From a virus (lineage: Duplodnaviria; Heunggongvirae; Uroviricota; Caudoviricetes): a stretch of 48,720 nt of DNA. The stretch lies in IMG/VR virus record IMGVR_UViG_2541047815_000004. The stretch is one strand, 5' to 3'. The notes under the pieces were generated by a model. The model was given only the letters and a program-made list of their open reading frames with translations. It had not been told where the DNA came from and made no database searches. The position numbers were made by a program, and so were the translations under genes. This document shows positions 1-48,720 of this stretch, one piece after another; the first letter of the stretch is position 1, and every line of letters starts with the position of its first letter.

Positions 1-1284
1 TTACAGACTTCTGGAAGGTTGCGCAGCTCTTACAACACGCGGTTGATCTTCCGCAGCGTCTTCCAGCGCACTTAAATCACGGTCTTTCACCTCTGGCATT
101 TTCAGCGCAGAGATTAAACCAATCACTGAATATGCCATGATCATAATGGCGATCGGATACCAGGATTCCGTCATGGTGCAGAAAATACCCGCCAGGATAG
201 GACCAAAACCGGAAGCGATAAGACCACCAATTTCTTTAGAAATAGCCATCCGGGTAAAGCGGTTTTTACAGCCGAACATTTCTGCCATGGTAATGTTTTC
301 CAGAGCAAATAATCCCAGCACCGCACAGTTATGAATCACAATCAGTGCAACCATAATGGTGCTCGGGGCATAGCTTTTATCTACAATGATAGAAAGCATT
401 GGCCATGCCAGCACAATCGCGGAGGTATTCATAATAATATACGGGATCCGGCGACCAATTTTATCGGATAACCAACCAAGGAACGGAATGGTCATAAAGC
501 CGAGAATCGAACTAATCATCAATGCATCTGTTGGAATTGCTTTGTTAAACAATAACGTCTGCACTAAATAGCCTGCAAGGAAAGTCTGAATTAACCCGGA
601 GTTACCCGCCTGACCAAAACGCAGCCCTGTTGCCAGCCAGAAGGATTTGCTCTGGAACATGCTACCAGCAGGTGCAGGTTTTGCTGTGGGTTGGTTGCTG
701 TCATTAACCTTCTCAAAGACCGGGCTTTCTTTCAGATTCATACGTAACCAGATAGCAAAGACCATCACGACAACGCTCGCCAGGAACGGTATACGCCATC
801 CCCACGCCAGCAGTTCCTCTTTACTGAGAATGAAGAACATAAAGGCCCAGATTGCCGTTGCGCTCAAGGTTCCGCAGTTAGTTCCCATAGCTACAAATGA
901 GGAGATAATTCCGCGCTTACCTTTTGGTGCATATTCCGCCAGCATCGTACCGGCACCGGAAATTTCCGCACCTGCACCCAACCCCTGAATAATACGCAGC
1001 GTCACCAGCAAGATGGGGGCAAAAACACCAATCTGTGCATAGGTCGGTAACACACCAATTAAGGTGGTACAGATCCCCATCATGGTGATGGTAATAAAGA
1101 GCACTTTTTTACGCCCTATTCTGTCGCCCATTTTGCCGAAAATAAATGCTCCGACAATACGCGCCACATAACCTGCACCGTAGGTTCCCATTGCCAAAAT
1201 TAACGCCATTGCCGTTGATGATTCAGGAAAAAATATTTCATGAAACACTAACGCTGCGCCGAGCGAATATAACTGGAAATCCAT
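1..1284 (-). CDS. ydfJ: MFS-family transporter, complete 427 aa (host gene flanking the prophage)
   Basis: 427-aa ORF with multiple hydrophobic transmembrane segments and an MFS-type cytoplasmic loop (GKMGDRIGRKK); recognised from memory as E. coli YdfJ; stop codon at window positions 1-3. Confidence 0.8.
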   Translation of the reverse strand: MDFQLYSLGAALVFHEIFFPESSTAMALILAMGTYGAGYVARIVGAFIFGKMGDRIGRKKVLFITITMMGICTTLIGVLPTYAQIGVFAPILLVTLRIIQGLGAGAEISGAGTMLAEYAPKGKRGIISSFVAMGTNCGTLSATAIWAFMFFILSKEELLAWGWRIPFLASVVVMVFAIWLRMNLKESPVFEKVNDSNQPTAKPAPAGSMFQSKSFWLATGLRFGQAGNSGLIQTFLAGYLVQTLLFNKAIPTDALMISSILGFMTIPFLGWLSDKIGRRIPYIIMNTSAIVLAWPMLSIIVDKSYAPSTIMVALIVIHNCAVLGLFALENITMAEMFGCKNRFTRMAISKEIGGLIASGFGPILAGIFCTMTESWYPIAIMIMAYSVIGLISALKMPEVKDRDLSALEDAAEDQPRVVRAAQPSRSL

Positions 1285-1885
1285 AATTCACAGGTGTTTT
1301 TTCCCATCCTGTGGTTTCCTTGGCGTTTTCTAGGTTTTTTCAGATAGTTGCATTTTTTTAAAAGCATCCTAAGTTCGATCTCAGTGTCTATCTGGGGCCT
1401 ATTTCTGTCCCATATATGCCCCAAAAAACTCCCCAACAGATAAGTAGTTTTTTCATGGATTTACGCGTAAAATCAATAACGGCTGGAAATCATTCAATAC
1501 TCGCACTATCGAAAAATTTACCAGCCAACCGCAGCACGTTCTTGCATAAGGTGTGTCTGCGGTTTTTCAACTATTCAGATACATCACTCCCATCACATTC
1601 ATTCCTCCACATCAAAGGCATATAGGCTATATCACCTTGATATTTTTCTTCTTCAGATAAAAACTGTTATCTATGTATACTTTTAAACCCAATCCGTGTA
1701 GAGTCTCTGCATAAGATAGTTTGCAGTTGACACTTCAGCTTGCGCCATAAACCGCCTGATTTTTGCCGCCACCTGTTAGCATTCCTGTATACCTGAAACG
1801 ACAATGTTTATCTACGAACTTTAAGAACACCCAAGATAAAATTGTCAACTATATCATATATAACACATTACTAATTCGAGGCTAT

Positions 1886-1999
1886 ATGAACAGCATACTG
1901 ATAATCACTTCTCTCCTTATCATATTCAGCATTTTTAGTCATGCCCTAATAAAATTAGGGATTGGCATATCCAATAACCCAGACAAAACCGATGTATAA
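1886..1999 (+). CDS. Candidate 37-aa small hydrophobic protein ([37 protein letters not shown])
   Basis: ATG at 1886 preceded by a GAGG Shine-Dalgarno-like motif about 6 nt upstream; one predicted transmembrane helix; inside the 78-aa track ORF 1763..1999. Confidence 0.3.
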
Positions 2000-2067
2000 G
2001 TCAACATATCCTGAATCAGACATACAATATCGCAATGAAAATCAATAATATTTTAAGGAATATCTTC

Positions 2068-2301
2068 ATGAAATCAAAAGACACCCTAAAGTGGTTCCCT
2101 GCGCAGCTTCCTGAAGTAAGAATTATCCTAGGGGATGCTGTAGTGGAAGTAGCAAAACAGGGAAGACCTATCAATACCAGAACATTGCTTGATTACATTG
2201 AAGGAAACATAAAGAAAAAGTCATGGCTGGATAACAAAGAATTATTACAAACAGCGATATCAGTTCTTAAAGACAACAAAAATTTAAATGGTAAAATGTA
2301 A
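2068..2301 (+). CDS. ydfK: Small cold-shock-associated protein YdfK/YnaE family, 77 aa
   Basis: Met12 of track ORF 2035..2301 with AAGGAA Shine-Dalgarno 6 nt upstream; sequence recognised as YdfK. Confidence 0.75.
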   Translation: MKSKDTLKWFPAQLPEVRIILGDAVVEVAKQGRPINTRTLLDYIEGNIKKKSWLDNKELLQTAISVLKDNKNLNGKM

Positions 2302-2617
2302 TATAATAAACTTACTTTTTTATCATTTTTTCACTTTAACAACATTTTGCTCCACTTTTCCACGACCAAACAACTTGAAATCTGGTTAAAATAACACGCA
2401 ACACTATTCTTCTTCCTTGAGTCCGCCCGGAACTCGAAAAACAAACCGAGTTAAAGCCATTTTTCACAAAATCGATTTTGGGTCTCACCAAAGTTACGGG
2501 GTTGCATACGCATTCGTTTATTTTCGAACGTGTACATACAAATATGCACAAAAATAATCAAAATTATTTTCTGAGATGCATTATGATATGAACACCAATT
2601 TCGTATAGAGTCTCACT

Positions 2618-3208
2618 ATGTCTCGAATTTTTGCTTACTGTCGGATATCAACGCTGGATCAGACCACCGAAAATCAACGCCGGGAAATCGAAAGTGCAGG
2701 TTTTAAAATCAAACCTCAGCAAATAATCGAAGAACACATTAGCGGCTCAGCAGCAACCAGTGAGCGTCCTGGTTTTAACCGGTTGCTTGCTCGCCTGAAA
2801 TGTGGTGATCAATTGATTGTGACAAAACTGGATCGCCTTGGTTGTAATGCAATGGATATCAGGAAAACAGTGGAACAACTGACCGAAACAGGTATCAGAG
2901 TGCATTGCTTAGCATTGGGGGGCATTGACCTGACCAGTCCAACTGGAAAAATGATGATGCACGTAATTTCAGCAGTCGCTGAATTTGAACGAGACCTTTT
3001 ACTTGAACGCACTCATTCCGGGATAGTAAGAGCCCGCGGCGCAGGGAAACGTTTTGGTCGACCACCTGTGTTAAATGAAGAACAGAAACAGGTGGTATTC
3101 GAACGAATTAAGTCAGGTGTAAGTATAAGTGCCATTGCCCGGGAATTCAAAACCTCGCGGCAAACCATTTTAAGAGCCAAAGCAAAACTTCAGACACCTG
3201 ACATATAA
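2618..3208 (+). CDS. pinQ: Serine recombinase, DNA invertase of the Pin/Gin/Hin/Cin family, 196 aa
   Basis: N-terminal resolvase catalytic motif (YCRISTLDQ with the active-site Ser), C-terminal HTH; length and sequence match Pin invertases. Confidence 0.9.
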
Positions 3209-3305
3209 AAAATAATCTCGGTGTGAGATGCTTTACGTCTTCCAAGCCCCCTTCCTTGCCGTAAATGGAAAGATACATCTAATTATAGAATTTATATGTT
3301 TTACC

Positions 3306-3881
3306 CTACGGCAGTGCTGGCCATTCAATATCCTGTGCAGTTGACGTATCAACACGGTTCAGCAACACCCGATACTTTTTCCAGGCTTCCAGCAATGAGG
3401 TTTCTTCCTCCGTTGCGATTTCCAGATCTACAGCATCCTGAAGTGGCGCAATATGCTCACTGGCTACCTGCATCAGGCTGTTTTTTGTTTCTTCCGCCTC
3501 TCGGATCCGGAACAGTTTTTCTGCTTCTGCATCTTTCACCCAGGCTGTGCCGTTCCACTTCTGAAACTCCCCTTCCGGCGATAACCAGGTAACATTTTCC
3601 GGTAACGGACCGAGTTCAGAAATAAATAACGCGTCCCCTGACGCTACGTCATAAACCGTTTTACCCCGATGGTCTTCATCGAGATGCCACGATGCCTTAT
3701 CACTGTTGAAAACAGCCACAAAGCCAGCAGGAATATCTGGTGGTGCAATATCGGTACTGTTTGCTGGCAGACCTGTATGAGGCGGAATATATGCGTCACC
3801 TTCACCAATAAATTCATTAGTTCCGGCCAGCAGATTATAAATTTTTATGGTCCGTGGTTGTTCACTCATTCTGAATGCCAT
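3306..3881 (-). CDS. tfaQ: Tail fibre assembly protein (Tfa), 191 aa
   Basis: Immediately downstream of stf with a 1-nt stop/start overlap; sequence typical of lambda Tfa homologues. Confidence 0.8.
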
Positions 3882-6800
3882 TATGCAAGCCTCACAATAT
3901 AGTTAAATGCGATGTTTTTGACGGTGTTTTCCGCGTTACCAGCAGCGTTAACGGTGATGGTGTGTCCATGTGAACCAATCGCAACGGAGTGCGTATGAGC
4001 ACCAATACCGACAGTATGCGCGTGTGCACCTGCAGATGCTGCTGTGCCGGACAGTGAATGGCTATGATTACCATCTGTACTGGTATTCGCTAACCACCCC
4101 GTAGACATACCTACTGAGCCTTGTACACCCCAGGTATTTTGACCTGAGCTTGTATAACCATATTGATAAGTATCTTTAAAAACACTGGGGTTAAATCGAC
4201 GGCCATCTCTATGGCTGTGATTACCAGCTGTATTCGTGCTGCCACTTAAACTATGGGTATGCGCACCAGTGTTATTCGTGGATTTAGTGCCGTAATCAAA
4301 CGACGATGTGGTTTTCGTCCCCAAATCCGTACTGGATGCGCTGGCGCTGTGGGTATGCGATTTAATGCCATCCTGTTCCTGAGACAATACGGCACGACCA
4401 CTGGCGGGCTTGCCCTTAATCGTCCAGCCACGCAAATCAGGGATCACGCCTGACGGATAAGCGGCAGCAAGTTTCGGGTAAGCAGATTTGTCAAAAGTCT
4501 GCCCCTGCATCAGGGCATAACCAGACGGAACGGTATCTGATGGCCACGGGATTGGTGCACCGACTGGGTAGCTTTCTGGTGGAAGATTTTTCGAGGTATA
4601 AACTTCTGCCCAGTCTTCCTCAAAACCATAACCGTCTCTTGAAGAACGGTAGAACAGACCACCATTTCTGTAATGCGCCTTCATCTGCAAGGTCCGGCAA
4701 CTTCCGACTCCGGTATAGAAGTTAACCAGAATATAGCTGTTGCCAGAGCGGGTGACATTGTAAGCGCCTGATTCGGCATTCCATGGAACGCCACCATCCG
4801 CATCGGCATATGTATCCGTTGCCCTTCTGGCAAAAGCAGCCACATGCGCGGCGGTTAAAGTAATATCTCTGGAACCATCAAACTCAACACCAGAAACCAG
4901 TCTTGGCGTTTGCAGCTTTGTTGCTGTCAATGCGTTACCGTTCAGACTTGCAGACAGTTTGGTTCCAATAACCAGTTCGCCGGTTGCGTTATCAATAACA
5001 AACGGTCTTAATGTATTCCAGCCACCATAAACATCACCTTGATTGGTAAGCAGCAGGTAAGTTTTAGCGCCATCATTACGCCATAATGCCCCATACTCCC
5101 CACCTATCATTCGAATCTGATTACCACCACGCGCTACAATTTCGTCTGTGGCAAAAAGTTTTTTGCACGACAAGTTATCGTTAACGATTAACGAATGAGA
5201 CTCATAAAAACCACGCCCACTCTTAAAATCAAGGATAACGTCCGCCGCGATACATTCAGTCGCCGGATTTGTTGCCCCAAACTTATAGGTCGTATCATTA
5301 ACAACGAGATCAGCACCAGGTGCGGATATTGACAGGCCATCTTCGATAAACGCAAAAACAGGGAAAGCAGCGCCATCAACATAGAACACAGAGCGCAAAT
5401 CATCGCCCTTATTACTCATCATTATTGAGTGGATGGCTCGTTCATTATTTTGATATTGCCAGAACATTCCATAAGCATAACGCCCCCTGTCAGTCCAGCC
5501 ACCAGGCATAACAAATCCGTTAAACTCGCAGTTATTCATCGGATCGCCTGCGGTTCGCGTTGCCGTGGTGATAATGACCCTTGATGCCAGTTCGCTTACT
5601 GAGCCAGCAGAACGCATAACAACAACAGGGTAATATTTTCCAGATATTGCACCTGCAGGAGCGTTAACCCGCACATAACGCATACCACGCTTATCAGCAA
5701 AGTCTGTTTTACTGACCGCGTTAATGTTGTTCAGGAAGCGTCCCTTATCGGGTATATCAGCGCCGTTCTGGTCTTTCTGCAGACGTTTCTCTGCATTGTC
5801 ATAGGCTGATTTTACTGCCTTTGGCGTTGCCGCCAGCGTTTCAGACGAACTGTTGGTCGCACTGCTGAGCTGTACTATCCCCTTTTTCGTCGTACTTGCA
5901 TCCTCAAGCGCCACGGCGGATGCAATATCCTCTGCCCGTTTAGCTGCTGTCTCGGCGCGCGTTGCTGCGGATTCTGCCGTATTCTTGCTCTGTGCTGCCG
6001 CCGTCGCACTGCCAGCAGCCTCTGTTGCCTTCGTGGATGCCGTCGTGGCGCTGCCTTTCGCTGCTGATGCCTGTCTGGTCGCCTCATCTTTTGAAGCAGA
6101 CGCCGATGAGGCCGATGACGCCGCCGAACTGGCGGACGATGCGGCAGCCGTTTTTGAGGATTCTGCGCTGGTTTCCGACGCTTTCGCGTTCGTTTCGGAT
6201 GTCTTCGCTGCGGAAGCTGACCTCGCTGCTGCGTTGGCCTGTTCAGTGGCTTCGCCAGCCTTCGTTGTGGCTGTTGAAGCAGACGATGCGGCACTTTCTG
6301 CCGATTTTCCGGCGGCGGTGGCACTGGCTGAGGCCTGCCCGGCACTTGTTGACGCGGTACTGGCAGACGACGCAGCCGCTGTTTTTGAGCCTGCCGCAGC
6401 TGAGGCGCTCTGTCCCGCTGCCGTCTCAGAAGACCTGGCGTTCGTCTCGGACGTTTTTGCCGCCTTCGCGGAATTTCCTGCCGCCGTTGCCGAGGAAGCT
6501 GCGCTACTGGCGCTCGAGGATGCGTTCGTTTCTGATGATTTCGCTGCCTCTTTTGAGGCCGCTGCATCCCGGGCTGAGGTGGCAGCTTCTGACGCTTTCG
6601 TGGTCGCGGTGGATGCAGAAGTGGCTGCTGATTGTTGTGACGCTGCGGCATTCGTTTCTGACGTTTTCGCCGCACCGGCACTGGTAGCCGCCGCGCTTTT
6701 TGAGGACTCTGCAGCGGCAGCACTTTTTGATGCTTCAGTAGCCTTTGTTGATGCCGTTCCTGCGCTGGAAGACGCTGACTGAGCCGACGTCGCGGCCTGC

Positions 6801-7279
6801 CCGGCTGATGTGCTGGCTGCACGTGCTGAGCCTGCAGCATCAGTCGCATGGGTTGCCGCCTCACGGGCTGATGTGCCGGCATCGCTGGCTGACTTCTTCG
6901 CGGCTGCCGTGTTCTGTGCCACCGCGGACGCGTTACGCGCCACCTCTTCCACCATCAGTTCAAAACGGCGCAGTGCCTCAGGACGGGCATCATCCTCCGT
7001 CATGGCACCGAGAAAATCATTCAGCGTACCGGGTCGGGAATCTTCATACACGGTGATGGTCCCGGCATGTGACGGCGGGAATCCCTCCACCAACAGAATA
7101 ACGCTGTACTGCCCGTACTCAACGTCCATGCTGTAACGCCCGGCTTCATCCGGATTTTCTGAGGCCAGCGTGTTCACCACCACCGTGGTGCTGTTACGTT
7201 TTGCTTTCAGCTGGATTGTGCAGTTCTGTACCGGTTTTCCTGTGCCGTCTTTCAGTACACCTGAAATCTTTACTGCCAT
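3881..7279 (-). CDS. stfQ: Side tail fibre protein (Stf), about 1132 aa from the ATG at Met3 (track ORF starts at a GTG at 7285)
   Basis: N-terminus [12 protein letters not shown] matches lambda Stf; long Ala/Ser/Thr-rich repetitive middle; Gly/His-rich C-terminal tip ([21 protein letters not shown]). Confidence 0.85.
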
Positions 7280-7290
7280 ATTCACCCCAC

Positions 7291-7317
7291 AAAAAAGCCC
7301 GCCTGAACCGGCGGGCT
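7291..7317 (-). terminator. Intrinsic terminator-like hairpin between lom and stf
   Basis: 8-bp GC-rich stem AGCCCGCC/GGCGGGCT (7296-7317) with 6-nt loop, followed on the minus strand by U5; sits 27 nt after the lom stop and directly before the stf Shine-Dalgarno. Confidence 0.5.
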
Positions 7318-7343
7318 GTCATAACACTGTGTTACCTGGCTAA

Positions 7344-7943
7344 TCAGAATTTATAACCGACACCCACGATGAAACCGTCAGTGCGCCAGTCACCACTGCC
7401 GGAGCCTTCATAAGCAATATCAATGGCCACGGATTCGGTCGGGTTAAACTGCACGCCAGCCCCCCACGCCAGAGACGTGTTGCTGTGGCGACCGTCATCA
7501 CTTCCGGTCAGCACATCGTGCTTTTTCCCCTTGTTGTCAGTTACGCGAAGATAATCCCCGGAGAAAGTCGACACACGGCTGTAAGCTACACCCGCCATCG
7601 CATACGCGCTGAACCATTCATTCACGCGCACAGACGGCCCCGCCATTACGCTGAACCAGCGGTTACGAACGGAATCTTCATGCCAGCGGGTATCGCTGTA
7701 ACGGGTAAGCTGGCGATTCTTGTCTCCTGCATAGCTGAATGACGTCACCAGCCCCAGTGTGTCCGTAAACTCATAACGGTATTTCACGTTAATCCCGTTC
7801 AGATCATCGCTGCCGGGGACGTTCGTCGAGGCATGAAGATACCCCGCGCTCAGCGTGGACTGATGTTCAGACGCCCATGCAGGCGCACCGGATACGGCCA
7901 GACAAATGGCTGCGGACAAAATTGCTGCACAAACTTTACGCAT
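7344..7943 (-). CDS. lom: Lom-like outer membrane protein (Ail/Lom/OmpX family), 199 aa with signal peptide
   Basis: N-terminal signal peptide [24 protein letters not shown]; beta-barrel-like alternating pattern, C-terminal GYKF; lambda-like position between J and stf. Confidence 0.85.
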
Positions 7944-8013
7944 AATTACCTCTCGCTTTTCTGCAATAAAAAAGGCGTCATTCCTGACGCCCTTTATTGG
8001 GGTTATAAATATT

Positions 8014-11000
8014 TCAACGAATACTGATGCCGGAAGCGGCTTTTTTGGTCACAATCACCGTACAGTCGGTGATATTGCCTGCCCCCTGATTGCCTTTCTG
8101 GAAAATCTTAAACTCCAGAGTGACGCTTCCCCTGCCACTCGGCATATCAATAACTGCACTGTAACTACCGGGAATGGCCCCTTTAGTTTCTCTGGATGCG
8201 ATTAATACGCCGTTTTTGCGAACTTCAAAACCATAACCCGTGTATCGCGTGCCTCCTGGGTTATTTCCGCTCCCCGGATCGTCATACGCTATACCGTTAA
8301 AAATAATGGGCGGAATAATAATCTGGCGGTCAAAGTTATGATCATCGCTGATGGTGACTGTAACCGTACCGTTTGGTGTTTCCGTGTTACCCCACGTACC
8401 GACTTTTTTCGGGAAGGCTTTTGATACAGCTTTAACGAAATCTCCTCTGACCTGGGTCGCCTCCAGCATGCCCTTAATCGTACAGTTCTGGTTAATCGTG
8501 ACATTGTTGAGCGTTCCTGAGTTCGCATTCACACTGCCACTGATATCCGCATTTTTCGCCGTCAGTCTCCCGTCTGATGTCAGGGAAAATGCCGGAGGAT
8601 TACCGCCGCTGGTAATGGTGGGGGCCGTCAGGCGTTTCAGGAACACTTCATTCATGAATATCTGATCGCCCTGACCAACAAACATCGGCTTTGTGTTGCC
8701 ATTCGCAGGATTAATCATCGCAATCCTGTCTGCTGCCAGCAGCACCTGACTCTGCATGCCGTCAGGGGTGTTCTCAATACCGGCACCGATACCCGCAATA
8801 TAAAGGCGTCCGTCCTGCATCTGCTGCAGCTTCACTGCCCACATGCTGTTCAGGTTATTATTTGTATCAACCTGAACCTTCTGTATCTGCTGGATCGCTG
8901 CACTCTGGTCTTCCAGTTTCTTATTGACGGTCTGTGTTATTTCATTGCTGACATCCGTTATGGACGTCCTGATTTCAGTCAGGTCAGGCGCAAGCTGACC
9001 GTTATCAATCTGCGTCCACAGCTCCTGAGCCAGATGGGTTTTCCCTATCTCGCCTTTGAAAAAATCCAGATAGCCTGATGCATCATCACTCGGCTGACCG
9101 ACAGCCTCCACGAATGCCGATTTGCCAACGGTGTTCACACTGCGAACGTAAAAATAATAATCATGGCCCGGTTTGATATTGATACTGGCGGCTATCCAGT
9201 ACAGTGCCGTACCAAGATAACGCGCGCTGGTTTCAACCTGCCTGATATCCGCAATCCGTTTTTCCGAGAACCAGAACTCAAACTGTACCGTCGGGTCATA
9301 AACCGCAAGATGCGGCGTGGCGGTTATCTGAAAATAGCCCGGTGTCAGCTCAATCCGAGACGGCGCTGCCGGTGCGGCAATCCGGAACGATACCGATGCC
9401 GGATCGCCCTGCAGCCCCCACGCATTTACCGCCCGGACCGTCAGCATGTAACGCCCCAGCGCCAGTTGCGTGAAGCGGTATGTGGTTTCCGTCGTCCGGG
9501 CCGTGCTGACCAGCCGCTCACTGCCGTCATCCGCTGCCACGGTCAGGCGAAGCAGGAAGCTCACGCCCTTCACCACTTTCGGCGTGTCCCAGCGGGCCAG
9601 CACCTGGTATTCCCCGCTGTCTGCGGTGACTTCGGCAGTCAGGTGCTGCACCGCTGGCGGCGTGACACCATTCACCGTGCCGCTCTGGTCGCCGTCAAAG
9701 TGCGCCCCGTTATCCACGATGGCCTCTTTCTCCGGTACATGCTGCACGGCAGTGATGGCATACGTGCCGTCGTCGTTCTCACGGATACTCACGCAGCGGA
9801 ACAGGCGATGGCGCAACGTCGGCAACTTCAGCCCCCACACGCTGTATTCAGCAACGCCGTCAGGAACACGGCTCACTTTTACCTTCACGCCGTCGGTGAC
9901 GGACTGGACCTCCACGCTGACCGGATTACCCTCACCGTCAACCAGGCTTATCAGCGTGGTGCCGGAGGATGGCAGCGTGATTTCACGGTCGAGCGTCAGC
10001 GTCCGGGTCTGGCTGTTCACCGCCAGCACGCGACCACCGATGCTGATACCGGCATAGTCATCATCGCAGATTTCAATAACATCGCCCGGCACATGGCGAA
10101 GCCCTTCTGCGCCCACGCTGAAATCCACGGTCTGCGTTTCCAGCAGTTCCGTTTTAATCAGCCACAGCCCGGCTCGGTGTGCCTGCCCCCGGCTGGTACA
10201 GCCAAAGGCATCCATCTTCGTGACATTACGACCGTAACGGGCAATGGCCTGCGTATCTTCAACAAGCTCTGTCGCCGTCTCCCAGCCGTTGTTCGGGTCA
10301 ATCCAGTTCACCTCAACGGCATTATGGCGGTCCTTCAGGGCGCTGAAGCTGTAGCGGAACGGCGCGCCATCATCCGGCATCACCACATTACTGCGGTTAT
10401 AGGTCCACACCTTATCCGACTGTCGGTCCTGCACGAACGTCAGCGTCTGCCCGTTCCATACCGGCATACAGCGCATCGCCGAGCAGAAATCACTGAGCAC
10501 ATCCCACGCCTTGCGCTGTGTGGTCAGGTAAGCGTTACAGGTGATGCGCGGCTCCGTGCCGCCAAAGCCGTCCGGCACCGACTGGTCGCAATTCTGGCCG
10601 ATGACATACAGCGCCCATTTATCCACATCCGCCGCACCAAGACGTTTCCCCATGCCGTAGCGCGGATGGGTCAGCATATCCCACAGACACCAGGCCATGT
10701 TGTTGCTGTATGCCGGTTTTAACGTTCCGTCCCAGATACCGCTGTATTGCCGCGTCTGCGGGTTATAGTTCGACGGCACCTGCAGAATGCGCCCGCGAAG
10801 ATGATAATTACGGCTCACCTGCTGGCTGCCGAACTGCTCCGAGTCCACCTGCACGCCAACCAGTGCCGTGTTCGGGTAGCACTGTTTCACATCGATGATT
10901 TCGGTGTATGACGACCAGAGCGTTTTGTTCTGCAGCTGGTCTGTGGTGCTGTCCGGCGTCATCCTGCGCATCCGGATATTAAACGGGCGCGGCGGCAGGT

Positions 11001-11511
11001 TATCCACCACCACCGAGGCCAGATACTGCGAGGTGGTTTTGCCCTTAATGGTGATGTCTTTTTCCGTCACCCAGCCACCGTTACGCTGTATCTGAACCAG
11101 CAGGCGGACTTCCGATGGATTCCTGTCCCCCTTTGAGGTGGTTTCCACCAGTGCCTGCACACCGAAGGTAAAGCGCAGACGGTCGATGTTTGCCGACGTG
11201 ATGGTGCGGGTGATCGGCGTGTCATATTTCACTTCCGTACCCAGCACCGTCTCGGAGCCGGAGGATTCAAATCCCTCCGGCGGTGTCTGCTCCTGCTCAC
11301 CGGCCCGGAACACCACCGTGACGCCGGAGATGTTGGTATTCCCCTCAGTGTCCAGCACTGGCGTACTGTTCAGCAGCACGCTTTTTAATCCATCCACCGG
11401 ACCTTCAATCGGCCCTTCGCTGATGGCATCGATCACACTCAGCAACTGCGTGGACTTCAGGTTGTCCTTCGCTTCGCGCGGAGTATGCCCCTTACTGCTG
11501 CCTTTACCCAT
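8014..11511 (-). CDS. J: Tail tip / host-specificity protein J, 1165 aa
   Basis: Size and position after I; N-terminus [37 protein letters not shown] is lambda J-like. Confidence 0.9.
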
Positions 11512-11570
11512 TCCTCACGCTCCATAAACGACAAAACCGCCCGGAGGCGGTTTCACATAAACGTTTTTCA

Positions 11571-12242
11571 TCAGCGACCAATCACCACAACCTGACCACC
11601 ATCCCCTTCGTCTGCCGTGCTGATCTCCTGAGAAACCACGCGAGACCCCACGCGCATTTCCCCGTACAGAACAGGCAGAACATTGCCCTGGGCAACCATG
11701 TTATCCAGTGAGGAGAAATAGGTGTTCTGCTTACCGTTATCCGTTGTCTGTGTACGGGGAGTTCTGGCTTTCGGTGCCAGCATCTGCGCCACACCACCGA
11801 GCACCATACTGGCACCGAGAGAAAACAGGATGCCGGTCATACCACCGGCCCCAATGGCTGCCCCCCATGCTGCAAGGGTGGCTCCGGCAGTAAAGAATGA
11901 TCCGGCAATGGCGGCAGCCCCCAGAACAATCTGGAATACGCCCCCTGACTTGGCCCCGGCGACTCTGGGAACAATATGAATCACAGCGCCGTCAGGCAGA
12001 GTCTCATGTAACTGCGCCGTTAACCCGGACGTGCTGACGTCCCGCCCGGCAATCCGTACCTGATACCAGCCGTCGCTCAGTTTCTGACGAAACGCCGGGA
12101 GCTGTGTGGCCAGTGCGCGGATGGCTTCAGCCCCCGTTTTCACACGAAGGTCGATGCGGCGGCCAAATCGTTGCAAATCCCCGTAAAGGCAGATGCGTGC
12201 CATGCCCGGTGACGCCAGAGGGAGTGTGTGCGTCGCTGCCAT
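11571..12242 (-). CDS. I: Tail assembly protein I, 223 aa
   Basis: Same length as lambda gpI; Gly/Ala-rich hydrophobic central segment; overlaps the 3' end of K by about 100 nt as in lambda. Confidence 0.85.
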   Translation of the reverse strand: MAATHTLPLASPGMARICLYGDLQRFGRRIDLRVKTGAEAIRALATQLPAFRQKLSDGWYQVRIAGRDVSTSGLTAQLHETLPDGAVIHIVPRVAGAKSGGVFQIVLGAAAIAGSFFTAGATLAAWGAAIGAGGMTGILFSLGASMVLGGVAQMLAPKARTPRTQTTDNGKQNTYFSSLDNMVAQGNVLPVLYGEMRVGSRVVSQEISTADEGDGGQVVVIGR

Positions 12243-12883
12243 TTGTCGGTATACCTCTCTCGTTTACTCAGTTGTTCAGGAATATGGTGCAGCAGCTCAC
12301 CGTCGCCGCAGTAAATGGCGGCATGATTCGGCACCGATGAACCAAAACAGCACAGCAGCACATCGCCCGGTTGTGCTGATGACAACGCCACCTGATACAG
12401 CCCTGTGGCCTCCAGATTATCCAGATAGAGATTCTGACCGTTACGCCACCAGTCATCCCCGCGATGAAAATCCGGCATCTCAATGCCCGCCAGATGATAA
12501 GCATCCCGGAACAGCGTGTAACAGTCCGTCACCCCGTGCTCAAAGCGCCGCCCGGTGAGATGCGGCACACAGCGGAACTTGTGAATCGCCCCCCGGCAGA
12601 CCAGCCACCACGGCAAATCACTCTGCACCTGCAGCCGCCGGTCAGCCTCACTCAGCCAGGGCAGACCACCGGGATGACTGTGGACCAGTGCCACAATCTC
12701 ACCCTGCATCTCTGCCTGCAGCCAGTCCTCCGGAGCCATCCGGAAATAATCCTCCGGCTCACCGGAAATATTCACGCAGGGAAAATATCTTTCCCCCTCC
12801 GGCGCTCTCACCACGAAGCCGCACGACTCCGCTGGCGCACATCGCCGGGCGTGCGCCAGAATCGCTGATTCTGTCTCTGTCAT
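12140..12883 (-). CDS. K: Tail assembly protein K (JAB/MPN plus NlpC/P60-like), about 247 aa from Met15 (start uncertain)
   Basis: HSHP JAB-type metal-binding motif (ALVHSHPGG); lambda order L-K-I; longer than the 199-aa lambda gpK. Confidence 0.8.
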   Translation of the reverse strand: MTETESAILAHARRCAPAESCGFVVRAPEGERYFPCVNISGEPEDYFRMAPEDWLQAEMQGEIVALVHSHPGGLPWLSEADRRLQVQSDLPWWLVCRGAIHKFRCVPHLTGRRFEHGVTDCYTLFRDAYHLAGIEMPDFHRGDDWWRNGQNLYLDNLEATGLYQVALSSAQPGDVLLCCFGSSVPNHAAIYCGDGELLHHIPEQLSKRERYTDKWQRRTHSLWRHRAWHASAFTGICNDLAAASTFV

Positions 12884-12887
12884 GGGA

Positions 12888-13586
12888 TTACTGCGAAAGT
12901 TTGTTAATGGAAAGGAAGCCGCCAAAGTTGCCGACGTTATTGCGAAACTTACAGCCGCTCAGGCATTTGCTGCATTTATCCTTCGTGATATCGGACGTCG
13001 GCTGATCATATTCATCCGCGACCGCCGGACCGTGATAACCGCACTCATCACCGCGATAGGTCCAGGTGCAGGTGTTGGCCAGCATGATACGTCCCGGAAA
13101 AACGGCACCGTCCGTTTCCGTCGGCGTGGACAGTACAAAAGAGGCACTCACCGCGCTCAGTTCGCTGCACTGCTCAATGCGCCAGCGGCTGATCACCTCC
13201 TGCTCCGGATCGGCGTCACTGTTTCCGTTGACGAAGTTCACCGCATCCAGAAAACGGGCGTAAACCTTACGCCGGACCACCGTTCCGCCGACCAGACTCT
13301 GCAGATCTTCCGCCATCCCGGTGACCATACCGTACAGGTTAGAAACCGTCAGTGTCGGACGGGCAGCACTGCCCTTGCCGTTCAGTTCAAATCCCGTCCC
13401 CTGAATGGGGTATACCTGATACTGCCGCCCCTGCCAGATAACCGGCTCACCTTTTTCGTTCTGCTCATTACAGAAAAAATAACGTTCACCACCGACCTCT
13501 GTCAGATCGATTTCCCAGAGCACCACCTGGGCTGACTGAGTGAGGCGTGTCGTCTCATGATGTGTTTCCTGTGGAATATCCTGCAT
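12888..13586 (-). CDS. L: Minor tail protein L, 232 aa
   Basis: Length identical to lambda gpL; C-terminal Cys cluster (CSKCLSGC); lambda M-L-K order. Confidence 0.9.
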   Translation of the reverse strand: MQDIPQETHHETTRLTQSAQVVLWEIDLTEVGGERYFFCNEQNEKGEPVIWQGRQYQVYPIQGTGFELNGKGSAARPTLTVSNLYGMVTGMAEDLQSLVGGTVVRRKVYARFLDAVNFVNGNSDADPEQEVISRWRIEQCSELSAVSASFVLSTPTETDGAVFPGRIMLANTCTWTYRGDECGYHGPAVADEYDQPTSDITKDKCSKCLSGCKFRNNVGNFGGFLSINKLSQ

Positions 13587-13595
13587 CAGAGCCTC

Positions 13596-13925
13596 CTATG
13601 CCACGACCTGTTCAAAATCTGCCGTTATGGTTACCCACAGCGCCCCCACGCTTGCCGACCATTTACGACAAACCACCCTGATCGGTTTCCAGTCATAAGG
13701 TGGCGTCCACTGAAATGCACGGACGCCACCGTGCCGTTCCAGAAAGGCTTTTAAAGATGGGTGGTCACATTTACGAACACGTATCGTCACGCTGTAAGTC
13801 GACAACTGGTTATTCAGTCCCGCCGCACGACGCTGTTCATAACCATCGCCCAGCTTCACTGTCACCACTTTCGGCTCTGATACCACATTCATATCCGGGC
13901 GCACTTTCCAGTGAAACGTCTCCAT
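13596..13925 (-). CDS. M: Minor tail protein M, 109 aa
   Basis: Length identical to lambda gpM; stop/start overlap with H. Confidence 0.9.
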   Translation of the reverse strand: METFHWKVRPDMNVVSEPKVVTVKLGDGYEQRRAAGLNNQLSTYSVTIRVRKCDHPSLKAFLERHGGVRAFQWTPPYDWKPIRVVCRKWSASVGALWVTITADFEQVVA

Positions 13926-16900
13926 TACCGATATGCTCCACTTAACCGACCACCATCACGGGCCTGCTGTTGCATAAAGTCCGCTGCTGCTTTTTTCCCG
14001 AGGTCATAAACCGCCTTCAGGGCAGCCGGACCTATCTGCCCGTTCGTGCCATCGTTATTGATCTCGATGTTGTACTGCGGGGAAAACATCGCCATACCTG
14101 AACCCCCAATATCCGCCACAACCCCCAGCTTACCGTCAGCACCACGACGCAATGGCAGAATGGCTTCAGGTCCCGCTTCCCCCATCACACCCGCGCCTTT
14201 TGCAAAAGCAAAAAACGTCGGACGGTTAACCACCGTGCCACTGTAACGACTCAAATCAGCAGACTGATAAATCCCCCCATTGGCATTCAGGGAAAGGCTG
14301 CTGAGATCAAATCCCAGTACACTGCCAATCCCTTTTATCGATTTCATCATGGTTGCCTGCGCCAGGATTTTCGCCATATCTGACAGCACAGAAGAGGTGA
14401 AGGATTTGAAATTGAGTTTGCCGGTAGTGACAAAAGTTGCCAGGCCATTTCCCATGTTGCTGAAGGCTGACGAGAACACCTGTTCTGCTGTTTCTGCCGT
14501 ATTATCTGCATCCACGGTAAAATCCTGAAATGCACGCAGGACTCCGTTTTTCCAGTTACCCTGCACAACTTCAAGCTGTTGCCAGTAACGGCGATTCTCA
14601 TTCAGTTGTCGGTTCAGGCTCTCCGTCAGCGCCTGCTCGGCCTTTCTGTAGTCATCCGTGTTATATGTCCCTTTCTGCTCACTATCCCGCCTCAACTGCT
14701 CCAGCTGTTGCTGGTATTTCTGGCGAAGACTCAGTTGTACCTGATATCGCTGTCGCTGCTGATCACCCATACCCACCGTGGCGATATCCAGGTCATGTTG
14801 CTGACGCTGAGCGCGCTCTTCTTCAGCCAGTTGACTGGTCAGCTGAATTGTTTTTTTCTTCAGCTCGTTGAGTGCCGTCTGTTTCTGAAGCTCCTGCTGT
14901 TTTACATCCAGCAGCGTCAGTGCCTGAATCAGTTCATCTTTACGGGCCAGCACACTCTTTTCATCTGCCGTCAGTTTTTTCCCGTCCAGGTCGCTGATGC
15001 GCTGCTGCAGAGCCAGAAGCTGTTTATGCGCTTCTGTCATCCTTTCCGTGGCAATGCCTGCTGACTGTCTGGCAGCAGCAATCTGTCCTTCCACCTGTGC
15101 CTGTTGCTGACTGTACTGCAGCAATAACCGGGTGGCCTCATCATTACGGGTTTCGCGTGTTTTTTTCTTACCGGATGCCAGGGCTTTCTCGTAACGTTCA
15201 TTTTCACGTTGTATCGCCGCATCCCTGACAGCCTGATCGGCGTACTGCATGGCATTAATACGCGCAATTTCACGCTGATGTCGTGCTGCTTCCGTTTCAT
15301 TCATCCGGTTCAGTGCAGCATTTTCAGCATTACGGCGTTTCTGTTGCTCCTGATAATTCCGCTCTGCCTGCTCTTTTGCATCCTGCAAATCCTTCTGGCG
15401 TTTTTTCTCCTGAAGATCGTTAAGACGCTGCTGATCGTATTCAACCTGAGAAGATGATGCCGTCCAGGGGAGTCTTTTCGCCCGCGACACTTTCTCCTGT
15501 AAAGCGGCAATCTGTTCATCCAGCGAGTCTTCACGACCAATATTCATGGCCGCATCCCAGAAACGACTCCACAAATCAGACAGATACTTCAGCGTACTGC
15601 CAAGCGCATTGAGGTTATTATCAATATCCGCAGTACGCCGACCGGTTTCCTCTGCCAGTGCAGACATGGCTATCCGTGCAGCATCACTGGACCGCCCCTG
15701 CTCCCCAAGGACGCGTATCTGCTCAAGCTGAGTGGCAGTAAGAAAATGCAGCTCATTGTCCAGAGCCTTCGCGGCATTTACAGGATCATCCTTCAGCCGC
15801 TTAAACTGATTTATGGTATCGCTGACCGACTGGCCAACCGATCGCTCCATCTGTGCGGCAACTCTCGCCACCATACCGATATCGTTTCCACGAAATGCAC
15901 CACTCCCCACCACCTGAGCCAGCGCACCGGCTGCAGCATGTTGCGTGATACCATTCCCGGAAATAGCACGACTGAGCGTCCACAGCTGCCCGGCAGTGAC
16001 TCCGGCATAATGCCCCGTCAGCGACAACTGGCGGTTAAATTCTTCCCCCTCCTTCTGACCGTCATACCAGGCTTTACCCAGACCATAGACGGCCGCGGCA
16101 ATACCGCCAATAACCCCGCCAAGCATCATGCCTTTCGGTGACATCAGTGTGTCTATCCATCCGGCACGGTTAGCCAGCGTTATCCCGGATCCCCTCAGCG
16201 CCCCTAAATTGCCGCGGGCCAGTTCACCTATCAGAACGCCTATCTCCTGGCGGGCTGCTGCACTTTTCAGACCCAGCGAATGCGTGGCTTTTCCTGCCTG
16301 CTCCATTTTGCGGATATACACTTCTGCAGCACTGCTTACCCCCAGCTGGGCTGCCTTAGCACGAAGCAACTCAGAAGATGAAAGATTCAGGCGGGTTGCC
16401 TGCTCTTTAAGCTGACGGATAAACGCCACTTTCTGTCGGGTAGCCTCTTCCTCAGCCTGTGTAAGAACACGGGTTTTCGCAGTAACCTCAGAAATCAGCG
16501 CCAGATAATCCTGCTGACCAATCCCGCCACTGTTTCTGGCCTGTCGGATCTGCTGCTGAATACGCTGTAATTCCTGCAGCCCCGCACTGGCCTGTTTCAC
16601 ACTGTCAATCTGACGATAAAACGCAGCAGCCGCTTTATCCTGAGCCTCCGCCAGAGCCATGGCCTGCGCCTGTTCCTCGCGCATTTTCTGGCTCAGTGCC
16701 TCCATGCGCTGGCGGGTTTTCTCCACCTCGCGGGCCATGCGTTCATGAGCCTGTGCGTTCTTCTCCACCGTCTGCGCATGGACGGATGCGGCTGTTGCAG
16801 CCGAAGAAGCTGCCTGCGTTGTCTGCCGGGCGGCCTGAGTCTGACGCTCCATAAAACGCTGCATACGGGCAGAAGACCGTTCTGCATCGCTGGCTGCACC

Positions 16901-16990
16901 ATTCAGAAGGTTTTTGATACGGGGAATTTCATTTTTAAACTCTGCCGCATCAATCCCCAAATCAATGACCAGGTTGGCTATCTGGTCCAT
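13925..16990 (-). CDS. H: Tail tape-measure protein H, about 1021 aa from Met11 (track ORF begins at a TTG at 17020)
   Basis: Very long coiled-coil-rich protein between G/T and M; C-terminal NNDGTNGQIGPAALKAVYD matches the lambda gpH C-terminus. Confidence 0.85.
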   Translation of the reverse strand: MDQIANLVIDLGIDAAEFKNEIPRIKNLLNGAASDAERSSARMQRFMERQTQAARQTTQAASSAATAASVHAQTVEKNAQAHERMAREVEKTRQRMEALSQKMREEQAQAMALAEAQDKAAAAFYRQIDSVKQASAGLQELQRIQQQIRQARNSGGIGQQDYLALISEVTAKTRVLTQAEEEATRQKVAFIRQLKEQATRLNLSSSELLRAKAAQLGVSSAAEVYIRKMEQAGKATHSLGLKSAAARQEIGVLIGELARGNLGALRGSGITLANRAGWIDTLMSPKGMMLGGVIGGIAAAVYGLGKAWYDGQKEGEEFNRQLSLTGHYAGVTAGQLWTLSRAISGNGITQHAAAGALAQVVGSGAFRGNDIGMVARVAAQMERSVGQSVSDTINQFKRLKDDPVNAAKALDNELHFLTATQLEQIRVLGEQGRSSDAARIAMSALAEETGRRTADIDNNLNALGSTLKYLSDLWSRFWDAAMNIGREDSLDEQIAALQEKVSRAKRLPWTASSSQVEYDQQRLNDLQEKKRQKDLQDAKEQAERNYQEQQKRRNAENAALNRMNETEAARHQREIARINAMQYADQAVRDAAIQRENERYEKALASGKKKTRETRNDEATRLLLQYSQQQAQVEGQIAAARQSAGIATERMTEAHKQLLALQQRISDLDGKKLTADEKSVLARKDELIQALTLLDVKQQELQKQTALNELKKKTIQLTSQLAEEERAQRQQHDLDIATVGMGDQQRQRYQVQLSLRQKYQQQLEQLRRDSEQKGTYNTDDYRKAEQALTESLNRQLNENRRYWQQLEVVQGNWKNGVLRAFQDFTVDADNTAETAEQVFSSAFSNMGNGLATFVTTGKLNFKSFTSSVLSDMAKILAQATMMKSIKGIGSVLGFDLSSLSLNANGGIYQSADLSRYSGTVVNRPTFFAFAKGAGVMGEAGPEAILPLRRGADGKLGVVADIGGSGMAMFSPQYNIEINNDGTNGQIGPAALKAVYDLGKKAAADFMQQQARDGGRLSGAYR

Positions 16991-17689
16991 AACGCACACC
17001 TCCGGAAATACCTTCCCCAAGATGCATCAGTTCTTCGTCCGTTCGCTCCGGTATCCCGTTCTCTTCCGGTAAAAGGCTGAAATCAGCCACCGCAGCATCA
17101 CTGCTGCCGGACACCATTCTCACGATCAATGCCTTCAGCGAGGCAAACTGCGCATCCATCCACACATCACTGAAGCTCTGCATCCGGAAATAATCGCCCC
17201 ACTCACCAAGCTCAGTGGCCGACATTTCCGACAGCATCCGCCGCCAGTCTGCCCGCCGGAACTCCCGGGCAAGCCGCATGACAAACTGCATTTCCCGCGT
17301 CAGGACTTTTCCGGCGTCAGCGCCTCATGCTCATCATCCACGGCATTATCAATGGCCCCCATACCGCTCAGCGACAGAACCATCTCCGCCCCCGCACCCA
17401 GGGCATCATACGACCATGTTGTAATAACGGATGCGCAAAGCGTCTCTACATCCTTAGACTGATCCGCATTCCACAGTGAGCGGGAAACCAGCCAGGCATT
17501 GATATCCATCCCCATCCGCAGAAAAGCAATCTGTCGTTCAGCCTCCGGCAGTTCTCCCTCCCCGGCATCAAACTTTGCCGTTCGCTGCTGAACAAACGTC
17601 AGATATTCAATTCTCTGCAGCCCGGACAGCTCACTGAGCACCACGGACTGTTTTTCATAATTAAACGTGTCCTGTTTCAGAAACATCAT
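16962..17689 (-). CDS. GT: Tail assembly chaperone GT fusion made by programmed -1 frameshift; T-frame portion is 16962..17324
   Basis: The -1 frame is open from 17324 to 16962 and overlaps the last 8 codons of G; heptamer G GAA AAG at 17312-17306; lambda G/GT arrangement. Confidence 0.55.
17300..17689 (-). CDS. G: Tail assembly chaperone G, about 129 aa from Met14 (MMFLKQDTF...)
   Basis: N-terminus resembles lambda gpG (MFLK...); AGGTGGAG Shine-Dalgarno upstream; between V and H. Confidence 0.8.
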   Translation of the reverse strand: MMFLKQDTFNYEKQSVVLSELSGLQRIEYLTFVQQRTAKFDAGEGELPEAERQIAFLRMGMDINAWLVSRSLWNADQSKDVETLCASVITTWSYDALGAGAEMVLSLSGMGAIDNAVDDEHEALTPEKS

Positions 17690-17700
17690 GTTCTCCACCT

Positions 17701-17726
17701 GCAAAAAAGCCCCGAATAACCGGGGC
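17701..17726 (-). terminator. Terminator-like hairpin between major tail gene V and G
   Basis: Stem GCCCCG/CGGGGC with 6-nt loop, followed on the minus strand by U6. Confidence 0.4.
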
Positions 17727-17746
17727 AAATGATGAGTATCGTCCTG

Positions 17747-18490
17747 TTAACCTGCTGCGCTGACAGTCACCGCAGTCACAGCCACAAAATTCCCGTCAGC
17801 GGTCATGCCCACAATGCTGACACTGCCCTGCTTCACGCCTTTTACCGTGGCCACAAGTCCGTTCAGGGTAACCGTGGCAGTCTGTGGATCTGACGAATGC
17901 ACACTGATCGCTTTGTCACTGGCTCCGTCAGGTTTTACTGTAAAGGTCAGCGTGGTGGTTGCTCCCACTTTTACACTGGCAGACGCCGGTGATACTGTCA
18001 GCCCGGTAACGCTCACGGTTTCAGTGCCTTCCTCTGCCAGATACGGACGCCCCACACCGCTGATTTTCACAGTGCGGGTCATCACGTCTTTTGAGGCAAT
18101 GGTTTTACCCAGTGAGCTCAGCCAGCCACGGAAAACATCAACAGTGCCGTTGGGATATTTGATACGAAACGCGCAGACTTCACCGGAGTCGAACAACTGA
18201 ACCAGTTTTTTCTGCCCGCTGTCACCCGGACGCCAGGCCAGCGTCGCCGAAGTATCACCAACGGATTTCTGCCCCTGGGTTGTCGTTTTCCAGTCTGCAT
18301 CTTCATCATCGAGATAAGTGTCATCTTCTGCATCAGCGGTCATTTCGCCAGGTTGCAGATCCTTCACCATCGCAAGACGCAGCCAGTCAGTGTCCGACAA
18401 AGGGTTCGCAAACGCATCGCCGTTGCCGGTATACATCCAGAACGTCGTCCCCGCACCTTTCGTCTTTGCCAGTGGATTTGGTGTGGTCAT
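17747..18490 (-). CDS. V: Major tail protein V with C-terminal Ig-like domain, about 247 aa from Met26
   Basis: Lambda gpV-like (PNP..KGAGTT..W.Y.G; FPNGTVDVFRGW); strong AAGGAGG Shine-Dalgarno before the internal ATG. Confidence 0.9.
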   Translation of the reverse strand: MTTPNPLAKTKGAGTTFWMYTGNGDAFANPLSDTDWLRLAMVKDLQPGEMTADAEDDTYLDDEDADWKTTTQGQKSVGDTSATLAWRPGDSGQKKLVQLFDSGEVCAFRIKYPNGTVDVFRGWLSSLGKTIASKDVMTRTVKISGVGRPYLAEEGTETVSVTGLTVSPASASVKVGATTTLTFTVKPDGASDKAISVHSSDPQTATVTLNGLVATVKGVKQGSVSIVGMTADGNFVAVTAVTVSAAG

Positions 18491-18500
18491 TACCACCTCC

Positions 18501-18914
18501 TTAATTCGTGTACGTGATCTGGTACGTGATTTCCGCCATCGCCCAGGTGGCCATCTCATTATCACGTTGATAGTTAAAACCGAGTGGGATCAGGGTGTCG
18601 ATGAGTCCGGAAAGTGCCGGTATATCATTCAGGGCAGGGAAAATGGTGCTCTCCATCCACATATCCAGCTCTGAATCCGGTGCCTGTGCCCGGATGAAGA
18701 CGGCAATATGCAGAACAGCCTGCCAGTCATCTTCATCCGTCATTTTTCCGGTGTACTGAGCATCACTCAGCCACACCGCCACGGCAGGCAGTTCCTGCGC
18801 ATCAATAAATGCCGGAAGCCCGTCAAAAAACGTGGCGCTGTCTCCACACTGTTCCCGAAGGCGTGCCAGTACGACCTGGCGGATTTGTGTATGTCGGTTC
18901 ATCGGGTCAGCCAT
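18501..18914 (-). CDS. U: Tail terminator protein U, 137 aa
   Basis: Lambda gpU-like motifs (ATFFDG, PAVAVWL, PDSELDMWMES, DIPALS); position between Z and V. Confidence 0.85.
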   Translation of the reverse strand: MADPMNRHTQIRQVVLARLREQCGDSATFFDGLPAFIDAQELPAVAVWLSDAQYTGKMTDEDDWQAVLHIAVFIRAQAPDSELDMWMESTIFPALNDIPALSGLIDTLIPLGFNYQRDNEMATWAMAEITYQITYTN

Positions 18915-19477
18915 AACCTCAGTTGTTGTTTTAGTGCATACCCCAGCTGTTTCGGCATTTCCGCAGCAATGATGTGGTCGCGGGCATCTTCAAATGCCTG
19001 TGTCAGCGGTCCGGACAGCGGGATTTTCACCACATCAATGGGGTAACGATTTTTGCCATCAATACGTCGCATCACATGCCAGCGACCATTCGCCAGTTGC
19101 TGAATAAACGCATCCCGGAAAAGATATTTACCCACCTTCAGCACACTGCCACGGTACTGCAGTTTTCCACCACGCCGGGCCAGTCTGACCCGGGCTGTCC
19201 CCAGCTTAATGGCGGGCAGATTGCCCCGGTTAACGCGGATCCTGACCGTCATTTTTCCTGACGGACTGGCTTTAAACACCCGGACACGCTGACGTACCAG
19301 TTTCAGGGGGATCCCTTTCACCTGGTTATCTCCCGCAACGGTATTCCCGGCAACCTGCCGGGTGGCAACCGAGACCGCTTTCTGTGCCACACGGTTTATC
19401 GCCCATGCGCTGGCCTGTGGCACCATACGGGTATCAAGGCTGTTCAGATTGCGGATGGCATTCTCAAGCCCCTTCAT
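18899..19477 (-). CDS. Z: Tail completion protein Z, 192 aa
   Basis: Same length as lambda gpZ; immediately upstream of U with overlap. Confidence 0.8.
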   Translation of the reverse strand: MKGLENAIRNLNSLDTRMVPQASAWAINRVAQKAVSVATRQVAGNTVAGDNQVKGIPLKLVRQRVRVFKASPSGKMTVRIRVNRGNLPAIKLGTARVRLARRGGKLQYRGSVLKVGKYLFRDAFIQQLANGRWHVMRRIDGKNRYPIDVVKIPLSGPLTQAFEDARDHIIAAEMPKQLGYALKQQLRLWLTR

Positions 19478-19488
19478 CCCACACCTCT

Positions 19489-19764
19489 TTACTCAATAAA
19501 GATCATTGGCTTACCGTTAAAACGTTCATGCCGTGTGACCGTCCATTGTTGTCCGTCATAAACAACGCGATCCCCGCGCCGTGGGCGGTATCCCGAAGAA
19601 AACACCACCAGAGAGACCGCAGGTCCGGACAGAGCATTCAGCTCTGCCAGTGTTTCTCCCGGGATCACAGTCATATCGACATCATTAATCGAGGCTGTCT
19701 TTCCCATCTTTCTGACCGTGATCGCATCCATACGCGCTGCCAGCCGGGAAAAGGGATCAGACAT
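19489..19764 (-). CDS. Head-tail joining/neck protein (FII-like position), 91 aa
   Basis: Small ORF between the head module and Z, where lambdoid phages encode head-tail connector proteins; no motif recognised. Confidence 0.45.
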   Translation of the reverse strand: MSDPFSRLAARMDAITVRKMGKTASINDVDMTVIPGETLAELNALSGPAVSLVVFSSGYRPRRGDRVVYDGQQWTVTRHERFNGKPMIFIE

Positions 19765-20080
19765 TGAGTTTTACCGGCACTTCTTCTGCACTGGTTCCGG
19801 CATCTGCCCAGACAACCCCGACCAGCGGATCAGAGCCGCTGTTAGTCAGCTGAACTTTTCCTGACTTCAGATAAACCTTCTTACCCGTTTTCATGTCATC
19901 CGTTTTCAGCTTAGGCAGCATAAACACACCTTCGGTTATGCCGTCGCCTGTTTCTCCCTGTGGAATATCGGTCAGCGCCACCGCAAAAACATCACCCACC
20001 TGCACCAGATCTCCGCTGCTGATGGCTGCACTGGCAACAATCGCCACCGTTTTTCCTTCTTCTACAAAATTCTTTGCCAT
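19757..20080 (-). CDS. Small capsid-associated protein (DUF2190-like), about 107 aa from Met16
   Basis: Directly downstream of the major capsid gene; GGAGA Shine-Dalgarno before the ATG at 20080; sequence pattern reminiscent of DUF2190 phage proteins. Confidence 0.45.
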   Translation of the reverse strand: MAKNFVEEGKTVAIVASAAISSGDLVQVGDVFAVALTDIPQGETGDGITEGVFMLPKLKTDDMKTGKKVYLKSGKVQLTNSGSDPLVGVVWADAGTSAEEVPVKLNV

Positions 20081-20122
20081 AACTGTCTCCGCACAGCCCC
20101 GTTCAGGGGCTGATTTCAGGTA

Positions 20123-20142
20123 CAAAAAAAGCCCTTACGGGC
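20123..20142 (-). terminator. Weak terminator-like hairpin after the capsid gene
   Basis: Short 4-bp GC stem GCCC/GGGC with UUAC-type loop followed on the minus strand by U7; 25 nt after the capsid stop. Confidence 0.3.
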
Positions 20143-20166
20143 CATCAGAGTTGTTGTCTGCGACGT

Positions 20167-22125
20167 TTACGCCGTACATTTCACCAGACCGCGGTGATCA
20201 ACTGGCGCAACACCAGCGTCAATACGCACTTTCGTTGTCACGCCATCCACACTGAAGCCCTCCATCTGATCAATATATGGCGTATCCACACCGTTGAGAT
20301 AAGCCACTTCAATCGTATCGGAGCCTTTGGACGCAGCCAGGTAGAAGGTGGTCTGGCTGTTATCATCAAGACGAGGCTCTGCAATAACGGTCGCAAAATC
20401 TTTCACCGGGTTAATAATACCGGCGTTAATGTCAGCCCCCTTGACACTTGAGGAGCGAATGACCTGGTTAGCAACAGACTCCATCGCCGTCGGTACCAGT
20501 ACGAACGCAGGACGAATATTCAGATGACGCTCACCCTCTTTCTGAACGCGCATCAACTGGCGGGCTTTATCCAGCGATGCCACGTCCATTGCCGCGCTCT
20601 CCAGTACGTTTGCATGTTTCGCTTTATCGAACAGACTTACATTATCTGTGGAGATTTTCGGGTTAGACGTCAGAATGGCATAAACCAGATCGGCAATAGT
20701 GGATTTCGCCGCACGGCCCAGCTTCATCGGGACATCGGTCAGCATATTCAGATCATCATTGATAATGGCCTGACGGGTGATACTGAACAGCTCGCCATAG
20801 GTCGCCAGTGCAATAGTGGCCTGTTTATCTCCGGTGGTGACGTATTTATATTCTGCCCCTTCACGCACCTGACGCAGAGCACTGAAGCCCCCCATACCCA
20901 CACGATGGGCAATTTTAAAATCAGACAACTGACCTTTCCGCGTCCACTGTTCATAGGTTTCAGGGGCATCTTCCCAGCCCTGCAGAATGGCTTTGTTCGC
21001 AACATCCAGCAGAATATTACCGAAGTCAGACGTACTGTGTGTGAACGCCGCACCGACCATCTGCATCGGGTTATAACTGGAAACACCAATACCACGTTCA
21101 GTCAGTGACATACGGGCATATTCACGCAGGGTCATCCCGTTGTAGACATTATCACGTTCAGTTTTTTCAAACCCGGCGCGCGCCATCAGCGCCTGGCGGA
21201 TCCCGTCCCCCACAAAATTACCGTTACCGGCATAAATATGAGCCGGGGTATTTTTATTGGATGGCGTGGACTCGCGCCCCATCTCGTTCAACAGCTTTTC
21301 GCGGGCCTGCTCCAGCGAACATTCAGGATCGGCAAGACACTGAGCCTGCAACGACTGATAACGCCCGCCAAACATGGCAAACAGATCATTAATACCGTTT
21401 ACACGCGCTTTTTGCTCTGCCAGGACCTGCGCACGGATGCTGTTTTCATCCACCACGGGTGCTGCTGCCTGCACTGGCGTCCGGGAGGCTGCAGGTCCAT
21501 CATCCTGTACGCGTGGAGCACTGTTGCGTGGCGGAGTAATCATATTTCGAATGGATTCCGGCATCTTTTTAAATTCCTCTGTACGTTTTGACTGAATACA
21601 TGCCATTGCCTTAACGGCTGGTGTCACCTGATCAGCAAATCCCTGTGCCAGACATTCGGCACCGGACATCCAGGTCTCATCCGCCAGCATGGCAGCAATT
21701 TCATCGGTGGTTTTCCCGGTTTTCTGTGCATAAGCGGGTAACAGAACCGCCTCAACTTTATCGAGCAGGTCGGCATAGGTGCGCATGTCCTCCGCATCAC
21801 CGCCCGTAAAGCCAAATGGTTTATGAATCATCATGAAGGAGTTTTCCGGCATAATGACCGGGTTTCCCACCATCGCAATGACCGACGCCATTGACGCCGC
21901 CACACCGTCGACATAAACGGTAATGGACGCACCATGTGTTTTCAGTGCATTAAAAATGGCGATGCCTTCAAAGACATCGCCACCCGGTGAATTAATATGG
22001 AGATTAATGTGGGTGATATCGCCCAGTGCATTCAGATCACTGATAAACTGCTTCGCCGTAACACCCCAGAAACCAATCTCGTCATAAATATAAATATCCG
22101 CGTCACTCTGGTGACCTGCCTGCAT
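20167..22125 (-). CDS. Fused prohead protease (ClpP-like) - scaffold-like linker - HK97-fold major capsid protein, about 652 aa from Met88
   Basis: N-terminal ClpP/S49-like motifs (INSPGGDVFEG, MIHKP), a coiled-coil Ala/Gln-rich middle and a C-terminal capsid-like domain; start chosen so that it overlaps the portal stop by 15 nt. Confidence 0.7.
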   Translation of the reverse strand: MQAGHQSDADIYIYDEIGFWGVTAKQFISDLNALGDITHINLHINSPGGDVFEGIAIFNALKTHGASITVYVDGVAASMASVIAMVGNPVIMPENSFMMIHKPFGFTGGDAEDMRTYADLLDKVEAVLLPAYAQKTGKTTDEIAAMLADETWMSGAECLAQGFADQVTPAVKAMACIQSKRTEEFKKMPESIRNMITPPRNSAPRVQDDGPAASRTPVQAAAPVVDENSIRAQVLAEQKARVNGINDLFAMFGGRYQSLQAQCLADPECSLEQAREKLLNEMGRESTPSNKNTPAHIYAGNGNFVGDGIRQALMARAGFEKTERDNVYNGMTLREYARMSLTERGIGVSSYNPMQMVGAAFTHSTSDFGNILLDVANKAILQGWEDAPETYEQWTRKGQLSDFKIAHRVGMGGFSALRQVREGAEYKYVTTGDKQATIALATYGELFSITRQAIINDDLNMLTDVPMKLGRAAKSTIADLVYAILTSNPKISTDNVSLFDKAKHANVLESAAMDVASLDKARQLMRVQKEGERHLNIRPAFVLVPTAMESVANQVIRSSSVKGADINAGIINPVKDFATVIAEPRLDDNSQTTFYLAASKGSDTIEVAYLNGVDTPYIDQMEGFSVDGVTTKVRIDAGVAPVDHRGLVKCTA

Positions 22126-22138
22126 CCTGAACCAGGAA

Positions 22139-23647
22139 TTATTCTTCGGACTGGTCGTCGGTGTGCTGCGGCTCCTGTCGTTTCGTTGCGGCACTGCTGC
22201 CTCCTTTATCACTGGCCGGATCGGTATCAAATACCAGATCCAGCTTGCGGTTTTCATCAATTTCGGCCTTGCGCCGACGTTTGACATCATCTGGATTACG
22301 ACCACCTGCACGTACCCAGTCTGATTCTGTCGCCGCTCCACCACGAATCTGAATTTTCCAGGCCTCAGCCTCCTTAACAGGGTCAATCCACGGCATCACC
22401 GGTCCGGAATACACCGCGGTATACAGTGAAGATCGGTCCAGATCGCGGGGTAGCCTGATAACACCGGATGCCACAGCCTGTTTCAGCCAGGCACGGTACA
22501 TCGGGCGGGTGACGGCACCAATAAACCAGTCCTGCAGGATCAGGTAGCCATCAGTAGATTCAACCAGCTCCTGACGCTGGGCGCTGTAAGTGCCGTTATA
22601 GTTGCGCGCTGTACTGGAAAAACTCAGACGACTGCCCGCAGCCACGGCACGCAACTGACCATTACGAAAAGTTTCAAGGTTAGGATTGGGGCGATCCGAC
22701 TTCACCATTCCGATTTCTTCGCCGGGTTTCAGATCGTCGTAAATAATGCCTGGCTGAATGGTAAGCTCGCGTTCATTCTCCTTGCTGTCATTACCATCCG
22801 TTTCATAGCTCTGTCCGTCGCCTTTCCGGATGTACATCCCCAGAGCAGCGGCGATCCTTGCTGCAGTCAGCTCAGAATCTTCATACTCTTTCAGAGCACT
22901 GAGGCGGATCAGCACACCGGACAACAAAGACGTCCCGCGCATCTGGTGCAGACGGCGAACAAATTTAAGATGCAGCATTCGCTCTGCATCCACTTCTTTG
23001 GTTTCCATCTGCCGCCCGGATACGGGACGGCTTTTATACACCAGATATTTTTCGGGACGCCCCCAGTCATCAACAAACACGCCCTGATTCAGCCTGTTGC
23101 TCTCATCACTGGTCATGGGAATAAAGTCCGGCTCGAGCGCCTCCAGCCAGAAATGAACACCGGCAGAAGGCGTCAGGCTGTTTATGCGCCCGGAAACCAT
23201 CTGGGCAAACACCTCACCATCGCGCAGCCAGGTACGCAGCATCAGACGTTCCAGCATCGGACGGGTAAACTGCCCGGTGACCTCCGGACTGACAGACCAT
23301 TCACTCCATCGGGTACGTATCTCCGCTGCCAGATCACGGGCAATGGCCCCATTGCGTAATACCGGATGTGGCTCGACAATAATCCCGTTTTTCCCCACCA
23401 CCCGTTCTTCCAGCTTGTCAAATACACCAATGACCAGATCGTGGTTGTTATCAAGGTAACGGGCCTGCTCACGTAACGACACGGCCCCGTACTGGCTTAA
23501 CTGGTCGGCAGTTCGGCTCTCCCGTCGGGCTTTGTGTGTCCGCGTCGTTTTTACGGCCTCATAAGCCTGGATCACCGCACGGGAACGCAGCCTTGCCGCT
23601 TTCCATCCTGGTGAAAAAACGCCAATCACATCATCAAGAATTGCCAT
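22139..23647 (-). CDS. Portal protein (lambda gpB-like), about 502 aa from Met25
   Basis: Size and position between W/terminase and the protease-capsid gene; acidic C-terminus; ATG overlaps the W stop by 1 nt. Confidence 0.8.
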   Translation of the reverse strand: MAILDDVIGVFSPGWKAARLRSRAVIQAYEAVKTTRTHKARRESRTADQLSQYGAVSLREQARYLDNNHDLVIGVFDKLEERVVGKNGIIVEPHPVLRNGAIARDLAAEIRTRWSEWSVSPEVTGQFTRPMLERLMLRTWLRDGEVFAQMVSGRINSLTPSAGVHFWLEALEPDFIPMTSDESNRLNQGVFVDDWGRPEKYLVYKSRPVSGRQMETKEVDAERMLHLKFVRRLHQMRGTSLLSGVLIRLSALKEYEDSELTAARIAAALGMYIRKGDGQSYETDGNDSKENERELTIQPGIIYDDLKPGEEIGMVKSDRPNPNLETFRNGQLRAVAAGSRLSFSSTARNYNGTYSAQRQELVESTDGYLILQDWFIGAVTRPMYRAWLKQAVASGVIRLPRDLDRSSLYTAVYSGPVMPWIDPVKEAEAWKIQIRGGAATESDWVRAGGRNPDDVKRRRKAEIDENRKLDLVFDTDPASDKGGSSAATKRQEPQHTDDQSEE

Positions 23648-23865
23648 CAGAACCTCGCCAGCCGGTACCCGGGATGCCCCCGTCGTCGTGTAATCAGAGC
23701 CGCAAGGCGGCGCTCCCACTCCTGCCGCCCCTGCCGGATCTCAGATAAGTTTTCCATGGTCATCTGCTGACCATTAAAAGTGACGGATTTTCCGTCCAGC
23801 ACCGCCATTTCAGCTTCCGTATAACGCTGAATCATGGCTTCAATATCATTCTGATTCATAACCAT
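23647..23865 (-). CDS. Head-tail joining protein W-like, 72 aa
   Basis: Small ORF between large terminase and portal; C-terminal RRRGHPGY resembles the lambda gpW C-terminus (RRRGPAGF). Confidence 0.55.
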   Translation of the reverse strand: MVMNQNDIEAMIQRYTEAEMAVLDGKSVTFNGQQMTMENLSEIRQGRQEWERRLAALITRRRGHPGYRLARF

Positions 23866-25955
23866 CCTCCGGAAGTCAGCCAGGGGTTAACATCGTCAGT
23901 TACTGTTTTCTTCCGTTTTTGTTTTTTAACAGGCGTGGGTACCGGTTCCGGTGAGGGTGACGGTTCGGTACTGTCCGGGACACACTCCAGCCAGGTTTCC
24001 CGGCTCGCCCACTCCGGTGCATCCGGCCAGCGGATCTTTTCGTATCCATGCAGAATGACCAGAGCCTCGGCATACACCATCAGGTCAAAAGCTTCGTTGG
24101 CACCGCGACCCGGCTTACTCCATTTCCCTTCACTGCTCCGCTCTTCATACGTCAGTTCGTCGTAAAACCAGCTCCCCAGCCAGTCAGGGAAATGCACATA
24201 GCCTGGACCTGGCGAGTCACGCCATAACGCGTTATTCACCCGGTCTTTCAGGGCATCCGTCTGAAGAAGCCAGAGCGGCACATCACCTGCGGCCTGCGCC
24301 CGGCGGCCCGTTCGTCCGGTGTTATCAGGGAATGTACGGCTGATCAGTTTTGCGCGCCGGATGCTGTCGCCCTTAAACAGGTAAATACGTTTACCAAGGC
24401 CATCACGACGGCAACGACGCCAGAATTTATAGGCATTATCAGTGACCCCGTCTTCACCGCCGGAGTCCACCGCCATTGCCATCAGTCGCATTTGTTGAGA
24501 AGGATCGGAGGCCAGCGGCCAGCTTTTATGAAAAACATCCGTCAGCAGGACATCCCAGTCTTCCGGATAGCTGGCCGGATCAATTCGCTGGCTCTCCCCG
24601 TCGCAGTCACTGCGCAATGACTGCGTGATGTTGTAACGATCAATAATCCAGCGTTCGCCACGGCTGCCATAGCCCGTTACCTGAACCACAAAACGGCGAT
24701 GACGTCCCGCCTGCACATCCACTGTCGCCACAAGGAAATTAACGCCATCCGGAACACTGCGGGAAGGAACTGGCTCTGCCCGCTGCTCAAGCAGTTCACT
24801 TTTTCGTTGCTCCATGCTGGCACGAGGAAGATAAGGCAATCCCCAGTCGGTGTTGATAACCGCCCTGAGTGTTTCTTCGCTTCCTGTCGCTTCATACTCC
24901 TGTTCTGCAGTCAGTAATTTGTAAACCAGTTGCGCCCAGGTCTGATACGCAGCAGCTGGCCCTTCCATCCAGAAACTGGCGATACGGGAGCGGCGCGGTT
25001 CACCGGAAACGTTGCCGTTACGATCAATGACCTGACCTTCACGCAACCAGACTCCTGCACTATTGAGCTCACGCTTTTTCTCCGCAGTGATAATGCCGCT
25101 GCAGTGCGGGCAAAGTAGATACGCCGCCTCACTGGCTTTAAAGGGATCCGGTTCATTACGGTAGCCGGTCATGGCATCCATAGCTGGCTGAAAATATTCA
25201 CCGCAGTGCGGACATGGCCAGTACCAGCGGCGGCGGTCACCACGATTGTAAAGGGAAAGAATACCAGTCGTCGGTGGCGCTTCATGAGGCGACTTACGTC
25301 GCCATTTGCTGTCGCAGATGTCACGTCCCGGCGAGCTCTCCACCAGAGTCATCCCGGCGGACATAAATGTGGTGGTACGTTTTGAGGCCAGGGAGAAACC
25401 ATCACCCTCGCTGTCGATATTCTCCGGAAAACGGTCGTAATCGGTTAAGGCGACAAACCGGTAATCCGACGACGACATAATGTTGACCGAGGGCCAACCA
25501 ATTTTAAGGAACGAGCCATCCCTGAACGTCTTATCATGGACATTATTGTCGTTACGACGTGGACTCATTCTTTTCTTTACCGCCGCACTGCTTCTGAACG
25601 TTCTGTCGAGGCGCTTTTTAGAATGCTCGCGGGCCTTATCTTCGGTCATCTGCACAACGAGCATGTCCGAAGGATCGCAAACGATGGTATAGACAATCCA
25701 TCCATCGATCAGACCAATGGTCTTCCCTGTTCGCGCAGGACCAACAAAAATCACCGCATCGTATTCACGCGATGCCAGGCAGTTCATGGGCTCAATGATG
25801 TAGGGTGTCAGTTCAGGATCCCATGGCACCGAGTTACCAGCCCCCTTGGGAACACGCATGAATTTTTTAACAGCCTCCGAAATCGGCATGCGACGTGGTG
25901 GGGAAAATCCTGCCGATATGTCCCTTCCCAAATTTCGGGCTGATGAAAAACCCAT
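23856..25955 (-). CDS. Terminase large subunit (lambda gpA family), 699 aa
   Basis: Walker A (VGPARTGKT), Cys cluster CPHCGEY...CPHC, C-terminal nuclease-like domain; size near lambda gpA. Confidence 0.9.
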   Translation of the reverse strand: MGFSSARNLGRDISAGFSPPRRMPISEAVKKFMRVPKGAGNSVPWDPELTPYIIEPMNCLASREYDAVIFVGPARTGKTIGLIDGWIVYTIVCDPSDMLVVQMTEDKAREHSKKRLDRTFRSSAAVKKRMSPRRNDNNVHDKTFRDGSFLKIGWPSVNIMSSSDYRFVALTDYDRFPENIDSEGDGFSLASKRTTTFMSAGMTLVESSPGRDICDSKWRRKSPHEAPPTTGILSLYNRGDRRRWYWPCPHCGEYFQPAMDAMTGYRNEPDPFKASEAAYLLCPHCSGIITAEKKRELNSAGVWLREGQVIDRNGNVSGEPRRSRIASFWMEGPAAAYQTWAQLVYKLLTAEQEYEATGSEETLRAVINTDWGLPYLPRASMEQRKSELLEQRAEPVPSRSVPDGVNFLVATVDVQAGRHRRFVVQVTGYGSRGERWIIDRYNITQSLRSDCDGESQRIDPASYPEDWDVLLTDVFHKSWPLASDPSQQMRLMAMAVDSGGEDGVTDNAYKFWRRCRRDGLGKRIYLFKGDSIRRAKLISRTFPDNTGRTGRRAQAAGDVPLWLLQTDALKDRVNNALWRDSPGPGYVHFPDWLGSWFYDELTYEERSSEGKWSKPGRGANEAFDLMVYAEALVILHGYEKIRWPDAPEWASRETWLECVPDSTEPSPSPEPVPTPVKKQKRKKTVTDDVNPWLTSGGWL

Positions 25956-25963
25956 TATTCCTC

Positions 25964-26491
25964 CTAGAGACTCTCTCCTTCCTCATCAGGAATTAATTCA
26001 GCAGCACAAGCCTCGTAGGATTTTTCCTGAAGAGTGTATCGCAGGTCATCAATGGCCTGCTGTACAACGCCGACGGCCTGAGGAGTCAGGGCGCAATCGC
26101 GTTCAAGAACATCCGGAATTGTCTCCAGAACCTGGACGACAGCCTTTCTCATGGACGAATAGACGATGACTACTTCATCAACTGGGATGAGTTTTCGCTG
26201 CTCCTTTTCCAGCTTGATCCTTTCATTTTCAGACTGGTACCAGTCCTTTCTCTCTTTCGGCTCCATACGGGATGGATCATGAACAGAGTCTGCTGCCTCA
26301 TGCTTCACACTAAACAGGGCGGGCCCGACATGCTGCAGGGCGTAAACGGGGTTCCCCCTGACAGTCGCAGCCACAGGAGTGTTGGCCGCGAGGAGCCGTT
26401 TTTTTACTGTGTCCCGGTGAAGCCCAAAGGCCTCGGCGATTTTAAAAACACTCCAGTAATAAGCATCACCGATCCCGCTCACATTTGACAT
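25964..26491 (-). CDS. Terminase small subunit (Nu1-like), about 175 aa from Met5
   Basis: N-terminal HTH-like segment (SVFKIAEAFGLHRDTVKKRL); immediately upstream of the large terminase; GGAG Shine-Dalgarno before the second ATG. Confidence 0.7.
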   Translation of the reverse strand: MSNVSGIGDAYYWSVFKIAEAFGLHRDTVKKRLLAANTPVAATVRGNPVYALQHVGPALFSVKHEAADSVHDPSRMEPKERKDWYQSENERIKLEKEQRKLIPVDEVVIVYSSMRKAVVQVLETIPDVLERDCALTPQAVGVVQQAIDDLRYTLQEKSYEACAAELIPDEEGESL

Positions 26492-26669
26492 AAGCAACTC
26501 CATCTGGCAGGTGAAAATCAGGTTTATTTATATATTTCAATTAATTGCAAACTGGTCTAATGACAGGGAGAAAAAAATATTGTACAGGTGAAAAGAGAAA
26601 TAACTTTTAATTATCAATAAATTACCAAACATGCTGCCGCCGCCATGGAAATGCAAAAACTAGTCTTTT

Positions 26670-26690
26670 TCCGCGACGCTCCCGCCCCGT
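26670..26690. other. Candidate cos site (cosN-like cohesive-end region)
   Basis: On the minus strand the sequence reads ACG-GGGCGGGAGCGT-CGCGGA, resembling lambda cos ACG-GGGCGGCGACCT-CGCGGG; it lies about 196 nt upstream of the Nu1-like start (lambda: 190 nt); lambda cos is quoted from memory. Confidence 0.5.
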
Positions 26691-26867
26691 GGCAGGGGCC
26701 CCCACCGGGAGGACCCGACAGCCTGACAGCCGTGACGAGCATCTGATACAGCGCTTTACATAATGGCATAGGAATAATTCAGAAGGACATCACAGCATGC
26801 CTACACAAATTAGTGTGAGTGTCCTGTTTCTTCCTACGCACAGGACTGACGAGCATGAGGGGAAAAT

Positions 26868-27035
26868 ATGCGAACCATAAATGCCTCATCTTCAGCAATG
26901 CAACCGGCATCCGAACAGGACGATATTGTAAATTCACCTAATTACGAGGACATTGCAGTAGTTGAATTGCAGCTCTGTATTAGCCTGACAGTGACAGAAT
27001 GCGATATTGACTCTGTCACAGGTGAAATAGTTTGA
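26868..27035 (+). CDS. Candidate 55-aa acidic small protein (MRTINASSSAMQPASEQDDIVNSPNYEDIAVVELQLCISLTVTECDIDSVTGEIV)
   Basis: ATG with GAGGGG Shine-Dalgarno 5 nt upstream; below the 60-aa cutoff of the ORF track; no homologue recognised. Confidence 0.25.
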   Translation: MRTINASSSAMQPASEQDDIVNSPNYEDIAVVELQLCISLTVTECDIDSVTGEIV

Positions 27036-27055
27036 ATGATTAGCAGTTATGGTGC

Positions 27056-27262
27056 TCAGTCAACCACCAGGGAATAATCCTTCGAATTCTTATCGTGCTT
27101 CACCAACGCTGCCTCAATTGCCCTGAATGCTTCCAGAGACACCTGATGTTCTATACATGCAATTACAACATCCGGGTAACTCATAGAAATGGTGCTATTA
27201 AGCATATTTTTTACACGAATCAGATCCAACGAGAGTTCATCAGCAGATTGTTCTTTATTCAT
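27056..27262 (-). CDS. ynfO: Small prophage protein YnfO-like, 68 aa
   Basis: Recognised from memory as a Qin small protein; position between terminase and ydfO. Confidence 0.5.
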
Positions 27263-27562
27263 TTTGTCGCTCCATGCGTTTGCTCGTCATCTAGCGGTTA
27301 AAATATTACTTCAAATCTTACTGCATAAAAGAGGAAAAGTATGAAAGTTTGAGTACATCGACCTTACATACATCTGTCGGTTGCATATCCCTCCTGGATG
27401 CCAGCAAGGCTCAATTTTGTTACGCAATCAACACTATTCATTAAAAACAGGCTTAATATTTAACATAAATCATCAACAAAACACAAAGAGGTCAGACCAG
27501 ATTGAAACAATAAACACGATAATGCTAACTACGCGCCATCGTATCACATGGAAGGTTTACCA

Positions 27563-27973
27563 ATGGCTCAGGCTGCCATTTTTAAAGAAATATTCGATCA
27601 AGTGCGTAAAGATTTAAACTGTGAATTATTTTATTCTGAGCTAAAACGTCACAATGTCTCACTTTATATTTACTATTTAGCCACAGATAATATTCACATT
27701 GTGTTAGAAAACGACAACATAGTGTTAGTAAAAGGACTCAAAAAGGTTGTAAATGTTAAATTCTCCAGAAACAAACATCTTATAGAGACCTCCTATAATA
27801 AGTTGAAATCAAAAGAAATCACATTTCAACAATACAGGGAAAATCTTGCTAAAGCAGGAGTTTTCCGATGGGTTACAAATATCCAGGAACACCAAAGATA
27901 TTACTATGCCTTTGATAACTCATTACTATTTACTGAAAGCATCCAGAAAACTACACAGATCTTACCACGCTAA
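27563..27973 (+). CDS. ydfO: YdfO (DUF1398) prophage protein, 136 aa from Met6
   Basis: Sequence [33 protein letters not shown]... recognised as YdfO. Confidence 0.7.
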
Positions 27974-28124
27974 ACCATAACGTCCGGCTTCTCTCACTCC
28001 TGAGCCGGACTGCATTGGTTTAATAAAAACCATCAACAATTGTGATTTAGATATTCGGAACCATTCAAATATAACAAAACCCCGTAAAAACGAGGTTTAT
28101 GGATAAATTTTATTATTGAATACA

Positions 28125-28298
28125 TCAGATTAAATTAATCTTGACATCATAGCTTTCAAGACCCGTCATTTTTTCCCGTGCGGTAAACTGAATACTGGTA
28201 ACTTCTTTCCCGGTCTTTTTCTTAAGTTCAATAATTTTTTTTGTTATATATTCAGAAATATCTGCTTCTGCTTTTGTTTTTAAGTTTTCAATATTCAT
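28125..28298 (-). CDS. gnsB: GnsB-like small protein, 57 aa (alternative ATG at 28301)
   Basis: Hand-translated: MNIENLKTKAEADISEYITKKIIELKKKTGKEVTSIQFTAREKMTGLESYDVKINLI; AAGAGGA Shine-Dalgarno; not in the ORF track because it is under 60 aa. Confidence 0.6.
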   Translation of the reverse strand: MNIENLKTKAEADISEYITKKIIELKKKTGKEVTSIQFTAREKMTGLESYDVKINLI

Positions 28299-28469
28299 CA
28301 TTTCCTCTTTTAGTCTGTTATGACTTTCCAGTTACACAGTAAGTCGATTATATGGTGCAAACGTGTAAAAGATAAGATGAAACATCGCAATAATCAACAT
28401 ACGATAGTCTAAATTTTACACAAACAGACAAAGAGAATTTTCCTGAATTATCAATACAATAGCATCAAA

Positions 28470-28700
28470 TCAACTCAAGAGCCTTATTGCTGCTTCCAGA
28501 ATTTCTTCTGAAGTAACATGTCGATCCGCGGCTACATAAATGACTTTATGATCTCCGGTCAGAGATGGAAACCCTGCGGCCATTACAGTAAGGTGTGTTT
28601 TTTCGCCATTTGGATATTCACGCATGATGGTGTTAACTCCAGTCATCGCTGGCACTACCGCTGCTGGTTCAGAGTTAAAAAAAACTATGATTTTTTTCAT
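28470..28700 (-). CDS. Hypothetical small protein, about 76 aa from Met15 (possibly YnfN by synteny)
   Basis: Track ORF 28470..28742 begins at a TTG; first ATG is at 28700; lies between gnsB and cspI. Confidence 0.35.
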   Translation of the reverse strand: MKKIIVFFNSEPAAVVPAMTGVNTIMREYPNGEKTHLTVMAAGFPSLTGDHKVIYVAADRHVTSEEILEAAIRLLS

Positions 28701-28740
28701 GATGTTACCGTAGTATGTGAGTATCCATCGAATAGATACC

Positions 28741-28764
28741 AAGCAAAAAAGCTCCCGAAGGAGC
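28741..28764 (-). terminator. Intrinsic terminator with UUCG tetraloop downstream of cspI
   Basis: Minus-strand RNA GCUCC-UUCG-GGAGC followed by UUUUUUGCUU; about 200 nt after the cspI stop. Confidence 0.5.
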
Positions 28765-28971
28765 CTTCATTTTCACTTTTTTAAATCCAACGACAGACGG
28801 CTGGCATTTAAGTATTGTGAAATATTATCAAATGTAATCATCATTGATTTACAAAAGATACATTTTGCCCCGAAAGGATTCATGTCAGAAACATCAAAAG
28901 ATGATGTTCTATACTGGGAACCATGACAACACGGGCATCTAAAGTGAATATGGTTTGTAATATTGTCTACC

Positions 28972-29184
28972 TCAAAGCGCCACTACATGAACAGCGGCAG
29001 GACCTTTAGGTCCGTTCTCAATACCAAATTCAACTTCCTGATTCTCAGTTAATGTTTTGAAATCGTTGCTCTGAATTGCTGAGAAATGGACAAACACATC
29101 TTTGCTGCCATCTTTCGGCGTGATGAAACCAAAACCTTTTTCAGGGTTAAACCATTTCACTAAACCAGTCATTTTGTTAGACAT
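28972..29184 (-). CDS. cspI: Cold shock protein CspA family, 70 aa
   Basis: Cold-shock-domain motifs KWFN..KGFGFI and VHFSAI; recognised as CspI. Confidence 0.9.
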
Positions 29185-29546
29185 AATTATTACCTTTTGA
29201 AGAAATTAGCCCTTGGGCAGAATGGTCCGAAAAAAAATATCAGAGAGAAAAACCAACAAGGAAATCTCAAGAGGTACAAATAATAAAATTATAACAATGA
29301 CTGCTTCAGATAAATTTGTAACAAACCAGAACACCATTAACGCATGATTAACCACCCATAGCAAGGATTACTTTTGTAAAGAAAAACACAGCAATGAAAG
29401 AATAGCTTTATTTATTAATAAAACGTGTCATTCTGATTAAGACCTTTTATCTTGCCCTTAAGATTTCAGGAATTTTGGCTCATGGAAGAGTCCTTTTTAT
29501 TTAAATTTTACATTCCGCGATGTAAATGTTCCGATTTAATATTACC

Positions 29547-30080
<534 letters not shown>

Positions 30081-30459
30081 TCACGACGAATAACCTGACC
30101 GTAACAGTTATTTGAACGAATGCGGCAATCGCGTCCGCCATCCTTAATCCACCAGCGAATCGCTTCGCATGCACCTTTACGATCACCAGCATTCAGCCGC
30201 TTATAAAACGTCGACGGGAAACACTTACCGGGGCCAATGTTATAGGGACAAAATGACGCGATACCCGCTTTTTGTGGTTCGGTCAGTGGTACTTTAATAT
30301 TGCGCTCCACCCATGCCAGCGCCTTATCACGCTCAATGGCGTTGACCTGGTCGCATTTTTCCTTCGACAGTTTCATATTGGGAAAAACGGTTTTTGATCT
30401 TACCCAGCAATAGTGGACACGCGGCTAAGTGAGTAAACTCTCAGTCAGAGGTGACTCAC

Positions 30460-30759
30460 ATGACAAAAACAGTATCAACCAGTAAAAAACCCCGTAAACA
30501 GCATTCGCCTGAATTTCGCAGTGAAGCCCTGAAGCTTGCTGAACGCATCGGTGTTACTGCCGCAGCCCGTGAACTCAGCCTGTATGAATCACAGCTCTAC
30601 AACTGGCGCAGTAAACAGCAAAATCAGCAGACGTCTTCTGAACGTGAACTGGAGATGTCTACCGAGATTGCACGTCTCAAACGCCAGCTGGCAGAACGGG
30701 ATGAAGAGCTGGCTATCCTCCAAAAGGCCGCGACATACTTCGCGAAGCGCCTGAAATGA
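30460..30759 (+). CDS. insE: IS3 transposase OrfA (InsE), 99 aa
   Basis: HTH-containing OrfA recognised as IS3 InsE; track ORF starts at an upstream GTG. Confidence 0.85.
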
Positions 30760-31622
30760 AGTATGTCTTTATTGAAAAACATCAGGCTGAGTTCAGCATC
30801 AAAGCAATGTGCCGCGTGCTCCGGGTGGCCCGCAGCGGCTGGTATACGTGGTGTCAGCGGCGGACAAGGATAAGCACGCGTCAGCAGTTCCGCCAACACT
30901 GCGACAGCGTTGTCCTCGCGGCTTTTACCCGGTCAAAACAGCGTTACGGTGCCCCACGCCTGACGGATGAACTGCGTGCTCAGGGTTACCCCTTTAACGT
31001 AAAAACCGTGGCGGCAAGCCTGCGCCGTCAGGGACTGAGGGCAAAGGCCTCCCGGAAGTTCAGCCCGGTCAGCTACCGCGCACACGGCCTGCCTGTGTCA
31101 GAAAATCTGTTGGAGCAGGATTTTTACGCCAGTGGCCCGAACCAGAAGTGGGCAGGAGACATCACGTACTTACGTACAGATGAAGGCTGGCTGTATCTGG
31201 CAGTGGTCATTGACCTGTGGTCACGTGCCGTTATTGGCTGGTCAATGTCGCCACGCATGACGGCGCAACTGGCCTGCGATGCCCTGCAGATGGCGCTGTG
31301 GCGGCGTAAGAGGCCCCGGAACGTTATCGTTCACACGGACCGTGGAGGCCAGTACTGTTCAGCAGATTATCAGGCGCAACTGAAGCGGCATAATCTGCGT
31401 GGAAGTATGAGCGCAAAAGGTTGCTGCTACGATAATGCCTGCGTGGAAAGCTTCTTTCATTCGCTGAAAGTGGAATGTATCCATGGAGAACACTTTATCA
31501 GCCGGGAAATAATGCGGGCAACGGTGTTTAATTATATCGAATGTGATTACAATCGGTGGCGGCGGCACAGTTGGTGTGGCGGCCTCAGTCCGGAACAATT
31601 TGAAAACAAGAACCTCGCTTAG
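30756..31622 (+). CDS. insF: IS3 transposase OrfB (InsF), 288 aa, DDE catalytic domain
   Basis: Recognised as IS3 InsF; overlaps insE in the -1 frame as expected for IS3-family frameshift fusion. Confidence 0.85.
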
Positions 31623-31831
31623 GCCTGTGTCCATATTACGTGGGTAGGATCATTTTCCATCCACCACTGTGGCACCCCGACAGATGGTCCATATGCCAGA
31701 ACCATCGCGGTATGCCATTGTGTGGTTACCTTCTTTTTCGTCCAGAAACTGGTCAAGTATCTGAGGAGCAGATGCGCCAGCACCAATCAGCGCCAGAACG
31801 GCAGCCGACAGGCCGTATCTGATTTTTGTGT

Positions 31832-32143
31832 TCATATATATTTATGATGAGGACGCTCGTGCTTATTGGCAGGATTTTCAATCTTAAAGGAGTACTGATG
31901 CTGCAGATAAGACTCAACTTTTTCTGACAATTTTTCTGCTACTTCCAGGAAGACTTGCCGGACGCTCCTTCTGGCTGCTGCCTCATAAAACTCCAGCGCA
32001 GCTCCTTCAACACGGTCCATGGCGACATCCAGGTCAAAAATTTCACCGTCAAAGCGTTCCTTGTCCTGTAAGGCTACAGTTACCGTAACTTTATTCTCAA
32101 AATTACGGACTCCTTTCACAACCAGTTCATAGTCTTGAGTCAT
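31832..32143 (-). CDS. ydfR: YdfR (DUF1327) lysis-cassette-associated protein, 103 aa
   Basis: Recognised from memory as Qin YdfR; between holin and endolysin. Confidence 0.75.
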   Translation of the reverse strand: MTQDYELVVKGVRNFENKVTVTVALQDKERFDGEIFDLDVAMDRVEGAALEFYEAAARRSVRQVFLEVAEKLSEKVESYLQHQYSFKIENPANKHERPHHKYI

Positions 32144-32147
32144 TGTA

Positions 32148-32363
32148 TTACTCTCCTCTCGCAGCCTTACGCCTGTCTTCTTTAATCTTGAAATAAAGAT
32201 TTGTCAGATACGTCAGCAGGCCAAAAACCAGGCTACCCAGCACACCGATTGCAGCCCACTGTGACGGAGTTACTTTATCGAGTAACTGCAATGCCCAGAA
32301 ACCAGCATTACCCGCCGATGTGCCATAGGCAACACCTGTTGTTAACTTATCCATTGATTTCAT
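32148..32363 (-). CDS. essQ: Phage 21 S-type pinholin, 71 aa with dual-start motif MKSM
   Basis: Met27 of the track ORF; sequence ...[62 protein letters not shown] matches S21-type holins; partnered with a SAR endolysin. Confidence 0.8.
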
Positions 32364-32583
32364 ATCCTCACCCCGATGTACACGGATGGTGCAATATGTT
32401 TGAAAAAGATCGGAGTCTACGGGGTAGTTTTGACAGCACACGTTGTTCTCAACGGCGCTAAAGAAACATACACATTAAAAATGTGAGTAATTATTTTGAA
32501 AGAAAGTCATATATAAAATAATAATACGAGAAATGTTTTCATATTTAGTGTACTGTATACGGCCATTTATACAGGAAAAGCCT

Positions 32584-32754
32584 ATGTCAGAACGTAAAGA
32601 CTCAAAATCACGCCGTAATTATCTCGTTAAATGTTCCTGCCCAAACTGCACCCAAGAGTCAGAACACAGTTTTTCAAGAGTACAAAAAGGTGCCCTTTTG
32701 ATCTGCCCTCATTGCAACAAAGTATTCCAGACAAATCTTAAAGCTGTAGCCTGA
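32584..32754 (+). CDS. Hypothetical 56-aa zinc-ribbon protein (CSCPNC...CPHC)
   Basis: ATG preceded by AGGAAAAG Shine-Dalgarno; two CxxC pairs; Met18 of the track ORF. Confidence 0.4.
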   Translation: MSERKDSKSRRNYLVKCSCPNCTQESEHSFSRVQKGALLICPHCNKVFQTNLKAVA

Positions 32755-32810
32755 TTGATTTTATTAGTAACAAGTATTTTTTATATTTTAATAATATATT
32801 TAAAGCAGAT

Positions 32811-32836
32811 AATAAAAAACCCGCCTGAGCGGGTTT
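32811..32836 (-). terminator. Intrinsic terminator (bidirectional potential) between cspB and essQ
   Basis: 8-bp stem AAACCCGC/GCGGGUUU with 4-nt loop; minus-strand transcript continues UUUAUUAU. Confidence 0.55.
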
Positions 32837-33117
32837 GAGATTGTGGTGCTTTTTGTGGGAGTCATCCACTTACGCACTTTGTTTTGCGATGCCAGCAGTT
32901 AGCTTCTGCTGTGAAACTATTCATGCAGCAAACCTGCACTTCACCACAATGGTTAGCATACTTTTCCTGATTAAGATTTTGCCAAATATGCTAGCCATTG
33001 TTTCATGTATTGGACCTCCTTACTTTTTATTAAAGAGATCCAATATTCACTACTCTGTCCGTATCTCTACTCAGGCATCAGCCTTCTTCGTTATCGTATA
33101 CAGACGAGCGATGAATT

Positions 33118-33333
33118 TTAATCAGTAATGATGACATTTGCTGCTGCAGGACCTTTAGCACCACTCTCTATAGAGAAGGTAACCTTTTGACCTTCAAATA
33201 AGGTTCGATAATTATCATTCTGAATCGCAGAAAAATGCACAAACACATCTTTACTACCATCAACAGGAGAAATAAAGCCGAAACCTTTATCAGCGTTAAA
33301 CCATTTTACTAAACCAGTCATTTTATTTGACAT
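33118..33333 (-). CDS. cspB: Cold shock protein CspA family, 71 aa
   Basis: Cold-shock-domain motifs; recognised as CspB. Confidence 0.9.
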
Positions 33334-33633
33334 TCTACATTCCTTAACTTGAGCCTTTCGGCATAAATGGTTTGCATAACAGAAACGACTTCGTACTTAA
33401 TTGGAGAGACTCAAAGAAGGAATAAGTGAATAACACCTGAAATGAGAACTGCTTTAGTAAACTACTTCGTATATCGTCTGTTCTTCAAACCGACGCAATC
33501 ATTAACGCATAGTTGAACATATGAAGCAATGTTTATTTTAGACATCCAGCCATCTTCAACCCCATCAAAAAACTATAGCTTTCTTCAGGAACGTGTGTAT
33601 AGTGCGCCAAGTTATCAGTATTAAGGAATTTTT

Positions 33634-33846
33634 TTGTCCCGTAAAATGACAGGAATTGTCAAAACCTTTGACGGCAAAAGCGGCAAGGGTCTTATCACCC
33701 CATCCGATGGTCGTATCGATGTCCAGCTTCATGTTTCAGCGCTCAATCTCCGCGATGCAGAAGAAATTACCACCGGATTACGCGTGGAATTTTGCCGGAT
33801 AAATGGTCTGCGTGGCCCTTCAGCTGCCAATGTTTACCTTTCATGA
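33634..33846 (+). CDS. cspF: Cold shock protein family member, 70 aa, apparent TTG start
   Basis: Recognised as CspF-like; TTG at 33634 preceded by TAAGGAA Shine-Dalgarno; an in-frame ATG lies 4 codons downstream. Confidence 0.8.
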
Positions 33847-34138
33847 GCTATATTAAAGCTTTAATTTCAGGCCCCATCGGATCACACATGGAGAGTTTTT
33901 ATGAATAACCCCGTCTGTCTTGATGACTGGTTGATTGGCTTTAAAAGCTTATGCTGTACTTTGGCCGTAATAGCTCTGCTAATAATATAATAAGCAGACT
34001 CATTGTGTTTAGGGACATTGTACTGGAAGAAAACATTTTAAACATCAGGCAAATAACCAAGTCACCAGCTAAATAATAAGTTAACAGACATGAGTCCCGG
34101 GATGAGATTCAACATTACCATTGCCCCATTTAAAGCAC

Positions 34139-34170
34139 AAAACCCGCTCATCAGCGGGTTTTCTACTTTT
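34139..34170 (+). terminator. Intrinsic terminator between convergent cspF and quuQ
   Basis: 10-bp stem AAAACCCGCT/AGCGGGTTTT with 4-nt loop, followed on the plus strand by TTCTACTTTTT; weaker U-tract on the minus strand, about 100 nt after the Q stop. Confidence 0.5.
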
Positions 34171-34267
34171 TCTTAACGTCGGGTATACAAAGCCCATCGT
34201 TGAAAAAATTTTATCCATATTTTTTGAAAAATGCAAACATCATGTCGCCATCTTCAGCAAAAATCAT

Positions 34268-35020
34268 TTATCTCGTCACCTTCCTCAATTGCGCTTCCGC
34301 GTATGCTTCTTCCTGCCAGCACTTTGTTACCAGTTTACCAATGACGTCCGCATACCCCTTATACCACTGATAATCGGTCAGGTCTGGTACCAGCTTCTGG
34401 ACATGACGTCGTGCCAGCGTGGTCGGTAAACGACTAAACCGGTTTCCATTACAACGCCCACAAATCTTATATACCGGTACGCCATGAAACCGGGTTCTTT
34501 TTTCATCCAGAACAATCCCTTTACCCTTACACCCTCTGCACGCTGTGCTGGCTTCGCCCTTACCATGGCAATGCTGACATAGTTCCTTCACCCATTCTTC
34601 CTTGATTACAGATTCCCCGCGTCTGTAGTGTTTCACCACTTCGCGCAATACATTATAAAATCCCGTACCTGAACAATGCTCACAGCGAGCCTTACTTGCC
34701 GCAGACCTGGAGTAATCAGCAAAGGCAAAACTCACGAGGTAAGGAATAATCTGTAACCGGATTTCTTCACTCAATTTGTTCAATGTCGGGTTATCCAGTG
34801 CCATCGCGTAATTTAGCAGGCCTTCAATCGCAAACTGAGGGTCCTGAACACCAACTTTTGCCAGAAATAAGGCCAACCCAAGTGGTGCTTTCGACTGCAC
34901 CATCCCCTGCGCTGCCATTACATCCGTAATTGTTAAACAACCGGTGCCTGTCGCTGGAGCGTCATCGCTCAATTTTGGAGATTTTGGGGAGTAATATTTT
35001 GGTAAGGCTTCAAGGTTCAT
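34268..35020 (-). CDS. quuQ: Late-gene antiterminator Q, 250 aa
   Basis: Zinc-finger Cys clusters (CEHCSGTG, CQHCHGKG, CRGCKGKG, CGRCNGN) typical of Q proteins; recognised as QuuQ. Confidence 0.85.
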   Translation of the reverse strand: MNLEALPKYYSPKSPKLSDDAPATGTGCLTITDVMAAQGMVQSKAPLGLALFLAKVGVQDPQFAIEGLLNYAMALDNPTLNKLSEEIRLQIIPYLVSFAFADYSRSAASKARCEHCSGTGFYNVLREVVKHYRRGESVIKEEWVKELCQHCHGKGEASTACRGCKGKGIVLDEKRTRFHGVPVYKICGRCNGNRFSRLPTTLARRHVQKLVPDLTDYQWYKGYADVIGKLVTKCWQEEAYAEAQLRKVTR

Positions 35021-35033
35021 GCTCGTTCTCCAC

Positions 35034-36122
35034 TTACGCCAGTACGCCAGTTGCCAGCGCGCGATCGATAAAACGAAATATCAGCTCCAGTTGGGAGCCA
35101 TACTTCTCTTCAAATGCCACTGTATCCGTATGCAGCTCGTTGTGATGCTTTCTGCACAAAGGCAACACAAAGAGATCATGTGCTTTTGTTCCCATTCCGC
35201 CCTGCCCGTGACCAATCAGATGATGCGGATCGTCGGCTGGCATACCGCAGCAAGCACACGGCTGTGTCTTAACCCAACGTGTGTATTTCTCCTTAACCCA
35301 GCGGCGACGTTTAGGCAGCTTCATGAAAGATTCCGGAGACTCTGGATCAACGGTGATGCTTACCACCGTCTTTTCCTGTGGTGGTTTTTGTTGCTGGTGG
35401 GCGTAAGGCAACGGTGCAAGATTTTTTGTGCGTTGTTTCAATATACTGGTGGCGGTCTGCTCTCCCGGTACGATGTCGCTTTCGCGGTACACCGAGCAGA
35501 TTTTTTCCGCTGGTAATCCCAGCGAACGACGCGATACAGTCTCAGGTAGTGCATCCACCACCTGATTGCAGACCGCCCACCAGGATAATTCAGCCAAAGA
35601 TAATTCCCGCTCCTGCGTACCGCTTATTGCGTGACGGATGACGTCAATCACCCATGCTGTCAGATTTTGTTGAGCAAGCAGCTCCAGTGATTCCGATGTC
35701 TGGTCACGCAGTTGGTTGTCGCAGTGCCAGCACAACACCATTACGCCGGTACCATAACGGTGAATGACTGTTTCAGTGTGATGGTAATCGCCATTAGGCC
35801 ACTGGCAGGATGTAACATGACGTAATAGCCAGTCAGACAATGCGCCAACGCCGCCAGCAGCACGAATCACCCGTTCGTTACTAAAAAACGGCAGCAATGT
35901 TTTGTCTTCCGCCAGCGGCTGGCGAACGGCAGGAACGACTCCGGATGGCAGATTACGCATGCTTTTTGGCTCCGGTTCCACCAGCACTCGAGGATTATGA
36001 AATATCTGTATGGATTCACGGCCCGGCTTAAGGACCACCAGCCCAAGCTCAGGCACCAGAACAGGTCTAAGTAATACCCGCACGTTACCTCCAGATCCGT
36101 TGCTGGAAAGTGCGGGACGCAC
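35034..36122 (-). CDS. ydfU: YdfU (DUF968) protein, 362 aa from the first Met; true start may be Met55 at 35960
   Basis: Recognised as YdfU; C-terminal Cys/His cluster (CACCGMPADDPHHLIGHG...CRKHHNELH). Confidence 0.7.
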   Translation of the reverse strand: MRPALSSNGSGGNVRVLLRPVLVPELGLVVLKPGRESIQIFHNPRVLVEPEPKSMRNLPSGVVPAVRQPLAEDKTLLPFFSNERVIRAAGGVGALSDWLLRHVTSCQWPNGDYHHTETVIHRYGTGVMVLCWHCDNQLRDQTSESLELLAQQNLTAWVIDVIRHAISGTQERELSLAELSWWAVCNQVVDALPETVSRRSLGLPAEKICSVYRESDIVPGEQTATSILKQRTKNLAPLPYAHQQQKPPQEKTVVSITVDPESPESFMKLPKRRRWVKEKYTRWVKTQPCACCGMPADDPHHLIGHGQGGMGTKAHDLFVLPLCRKHHNELHTDTVAFEEKYGSQLELIFRFIDRALATGVLA

Positions 36123-36363
36123 GTGGTGGGCGTTCGGAATAAGGCAGCCTGACAGAGATTATCCAGTGCCGATAGTCGAGACTGAGAGCTTTCTTAACCT
36201 CGAACCCGCGCCTGCGGTAAGAATGAATCAGCCATTCGGCCTGTTCTGCAGTGCATGGAGGGTGCTGGAACCATTCAGACTTGAATGCGTGAGAATACCG
36301 CTCGTGCGTGCAGGCAAGAACGGGCGAATTATCAGAATTGTAATATTTTGCGTTGCGTGCCAT
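36085..36363 (-). CDS. Hypothetical 92-aa protein
   Basis: ATG with GGAG Shine-Dalgarno 8 nt upstream; overlaps only the uncertain N-terminal extension of ydfU. Confidence 0.35.
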   Translation of the reverse strand: MARNAKYYNSDNSPVLACTHERYSHAFKSEWFQHPPCTAEQAEWLIHSYRRRGFEVKKALSLDYRHWIISVRLPYSERPPRASRTFQQRIWR

Positions 36364-36429
36364 CGGTTTTCTCCGGTGGCACGGTGTTACTCAGCGGGAG
36401 TTCAGCCCCGCGCAAGATTGTAGATGAGT

Positions 36430-36681
36430 TTATTCTTCTGAAAAAGCAGAAAAGCCAGCTTTTATTCCGATCTCTTTCAATACCTGTAATGAAGTGACAA
36501 ACTCACCTTCGCGCAAGATAAATCCGTCCGTGACCCGAGCATCCACAAAATTAATTAACGCAGCCCCATTCTTTCGCAAACACAGAATGCGGTAATGACT
36601 AACAATGTTTCCATTTTCAACGCACACAGCATAGAGGCCATCTTCACAAAAAATTTTACGCAGTTCTTCGATGTTCATCAT
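36430..36681 (-). CDS. rem: Rem, small prophage protein, 83 aa
   Basis: Recognised from memory as Qin Rem. Confidence 0.7.
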   Translation of the reverse strand: MMNIEELRKIFCEDGLYAVCVENGNIVSHYRILCLRKNGAALINFVDARVTDGFILREGEFVTSLQVLKEIGIKAGFSAFSEE

Positions 36682-36794
36682 CAGAATCCTTCCGGATAAT
36701 TAGCTCTCCCCTTTAAGGGACCATCCCTCTTATCCCTGCGCGCTACTTAAGTATTTTTGATTCTATTCCGGCACCGTCCAGAACTTCAAACGCG

Positions 36795-36828
36795 TTGAAA
36801 ATAAAAACAAAAACCCGCCGAAGCGGGT
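36795..36828 (-). terminator. Strong intrinsic terminator with UUCG tetraloop downstream of hokD
   Basis: Minus-strand RNA AACCCGC-UUCG-GCGGGUU followed by UUUGUUUUUAUUUU. Confidence 0.65.
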
Positions 36829-36897
36829 TAAGTGCGGGTGCGTTGAGGATGCCTGCCACATCAGAGGTGGCGAGGGATTTCTCCCTCGCCGGGTCTC

Positions 36898-37053
36898 TTA
36901 CTCCTCAGGTTCGTAAGCTGTGAAGACAGCGACCTCCGTCTGCCCGGTTCGGATTCGTACCTCGCAGAGGTCTTTCCTCGTTACCAGTGCCGTCACTATG
37001 ACGGTTAAACAGATGACGATCAGGGCGATTAACATCGCCTTTTGCTGCTTCAT
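36898..37053 (-). CDS. hokD: Hok-family type I toxin, 51 aa
   Basis: MKQQKAMLIALIVICLTVIVTALVTRKDLCEVRIRTGQTEVAVFTAYEPEE; AAGGAG Shine-Dalgarno; in-frame upstream extension in the track ORF. Confidence 0.85.
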   Translation of the reverse strand: MKQQKAMLIALIVICLTVIVTALVTRKDLCEVRIRTGQTEVAVFTAYEPEE

Positions 37054-37516
37054 AGCCTGCTTCTCCTTGCCTTTCGGCACGTAAGAGGCTAGCCTACATG
37101 TGTCTAGCATGAAATTGGCCTCAGATTAATGTTAAGCGTCTTGCAGGACGCGTAATGTTAACTGGGGCTTTTCTCTATCTGCCGTTGGTGTTCATGCCCG
37201 AGGCAGATACGTCAGTGATTCAATACAACTATTGGGTATAGTTCCTCTGATTTTTTCTGTGGAAATGGGGCACAACCACTAGTCACCACCAGCACTTCTT
37301 TTAATACGCAAAGTCCGACACAAGCTAACCTTCTAGTCCGCTTTGAGCGAGGAACGGACGTTGTATAGGTTAGTTAGCGCATCCTCATGAATTGGTGTTC
37401 CTTAAGAGATTCATAACGAAGCGTTTGCATCGGCGGTAGTGTTTATAATCGGTATGAGCCCCCGAGAGGGCTCACATTTCAAATGTATTACGAGGTTACG
37501 CTCAATTAGAAACTTC

Positions 37517-39808
37517 TCATATGTTTCCGCGATAAATCACATTCAAAGCCCGTCGAGAGTAAGACATCAGTTCACCTGGCGTGATGGGTTCTGATGATGC
37601 CTGAGGGTTCGTGTCATGATGATAGCGACCAGCATAATTGTTAATTTCATTCAACTCAGGTACCAGTGATTTAGCGAAGAATAACGGATCGCTCGGTTGT
37701 GCTTGTGCAATCTGCGCTACTACCTCTCCAAACAGATTTCCCGGTGAAATTTGCCCCGGGAAACGACGATGCAGATACCCTTCAAGAAGCGGTCTGATCG
37801 CCACCGCCGTATCGTGAAGCTGATGATGAGCACCATCGGCAAATCCGCTCACCAGACGATGATTTTTATAGTAGGGAGATTCACATTCCAGATCGATATC
37901 TAGTTTATCCAAGCTACTGAAATCACCAGCAATGTTGACAATGCGTAAGGTTGAAATGTCCTGCATTTGAGTAGCAGGTATTTTCAGGAACTCATCTCGC
38001 ATGGTACGGATAAAGAACAGGTCGTGCGCCAAGATGATTACCTGCAAGCTGCGAAGGTAAATCTGTTTAATGATGGTGATTGTGTGGTTCCTGCGATGAT
38101 TGTCCAGACTACACATCGGATCATCAATCACTACAATTTTTCTCTCAAGATCAACGTCATGAAGCAACACTGAAATAAAGAATGCGAAGGCTAGCGTCCT
38201 TTTGTCCCCTTCACTCAATGAGCTCCGGAAACTGGATTCTTCTCCCGTTAGCGAAATCTTTTCCCCTCTAAGTTCAATTGCATATTCAGACTTAGGCTCA
38301 CCGCCGCCAGCATAGTTATAATTAATTTCTGTGATGCGAAAGCTTGCACCAAACTTCATCAATAAATCATTGATGGAGGATTGATACTTTCCAAGGGTCG
38401 AGTCCATGATCGCATTGAGTTCAGCCCTCCGTGTTTCCTTCAGTTCAGAGGCAACCACTTCAGCAGTTTTAGCGGTCTGATAATCAGAGATAAAACCTAC
38501 TATCTCAGGTGATAGACGAAGTCGTGTTGCTTCATACTGGGATAATGTAACCCGCAGGGTTTCTTCATTTTTGGTTTCAAGCGCCTCTTTATAAGCCTGA
38601 ATATCCAGATTGGCAGCTTCCACGCCCGAATTAAAGATAGAAAGCTCATCATTGATTGCAGTTACTGCATCCGCGATTTCTTTTTCATAGTCGCCTTGGG
38701 TCTTTGCAAGCGGATCGTTTTTCTTGGCTTCCGTTAAGCGGTTCAGCGATGATTGAAGACCTTCCAAACTAGCTTTAATTTTATCTAAATCAGGGAGACT
38801 CACGGGCAACTGGAGACAATCTTTCCAATTTTCAGTCACTAAACCAGCCTGCTCAATCTTGCTTTCAAGTAAGGCCAGATTGAAAACGCGCATGGCAGTC
38901 GCCACAACTTTATCTAGGCCTGTGACCTGATTAAGTAAGGCTTTGTATGCAAGATTAAACCGCTCCCGGTAGTACCGGATCAGTTCAATACCCTCCAGGC
39001 TTTGCGTACAGAAAGGACAATATTCGTCTTTTATATAATCAAGGCCGTTGCTCGCCCATCGCTCAAAACCTTCGACATTGATATGGTCAATATGCGCACA
39101 GACGACCTCTTCTGCACCCGCACTGAGGCTGTCATAGCTAGCTGCAAGAGTGGAAAAAAAAGAACTGAAATCAGGAGCGTAAAGAGGTAACGAAAGATAA
39201 CCCGTACGGTTGCGGATCGTCTCTATTCTTTTGCAGAGATCCAGTTCTGATTCGACTAATGCAATTTTTTCCTGAATGTTATCTTCCTGAACAGGCTTTA
39301 TGTATTTTGCTAGAGTTACATTCCCCCGGGCTACTGTCAGCTTTTCACTTGCCAGTCTCGTAACTCTCTTGGCCTCCTCTGCCTTGTCTGATGCATCAAT
39401 AAAAGCAGCCCTCGCGGCTACCGCATCACTGCCCAGCGCAAAACTCAGCAGTCGCTTTCTATGGCTAGCGCTGATTTCACCACCTGAGTAAACATTACGG
39501 TCAACAAAATCTAGGTCGAAGACGTGCACATCTGAATACTTACCATTCCATGTATCGTTATCGTAAATCGCACGATTTCCCTGCGAAAACTGCAGATGAA
39601 TATTTTGAGGGGTCGTTTCCCCAATCGTTTTCCTGTGCCGTACAATATCTGGATTTAATTCAGTGTAGGAACGCAGAATTGACGCAAGGGTGGATTTACC
39701 ACGCCCATTATCAGCATAGACAAAGGTCATTTTTTTAAAGGACATACCAGCAGGACGGATATCCTGGAATAAACCCACGCTGGTAATTTGATGAATTCTT
39801 TCAAGCAT
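37517..39808 (-). CDS. ABC/SMC-type P-loop ATPase with coiled-coil insertion carrying a CxxC motif and an unassigned C-terminal domain, 763 aa; candidate anti-phage defence protein
   Basis: Walker A ADNGRGKST (aa 32-40); about 500 aa predicted coiled coil with CPFC at aa 264-267; signature-like LSEGDK, Walker B KIVVIDDP, D-loop SLD and H-loop ILAHD near aa 530-610; about 150-aa C-terminal domain with RPLLE and HH motifs; AAGGGA Shine-Dalgarno. Confidence 0.6.
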   Translation of the reverse strand: MLERIHQITSVGLFQDIRPAGMSFKKMTFVYADNGRGKSTLASILRSYTELNPDIVRHRKTIGETTPQNIHLQFSQGNRAIYDNDTWNGKYSDVHVFDLDFVDRNVYSGGEISASHRKRLLSFALGSDAVAARAAFIDASDKAEEAKRVTRLASEKLTVARGNVTLAKYIKPVQEDNIQEKIALVESELDLCKRIETIRNRTGYLSLPLYAPDFSSFFSTLAASYDSLSAGAEEVVCAHIDHINVEGFERWASNGLDYIKDEYCPFCTQSLEGIELIRYYRERFNLAYKALLNQVTGLDKVVATAMRVFNLALLESKIEQAGLVTENWKDCLQLPVSLPDLDKIKASLEGLQSSLNRLTEAKKNDPLAKTQGDYEKEIADAVTAINDELSIFNSGVEAANLDIQAYKEALETKNEETLRVTLSQYEATRLRLSPEIVGFISDYQTAKTAEVVASELKETRRAELNAIMDSTLGKYQSSINDLLMKFGASFRITEINYNYAGGGEPKSEYAIELRGEKISLTGEESSFRSSLSEGDKRTLAFAFFISVLLHDVDLERKIVVIDDPMCSLDNHRRNHTITIIKQIYLRSLQVIILAHDLFFIRTMRDEFLKIPATQMQDISTLRIVNIAGDFSSLDKLDIDLECESPYYKNHRLVSGFADGAHHQLHDTAVAIRPLLEGYLHRRFPGQISPGNLFGEVVAQIAQAQPSDPLFFAKSLVPELNEINNYAGRYHHDTNPQASSEPITPGELMSYSRRALNVIYRGNI

Positions 39809-40101
39809 ATAAATCCCTTTTTCTTCGCAATTTTTACCGCTGTGGATTGAGATTAGAACAAGATGAATACTAGTGCACCGTCCTACTAGGAGGATTTTTT
39901 CTGGTGTTGACTCCGTTTGGATGCAGTTAACATATCACGGTTCTGCTCCCCACAGATTGATGCAGATAGATGTTAGTAACGTCTGCTCCTGGCACAAAGC
40001 GGACAACCACGCCAGATCTACCCTGTGCCATGAAAAATGAGAATGTCAATTCACTCCTGAACTAATGCTTTTTAATCTAGTAACGTCTAAAATACCTAAC
40101 A

Positions 40102-40503
40102 TTATCCCTGATAAAATGCCAGTATGCGCTGCATAACTTCACTCATCCGGCACTCGCGACAGATTATGTTTAGGCGACTGTCGTAGCGACGTATTTCTCC
40201 ATCAGGTAACGACCAGATAAGGTCCGGATCAACCACAGCTGTTTTCTTCACCTTTGCCCTCGAGAGTTTTTTGCGGGCGTTTTGCCAGTCCTTACGCGCC
40301 TGTTCAGACGGGAATAACCCGTAGCCGGAGTTGTATACATCGCCACTGGCTACCAGCTCTCTGGCAAGAACGCTCATCAGATATCTAGTCGCACCTGTTT
40401 TAGCTTCCAGTTGCCGTAACGTCTCACGACCGCTCTGGCGCACGAGTTCCACCACCTGCCCTTTAATTTTTTCCCGCTCTTCTTGTGTAAAAACTTTTGC
40501 CAC
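40102..40503 (-). CDS. Hypothetical 133-aa basic protein, GTG start with strong AGGGGGA Shine-Dalgarno
   Basis: Between the O-like replication gene and the ATPase; Lys/Arg-rich, possible HTH; no homologue recognised. Confidence 0.45.
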   Translation of the reverse strand: MAKVFTQEEREKIKGQVVELVRQSGRETLRQLEAKTGATRYLMSVLARELVASGDVYNSGYGLFPSEQARKDWQNARKKLSRAKVKKTAVVDPDLIWSLPDGEIRRYDSRLNIICRECRMSEVMQRILAFYQG

Positions 40504-40543
40504 AAGTCCCCCTTAAAATTACCTCATGACCTGAAATCAAAAC

Positions 40544-41509
40544 TTATCCTCTGAAACCAGGCGGAATTTCTGTATCCGGTTCAGAAATATGATTAACACA
40601 ACGCTGTACAGGTGAACGCCCTAGGCGGATGACCAGTTCGTCCCATTTTTCGCGGAGCTTTGACGGGCTCATGATGTTTTTTACCCAGAATGGATCCCGC
40701 TGTACCCGACCAAACATTTCACAAATTTGTCTGTGGCTTCTGCCATCCAGCATCCGCATTGTGCGCACATCATTGGCCCAGACAGTCCAGTTAGGCTCTT
40801 TTGGTCGCATGATCTCGCCATCATCACTGGCGGCCTGTTCGTAGAGACCCACGATCCGCCCCCATATCCACTGCGCACACGCCAGATCCTCCTGGCTACC
40901 CCACTGGCGTTTTTTCGCACTAAACACAACTGCGCCAGGGTGCCGGATTAAAAAATCCTGTTCAGCCGTCTGCGGGTCCGGTTGCGAAGCTTCCGGACGA
41001 AAAGTGTTTTTATTCTCTGTAGTAATCTCTGTTGTATTCTCTGTAGGATCATCGGGCCATTTTGACCCGATGACATTGGGTCGTTTTGAACCAATGGAGC
41101 GTTTCATTTTGACCTCTTCCATCGTGTCATTTTGACCTGATGGAGCGGCGCATTTTGAACCGATGGATTCGCTCAATTTGCCATCATCTAAAAGCTCGCT
41201 CCCATAGTTAATCGTGTAGAAATTGGTCATATCGCGCTTTGATTTATTGAGCTTTTCACAACGCAAAAGCCCCAGCGTTTTCAGACTTGCAAACGCGCGC
41301 TTTAACGTTGACTCTGACCAGAATGGGAACTGTTCCAGCCATTGTTCCGTTGTGTTGTAAATCCAGCGAACACCATCACATTCCATGCCGGAATTGGTAT
41401 CTCTCAACCAGTAATGCAACTGCTGCAACACAATGGCTTCATTTAAGCCAATCTTCATCGCAAGCTGTGTGTTTATAACCAGTGGGCGTTCAGCAAAAAG
41501 AAGGCTCAT
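40544..41509 (-). CDS. Replication initiator, lambda O-like N-terminal domain, about 321 aa from Met19
   Basis: N-terminus MSLLFAERPLVINTQLAMKIGLNEAIVLQQLHYWL resembles the gpO N-terminal domain; gene contains an internal iteron array and AT-rich stretch like ori-lambda. Confidence 0.6.
   Translation of the reverse strand: MSLLFAERPLVINTQLAMKIGLNEAIVLQQLHYWLRDTNSGMECDGVRWIYNTTEQWLEQFPFWSESTLKRAFASLKTLGLLRCEKLNKSKRDMTNFYTINYGSELLDDGKLSESIGSKCAAPSGQNDTMEEVKMKRSIGSKRPNVIGSKWPDDPTENTTEITTENKNTFRPEASQPDPQTAEQDFLIRHPGAVVFSAKKRQWGSQEDLACAQWIWGRIVGLYEQAASDDGEIMRPKEPNWTVWANDVRTMRMLDGRSHRQICEMFGRVQRDPFWVKNIMSPSKLREKWDELVIRLGRSPVQRCVNHISEPDTEIPPGFRG
41058..41173. repeat. Five direct iterons (consensus CATTTTGACCnGATGGAGCG) at 23-bp periodicity: candidate replication origin inside the O-like gene
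   Basis: Copies start at 41058, 41082, 41105, 41128 and 41151; flanked at 41006-41046 by an AT-rich stretch with two TTCTCTGTAG repeats. Confidence 0.6.
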
Positions 41510-42011
41510 AATTCCATCCAGCTTTTTGTTGGTATTGCTGTCGATACGCAAGTTTGAAAGCAATTGCTTTTTCTATAAGTTCGTCAGTTTCACGATCCAC
41601 TACGGCAGGATCAGCAAAAAGCAGTCCGGACTCCACCACATCGCCATATTCTTTGTTTAACCCGGCGATCATGTACGTGATGCTTTTTCCGTCACTAATT
41701 TCACGATACAACCTGAAATCATTAATCCGGATAGCCTCCATAATTGCAGGCACTAGCGCCGTGAACTTTTCACGCTTATCCCTGGTGTCGATAGCCTTCC
41801 AGCGTTCGAATATCTTCACTCGATTAACGCCAAGCGCTCGCTGATCAACCGCGCCACCTTCATCTGTGACACGCTGAACATCGATGTTCGGGCGCTCTTT
41901 CAAAGCCCAGAATGCTTCAGTGATTAATATCGTCGCCTGCTCCTGTGTCATTCCTGGTCGACATATCCAGGCATCCAGAGCCTCACGAGCCTGTTCAGGA
42001 GTGATTTTCAT
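41490..42011 (-). CDS. YdaT-like protein, 173 aa, in cII-equivalent position
   Basis: Directly downstream of the Cro-like gene; internal segment KIFERWKAIDTRDKREKFTALVPAIMEAI resembles Rac YdaT as recalled. Confidence 0.5.
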   Translation of the reverse strand: MKITPEQAREALDAWICRPGMTQEQATILITEAFWALKERPNIDVQRVTDEGGAVDQRALGVNRVKIFERWKAIDTRDKREKFTALVPAIMEAIRINDFRLYREISDGKSITYMIAGLNKEYGDVVESGLLFADPAVVDRETDELIEKAIAFKLAYRQQYQQKAGWNYEPSFC

Positions 42012-42222
42012 TGTTCAACCGCCCCGCCCGCTTCGTCTTACGATATTCGTCATAAACCTTGGGATCATACAGAAGCTCGCCGCCAGATGCCTCCTGTAGA
42101 CGCATCGCGCGACCTTCAGGAACTAGCTCTTGCCATTGAGAAACAGCAGATGGGTCAACGCCAGCAGCTTTCGCTACTTTGGCTTTCGTACCGTAAAAAT
42201 TAATTACGTCTGATTTAAACAT
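41995..42222 (-). CDS. dicC: Cro-like (YdaS/DicC family) transcriptional regulator, about 75 aa from Met10
   Basis: C-terminal half LVPEGRAMRLQEASGGEL.YDPKVYDEYRKTKRAGRLNNENHS matches DicC as recalled; divergent from dicA. Confidence 0.75.
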   Translation of the reverse strand: MFKSDVINFYGTKAKVAKAAGVDPSAVSQWQELVPEGRAMRLQEASGGELLYDPKVYDEYRKTKRAGRLNNENHS

Positions 42223-42234
42223 CGCACCTCCAAT

Positions 42235-42250
42235 ATTGAGTTTTCTCAAT
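42235..42250. promoter_or_regulatory. Candidate operator palindrome in the dicC-dicA divergent intergenic region
   Basis: Perfect inverted repeat ATTGAG-TTTT-CTCAAT, followed by three TCAAG(G) direct repeats at 42260-42280. Confidence 0.4.
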
Positions 42251-42299
42251 GCTAATCACTCAAGGAATCTCAAGTCAAGGGTTATTAAGATATCTAAAT

Positions 42300-42707
42300 A
42301 TGAACGAGAAAACTTTAGGTCAACGCATTAGAGAAAGACGTAAGCAGGTAGGCTTAAGTCAAAACGGTTTAAGCAAAGCTGCTGGCGTATCTGGCTCATC
42401 AATTTCATTATGGGAAAGTGACCATACAGCCCCGCGCGGGCAAAATTTGCATCGCCTCGCCGAGGTATTGCAATGTTCACCAACCTGGATACTGTTTGGC
42501 GACGAGGACAAAACACCAGCTCCCCCTGTTTCACTCGATAGTGCCTTAGACTTATCGGAAGATGAGTTAGAGATGCTGCGTTTGTATCGCGCACTTCCTA
42601 AATCAGAGCAACAAGCACAACTCAGCGAACTCCGCGCCCGCGTTGAGAATTTTAATCGCCTGTTCACCGAGCTATTAGAGGCTCGCAAACGCAACAAGCA
42701 TCAATAA
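42300..42707 (+). CDS. dicA: Prophage repressor, HTH XRE family (P22 C2-like), 135 aa from Met18
   Basis: HTH segment LSQNGLSKAAGVSGSSISLWESD and C-terminus VLQCSPTWILFGDEDK...RARVENFNRLFTELLEARKRNK match DicA as recalled. Confidence 0.85.
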   Translation: MNEKTLGQRIRERRKQVGLSQNGLSKAAGVSGSSISLWESDHTAPRGQNLHRLAEVLQCSPTWILFGDEDKTPAPPVSLDSALDLSEDELEMLRLYRALPKSEQQAQLSELRARVENFNRLFTELLEARKRNKHQ

Positions 42708-42899
42708 TCATCCCTTCACAAAATTTTAAAGCCTTACATTTCAATGTATTGGCTTTATCTTGCGCCAATGCTTGAGTTTTCTCATCAAAAAACCTTGACG
42801 AAAAATAATGAGAAAACTAAATTACCTCCATCAACACACCGCACGGTGTTCTCAGCAAACAGTTCCGCTACCCCGGCGTTAAGGGGAAATGAGGTCAGC

Positions 42900-43055
42900 A
42901 TGGATACTATCGATCTTGGCAACAGCGAATCTCTGGTATGTGGCGTGTTCCCCAACCAGGACGGCACGTTCACCGCGATGACGTATACCAAAAGCAAAAC
43001 GTTTAAAACCGAAAATGGTGCCCGTCGCTGGCTGGAAAGAAACTCAGGTGAGTGA
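42900..43055 (+). CDS. ydfA: YdfA, 51 aa
   Basis: MDTIDLGNSESLVCGVFPNQDGTFTAMTYTKSKTFKTENGARRWLERNSGE; Shine-Dalgarno GAGG. Confidence 0.7.
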   Translation: MDTIDLGNSESLVCGVFPNQDGTFTAMTYTKSKTFKTENGARRWLERNSGE

Positions 43056-43056
43056 T

Positions 43057-43632
43057 ATGGATTTCGACACAATCATGGAAAAGGCTTACGAAGAATACTT
43101 CGAAGGCCTTGCCGAAGGCGAAGAAGCTCTCAGCTTCAGTGAGTTTAAACAGGCACTCAGAATAAGAATGTGCTCTCACAATGACGCAGAGCACAAATAT
43201 GAGAAGCAAAATCAGACCGCAGAAAATTTTGTTCTGGAACCCGGAGAAACGCTTTTCAAAATTCCCGTTACGTGCCCCATTTGCGGTTTTACATCAGAAG
43301 AACTTGACGACTCCTGTAACAATCAGGAAACAACCAAGTATGTCGAAGATGATACCGAGTGCGCACGAAGAACGATTATATCCACGAGTCCAAACTCCAG
43401 GACCAATAAATCTCACTTTGAGAGGGTGATTAATCCACTCCCCCAAACCAATAAAAAAGATGCCGGAGGACAAAAAACCCAATGGAACAACGGGATATCT
43501 GTCAAAAAAAGACGTTCCATTAAAGACAAACAACGCAGCGCCAACAACTGTAAGCGCTTTATACCAGTAATCAATTTTCATGTTCTTAAGCGGATTTATA
43601 GGTGGTTGCGACATTGCTTAATGAATCCTTAA
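43057..43632 (+). CDS. ydfB: Contiguous 191-aa ORF covering the region K-12 annotates as two genes, ydfB and ydfC; contains a CPICG zinc-ribbon-like motif
   Basis: Starts MDFDTIMEKAYEEYFEGLAEG (YdfB-like) and continues through RMCSHNDAEHKYEKQNQTAENFVLEPGETLFKIPVTCPICGF (YdfC-like) without a stop. Confidence 0.55.
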   Translation: MDFDTIMEKAYEEYFEGLAEGEEALSFSEFKQALRIRMCSHNDAEHKYEKQNQTAENFVLEPGETLFKIPVTCPICGFTSEELDDSCNNQETTKYVEDDTECARRTIISTSPNSRTNKSHFERVINPLPQTNKKDAGGQKTQWNNGISVKKRRSIKDKQRSANNCKRFIPVINFHVLKRIYRWLRHCLMNP

Positions 43633-43891
43633 AACTGTGGTGATTTTAAGGATACCACCTCGCCTGACGTGGTTAAAAGCAGGCACACAACACGAAAGCG
43701 CACGGCGAAGTTCGTCTCACTGTACGGTGTCGTTAAATTTAATTCGACCGTGCGCTTCCGGTTGTGGCAACCCGCGAAATGGCGCGGCGGTAAGTATGGC
43801 GGGGTTATTCCTTCCCCGTAGAGGACACCGAGTTGTCAGGTTGACCATACGCTTAAGTGACAACCCCGCTGCAACGCCCTCTGTTATCAAT

Positions 43892-43944
43892 TTTCTGGTG
43901 ACGTTTGGCGGTATCAGTTTTACTCCGTGACTGCTCTGCCGCCG
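43892..43944 (+). ncRNA. dicF: DicF small RNA (ftsZ-targeting sRNA processed from the dicB operon transcript)
   Basis: Sequence TTTCTGGTGACGTTTGGCGGTATCAGTTTTACTCCGTGACTGCTCTGCCGCC followed by TTTTT matches DicF as recalled; between ydfC and dicB. Confidence 0.8.
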
Positions 43945-44118
43945 TTTTTAAAGTGAGTTTTGTGATGCGGTGAATGCGGCTAAGCGCACGCGGAACAGTT
44001 AAAACCAAAAACAGTGTTATGGGTGGATTCTCTGTATCCGGCGTTAATTGTTAACTGGTTAACGTCACCTGGAGGCACCAGGCACTGCATCACAAAATTC
44101 ATTGTTGAGGACGCGATA

Positions 44119-44307
44119 ATGAAAACGTTATTACCAAACGTTAATACGTCTGAAGGTTGTTTTGAAATTGGTGTCACTATCAGTAACCCTGTATTTACTG
44201 AAGATGCCATTAACAAGAGAAAACAAGAACGGGAGCTATTAAATAAAATATGCATTGTTTCAATGCTGGCTCGTTTACGTCTGATGCCAAAAGGATGTGC
44301 ACAATGA
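44119..44307 (+). CDS. dicB: Cell division inhibitor DicB, 62 aa
   Basis: MKTLLPNVNTSEGCFEIGVTISNPVFTEDAINKRKQERELLNKICIVSMLARLRLMPKGCAQ; GAGGA Shine-Dalgarno. Confidence 0.85.
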   Translation: MKTLLPNVNTSEGCFEIGVTISNPVFTEDAINKRKQERELLNKICIVSMLARLRLMPKGCAQ

Positions 44308-44495
44308 ATTCAGCATTTGCGCTTGTTCTGACAGTTTTTCTTGTTTCCGGAGAGCCAGTTGATATTGCAGTCAGTGTTCACAGGACAATGCAGGAGTGTA
44401 TGACTGCAGCAACCGAACAGAAAATTCCCGGTAACTGTTACCCAGTCGATAAAGTTATTCACCAGGATAATATCGAAATCCCGGCAGGTCTTTAA
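44304..44495 (+). CDS. ydfD: YdfD small membrane/lysis protein, 63 aa
   Basis: MNSAFALVLTVFLVSGEPVDIAVSV... with N-terminal transmembrane segment; start overlaps the dicB stop (ATGA). Confidence 0.75.
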   Translation: MNSAFALVLTVFLVSGEPVDIAVSVHRTMQECMTAATEQKIPGNCYPVDKVIHQDNIEIPAGL

Positions 44496-44588
44496 AACAG
44501 TTCCGTAATAAATATCCGGTTTCATTCTTATATGCCAGCAATGGCAGGGATTTGTTCATCCTTAAATCTGTCATGAGGTTAAAACAAA

Positions 44589-47081
44589 ATGAGTAAAGTC
44601 TTTATTTGCGCCGCTATTCCTGACGAACTGGCAACAAGGGAAGAAGGCGCTGTGGCTGTAGCCACAGCCATTGAAGCTGGCGACGAACGCCGTGCTCGAG
44701 CAAAATTTCACTGGCAGTTCCTGGAACATTATCCGGCTGCTCAGGACTGCGCTTATAAATTTATTGTCTGCGAGGATAAACCTGGCATACCCCGCCCTGC
44801 CCTCGATTCATGGGATGCTGAATATATGCAGGAAAACCGCTGGGATGAGGAGTCTGCTTCTTTTGTCCCGGTTGAGACTGAATCCGATCCGATGAACGTC
44901 ACTTTTGACAAGCTGGCCCCTGAAGTACAGAACGCTGTCATGGTTAAGTTCGACACATGTGAAAACATCACCGTTGATATGGTTATTAGCGCACAGGAAT
45001 TGTTGCAGGAAGACATGGCAACATTCGACGGACATATCGTTGAAGCGTTGATGAAAATGCCAGAAGTTAACGCCATGTATCCGGAGCTTAAGTTGCACGC
45101 CATTGGGTGGGTTAAGCATAAATGTATTCCTGATGCTAAATGGCCCGAAATTCAGGCAGAGATGCGCATCTGGAAAAAACGTCGCGAAGGTGAACGCAAG
45201 GAAACCGGAAAATACACGTCTGTTGTTGATCTCGCCCGCGCCAAAGCCAATCAACAGTACACTGAAAATTCAACAGGAAAAATCAGCCCGGTCATTGCTG
45301 CCATTCATCGCGAATACAAGCAGACATGGAAAACACTGGATGACGAACTGGCCTACGCTCTCTGGCCTGGTGATGTGGATGCCGGAAACATTGACGGCAG
45401 CATCCATCGCTGGGCAAAAAAAGAAGTTATCGACAACGACCGCGAAGACTGGAAGCGTATCTCGGCATCAATGCGCAAACAGCCTGATGCCCTTCGCTAC
45501 GACCGCCAAACTATTTTTGGCCTTGTCCGTGAGCGTCCGATCGACATTCACAAAGATCCCGTAGCACTGAACAAATATATCTGCGAATACCTGACGACAA
45601 AGGGCGTGTTTGAGAATGAAGAAACAGACCCGGGCACTGTTGATGTTCTCCAGTCATCAGAAACACAAACTGATGCAGTGGAAACCGAGGTATCTGATAT
45701 CCCAAAAAATGAAACCGCGCCGGAAGCTGAACCATCTGTAGAGCGTGAGGGGCCGTTCTATTTCCTCTTCGCAGATAAGGACGGAGAAAAATACGGTCGC
45801 GCAAACAAACTTTCTGGTCTGGATAAGGCACTGGCTGCTGGCGCCACTGAAATCACAAAAGAAGAATATTTTGCCCGAAAAAATGGCACATACACGGGCT
45901 TACCGCAAAATGTAGATACCGCTGAAGATTCAGAACAACCAGAGCCGATAAAAGTTACCGCTGACGAAGTAAACAAAATTATGCAGGCAGCCAATATCAG
46001 CCAGCCTGACGCCGATAAGTTGCTTGCTGCATCACGTGGTGAATTTGTTGAAGGGATTAGTGACCCGAATGATCCGAAATGGGTTAAGGGGATCCAGACC
46101 CGCGATTCTGTGAACCAGAACCAGCATGAATCGGAACGGAACTACCAAAAAGCGGAACGGAACTACCAAAAAGCGGAACAAAACAGCCCAAATGCGTTAC
46201 AAAACGAGCCAGAAACGAAACAGCCTGAACCAGTGGCGCAACAGGAAGTGGAAAAAGTCTGCACCGCCTGCGGTCAGACCGGCGGCGGCAACTGCCCTGA
46301 TTGTGGCGCGGTGATGGGCGACGCAACATACCAGGAAACATTCGATGAAGAGTATCAGGTTGAAGTTCAGGAAGATGATCCGGAGGAAATGGAAGGCGCT
46401 GAACATCCACACAAGGAGAACACTGGCGGCAATCAGCATCACGATAGCGATAATGAAACTAGCGAGACGGCAGATCGCTCAATTAAGGTGAACGGTCATC
46501 ACGAAATCACATCCACCAGCAGGACGTGTGACCATCTAATGATCGACCTTGAAACCATGGGAAAAAATCCTGATGCCCCGATCATCTCAATAGGTGCAAT
46601 ATTTTTCGATCCGCAAACCGGAGATATGGGACCGGAATTTAGTAAGACTATCGATCTGGAAACTACTGGCGGAGTCATTGATCGGGACACCATTAAATGG
46701 TGGCTTAAGCAATCACGCGAAGCGCAATCTGCCATTATGACCGATGAAATCCCGTTAGATGATGCACTGTTACAATTGCGGGAATTTATCGACGAAAACT
46801 CCGGTGAATTTTTTGTTCAGGTCTGGGGAAATGGAGCCAACTTCGACAACACGATTTTGCGCCGTTCATACGAGCGGCAGGGGATCCCCTGCCCGTGGCG
46901 TTACTACAACGATCGCGATGTACGCACAATCGTTGAGCTGGGGAAAGCCATAGACTTCGATGCCAGAACGGCTATTCCATTCGAAGGTGAGCGCCATAAT
47001 GCACTTGATGACGCCCGTTACCAGGCAAAATACGTTTCAGTTATCTGGCAAAAACTGATCCCGAGTCAGGCTGATTCTTAA
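44589..47081 (+). CDS. ydfE: Full-length YdfE-like protein, 830 aa: N-terminal YdfE domain, acidic repeat-containing linker, Cys4 zinc ribbon, C-terminal DEDDh (DnaQ-like) 3'-5' exonuclease domain
   Basis: N-terminus MSKVFICAAIPDELATREEG recognised as YdfE; CTACGQTGGGNCPDCG zinc ribbon; exonuclease motifs MIDLETMG, VWGNGANFD, HNALDDARYQA. Confidence 0.7.
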   Translation: MSKVFICAAIPDELATREEGAVAVATAIEAGDERRARAKFHWQFLEHYPAAQDCAYKFIVCEDKPGIPRPALDSWDAEYMQENRWDEESASFVPVETESDPMNVTFDKLAPEVQNAVMVKFDTCENITVDMVISAQELLQEDMATFDGHIVEALMKMPEVNAMYPELKLHAIGWVKHKCIPDAKWPEIQAEMRIWKKRREGERKETGKYTSVVDLARAKANQQYTENSTGKISPVIAAIHREYKQTWKTLDDELAYALWPGDVDAGNIDGSIHRWAKKEVIDNDREDWKRISASMRKQPDALRYDRQTIFGLVRERPIDIHKDPVALNKYICEYLTTKGVFENEETDPGTVDVLQSSETQTDAVETEVSDIPKNETAPEAEPSVEREGPFYFLFADKDGEKYGRANKLSGLDKALAAGATEITKEEYFARKNGTYTGLPQNVDTAEDSEQPEPIKVTADEVNKIMQAANISQPDADKLLAASRGEFVEGISDPNDPKWVKGIQTRDSVNQNQHESERNYQKAERNYQKAEQNSPNALQNEPETKQPEPVAQQEVEKVCTACGQTGGGNCPDCGAVMGDATYQETFDEEYQVEVQEDDPEEMEGAEHPHKENTGGNQHHDSDNETSETADRSIKVNGHHEITSTSRTCDHLMIDLETMGKNPDAPIISIGAIFFDPQTGDMGPEFSKTIDLETTGGVIDRDTIKWWLKQSREAQSAIMTDEIPLDDALLQLREFIDENSGEFFVQVWGNGANFDNTILRRSYERQGIPCPWRYYNDRDVRTIVELGKAIDFDARTAIPFEGERHNALDDARYQAKYVSVIWQKLIPSQADS
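46132..46184. repeat. Perfect 21-bp tandem repeat (CGGAACGGAACTACCAAAAAG x2 plus a partial third copy) inside the ydfE-like gene
   Basis: Encodes ERNYQKA-ERNYQKA in frame. Confidence 0.85.
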
Positions 47082-47153
47082 TGTTCAACTGTCGCCGGTT
47101 GTGACTGGTATTCTGCAACCGGCGCTCGTCTGATGTAAGAGATAAAGAAATCG

Positions 47154-47405
47154 ATGAGCGAAGTAATCATGATTGTCTCTCCCGGCAAATGGGTATCCGA
47201 AGAGCAGTTAATTGCGCTGAAAGGAATAAAAAAAGGTACGTTAAAAAAGGCCCGGGAAAAATCGTTTATGGAAGGAAGGGAATATAAGCATGTCGCTCAT
47301 GACGGTATGCCATGGGATAACAGTCCATGCTTTTACAACCTGGAAGAAATTGATCGCTGGATTGAGCGCCAGGCATCAGCAAGACCAAGACGTCATCTTA
47401 CTTGA
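47154..47405 (+). CDS. Excisionase-like small DNA-binding protein, 83 aa
   Basis: Small basic ORF immediately upstream of the integrase, as in xis-int operons; no motif verified. Confidence 0.5.
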   Translation: MSEVIMIVSPGKWVSEEQLIALKGIKKGTLKKAREKSFMEGREYKHVAHDGMPWDNSPCFYNLEEIDRWIERQASARPRRHLT

Positions 47406-47439
47406 CTAAAAGCCACACTAACTAATGAGAGAAGTTGAA

Positions 47440-48720
47440 ATGAAATATCCGACAGGCGTGGAAAACCATGGAGGGAAATTACGTATCTGGTTTGTTTATA
47501 AAGGCGTAAGAGTCAGGGAAAACCTGGGGGTTCCTGACACAGCAAAAAACAGGCGCGTTGCAGGTGAGCTACGCGCCTCTGTTTGTTACGCAATAAAAAC
47601 TGGTGTTTTCGACTATGCAAAACAGTTTCCCTCCTCACGCAATCTGGAAAAATTTGGTGAGACCCGACAAGATTTAACCATAAAAGAACTGGCTGAAAAA
47701 TTTCTGGCACTGAAAGAAACTGAAGTTGCAAAAACATCACTCAACACATACCGTGCCGTCATCAAAAATATCCTGAGCATAATCGGTGAAAAAAATCTTG
47801 CCTCATCGATTAATAAAGAAAAATTACTGGAGGTTCGTAAAGAGCTACTGACTGGATACCAGATCCCCAAAAGTAACTATATTGTTACACAACCAGGGAG
47901 ATCGGCTGTAACTGTAAATAATTACATGACAAATCTTAACGCCGTGTTCCAGTTTGGTGTTGATAACGGTTACCTGGCAGATAACCCGTTTAAGGGGATC
48001 TCGCCATTAAAGGAATCAAGAACCATTCCGGATCCTCTTTCGCGGGAGGAATTCATCCGTCTTATCGATGCGTGCAGAAATCAGCAAGCCAAAAATTTAT
48101 GGTGTGTTTCTGTTTATACTGGCGTTCGCCCTGGTGAGCTGTGTGCACTTGGATGGGAGGACATAGATCTGAAAAATGGAACAATGATGATCAGGAGAAA
48201 TTTAGCAAAAGACCGTTTCACGGTACCAAAAACACAGGCGGGAACCAATCGGGTCATTCATCTTATTAAGCCAGCAATCGACGCTCTCCGGAGTCAGATG
48301 ACATTAACGAGACTGAGCAAAGAGCATATCATTGATGTTCACCTCAGAGAGTATGGCAGAACAGAAAAACATAAATGCACCTTTGTTTTTCAACCTGAAG
48401 TGTCAGCGAGAGTAAAAAATTATGGTGACCATTTTACCGTTGACTCAATAAGGCAGATGTGGGACGCAGCGATAAAACGTGCCGGACTCCGCCATCGAAA
48501 ATCATATCAGTCGAGACATACTTATGCCTGCTGGTCGCTGACAGCTGGTGCTAACCCGGCATTTATAGCAAACCAGATGGGCCATGCAGATGCGCAAATG
48601 GTATTTCAGGTATACGGAAAATGGATGTCTGAAAACAATAATGCACAGGTAGCTTTGTTAAATACACAGTTAAGCGAGTTTGCCCCAACCATGCCCCATA
48701 ACGAAGCAATGAAAAATTAA
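47440..48720 (+). CDS. intQ: Tyrosine integrase (phage integrase family), about 426 aa from Met6; stop codon is the last codon of the window
   Basis: Catalytic-domain motifs: TGVRPGE (Arg), SRHTYAC (His-x-x-Arg region), VFQVYGKWM (Tyr); N-terminal arm-binding-like domain. Confidence 0.85.
   Translation: MKYPTGVENHGGKLRIWFVYKGVRVRENLGVPDTAKNRRVAGELRASVCYAIKTGVFDYAKQFPSSRNLEKFGETRQDLTIKELAEKFLALKETEVAKTSLNTYRAVIKNILSIIGEKNLASSINKEKLLEVRKELLTGYQIPKSNYIVTQPGRSAVTVNNYMTNLNAVFQFGVDNGYLADNPFKGISPLKESRTIPDPLSREEFIRLIDACRNQQAKNLWCVSVYTGVRPGELCALGWEDIDLKNGTMMIRRNLAKDRFTVPKTQAGTNRVIHLIKPAIDALRSQMTLTRLSKEHIIDVHLREYGRTEKHKCTFVFQPEVSARVKNYGDHFTVDSIRQMWDAAIKRAGLRHRKSYQSRHTYACWSLTAGANPAFIANQMGHADAQMVFQVYGKWMSENNNAQVALLNTQLSEFAPTMPHNEAMKN

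Follow-up and report, generated by a model that had tools for sequence, protein, structure and literature searches.

A probable theta-replication origin within the linker of the initiator gene of a lambda-like Escherichia coli phage

The window, i.e., the whole 48,720-nt (48.7-kb) stretch of viral DNA analyzed here, carries on its minus strand a 966-nt gene that is labelled 'replication initiation O-like' or 'DNA replication protein O' in near-identical phages. Its product matches the PHROG 391 family ('replication initiation O-like') over the full length of the profile (E-value 3.1e-92, residues 17-321 on profile positions 11-298 of 298). In the isolated phage HannyBb, the gene is 97.5% identical and is the sole replication gene annotated. 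Both the list of open reading frames and the annotation of relatives place it after a cro-like and a cII-like gene. The gene in the cII position (41490-42011, minus strand) matches PHROG 163 ('CII-like activator') as well as the Pfam family YdaT_toxin, and the first 20 nt of the initiator gene lie within it. The initiator is followed by a DUF977 ('Ren-like'/LygF) gene (40102-40503, minus strand), and a 763-aa AAA_13/SMC-like ATPase is encoded just downstream of the replication genes (37517-39808, minus strand). The ATPase matches the PADLOC candidate defence family PDC-S06 (7e-72), with weaker similarity to PrrC and LmuB; it looks like a defence moron, since HannyBb and PhiR42_1 carry other small genes at that position (only a small methyltransferase gene and short genes are annotated there). 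A known RNA element is unlikely, as Rfam gave no match on 39800-42800 at E <= 1. A -1 frameshift site considered at AAT AAA AAC was rejected as non-canonical and not kept in relatives. The features of the locus that bear on replication are as follows.

42249..42278, minus strand: candidate pR-like promoter, from a consensus scan only; it would serve the cro-like, cII-like, and O genes and carry transcription across the origin
40544..41509, minus strand: O-like replication initiator gene, 321 aa, 966 nt, ATG at 41509 and stop at 40544 (open reading frame list)
41195..41509, minus strand: N-terminal winged-helix domain, aa 1-105, presumed to bind the iterons (AF2 model)
41166..41188, minus strand: iteron 1, degenerate, core GGCAAATTG (repeat search and relatives)
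41143..41165, minus strand: iteron 2, half-palindrome or half-site, CATCGGTTCAAAATGCGCCGCTC
41120..41142, minus strand: iteron 3, CATCAGGTCAAAATGACACGATG
41097..41119, minus strand: iteron 4, core GGTCAAAATG without palindromic arms, in the same form in relatives
41074..41096, minus strand: iteron 5, palindrome with compensating arm changes CATTGG...CCAATG (repeat search)
41050..41072, minus strand: iteron 6, adjoining the 12-mers, the best palindrome, CATCGGGTCAAAATGGCCCGATG on the coding strand
41011..41046, minus strand: three tandem 12-mers, ACAGAGAWTACW, proposed DNA-unwinding element, 27% GC, encoding TENTTEITTEN
41000..41010, minus strand: A-rich tail of the AT-rich block, AAAAACACTTTT on the coding strand
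40976..40998, no strand assigned: tentative inverted repeat GTCCGG-N11-CCGGAC just past the AT-rich block (compare the lambda ori palindrome)
40628..41071, minus strand: region homologous to lambda O aa 135-270, linker plus C-domain (BLASTP)
40547..40603, minus strand: DnaT-like C-terminal tail, RCVNHISEPDTEIPPGFRG, corresponding to E. coli DnaT residues 161-179 and to NCBIfam DnaT 160-179

The AlphaFold (AF2) model of the N-domain (pLDDT 86.8) has a winged-helix topology. Its best matches in the PDB were the N-terminal domains of the plasmid initiators 4pql, 4pt7, and 5kbj, which we take to be pTZ2162 and pSK41 RepA (RepA_N plasmid initiators), followed by MarR/ArsR-type regulators, with modest scores throughout. 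The matches to the plasmid initiators are weak (E ~1e-3, TM 0.5-0.56), and we counted this against reading the locus as an origin. Sequence searches of Pfam (E <= 0.01), NCBIfam, and the PDB yielded no family for the N-domain, the DnaT-like tail being the sole notable sequence match of the protein. Likewise, among the matches listed from a search of 5.8 billion proteins, none of 120 homologues has a Pfam domain over this region. By contrast with the phage initiator, which has no Pfam match, lambda O scores 5.7e-36 on PF04492 (Phage_rep_O), and the hhalign comparison of the N-domain profile with the lambda O N-domain detected no relation (probability 0.05%). The C-terminal part is homologous to lambda O, with 34% identity over 148 aa for residues 147-294 (BLASTP, E 3e-27). 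The description of the protein as an O-like initiator in the first-pass annotation therefore holds for the C-domain and does not extend to the N-domain.

The last 19 aa of the initiator are identical to the C-terminus of E. coli DnaT, RDVNTVSEPDSQIPPGFRG, at 14 positions, which probably explains the annotation 'Primosomal protein I' in the mEp460 records. The ..P.GFRG tail occurs in members from Escherichia, Citrobacter, Enterobacter, Raoultella, Pantoea, and Scandinavium regardless of their C-domain, whereas members from Pseudomonas, Acinetobacter, and Firmicutes lack it. Many of the latter have acidic-aromatic ends, and the Firmicute tips ..FDDET, ..EPDFDF, ..DDLPF, and ..ELPW look like the SSB C-terminal tip; such tips may be host-specific recruiting motifs with the role that the DnaT-like tail has in Enterobacterales. 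No gene for a loader or helicase of the P, DnaC, or DnaB type follows the initiator, as assessed also over the whole genome of the relative PP925841, and none is annotated anywhere in the nearly identical HannyBb. The lack of a loader gene was counted against the origin reading; it is also the reason for proposing that the C-domain and tail recruit the helicase directly. From the resemblance of the sequences, we infer that the DnaT-like tail recruits host primosome or helicase components. The extreme C-terminal tail of DnaT is not discussed in the paper on the preprimosome structure (PMC13377028).

Six head-to-tail 23-bp units with the core GGTCAAAATG occupy nt 322-458 of the initiator gene on the coding (minus) strand, with spacings of 23, 23, 23, 23, and 24 bp. 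The unit is the imperfect 23-bp palindrome CATCGGGcCATTTTGAcCCGATG; four copies are strong, one has the core only, and one is degenerate, and inverted-repeat arms are present in at least three. The repeat search returned the plus-strand unit CATCGGGCCATTTTGACCCGATG at 41050, 41074, 41120, and 41143, again with inverted-repeat arms within the units, and Tandem Repeats Finder reported a period of 23 with 3.7 copies at 41084-41167. A scan with CATTTTGACCNGATGG allowing up to three mismatches found copies at 41058 (1 mismatch), 41082 (3), 41128 (0), and 41151 (1), and the copy at 41105 fits this motif over its first 10 bases only (CATTTTGACC). Altogether, the window contains nine such matches, four of them in the iteron block, compared to 1.9 expected, and none of 100 shuffles reached nine. 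Exact copies of GGTCAAAATG number three in the window (41058, 41105, and 41128), all in the iteron block. Thus, the copy starts given by the first-pass annotation (41058, 41082, 41105, 41128, and 41151, at 23-24 bp) were recovered with their periodicity by the pattern scan and Tandem Repeats Finder, and its array of five equal iterons became one of six units, four of them strong. At the position of the degenerate iteron 1, the Klebsiella and Enterobacter relatives have a good GGTCAAAGTG unit. The nearest DnaA box (TTATCCACA-like, up to 1 mismatch) lies more than 4 kb from the iterons, which is neutral for the origin reading, as lambda ori has none either. A single GATC is found at 41047-41050, between the last iteron and the first 12-mer, and recurs in many, although not all, enterobacterial relatives (GATGATCYTACAGAG).

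Along the direction of transcription, the iterons are followed immediately by an AT-rich block (41000-41046), in the same order as in lambda. Its 41000-41039 part has a GC content of 27.5%, the lowest 40-nt value within the profiled region 40400-41700. The first-pass annotation had noted here an AT-rich segment with two repeats; the low GC content stands, and the repeats proved to be three tandem 12-mers, which read ACAGAGAATAC-A, ACAGAGATTAC-T, and ACAGAGAATAA-A on the coding strand and adjoin the iterons. The block is short (~47 bp) and moderately AT-rich, and this too was counted against the origin reading. The inverted repeat beyond it could be due to chance because its arms are only 6 bp long.

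We further assessed the arrangement in homologous loci. A search of viral contigs for the N-domain yielded 80 copies from E. coli that were all identical and thus showed no divergence, and a scan of one genome per species was used instead. It gave 80 loci with the N-domain (45-100% identity), ranging from Enterobacterales to Bacillota. Repeats were called periodic if at least three copies of a 9-mer occurred 22-24 nt apart, or at multiples of this distance, within 260 nt past the N-domain. By this measure, periodic repeats follow the N-domain in 55 of the 75 usable loci, compared to 2 of 645 control windows taken within these loci, and the repeat-positive loci span Enterobacterales, Pseudomonas, Acinetobacter, Lactobacillaceae, and Clostridia. 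The first-pass annotation had named the absence of the repeats from homologues as evidence that would speak against an origin, and in many genera they are present. The remaining 20 homologues, mostly from Bacillus and Neobacillus, showed no periodic repeats by the 9-mer criterion, and the iteron arrangement is thus not universal. Several metagenome-binned contigs assigned to Veillonella, Bacillota, and Collinsella carry the E. coli-type N-domain with 100% identity and probably represent mis-binned E. coli prophage DNA.

The iterons of the relatives are N4-CAAAWTG-N4' palindromes with flanks that change with the clade of the N-domain (e.g., GGTCAAAATGACC, GGGCAAATTGCCC, GGACAATTTGTCC, GGATCAAAATGATCC, GTATCAAAATGATAC, and ACGACAAATTGTCGT). 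In Klebsiella and Pantoea phages, the N-domain, iterons, and 12-mers are kept next to an unrelated C-domain, Phg_2220_C, and lambda shares the C-domain with other iterons. The iterons therefore follow the N-domain rather than the C-domain, a pattern that is expected if the N-domain binds the iterons. Based on these comparisons, the best reading of the N-domain is that of an uncatalogued DNA-binding domain with a new iteron specificity on a lambda-type plan.

The 12-mers conform to the consensus W-A-C-A-G-A-G-A-N-T-A-C, of which 10 of 12 positions are near-invariant across phyla, whereas the iterons vary. The [CA]AGAGA motif occurs at 7.2 copies per kb within 350 nt past the N-domain compared to 0.47 per kb elsewhere in the loci. 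At least two copies were found in 59 of 76 loci, spaced 12 nt apart 94 times and 11 nt apart 6 times. When viral contigs were scanned for a pair of tandem 12-mers, 80 loci were obtained, in 48 of which the N-domain is detectable 77-269 nt upstream. In most of the others, the array lies mid-gene in proteins of 270-490 aa and has its own upstream repeats. These proteins have remoter winged-helix-like N-termini with a shared ..LSQ..YW...DGWFYKS..EW..ETGL.. pattern (identified by eye) and varied C-domains, including lambda-O-like ones and the DnaT DNA-binding domain; some contain an HNH insert. The HNH endonuclease domain in such initiators is located between the winged-helix N-domain and the repeats. 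The distant initiator of IMGVR_UViG_3300013646_000002 combines the iteron-plus-12-mer layout with a subsequent full DnaT DNA-binding domain (PF17948, 3e-10). Judging from these loci, a large superfamily of initiators is marked by an invariant 12-mer array beside iterons that vary. Literature searches aimed at the initiator family, its iterons, and the 12-mer motif found no description, the older subscription literature being mostly beyond reach.

We consider it likely that the segment ~40976-41188 is the theta-replication origin of this lambda-like E. coli phage, located inside the linker of its own initiator gene. Iteron binding, melting, helicase recruitment, and origin activity are predicted from the sequence, and the process would run as follows. 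Transcription from the pR-like promoter would produce the O-like protein and traverse the origin. Dimers of the N-terminal winged-helix domain would then bind the 23-bp dyad iterons, four strongly and two weakly, and the 23-bp phasing together with A-tracts would wrap the DNA into an O-some-like complex. The resulting strain would melt the adjoining 36-bp 12-mer array (27% GC, with a purine-rich coding strand), after which the lambda-O-like C-domain and the DnaT-like tail would bring in the host helicase machinery directly.

Beyond easy melting, the 12-mers may have a further role, since their sequence is fixed, which mere AT-richness would not need. We tentatively suggest that the W-ACAGAGA-N-TAC array, which immediately follows the iterons and comprises 2-5 tandem copies, constitutes a sequence-specific element of the origin that is common to a very large winged-helix initiator superfamily that is uncatalogued in Pfam and distributed in phages and prophages of Proteobacteria, Firmicutes, and other phyla. 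If so, the variable iterons would set specificity and the invariant 12-mers would set the site of opening and helicase entry, with the DnaT-mimicking tail replacing a dedicated loader in the enterobacterial members. Candidates for the recognition of the array are a conserved face of the initiator that binds one strand, in a RepE/TrfA-like loop-back, as well as a conserved host factor; alternatively, the array could act through its purine-rich transcript.

The main competing account of the array thus leaves the segment an origin and makes the 12-mers a second sequence-specific site, which a conserved face of the initiator would bind in double- or single-stranded form, or the site of an R-loop formed by the purine-rich transcript. 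This is possible, if somewhat doubtful. The near-invariance of the array next to variable iterons speaks for it, and there are precedents: RepE and TrfA hold the double-stranded iterons and the single-stranded unwinding element together in one initiator according to the loop-back model (PMC10602881), lambda O binds A/T-rich single-stranded DNA (PMC7466680), and SPP1 oriL has 11-12-nt purine-rich direct repeats bound by gp38. However, the array also accompanies very divergent N-domains; if a protein binds it, either the binding surface must be highly conserved or the partner must be a host factor.

Plasmid iterons also have control functions, and the units could accordingly be initiator sites for regulation only (autorepression, a transcription roadblock, copy control, or incompatibility), with replication starting elsewhere. 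We regard this as unlikely, because pattern scans of the window found no other repeat-plus-AT-rich cluster of the iteron motif, the order of iterons, AT-rich block, and palindrome is that of the mapped lambda origin, and conservation of the block goes along with that of the only replication gene. Still less probable is the explanation that the linker DNA is kept as a junction for swapping initiator modules rather than for replication. The N-domain-plus-origin and C-domain modules are clearly shuffled at the linker, but selection for recombination alone is weak, and recent exchange cannot explain a conservation of linker DNA that holds between phyla in which the flanking protein is only ~50% identical.

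The linker is under selection at the DNA level. Translation of the five good cores yields IGSK three times, SGQN once, and EVKM once, i.e., all three frames are used, and the same was observed in nearly every homologous locus. The iteron is therefore a DNA repeat and not a peptide repeat, and the repeated SIGSK peptide proposed in the first-pass annotation is retained only as the IGSK reading of three of the cores. Mean pairwise identity at third codon positions among nine enterobacterial relatives is 0.58 for the N-domain, which is well conserved as a protein, 0.81 for the iteron block, 0.97 for the 12-mers, and 0.65 after the 12-mers; the higher values in the iterons and 12-mers point to selection on the nucleotides. 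All 127 Glu codons of the tandem xExT peptides are GAG, compared to 376 of 831 in the remainder of these genes (p = 7e-40), and 239 of the 240 Thr codons are ACA or ACT, with ACC never used. Although 174 of the 191 [CA]AGAGA copies lie in one frame, some 12-mers read in another, as TRDY. The notion of a repetitive low-complexity inter-domain linker (IGSK, TENT) without a DNA role, to which the three IGSK cores and the in-frame 12-mers had lent some appeal, is largely refuted by these frames, codons, and third positions.

These results would locate the likely origin of a prophage family that is widespread in E. coli. Of 5426 complete E. coli genomes, 1893 (~35%) contain the segment 40990-41200, nearly always on the chromosome; ATCC 25922 carries it in identical form. 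In these genomes, the initiator gene is usually annotated as 'hypothetical protein'. The combinations of the same N-domain and iterons with different C-domains, and of the same C-domain with different iterons, form a natural comparison set for initiator specificity. Should the 12-mer shared across phyla be a recognized element, genomes lacking annotation could be searched for phage origins with a simple sequence signature, and the positioning of strand opening would become easier to study. Because this phage lacks a loader gene, its DnaT-like tail suggests a route by which a phage initiator may tap the host primosome.

Among iteron plasmids, those with RepE of F and TrfA of RK2 resemble the phage locus in that phased iterons of ~22 bp adjoin short tandem repeats (13-mers) in the unwinding element. 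In contrast, origins of this Rep_3/TrfA type are intergenic and have DnaA boxes, none of which are nearby here. The RepA_N plasmid initiators, which provided the best structural matches of the N-domain model (4pql, 4pt7, and 5kbj), are also similar in layout: RepA_N plasmids have iterons inside the rep gene, between the DNA-binding N-domain and a host-specific C-domain. However, the phage protein has no RepA_N match in Pfam (E <= 0.01), the fold match is weak (TM 0.5-0.56), and the comparison is of a plasmid with a phage.

SPP1 oriL, located in gene 38 (G38P), and ORF20 of 80-alpha likewise place the origin within the initiator gene, with direct repeats followed by an AT-rich unwinding element (PMC6316719, PMC5499656). 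The ORF20 mutant of 80-alpha was refractory to complementation in trans (PMC5499656). The SPP1 repeats are short 11-12-mers rather than the 23-bp palindromes found here, the product of gene 38 has no family label in common with our initiator, and SPP1 and 80-alpha, unlike this phage, encode their own loader or loader plus helicase.

By definition, lambdoid origins comprise iterons and an AT-rich region, the iterons numbering four in lambda and six in Stx phages (PMC7466680). The Stx phages P27 and 933W share with this locus the number of six iterons and the position of the four strong ones nearest to the AT-rich block (PMC7466680), the distal unit being degenerate here, but their iterons have lambda specificity and they encode lambda-type O and P proteins. 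The claim of the first-pass annotation that the locus mirrors ori-lambda is supported. Both origins are found midway through the initiator gene, in the part that joins the DNA-binding and C-terminal domains, with the repeats at nt 322-498 here and the iterons at nt 349-433 of lambda O compared to nt 322-458. In both, dyad iterons about two helical turns apart lead to a purine-rich AT-rich block and then to a short inverted repeat, the site in the pR operon follows cro- and cII-like genes, and the C-domains are homologous (34%, E 3e-27). The differences are that the iteron sequence is unrelated (CATCGGGTCAAAATGGCCCGATG here compared to TCCCTCAAAACGAGGGA in lambda), that six units recur at 23 bp instead of four at 20-24 bp, that the N-domain lies outside PF04492 and bears no detectable resemblance to that of lambda O, and that this phage has a DnaT-like tail, no P gene, and an AT-rich block made of a regular 12-mer array. 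Judged by its anatomy, the arrangement is in kind the textbook lambda plan of iterons followed by a putative unwinding element, and what goes beyond the textbook is the conservation of the 12-mers across phyla and the loader-less design with a DnaT-like tail; the superfamily of uncatalogued N-domains likewise deserves attention.

Follow-up and report, generated by a model that had tools for sequence, protein, structure and literature searches.

Among the closest described counterparts of the locus analysed here are the immunity regions of phage P22 and of Qin, a defective prophage of E. coli K-12. In P22 immC the repressor and cro genes are divergent, with three operators about 23-25 bp apart, and C2 and Cro use the same operators. 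The half-site TTAAG is read by the P22 repressor via Val33 and Gln37 (PMC5175364). In Qin, DicA was placed on the operator Oc by in vivo operator reporters and gel shift; when bound there it activates dicA and represses dicC, whose -10 shares 2 nt with Oc, a single base change in Oc abolishes binding, and the sequence-predicted sites Om and Oa, tested alone, were unbound (PMC3441716). DicA also represses dicBp, which is derepressed by Rem (PMC10448788). In ChIP-seq of K-12 DicC the strongest peaks lay on both sides of dicA, with the palindromic motif TT(A/C/T)G...C(G/A/T)AA (PMC11430063), and YjdC and Cnu/H-NS influence the Qin locus (PMC3441716; PMC11430063).

The window, by which we mean the whole 48,720-nt stretch of DNA that was analysed (IMG/VR record IMGVR_UViG_2541047815_000004), carries a divergent pair of dicC-like and dicA-like genes with a palindrome between them. 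We consider it highly probable that this palindrome is the OR1/Oc equivalent, the promoter-proximal and best-matching operator, in an immunity switch of the P22 type that belongs to a lambdoid E. coli prophage. An earlier note on this DNA had proposed it as a candidate operator at the immunity switch, and the comparative evidence supports that proposal: the palindrome lies at the position of Qin Oc and P22 OR1, its core is conserved in 14 lineages and it recurs at a PL-type promoter.

Genes of the immunity region

The features of the locus are listed in Table 1. The dicC-like start codon (CAT on the + strand, 42220-42222) and the dicA-like ATG (42300) are separated by 77 bp (42223-42299), and the gap of that length reported earlier between a Cro-like dicC and a repressor dicA was thereby confirmed; Pfam matches identify the two genes. 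The dicC-like protein is 70% identical to K-12 DicC, diverged in the N-terminal HTH part and identical in the C-terminal part. The dicA-like repressor is 57% identical to K-12 DicA and consists of an N-terminal HTH_3 domain like that of P22 C2 (PDB 1ADR/2R1J, E about 1e-15), followed by a short DicA-type C-terminal part; HTH_3 was its sole Pfam match, and a peptidase/RecA-cleavage domain is absent from its 135 residues. The repressor gene on the + strand and the cro-type gene on the - strand thus diverge around the palindrome as around a P22-type operator of the OR1 class.

Table 1. Genes, operators and predicted promoters of the immunity region, with positions in the window.
Feature	Coordinates	Strand	Basis or remark
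rem homologue, 83 aa	36430-36681	-	ORF
dicC-like Cro protein, 75 aa	41995-42222	-	Pfam P22_Cro, E=3e-16
Oc, candidate OR1-equivalent operator, ATTGAGTTTTCTCAAT	42235-42250	.	weight matrix, conservation, alignment with P22 OR1 and Qin Oc
Invariant core of Oc, TGAGTTTTCTCA	42237-42248		
Predicted dicC promoter (PR equivalent)	42249-42278	-	consensus scan; -35 TTGACT 42278-42273, -10 TAGCAT 42254-42249
Om, candidate OR2-equivalent operator, ACTCAAG-GAAT-CTCAAGT	42258-42275	.	alignment with P22 OR2, ACTAAAGGAATCTTTAGT
Predicted dicA promoter (PRM equivalent)	42263-42291	+	-35 AGGAAT 42263-42268, -10 TAAGAT 42286-42291
Oa, candidate OR3-equivalent operator, ATTAAGATATCTAAAT	42284-42299	.	abuts dicA ATG; 4th-best matrix match; alignment with P22 OR3, ATTTAAGATGACTTAACT
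dicA-like immunity repressor, 135 aa	42300-42707	+	Pfam HTH_3, E=2e-15
Ob1, candidate OL2-equivalent operator, CTTGAGTTTTCTCATC	42771-42786	.	upstream of -35 of dicB-operon promoter; aligns with P22 OL2
Predicted dicB-operon promoter (PL equivalent)	42795-42823	+	consensus scan; -35 TTGACG, -10 TAAATT
Ob2, candidate OL1-equivalent operator, AATGAGAAAACTAAAT	42807-42822	.	between -35 and -10, overlapping -10; aligns with P22 OL1
Repressed early-left operon ydfA-dicF-dicB (repression predicted)	42900-44307	+	
ydfA	42900-43055	+	Pfam DUF1391
DicF sRNA	43893-43944	+	Rfam DicF, 72.5 bits
dicB	44119-44307	+	DicB sequence inside ORF translation

The same immunity region is found in the functional phages mEp460_ev081 and HannyBb, and of 5,426 complete E. 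coli genomes at least 797 carry this immunity type. A rem gene is annotated at the syntenic place in mEp460_ev081, and the rem homologue of the window is likely to encode an antirepressor that inactivates the DicA-like repressor. Since that repressor is without a cleavable domain, flipping of the switch probably depends on Rem or on instability of the repressor rather than on RecA. SOS control of rem was considered and rejected: the window has 18 LexA-box-like matches where chance predicts 16, and none of them lies close to rem.

Operators and predicted promoters

The perfect palindrome noted earlier in the gap was found as described, with ATTGAG (42235-42240) and CTCAAT (42245-42250) on either side of TTTT (42241-42244), in a 6+4+6 arrangement. 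Its pentamer half-sites around a 4-bp centre have the dyad symmetry that fits a dimeric HTH protein, and the same pentamer-4-pentamer geometry is seen in the P22 consensus operator ATTTAAG-ATAT-CTTAAAT. Neither this palindrome nor a triplet of TCAAG copies beside it is significant alone, because shuffled sequence yields both often enough: perfect 6-N4-6 palindromes number 26 in the window, the chance of a 6-6 palindrome in a shuffled 77-mer is 0.027 with the spacer fixed at 4 and 0.19 with spacers of 0-10, and a 5-mer is present three times within 21 nt in 3.8% of shuffles. The significance of the palindrome lies in its recurrence, to which conservation and homology add further. When up to 3 mismatches were allowed, just three sites in the 48.7 kb matched the 16-mer, clustered in a stretch of less than 600 bp, and the two that are not Oc flank the -35 or overlap the -10 of the ydfA-dicF-dicB promoter. 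An exact word of 13 nt is common to Oc and the region downstream of dicA (a shared word of that length occurred in 1 of 3000 shuffles).

A weight matrix was built from 12 other lineages, all of other genera, with the window and its near-identical relatives left out. The best four matches in the window, at 42234, 42806, 42770 and 42283, were Oc (27.3 bits), Ob2 (25.2), Ob1 (19.7) and Oa (15.5), followed by a next-best match of 9.7 bits, and the highest shuffle maximum was 18.9; this ranking is not fully independent of the window, since the training sites were located with a pattern seeded from it. The site of the switch given in the earlier note is supported as far as the palindrome goes, and the switch is larger than described there: the OR3-equivalent site next to dicA and the two OL-type sites downstream of it had been missed.

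All promoter elements given here are consensus matches or homology transfers. The predicted dicC promoter has an 18-nt spacer and a predicted +1 at about 42242, in a layout like that of the 5'RACE-mapped Qin dicC promoter (PMC3441716) and of the annotated P22 PR. Its -10, as placed by the consensus scan, overlaps Oc by 2 nt, again as in the 5'RACE-supported Qin layout, and Oc spans about -8 to +8, centred on the predicted start. The predicted dicA promoter (17-nt spacer, predicted +1 at about 42297) would give a near-leaderless mRNA; a Shine-Dalgarno sequence was absent before the dicA ATG in every homologue compared. AGGAA and TAAGAT of this promoter are invariant in the 14 lineages, and the annotated PRM span of P22 begins and ends with hexamers identical to the predicted -35 and -10. 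The P22 RM transcript is annotated to begin 4 nt before the c2 ATG. The predicted dicB-operon promoter (17-nt spacer, predicted +1 at about 42830) is homologous to K-12 dicBp and P22 PL. For the stems in the leader of that operon, compensatory changes are described from the raw sequences only, since RNAalifold put the stems out of register and its covariation count could not be used.

Om was identified through homology only. It differs from P22 OR2 (ACTAAAG-GAAT-CTTTAGT) in the half-sites; its right half CTCAA is the consensus and its left half is degenerate. Since Om was outside the top 15 matrix matches of the window, it would be a weak site. Its CTCA (42269-42272), located between the two -35 hexamers, is invariant in the 14 lineages, and a near-palindrome, ATGAGGAATCTCAG, is present at the Om position in Enterobacter asburiae L102. 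Oa overlaps the PRM-like -10 and the predicted dicA start and, alone among the sites here, keeps one TTAAG half; TTAAGAT..CT.A of Oa is invariant in the 14 lineages. The -35 and -10 hexamers that overlap Om and Oa can account for part of the conservation of these sites, and Oa may owe some of its conservation to the promoter and not to a role as operator. Ob1 carries the 13-nt exact repeat of Oc and is conserved in 12 lineages with diverged spacers, and TGAGA.A.CTAA of Ob2 is invariant across lineages. An OL3 equivalent was not found upstream of Ob1 with the weight matrix.

Conservation and alternative readings

Homologues were searched for with the full-length repressor; a 72-aa HTH fragment gave just 16 candidates, almost all of them partial proteins. 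The 14 lineages compared (about 10 genera, with Escherichia, Buttiauxella, Salmonella, Scandinavium, Kluyvera, Enterobacter, Citrobacter, Klebsiella and Yokenella represented) have repressors of 72-100% identity with the common recognition helix SxSSISLWES. All 12 columns of the Oc core are invariant among them and the flanks diverge, and the dicB-operon promoter shows the same pattern of invariant operators amid diverging flanks. The inner 14 bp of Oc are invariant in 82 E. coli-type loci; the 80 loci of the IMG/VR scan, nearly all 96-100% identical, are informative for polymorphism within the type only and not as a deep footprint. Four other helix types carry other palindromes at the same places. 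The helix SHVSVSQWE goes with TTGTTAG-N6-CTAACAA, SSVSVFKWE with TAAC-N4-GTTA and S[HY]A[TS]ISLWE with TTRAG-type palindromes, each at the same positions, so that operator and helix covary.

The sequence of Oc is also constrained by the predicted dicC -10 and 5' UTR, with which the palindrome partly coincides. A palindrome conserved only through this overlap, with its dyad symmetry due to chance and no operator function, would agree with the abundance of such palindromes in the window and in 3-19% of shuffled 77-mers, with the 2 nt of the right arm that lie in the predicted -10 and with the position of the left arm in the predicted dicC leader. It would leave unexplained that the word of 13-14 nt recurs upstream of the -35 of another promoter, free of -10 or leader constraint, and inverted over the -10 of the dicB-operon promoter, that the motif changes with the recognition helix in heteroimmune relatives at unchanged positions, and that experiments support the homologous sites of P22 and Qin as operators; we regard it as very improbable. 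Still less credit is given to a reading in which the palindrome folds into a hairpin in the leader of the dicC mRNA and acts on translation or stability and not on transcription. A 6-bp stem with a 4-nt loop is possible just upstream of the dicC Shine-Dalgarno sequence GGAGG, but a centroid energy of -4.4 kcal/mol and a z of -0.9 relative to shuffled sequence indicate a weak fold, and only one arm would be transcribed, because the predicted start, placed by homology with the 5'RACE-mapped Qin promoter, falls inside the palindrome; the copies at the dicB-operon promoter also lie upstream of the predicted start of that promoter. The hairpin was rejected.

The three TCAAG(G) copies had been read as direct repeats. 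Their positions (42260 TCAAGG, 42270 and 42275 TCAAGG) were verified, and the low frequency of such triplets in shuffles would speak for a separate iteron-like element that binds a further regulator. As an element the triplet did not hold, since its units are not kept together: in place of repeat 1, 8 of the 14 lineages have GCAAG and two others have GACAG or ATGAG; in place of repeat 2, 7 have TCAGG and one has TCACG. Repeat 3 (GTCAAG), which is the predicted dicC promoter -35 TTGAC on the opposite strand, is alone conserved, and every immunity type has it. Om is made up of repeat 1 as its left half and repeat 2 as its right half, and the block aligns with P22 OR2 and the PR -35. This iteron reading was likewise rejected as very improbable. 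The sites might be read mainly by DicC, by a host factor or by a factor of another prophage (YjdC, H-NS/Cnu), with the DicA-like repressor bound elsewhere. The K-12 DicC ChIP-seq peaks on both sides of dicA (PMC11430063), the influence of YjdC and Cnu/H-NS on Qin and the DicC helix DPSAVSQW common to all lineages with the motif are in keeping with this. However, the Qin reporters and gel shift, with loss of binding after one base change, place DicA on the homologous Oc. The change from TTAAG to TTGAG parallels Val33Ser and Gln37Leu in the repressor helix, and the P22 operators are shared by C2 and Cro. Exclusive use by DicC or a host factor is therefore improbable, though less so than the other alternatives; joint use by DicA and DicC belongs to the operator reading that we prefer.

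The analysis shows where the sites lie, that they recur and are conserved, that they covary with the recognition helix and that they are homologous to sites of P22 and Qin; repressor binding, the order in which the sites are occupied, the start sites, and the activation and autoregulation of dicA are inferred. A dimer of the DicA-like repressor would sit on Oc with one HTH on each TTGAG half-site and the four central bp uncontacted. It would cover the start point and the edge of the dicC -10 and so block RNA polymerase, and the dicC-ydaT-replication operon would be off. Ob1 and Ob2, which lie on either side of the -35 of the ydfA-dicF-dicB promoter and over its -10, would keep that operon off in the same state. 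The half-consensus Om and the P22-like Oa would complete a three-operator array with spacings of 24 and 25 bp. Through Oa, which lies over the P22-PRM-like dicA promoter, DicA probably regulates its own gene and the Cro-like DicC probably shuts it off; DicC most likely reads the same operators in a different order of preference. The resulting map comprises five candidate operators and three predicted promoters for this immunity type. It also shows the DicA/DicC modules of the Enterobacterales to descend directly from the immC design of P22, with their specificities exchanged. It offers natural repressor/operator pairs for the study or engineering of HTH specificity, is of modest importance and opens no new question. 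The element itself is very probably of a well-understood kind, a P22-like switch that reads a DNA word different by one letter.

Comparison with Qin, lambda and P22

Gene order is shared with Qin (ydaT/ydfX-like, dicC, divergent dicA, ydfA, dicF, dicB), as are 135-aa repressors of the same type and a rem antirepressor gene. The operator is equally distant from the dicC ATG in both, overlaps the -10 (here a predicted one) by 2 nt and has two copies around the dicBp -35 and -10, and beyond the dicBp start the two sequences hardly differ. Specificity is different: DicA and DicC each have another HTH part than in Qin (heteroimmune), and Qin Oc is TTGTTAGTCATAACTAACAA (20 bp, with a 6-bp centre), of the form TTGTTAG-N6-CTAACAA, whereas ATTGAGTTTTCTCAAT stands at the homologous position here. 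Qin Oc had no match in the window, and in K-12 its 20-mer matched only at Oc itself. Qin is defective, whereas the immunity region described here is also that of functional phages.

With lambda OR/OL, where CI and Cro act, the locus shares the logic of a bistable switch and a tripartite operator of similar spacing, which in lambda is 24 and 23 bp. The lambda operators are 17-bp sites without sequence homology to those described here, and CI is RecA-cleavable. The repressor mRNA is leaderless in lambda and predicted to be near-leaderless here, so that the distance from the operator array to the repressor start codon would be shorter by about 10 bp than in lambda, and the geometry of activation may differ.

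The region aligns base for base with OR1-OR2-OR3/PR/PRM and with OL2-OL1/PL of P22, with the operators in the same order and in the same register to both start codons. The PRM-type hexamers (AGGAAT and TAAGAT) and the PR -35 (TTGACT) are identical; PL is surrounded by two operators in both, with a -35 TTGAC(C/G) and a -10 TAAATT; a near-leaderless repressor mRNA is annotated in P22 and predicted here; the repressor N-terminal domains are homologous and Cro belongs to Pfam P22_Cro. P22 differs in having OL3 (OL1-OL3) and a 216-aa C2 with a RecA-cleavable domain, and the operon after PL is here ydfA-dicF-dicB, without an N gene or an annotated nut site. The half-sites are TTAAG/CTTAA in P22 and TTGAG/CTCAA here, and Val33 and Gln37 of the recognition helix are Ser33 and Leu37 in the dicA-like repressor, in which the indirect-readout residues E44, N46 and E48 are A, R and Q. 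Because the strong sites are TTGAG and residue 33 is Ser, with a single TTAAG half in Oa, the prophage would be heteroimmune to P22. A code by which residue 33 sets half-site position 3 in all types was rejected, since the A33 and V33 DicA types misfit a one-to-one rule; the pairing is accordingly claimed for P22 versus this type only.

A bolder proposal, which we make tentatively and think unlikely, is a natural one-base switch of specificity from TTAAG to TTGAG with Val33Ser, Gln37Leu and loss of the acidic indirect-readout residues, in which the OR3 equivalent was held P22-like (TTAAG/TTTAG) by the PRM -10. If this were true, OR3-type sites would be common to otherwise heteroimmune DicA-type prophages with a near-identical Cro-like helix (xxSAVSQW), and DicC of one prophage could shut off the repressor gene of another, with cross-talk or anti-immunity between co-residents.

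Immunity genes and their neighbourhood

E. coli chromosomes matched the 911-bp region at 100% identity, and in 797 of 5,426 complete genomes the match extends over at least 80% of its length. Phages mEp460_ev081 and HannyBb matched it at 99.6% and 99.3% identity, respectively; the former is a functional temperate phage with dicAC, dicBF and rem (Ragunathan and Vanderpool, PMC10448788). The surrounding genes form a lambdoid early region. The minus strand carries, upstream of the immunity genes, a DUF968 gene (in the place of the annotated Q antiterminator gene of mEp460_ev081), rem, hok/sok and replication genes, then the ydaT-like and dicC-like genes. The plus strand carries the dicA-like gene, ydfA, the DicF sRNA and dicB, beyond which exonuclease-, xis- and int-sized ORFs were recognized by synteny with mEp460_ev081. 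Direct reading of the sequence reproduced the 77-bp gap, the palindrome and the three TCAAG copies exactly as the earlier note had described them. In Pfam, the repressor ORF had no second domain beyond the HTH families.

Coordinates of the features in the window
Feature	Position	Strand	Basis
Two cspA-thermoregulator leaders (prophage cold-shock-protein genes); IS009 RNA	28945-29330, 33102-33494; 3340-3538	-	Rfam
rem (antirepressor) homologue	36430-36681	-
Stem-loop, then T-run, just upstream of rem	about 36805-36835
hok/sok-type toxin-antitoxin pair	36898-37214	-
70-aa Hok/Mok-like ORF	36898-37110	-
sok	37048-37214	-	Rfam
763-aa AAA_13 ATPase	37517-39808	-	PADLOC PDC-S06, E = 7e-72
dicC-like, 75-aa ORF, start codon	42220-42222	-	Pfam P22_Cro, E = 3e-16
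dicC-dicA gap	42223-42299		direct reading
Oc, ATTGAG-TTTT-CTCAAT	42235-42250		direct reading; 16-mer scan, <=3 mismatches
Conserved islands 1, 2, 3	42237-42248, 42263-42279, 42285-42297		alignment of 14 intergenic regions
Promoter-like TTGACT-18-TAGCAT, dicC	42278-42249	-	consensus scan
Om, OR2 equivalent	42258-42275		alignment with P22
TCAAG copies, starts	42260, 42270, 42275		direct reading
PRM-type -35 AGGAAT, dicA	42263-42268		identity with P22 hexamer
OR2-equivalent right half CTCAA	42269-42273
Oa, OR3 equivalent	42284-42299		alignment with P22
PRM-type -10 TAAGAT, dicA	42286-42291		identity with P22 hexamer
dicA-like, 135-aa ORF, ATG	42300	+	Pfam HTH_3 and related Cro/C1 HTH families
Ob1, CTTGAGTTTTCTCATC	42771-42786		16-mer scan, <=3 mismatches
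Promoter-like TTGACG-17-TAAATT, left operon	42795-42823	+	consensus scan
Ob2, AATGAGAAAACTAAAT (+ strand reading)	42807-42822		16-mer scan, <=3 mismatches
Leader stem-loops 1 and 2	42836-42849, 42871-42886
DicF sRNA	43893-43944	+	Rfam, 72.5 bits

The PRM-type hexamers of dicA are the same as the two that delimit PRM in the P22 annotation. Because of this identity, and since the P22 RM start lies 4 nt before the c2 ATG, a dicA mRNA leader of about 3 nt is predicted; no Shine-Dalgarno sequence precedes the dicA ATG in any of the homologues compared, which fits. Ob1 and Ob2 bracket the -35 of the promoter-like site of the left (ydfA-dicF-dicB) operon and cover its -10. The two stem-loops lie directly after the predicted start of this operon. 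They were compared across homologous loci from other genomes (L001, L006, L009, L088 and L096-L105) and show what look like compensatory changes: the first is ACACCG..CGGTGT in the window and AATCAC..GTGATT in other lineages, and the second, preceded by a conserved GTTCCGC, has stems CCCC/GGGG, GCC/GGC, GCCA/TGGC or GCCCTG/CAGGGC around a conserved GCG[AT]TA loop. Rfam gave no match for them; as their position corresponds to that of P22 nutL, a nut-like or mRNA-stabilising role is possible.

The AAA_13 ATPase, which matches the PADLOC candidate defence family PDC-S06 and, less strongly, LmuB and PrrC, sits between the replication genes and hok/sok. Its position looks like an exchangeable slot for defence cargo, because mEp460_ev081 carries a different gene there. 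In the GTDB genome set, contigs identical to this prophage region or to K-12 Qin also turned up in MAGs labelled Bacillota bacterium, Veillonella parvula and Collinsella sp. (loci L002, L003 and L007); contamination during the binning of these public MAGs is almost certainly the reason.

Recurrence and conservation of the candidate operator

Taken alone, the palindrome and the repeats were barely above chance. The window holds 26 perfect 6-N4-6 palindromes; shuffled 77-mers contained a perfect palindrome with 6-bp arms with P = 0.027 (spacer fixed at 4) or 0.19 (spacers of 0-10), and a 5-mer occurred thrice in 21 nt in 3.8% of shuffles. The significance lies instead in recurrence. The 16-mer had only three matches in 48.7 kb (Oc, Ob1 and Ob2), all inside 600 bp, and an exact 13-nt word of the gap recurs downstream of the repressor gene, an equally long shared word being found in 1 of 3000 shuffles. 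With a weight matrix built from other genera only, whose training sites had been sought with a pattern derived from the window itself, the window sites at 42234, 42806, 42770 and 42283 ranked 1-4 (27.3, 25.2, 19.7 and 15.5 bits); the best score elsewhere in the window was 9.7 and the highest shuffle maximum 18.9.

Homologous loci were gathered by a one-genome-per-species scan, an IMG/VR scan, and a protein search with context look-ups. The recognition helices of the window (DicA S-x-S-S-[IV]-S-L-W-E; DicC DPSAVSQW) were present in 14 lineages with repressor identities of 72-100%: E. coli (three sublineages), Buttiauxella (two), Salmonella, Scandinavium, Kluyvera, Enterobacter (two), Citrobacter koseri, Klebsiella michiganensis, Yokenella and one further assembly. 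Three islands are invariant in all 14, namely TGAGTTTTCTCA (12 of 12 columns), AGGAA-n-CTCA-n-GTCAAG and TTAAGAT..CT.A, and the stretch from the dicC ATG to the first is scrambled. Downstream of the repressor gene, [ACT]TGAGTTTTCTCA, TTGAC and TGAGA[AT]A[AT]CTAA are kept and the spacers have diverged. Among 82 near-identical E. coli-type loci (L002, L003 and L015-L094), the inner 14 bp of the palindrome showed zero variation, and 6 of the 14 polymorphic positions of the control region fell at its edges (42233-42235 and 42250-42252), which could be operator-affinity tuning or merely relaxed constraint. Other palindromes stood at the same positions in heteroimmune relatives: TTGTTAG-N6-CTAACAA with helix SHV[ST][VI]SQWE, TAAC-N4-GTTA with SSVSVFKWE, and mixed TTGAG/TTAAG...TTAAA types with S[HY]A[TS]ISLWE.

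Conservation under promoter constraint only is disfavoured, as Ob1 sits upstream of a -35 and the motif changes with the recognition helix; nor does such constraint explain the conservation of CTCA in the right half of the OR2 equivalent (14 of 14 lineages), because CTCA lies between the two -35 hexamers. An RNA hairpin is likewise disfavoured by a weak fold (-4.4 kcal/mol, z = -0.9) and by a predicted transcription start within the palindrome. Exclusive use of the sites by DicC or a host factor would run against the Qin and P22 precedents. Recurrence, conservation, helix covariation and homology to P22 and Qin thus support the palindrome as the candidate operator of the immunity switch; the switch would lie where the earlier note placed it, with a larger operator set, Oa, Ob1 and Ob2 being added.

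Alignment with P22 and proposed switch

The N-terminal 72 residues of the repressor matched P22 C2 N-terminal domain structures (1ADR, 2R1J and 3JXB; E about 1e-15). In the annotated P22 genome, OR1-OR3, PR, PRM and the RM transcript start lie within 66 bp, with OL1-OL3 at PL. In window orientation, the P22 control region, CAT...ATTAAAGAACACTTAAAT-tatct-ACTAAAGGAATCTTTAGT-caagttt-ATTTAAGATGACTTAACT-ATG, aligns base for base with that of the window, CAT...ATTGAGTTTTCTCAAT-gctaatc-ACTCAAGGAATCTCAAGT-caagggtt-ATTAAGATATCTAAAT-ATG. On this alignment the palindrome is the putative OR1 equivalent, followed by the OR2 and OR3 equivalents; their centres lie 24 and 25 bp apart, against 23 and 25 bp in P22, and the PR -35, TTGACT, is the same in both. 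At the left promoter, the P22 counterparts of Ob1 and Ob2 in the alignment are OL2 and OL1, respectively.

The TCAAG copies did not hold up as a direct-repeat element of their own. An iteron-like role is refuted by their not being conserved as a unit: by alignment, repeats 1 and 2 are the presumptive halves of the OR2 equivalent, and repeat 3 (GTCAAG) is the dicC promoter -35, kept in every immunity type. Within the OR2 equivalent, the right half is the sole one matching the consensus of this immunity type; the left is degenerate (GCAAG in most lineages), with a near-palindrome, ATGAG-GAAT-CTCAG, in one.

The P22 repressor consensus is ATTTAAG-ATAT-CTTAAAT; Val33 packs on four thymine methyls of TTAA, Gln37 adds a contact, and readout of the four central base pairs is indirect, aided by E44, N46 and E48 (PMC5175364, PMC4267663). 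The window repressor has Ser33, Leu37, Ala44, Arg46 and Gln48; its strong half-site, TTGAG, is one base off that of P22, and the centre is an invariant T-tract. We infer that the Val-to-Ser change causes the A-to-G half-site preference. The Oa halves are P22-like (TTAAG and TTTAG) and the promoter-side half of Ob2 is CTAAA; the overlapping -10 hexamers (TAAGAT and TAAATT) would constrain these halves and also weaken them. The OR3 equivalent, ATTAAGAT..CTAAA, is near-identical in three otherwise heteroimmune DicA types (loci L006 and L105 compared) with the Cro-like helix xxSAVSQW in common, and differs in K-12 (DicC helix RLASLYSW); it could be a Cro-preferred site and a route for prophage cross-talk, or just a conserved PRM -10.

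In lysogeny, repressor dimers would occupy Oc, centred on the predicted dicC +1 (about -8 to +8), Ob2 (about -24 to -8 of the left promoter) and Ob1 (about -60 to -44), silencing the dicC-ydaT-replication and ydfA-dicF-dicB operons. By the precedents of P22, lambda and Qin, Om and Oa would be weaker; Om is perhaps filled cooperatively, and Oa, overlapping the dicA promoter, would allow DicA autorepression and shut-off by the Cro-like DicC. The switch is probably flipped, by analogy with Qin, through an antirepressor or repressor instability, because the repressor is without a cleavable domain and a rem homologue is present. No LexA box was found upstream of rem (36682-36900 region), which fits the published description of the signal inducing Rem as unknown.

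Comparison with Qin of K-12

Elements of this kind are textbook material, and both of the nearest relatives, P22 immC and Qin dicAC, have been characterised. None of the papers found to mention mEp460 describes its operators, so TTGAG-N4-CTCAA as a specificity, and the map of five sites, appear to be undescribed. In Qin, an in vivo operator-reporter assay and gel shift showed that DicA binds a 20-bp inverted repeat, Oc (TTGTTAGTCATAACTAACAA), and that substituting one base is enough to abolish this; Oc overlaps the -10 of the dicC promoter, which was mapped by 5'RACE (Yun et al., PMC3441716). Bound at Oc, DicA represses dicC, and transcription of dicA requires DicA at this site; the sequence-predicted Om and Oa showed no DicA binding when alone (PMC3441716). 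The strongest DicC ChIP-seq peaks flank dicA on both sides (PMC11430063). The left-operon counterpart in K-12, dicBp, is also repressed by DicA.

K-12 Oc begins 15 nt away from the dicC ATG, against 13 nt for the window palindrome; in both, the dicC -10 (predicted in the window) overlaps the operator by 2 nt. At dicBp, GTTAG...CATAC stands upstream of TTGACC, and GTTAG...GCTAAT lies between -35 and -10; the window sequences in the same places are TTGAG...CTCAT and ATGAG...CTAAAT, and downstream of these operators the two regions are nearly identical. The repressors share 57% identity overall, with a conserved C-terminal half, and the DicC proteins 70%, diverging over the first 30 residues and identical thereafter. 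The differences lie precisely in the HTH parts, a heteroimmune exchange of specificity inside one architecture.

Follow-up and report, generated by a model that had tools for sequence, protein, structure and literature searches.

The DNA analysed here (48,720 nt, one strand of IMG/VR record IMGVR_UViG_2541047815_000004, hereafter the window) is a lambdoid prophage of approximately 47 kb. Towards its right side a DicF small RNA sequence is followed on the same strand by the genes dicB and ydfD, and upstream of these are a promoter, a repressor gene and a divergent cro-like gene. The features of this region, together with a distant antirepressor gene, are as follows:

36430-36681, minus strand: rem homologue encoding an antirepressor of 83 aa (comparison with K-12 Rem)
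41995-42222, minus strand: dicC-type gene for a Cro-like regulator of 75 aa, divergent from the repressor gene (NF007282, K-12 DicC)
42235-42250 and 42284-42299: operator-like 16-mers ATTGAGTTTTCTCAAT and ATTAAGATATCTAAAT, respectively, in the dicC/dicA intergenic region (motif scan)
42300-42707, plus strand: DicA-family repressor of 135 aa (NF007257, Pfam HTH_3)
42771-42786: operator-like site just upstream of the -35 element (repeat search)
42795-42800 and 42818-42823, plus strand: -35 (TTGACG) and -10 (TAAATT) elements, 17 nt apart, of the dicBp-equivalent promoter (promoter scan)
42807-42822: operator-like site overlapping the spacer and the -10 element (repeat search)
42900-43055, plus strand: ydfA, 51 aa, DUF1391, first gene of the operon (PF07151, E = 8.8e-28)
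43057-43158, plus strand: ydfB′, of which only the first 34 codons are homologous to K-12 ydfB
43158-43675: 518-bp cassette, in place of the 3′ end of K-12 ydfB and of ydfC
43294-43614, minus strand: gene for a 106-aa three-helix membrane protein, antisense to the operon and within the cassette
43693-43760, plus strand: upstream hairpin, predicted here as well as in K-12; putative RNase III site for the 5′ end of the ~190-nt precursor
43892-43944, plus strand: DicF small RNA, 53 nt (Rfam RF00039, K-12 alignment, fold)
43907-43943 (stem) and 43945-43949 (T-run), plus strand: DicF intrinsic terminator (fold)
~43944-44112, plus strand: long-range helix in the DicF-dicB interval, predicted for window and K-12 alike; putative downstream RNase III site
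44119-44307, plus strand: dicB, 62 aa, MinC-dependent division inhibitor and ManYZ inhibitor (K-12 identity, PF05358, NF049927)
44304-44495, plus strand: ydfD, 63 aa, lysis protein reported to inhibit IspG (K-12 identity, PF07358)
44589-47081, plus strand: full-length exonuclease of 830 aa (PF16473, 3′-5′ exoribonuclease Rv2179c-like, E = 3.3e-67)

The Rfam covariance model RF00039 detects DicF at positions 43893-43944 of the plus strand with 72.5 bits (E = 3.7e-14; gathering score 48), and the match spans model positions 1-52 of 52. Alignment of positions 43892-43944 with dicF of K-12 MG1655 (b1574) shows identity at 52 of 53 bases. The sole difference is C53G, the last base, which lies between the terminator stem and the T-run. 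G53 is a common natural allele, and the exact 61-nt DicF sequence that carries it is found in 891 records, including those of LF82 and O111:H8 strains. In K-12, DicF acts together with Hfq: its 3′ part represses ftsZ and pykA, and its 5′ part represses xylR (PMC5069750). With the pairing regions taken from the same paper, the target-pairing residues of both parts are as in K-12, positions 1-52 being a complete match. In the minimum free energy fold of the 61-nt RNA (-16.6 kcal/mol), nt 1-15 form an unpaired 5′ tail, followed by a stem loop of 7+5 bp and UUUUU. In a custom scan this terminator is the strongest hairpin-plus-T-run within 42830-44130, and the same scan shows no second strong plus-strand hairpin-plus-T-run between the promoter and dicB. 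Thus the 53-nt DicF with a terminator-like 3′ end that an earlier note on this DNA described is borne out by the Rfam score, the alignment and the fold.

The translated aa sequence of DicB is identical to that of K-12 at all 62 positions. It matches Pfam PF05358 (136.8 bits, cut-off 27; E = 1.9e-40) and NCBIfam NF049927 (132.8 bits, cut-off 100), in each case over residues 1-62 of 62, and the 108 nt 5′ of the gene show no difference from K-12. The start codon at 44119 has a GAGG Shine-Dalgarno sequence upstream, and the product that begins there fits the full Pfam model. A GTG-started 97-aa open reading frame at 44014-44307, annotated in phage HannyBb, was considered as dicB and dropped in favour of this K-12 start. 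YdfD is identical to its K-12 counterpart at 62 of 63 residues; the one change, V6A, is a common natural allele, and the identical sequence is named “lysis protein YdfD” by PGAP in other genomes. The match to Pfam PF07358 (DUF1482; 92 bits, cut-off 25; E = 2.1e-26) is full length with both termini present, and intact N- and C-terminal residues are required for YdfD activity (PMC8835842). The ydfD ATG (44304-44306) overlaps the dicB TGA (44305-44307) in the sequence ATGA, in agreement with the overlap and the lengths of 62 and 63 aa given in the earlier note. From 43771 to 44620 the window differs from K-12 by 10 substitutions and one 1-nt indel in total. The module was also said to be intact, and this stands: in the K-12 alignment the pairing regions of DicF are free of substitutions, and neither dicB nor ydfD is truncated.

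In K-12, DicB together with MinC dissolves the Z-ring, and DicB also blocks ManYZ-dependent entry of phage DNA (PMC6832061). YdfD binds IspG and lyses dividing cells, and this lysis is offset by DicB (PMC8835842). Because the sequences are identical or nearly identical to those of K-12, the functions of DicF, DicB and YdfD are expected here also; for DicB we infer both the division block and the inhibition of ManYZ. The genes for the host factors concerned (ftsZ, minC, manYZ, ispG, hfq, rne and rnc) are not part of the window.

The transcript around DicF was considered at the level of RNA structure. In K-12, DicF is cut out of the polycistronic dicBp transcript, whereby a species of ~190 nt receives its 5′ end from RNase III, RNase E sets the 5′ end of the 53-nt DicF, and either the intrinsic terminator or a downstream RNase III cut defines the 3′ end (PMC10448788, PMC5069750). 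Positions 43690-44125 of the window and the K-12 counterpart were folded, which gave three elements: the upstream hairpin, the DicF terminator and the long helix. If the ~190-nt species (PMC10448788) has its 3′ end at 43944, its 5′ end would fall near 43755, within the 3′ arm of the upstream hairpin. The long helix stops right before the dicB Shine-Dalgarno sequence, and its role, according to Faubladier 1990 as related in PMC5069750 and PMC10448788, is a downstream RNase III cleavage that parts DicF from the dicB mRNA. Three stem positions differ from K-12, and all three are switches between Watson-Crick and G-U pairs. In the arm of the upstream hairpin, position 43703 (C vs U) keeps its pairing with G, and in the long helix the pairs are likewise kept at 43957 (G/A opposite U) and 43968 (C/U opposite G). 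DicF is found in the layout of the dicB operon transcript, with conserved helices on both sides as predicted processing sites and an upstream context in which 148 of 150 nt are identical to K-12. Cleavage at the upstream hairpin and at the long helix would be expected to proceed as in K-12. The K-12 homology breaks off directly 5′ of the upstream hairpin, and the entire processing unit, from the hairpin through dicB, thus moves as one block.

Upstream of this break, a block of K-12 homology at 42829-43157 contains the transcript start and ydfA as well as the 5′ portion of ydfB; the block that carries the module runs from 43675, just before dicF, to 45355 within the exonuclease gene. The ydfA gene has 97% DNA identity to K-12 and is named ydfA in near-identical genomes. 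The K-12 homology of ydfB′ stops at 43157 and its open frame continues to 43632; PGAP describes it as “ydfB incomplete, missing C-terminus”. Between the two blocks lies the 518-bp cassette, which shows no DNA match to K-12; 806 of the 5426 E. coli genomes carry it, mostly with at least 99% identity.

The minus strand of the cassette encodes the 106-aa protein. By tblastn, homologues are present in phage mEp390 (39% identity over 94% of the length) and in Burkholderia phage Bcep176 (45%), and a large protein collection holds approximately 60 relatives, mostly of 100-110 aa and 33-58% identity, from Yersinia, Herminiimonas, Reinekea and metagenomes. The motifs DYWYKA and GLGEWxNHP are near-invariant in the family. 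An AF2 model with a pLDDT of 86.8 displays three long helices and a beta-hairpin. No match was found in Pfam, PHROG, NCBIfam or PADLOC, and a Foldseek search of the model against BFVD and PDB gave no significant fold match. The distant full-length homologues, the conserved motifs and the confident model show that the 106-aa frame is a real gene. In three other lambdoid prophage contigs a 58%-identical homologue adjoins an S24-type cI repressor and points against the early-left genes, the same orientation as in the window. DicF is absent from the distant loci that bear the 106-aa gene.

On the plus strand of the cassette, the frame that continues ydfB′ gives an open reading frame of 191 or 205 aa (43057 or 43015 to 43632). 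It was considered as a gene and rejected: its relatives are near-identical sequences only (phrog_35040, HannyBb), whereas the minus-strand frame has distant full-length homologues. Thus the plus-strand frame from 43057 to 43632 is probably a shadow open reading frame of ydfB′. It is listed in PHROGs as phrog_35040 and occasionally annotated by PGAP. At the cassette, PGAP shows the ydfB fragment alone or with the shadow frame, and the minus-strand gene appears in none of the annotations examined. In mEp390, the annotated gp39 is also on the strand opposite to the conserved membrane-protein frame.

The earlier note placed the module downstream of dicA and on the same strand. A DicA-family gene is indeed located there on the plus strand, and a divergent DicC-family gene for a Cro-like protein accompanies it directly upstream of the operon; however, the repressor is not the DicA of K-12. 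Its identity to K-12 DicA is only 57%; the helix-turn-helix differs, and the C-terminal half is better conserved. It scores 239 bits against NCBIfam NF007257, “transcriptional repressor DicA” (cut-off 101), and also matches Pfam HTH_3. The DicC-type regulator is 70% identical to K-12 DicC and scores 165 bits against NF007282 (cut-off 130). Its 3′ part, up to position 42125, still matches K-12 DNA, and the immunity cassette that follows (~42125-42829) has no K-12 DNA match. Judged from its sequence, the repressor is a heteroimmune DicA-family member whose specificity would be unlike that of K-12 DicA.

The window promoter, TTGACG-17-TAAATT, is sigma-70-like and occupies the position of K-12 dicBp (TTGACC-17-TAATCT). 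Homology to K-12 is visible by eye in CATCAACACACCG, after the -10 element, the DNA match resumes by 42829, and the sequence CATCAACACACCGCACGG is conserved downstream of both promoters. The operator-like motif of the window is ATTGAG-N4-CTCAAT. In K-12, whose promoter region has a matching layout, the equivalent places bear a repeated palindrome that we read from the sequence as TGTTAG-N6-CTAACA. The four best sites of the ATTGAG-N4-CTCAAT type are found solely in the dicC/dicA intergenic region and at the dicBp-equivalent promoter. It should be noted that, with up to two mismatches, the 48.7-kb window has three copies of this motif vs 2.6 expected by chance, all three of them in the immunity region. 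Thus the number of copies is close to chance, and the argument for operators rests on their clustering and placement. Since copies of the motif flank and overlap the promoter at the dicBp position, repression of the module by the DicA-family repressor is likely. The layout resembles the pattern expected from lambdoid immunity-cassette exchange, whereby repressor, operators and promoter core would have been swapped and the operon kept.

Relief of this repression may depend on the rem homologue, whose product is 95% identical to K-12 Rem and is encoded on the same prophage as the DicA-family repressor. In K-12, the Rem antirepressor lifts DicA repression 165-fold and leads to DicB- and DicF-dependent filamentation, and spontaneous switching of dicBp is independent of recA (PMC10448788). 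A LexA box of the form CTGT-N8-ACAG, as a sign of SOS control of rem or of the operon, was not found anywhere in the window, which fits the recA-independent switching of K-12 dicBp. Extrapolating from the K-12 work (PMC10448788), we infer that the module is inducible and probably not SOS-driven; given the lack of a LexA box, induction would go via Rem or via stochastic DicA/DicC switching and not via direct SOS cleavage. The control of Gifsy-type phages similarly combines a short non-cleavable repressor with a small antirepressor (PMC10448788), but the Gifsy antirepressors are controlled by LexA and the window is without a LexA box.

The K-12 Qin dicBF operon (dicA-ydfABC-dicF-dicB-ydfDE; b1570-b1577) is the closest studied counterpart. 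Gene order is shared over promoter-ydfA-ydfB and again from the RNase III hairpin through dicF, dicB and ydfD to the exonuclease. The chromosomal site is shared also, with a truncated ydfJ on one side (the left of the window) and an intQ-type integrase on the other. The integrase gene is the last in the window and ends at its right edge, the right host junction being outside; its 98.9% DNA identity to K-12 intQ supports a locus shared with Qin. The two prophages differ in their immunity cassettes, the window being heteroimmune (DicA 57% and DicC 70% identical) with another operator motif, and in the 518-bp cassette with its antisense gene, which stands for the ydfB 3′ end and ydfC of K-12. The exonuclease gene is intact in the window, whereas K-12 ydfE is cut by IS2; this pseudogene aligns to the 5′ part of the 830-aa exonuclease gene, after which xis and int are next. 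Finally, K-12 Qin is a 20.5-kb remnant, in contrast to the ~47 kb seen here, which include genes for replication, head and tail. By local BLAST and by comparison with near-identical annotated genomes, the window prophage retains tail, head, terminase, lysis, Q, replication and immunity genes.

The module is also found in phages. The sequence 43740-44500, from the 3′ arm of the upstream hairpin to ydfD, is covered to at least 80% in eight deposited phage genomes, which include HannyBb, Tritos, PhiR42_1 and mEp460, and the Tritos record annotates DicF, dicB and ydfD. The Qin/mEp460-like phages HannyBb (PP925841), Tritos (OV696610), PhiR42_1 (PV340562) and mEp460_ev081 (LR597641) contain the dicF-dicB-ydfD-exo-xis-int block of the window with 97-99% identity, and HannyBb also shares the repressor open reading frame and the 518-bp cassette with the window. 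These four records are deposited as complete phage genomes, whereas the window copy has an endolysin gene split by an IS3-family element. The module is thus more than a fossil: a phage lineage that is still alive has it as a regular part of its early-left region. “Cargo”, the term of the earlier note, is a loose word for what appears in the window, HannyBb, Tritos and mEp460 as a native PL-type segment between repressor and exo-xis-int.

The region is very probably the DicF-dicB-ydfD segment of a Qin-type early-left (dicBF) operon that should work as in K-12. This reading builds on the sequence identity, the structural elements and the promoter/operator layout found in the window; from the experiments in K-12, repression, processing and effects on the host would be as follows. 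In the lysogen, the DicA-family repressor (42300-42707) would hold the operon off by binding palindromic operators that flank and overlap the dicBp-equivalent promoter (42771-42823). Upon loss of the repressor, through the Rem antirepressor or a stochastic DicA/DicC flip, RNA polymerase would read ydfA, ydfB′, the cassette, dicF, dicB, ydfD, exo, xis and int, with part of transcription stopping at the DicF terminator. RNase III would cut within the hairpin (43693-43760) and within the long helix (43944-44112), and an RNase E cut at 43892 would free the 53-nt DicF. DicF with Hfq would then block translation of ftsZ and pykA by its 3′ part and of xylR by its 5′ part. DicB would bind MinC, bring it to the septum and dissolve the Z-ring, and would also block ManYZ, the entry route of lambda DNA. 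YdfD would inhibit IspG and lyse dividing cells, with DicB countering this effect.

Whom the operon serves is a separate question. The module may chiefly belong to the lytic programme as a Kil-like early-left take-over function that halts division and excludes competing phages during induction, in which case “lysogen cargo” would misstate its role. This is possible, and on balance we regard it as unlikely. The module has the position of a PL operon, from repressor to exo-xis-int, in this nearly complete prophage as well as in phage isolates, and in K-12 it is repressed in the lysogenic state (PMC10448788). The lambda PL operon with kil is likewise a case of an early-left division inhibitor under a CI-like repressor, but the sequence of Kil shows no relationship to DicB or DicF. 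However, low-level DicF in stationary phase (PMC10448788) and DicB-dependent resistance to lambda (PMC6832061) are benefits to the host in K-12, and the IS element that splits the endolysin gene of the window makes a full lytic cycle unlikely. It should also be noted that a lytic role is compatible with the K-12-like operon proposed above, and that only the beneficiary differs.

The cassette between promoter and dicF should also be considered. As the antisense 106-aa gene is convergent and lies in the path of transcription, read-through to dicF could be reduced or modulated. The gene may be part of a lysogeny-expressed cassette beside the repressor and may encode a superinfection-exclusion or abortive-infection factor, with convergent transcription tuning the output of DicF and DicB from the derepressed dicBp; we offer this as a speculative and rather doubtful proposal. 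If true, this layer of control would concern roughly 15% of E. coli. In any case this variant of the operon bears a conserved antisense membrane-protein gene that is almost never annotated and apparently unstudied, and that could affect DicF/DicB output or phage exclusion.

A rival reading is that the module, intact in itself, is severed from its promoter. Convergent transcription or a terminator in the cassette would stop most dicBp transcripts before dicF, and derepression would then yield little or no DicF, DicB and YdfD. The cassette does lie between the promoter and dicF in the place of ydfC, its antisense gene is real and conserved, and a hairpin with a T-rich tract is present near 43169, on the minus strand and at the 3′ side of that gene. 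On the plus strand, however, neither a generic scan nor a custom hairpin-plus-T-run scan shows an intrinsic terminator within the cassette. The arrangement is kept at an identity of at least 99% in 783 E. coli records, out of the 806 genomes that have the cassette. It is kept also in HannyBb, isolated from bird droppings according to its record, where exo, xis and int would need read-through by analogy with lambda PL, and homologues of the cassette gene in other lambdoid prophages have the same antisense position beside cI. A severed module is thus very improbable.

Least credible of all is a promoter of its own just upstream of DicF and outside repressor control: an internal promoter upstream of dicB was once reported, according to PMC10448788, but primer extension and RNase mutants in K-12 showed no internal promoter (PMC10448788), the promoter scan gave no plus-strand sigma-70-like site in 42830-44119, and the 150 nt 5′ of DicF are almost as in K-12.

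A K-12-like operon transcribed from the dicBp-equivalent promoter is therefore the preferred reading. The module is already known and well described, and its near-identity to the studied K-12 module marks the present copy as real, apparently functional and an ordinary version of the Qin type. The strain carries a sequence-intact module whose RNA, proteins, processing and regulation are worked out in K-12, and carries it in a far less decayed Qin-type prophage of a different immunity type. An intact block under another immunity type shows that dicF-dicB-ydfD and the processing helices travel as a unit beneath interchangeable repressor/operator cassettes.

The module is widespread among complete E. 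coli genomes. The 1-kb module region is matched in 4750 of 5426, at a median copy number of two and a maximum of ten, and DicF is found in 3947 of the 5426 (~73%). The prophage of strain J31 (L002) is otherwise near-identical to that of the window and differs from it in the tail-fibre region.

The immunity cassette of the window is unlike that of the Qin prophage of E. coli K-12 (MG1655), and also unlike that of strain J31, whose prophage is otherwise near-identical. Thus at least three immunity types are present on the same Qin backbone. Relative to K-12, the Rem antirepressor is 95% identical, whereas the repressor is only 57% identical. A second cassette lies further along the early-left region, and the features concerned are as follows.

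42125-42829, immunity cassette: the 5′ part of dicC, predicted operators, dicA and promoter core
43158-43675, 518-bp cassette, in place of K-12 ydfB-3′/ydfC
43294-43614, minus strand, gene for a 106-aa three-helix membrane protein, within the 518-bp cassette and antisense to the dicB operon

Of 5426 E. coli genomes, 806 carry the 518-bp cassette. Its 106-aa protein is conserved, with near-invariant DYWYKA and GLGEWxNHP motifs; it belongs to no family in Pfam, PHROG, NCBIfam or PADLOC, and nearly all annotations leave the gene out. The homologue found in other lambdoid prophages adjoins cI, and there too it is antisense to the early-left genes. In phage mEp390, gp39 (2755-3411, annotated as 151 aa) is placed on the strand opposite to the conserved membrane-protein frame, and the deposited annotation probably names the wrong strand.

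Two further genes are interrupted in J31, one of them also in the window.

30041-30376 and 31650-31835, minus strand, endolysin (lysozyme) gene fragments
30377-31649, IS3-family element region separating these fragments, with orfA (30451-30759) and orfB (30756-31622)
37517-39808, minus strand, gene for a 763-aa AAA ATPase, with the hok/sok locus on one side and the replication genes on the other

In J31 it is IS1 that interrupts the lysozyme gene, at nearly the same position, which points to independent inactivation of lysis in the two prophages. The AAA ATPase is intact in the window and split by IS1 in J31; it has a match (E = 7e-72) to PDC-S06, a candidate defence family of PADLOC.

The exonuclease gene (44589-47081) is 2493 nt long in the window, versus 2472 nt in J31 and in Escherichia phage HannyBb. 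It contains three copies of a 21-bp tandem repeat (46118-46179) coding for ERNYQKA-type heptads, and the additional 21 nt (7 aa) would be explained by a single further copy of the repeat.

Other Rfam RNA matches in the prophage are listed below.

3340-3538, minus strand, IS009, inside the tail-fibre gene
28945-29330 and 33102-33494, minus strand, a pair of thermoregulator leaders of the cspA type, at the two clusters of cold-shock (csp) genes
37048-37214, minus strand, sok antitoxin RNA, belonging to the hokD locus
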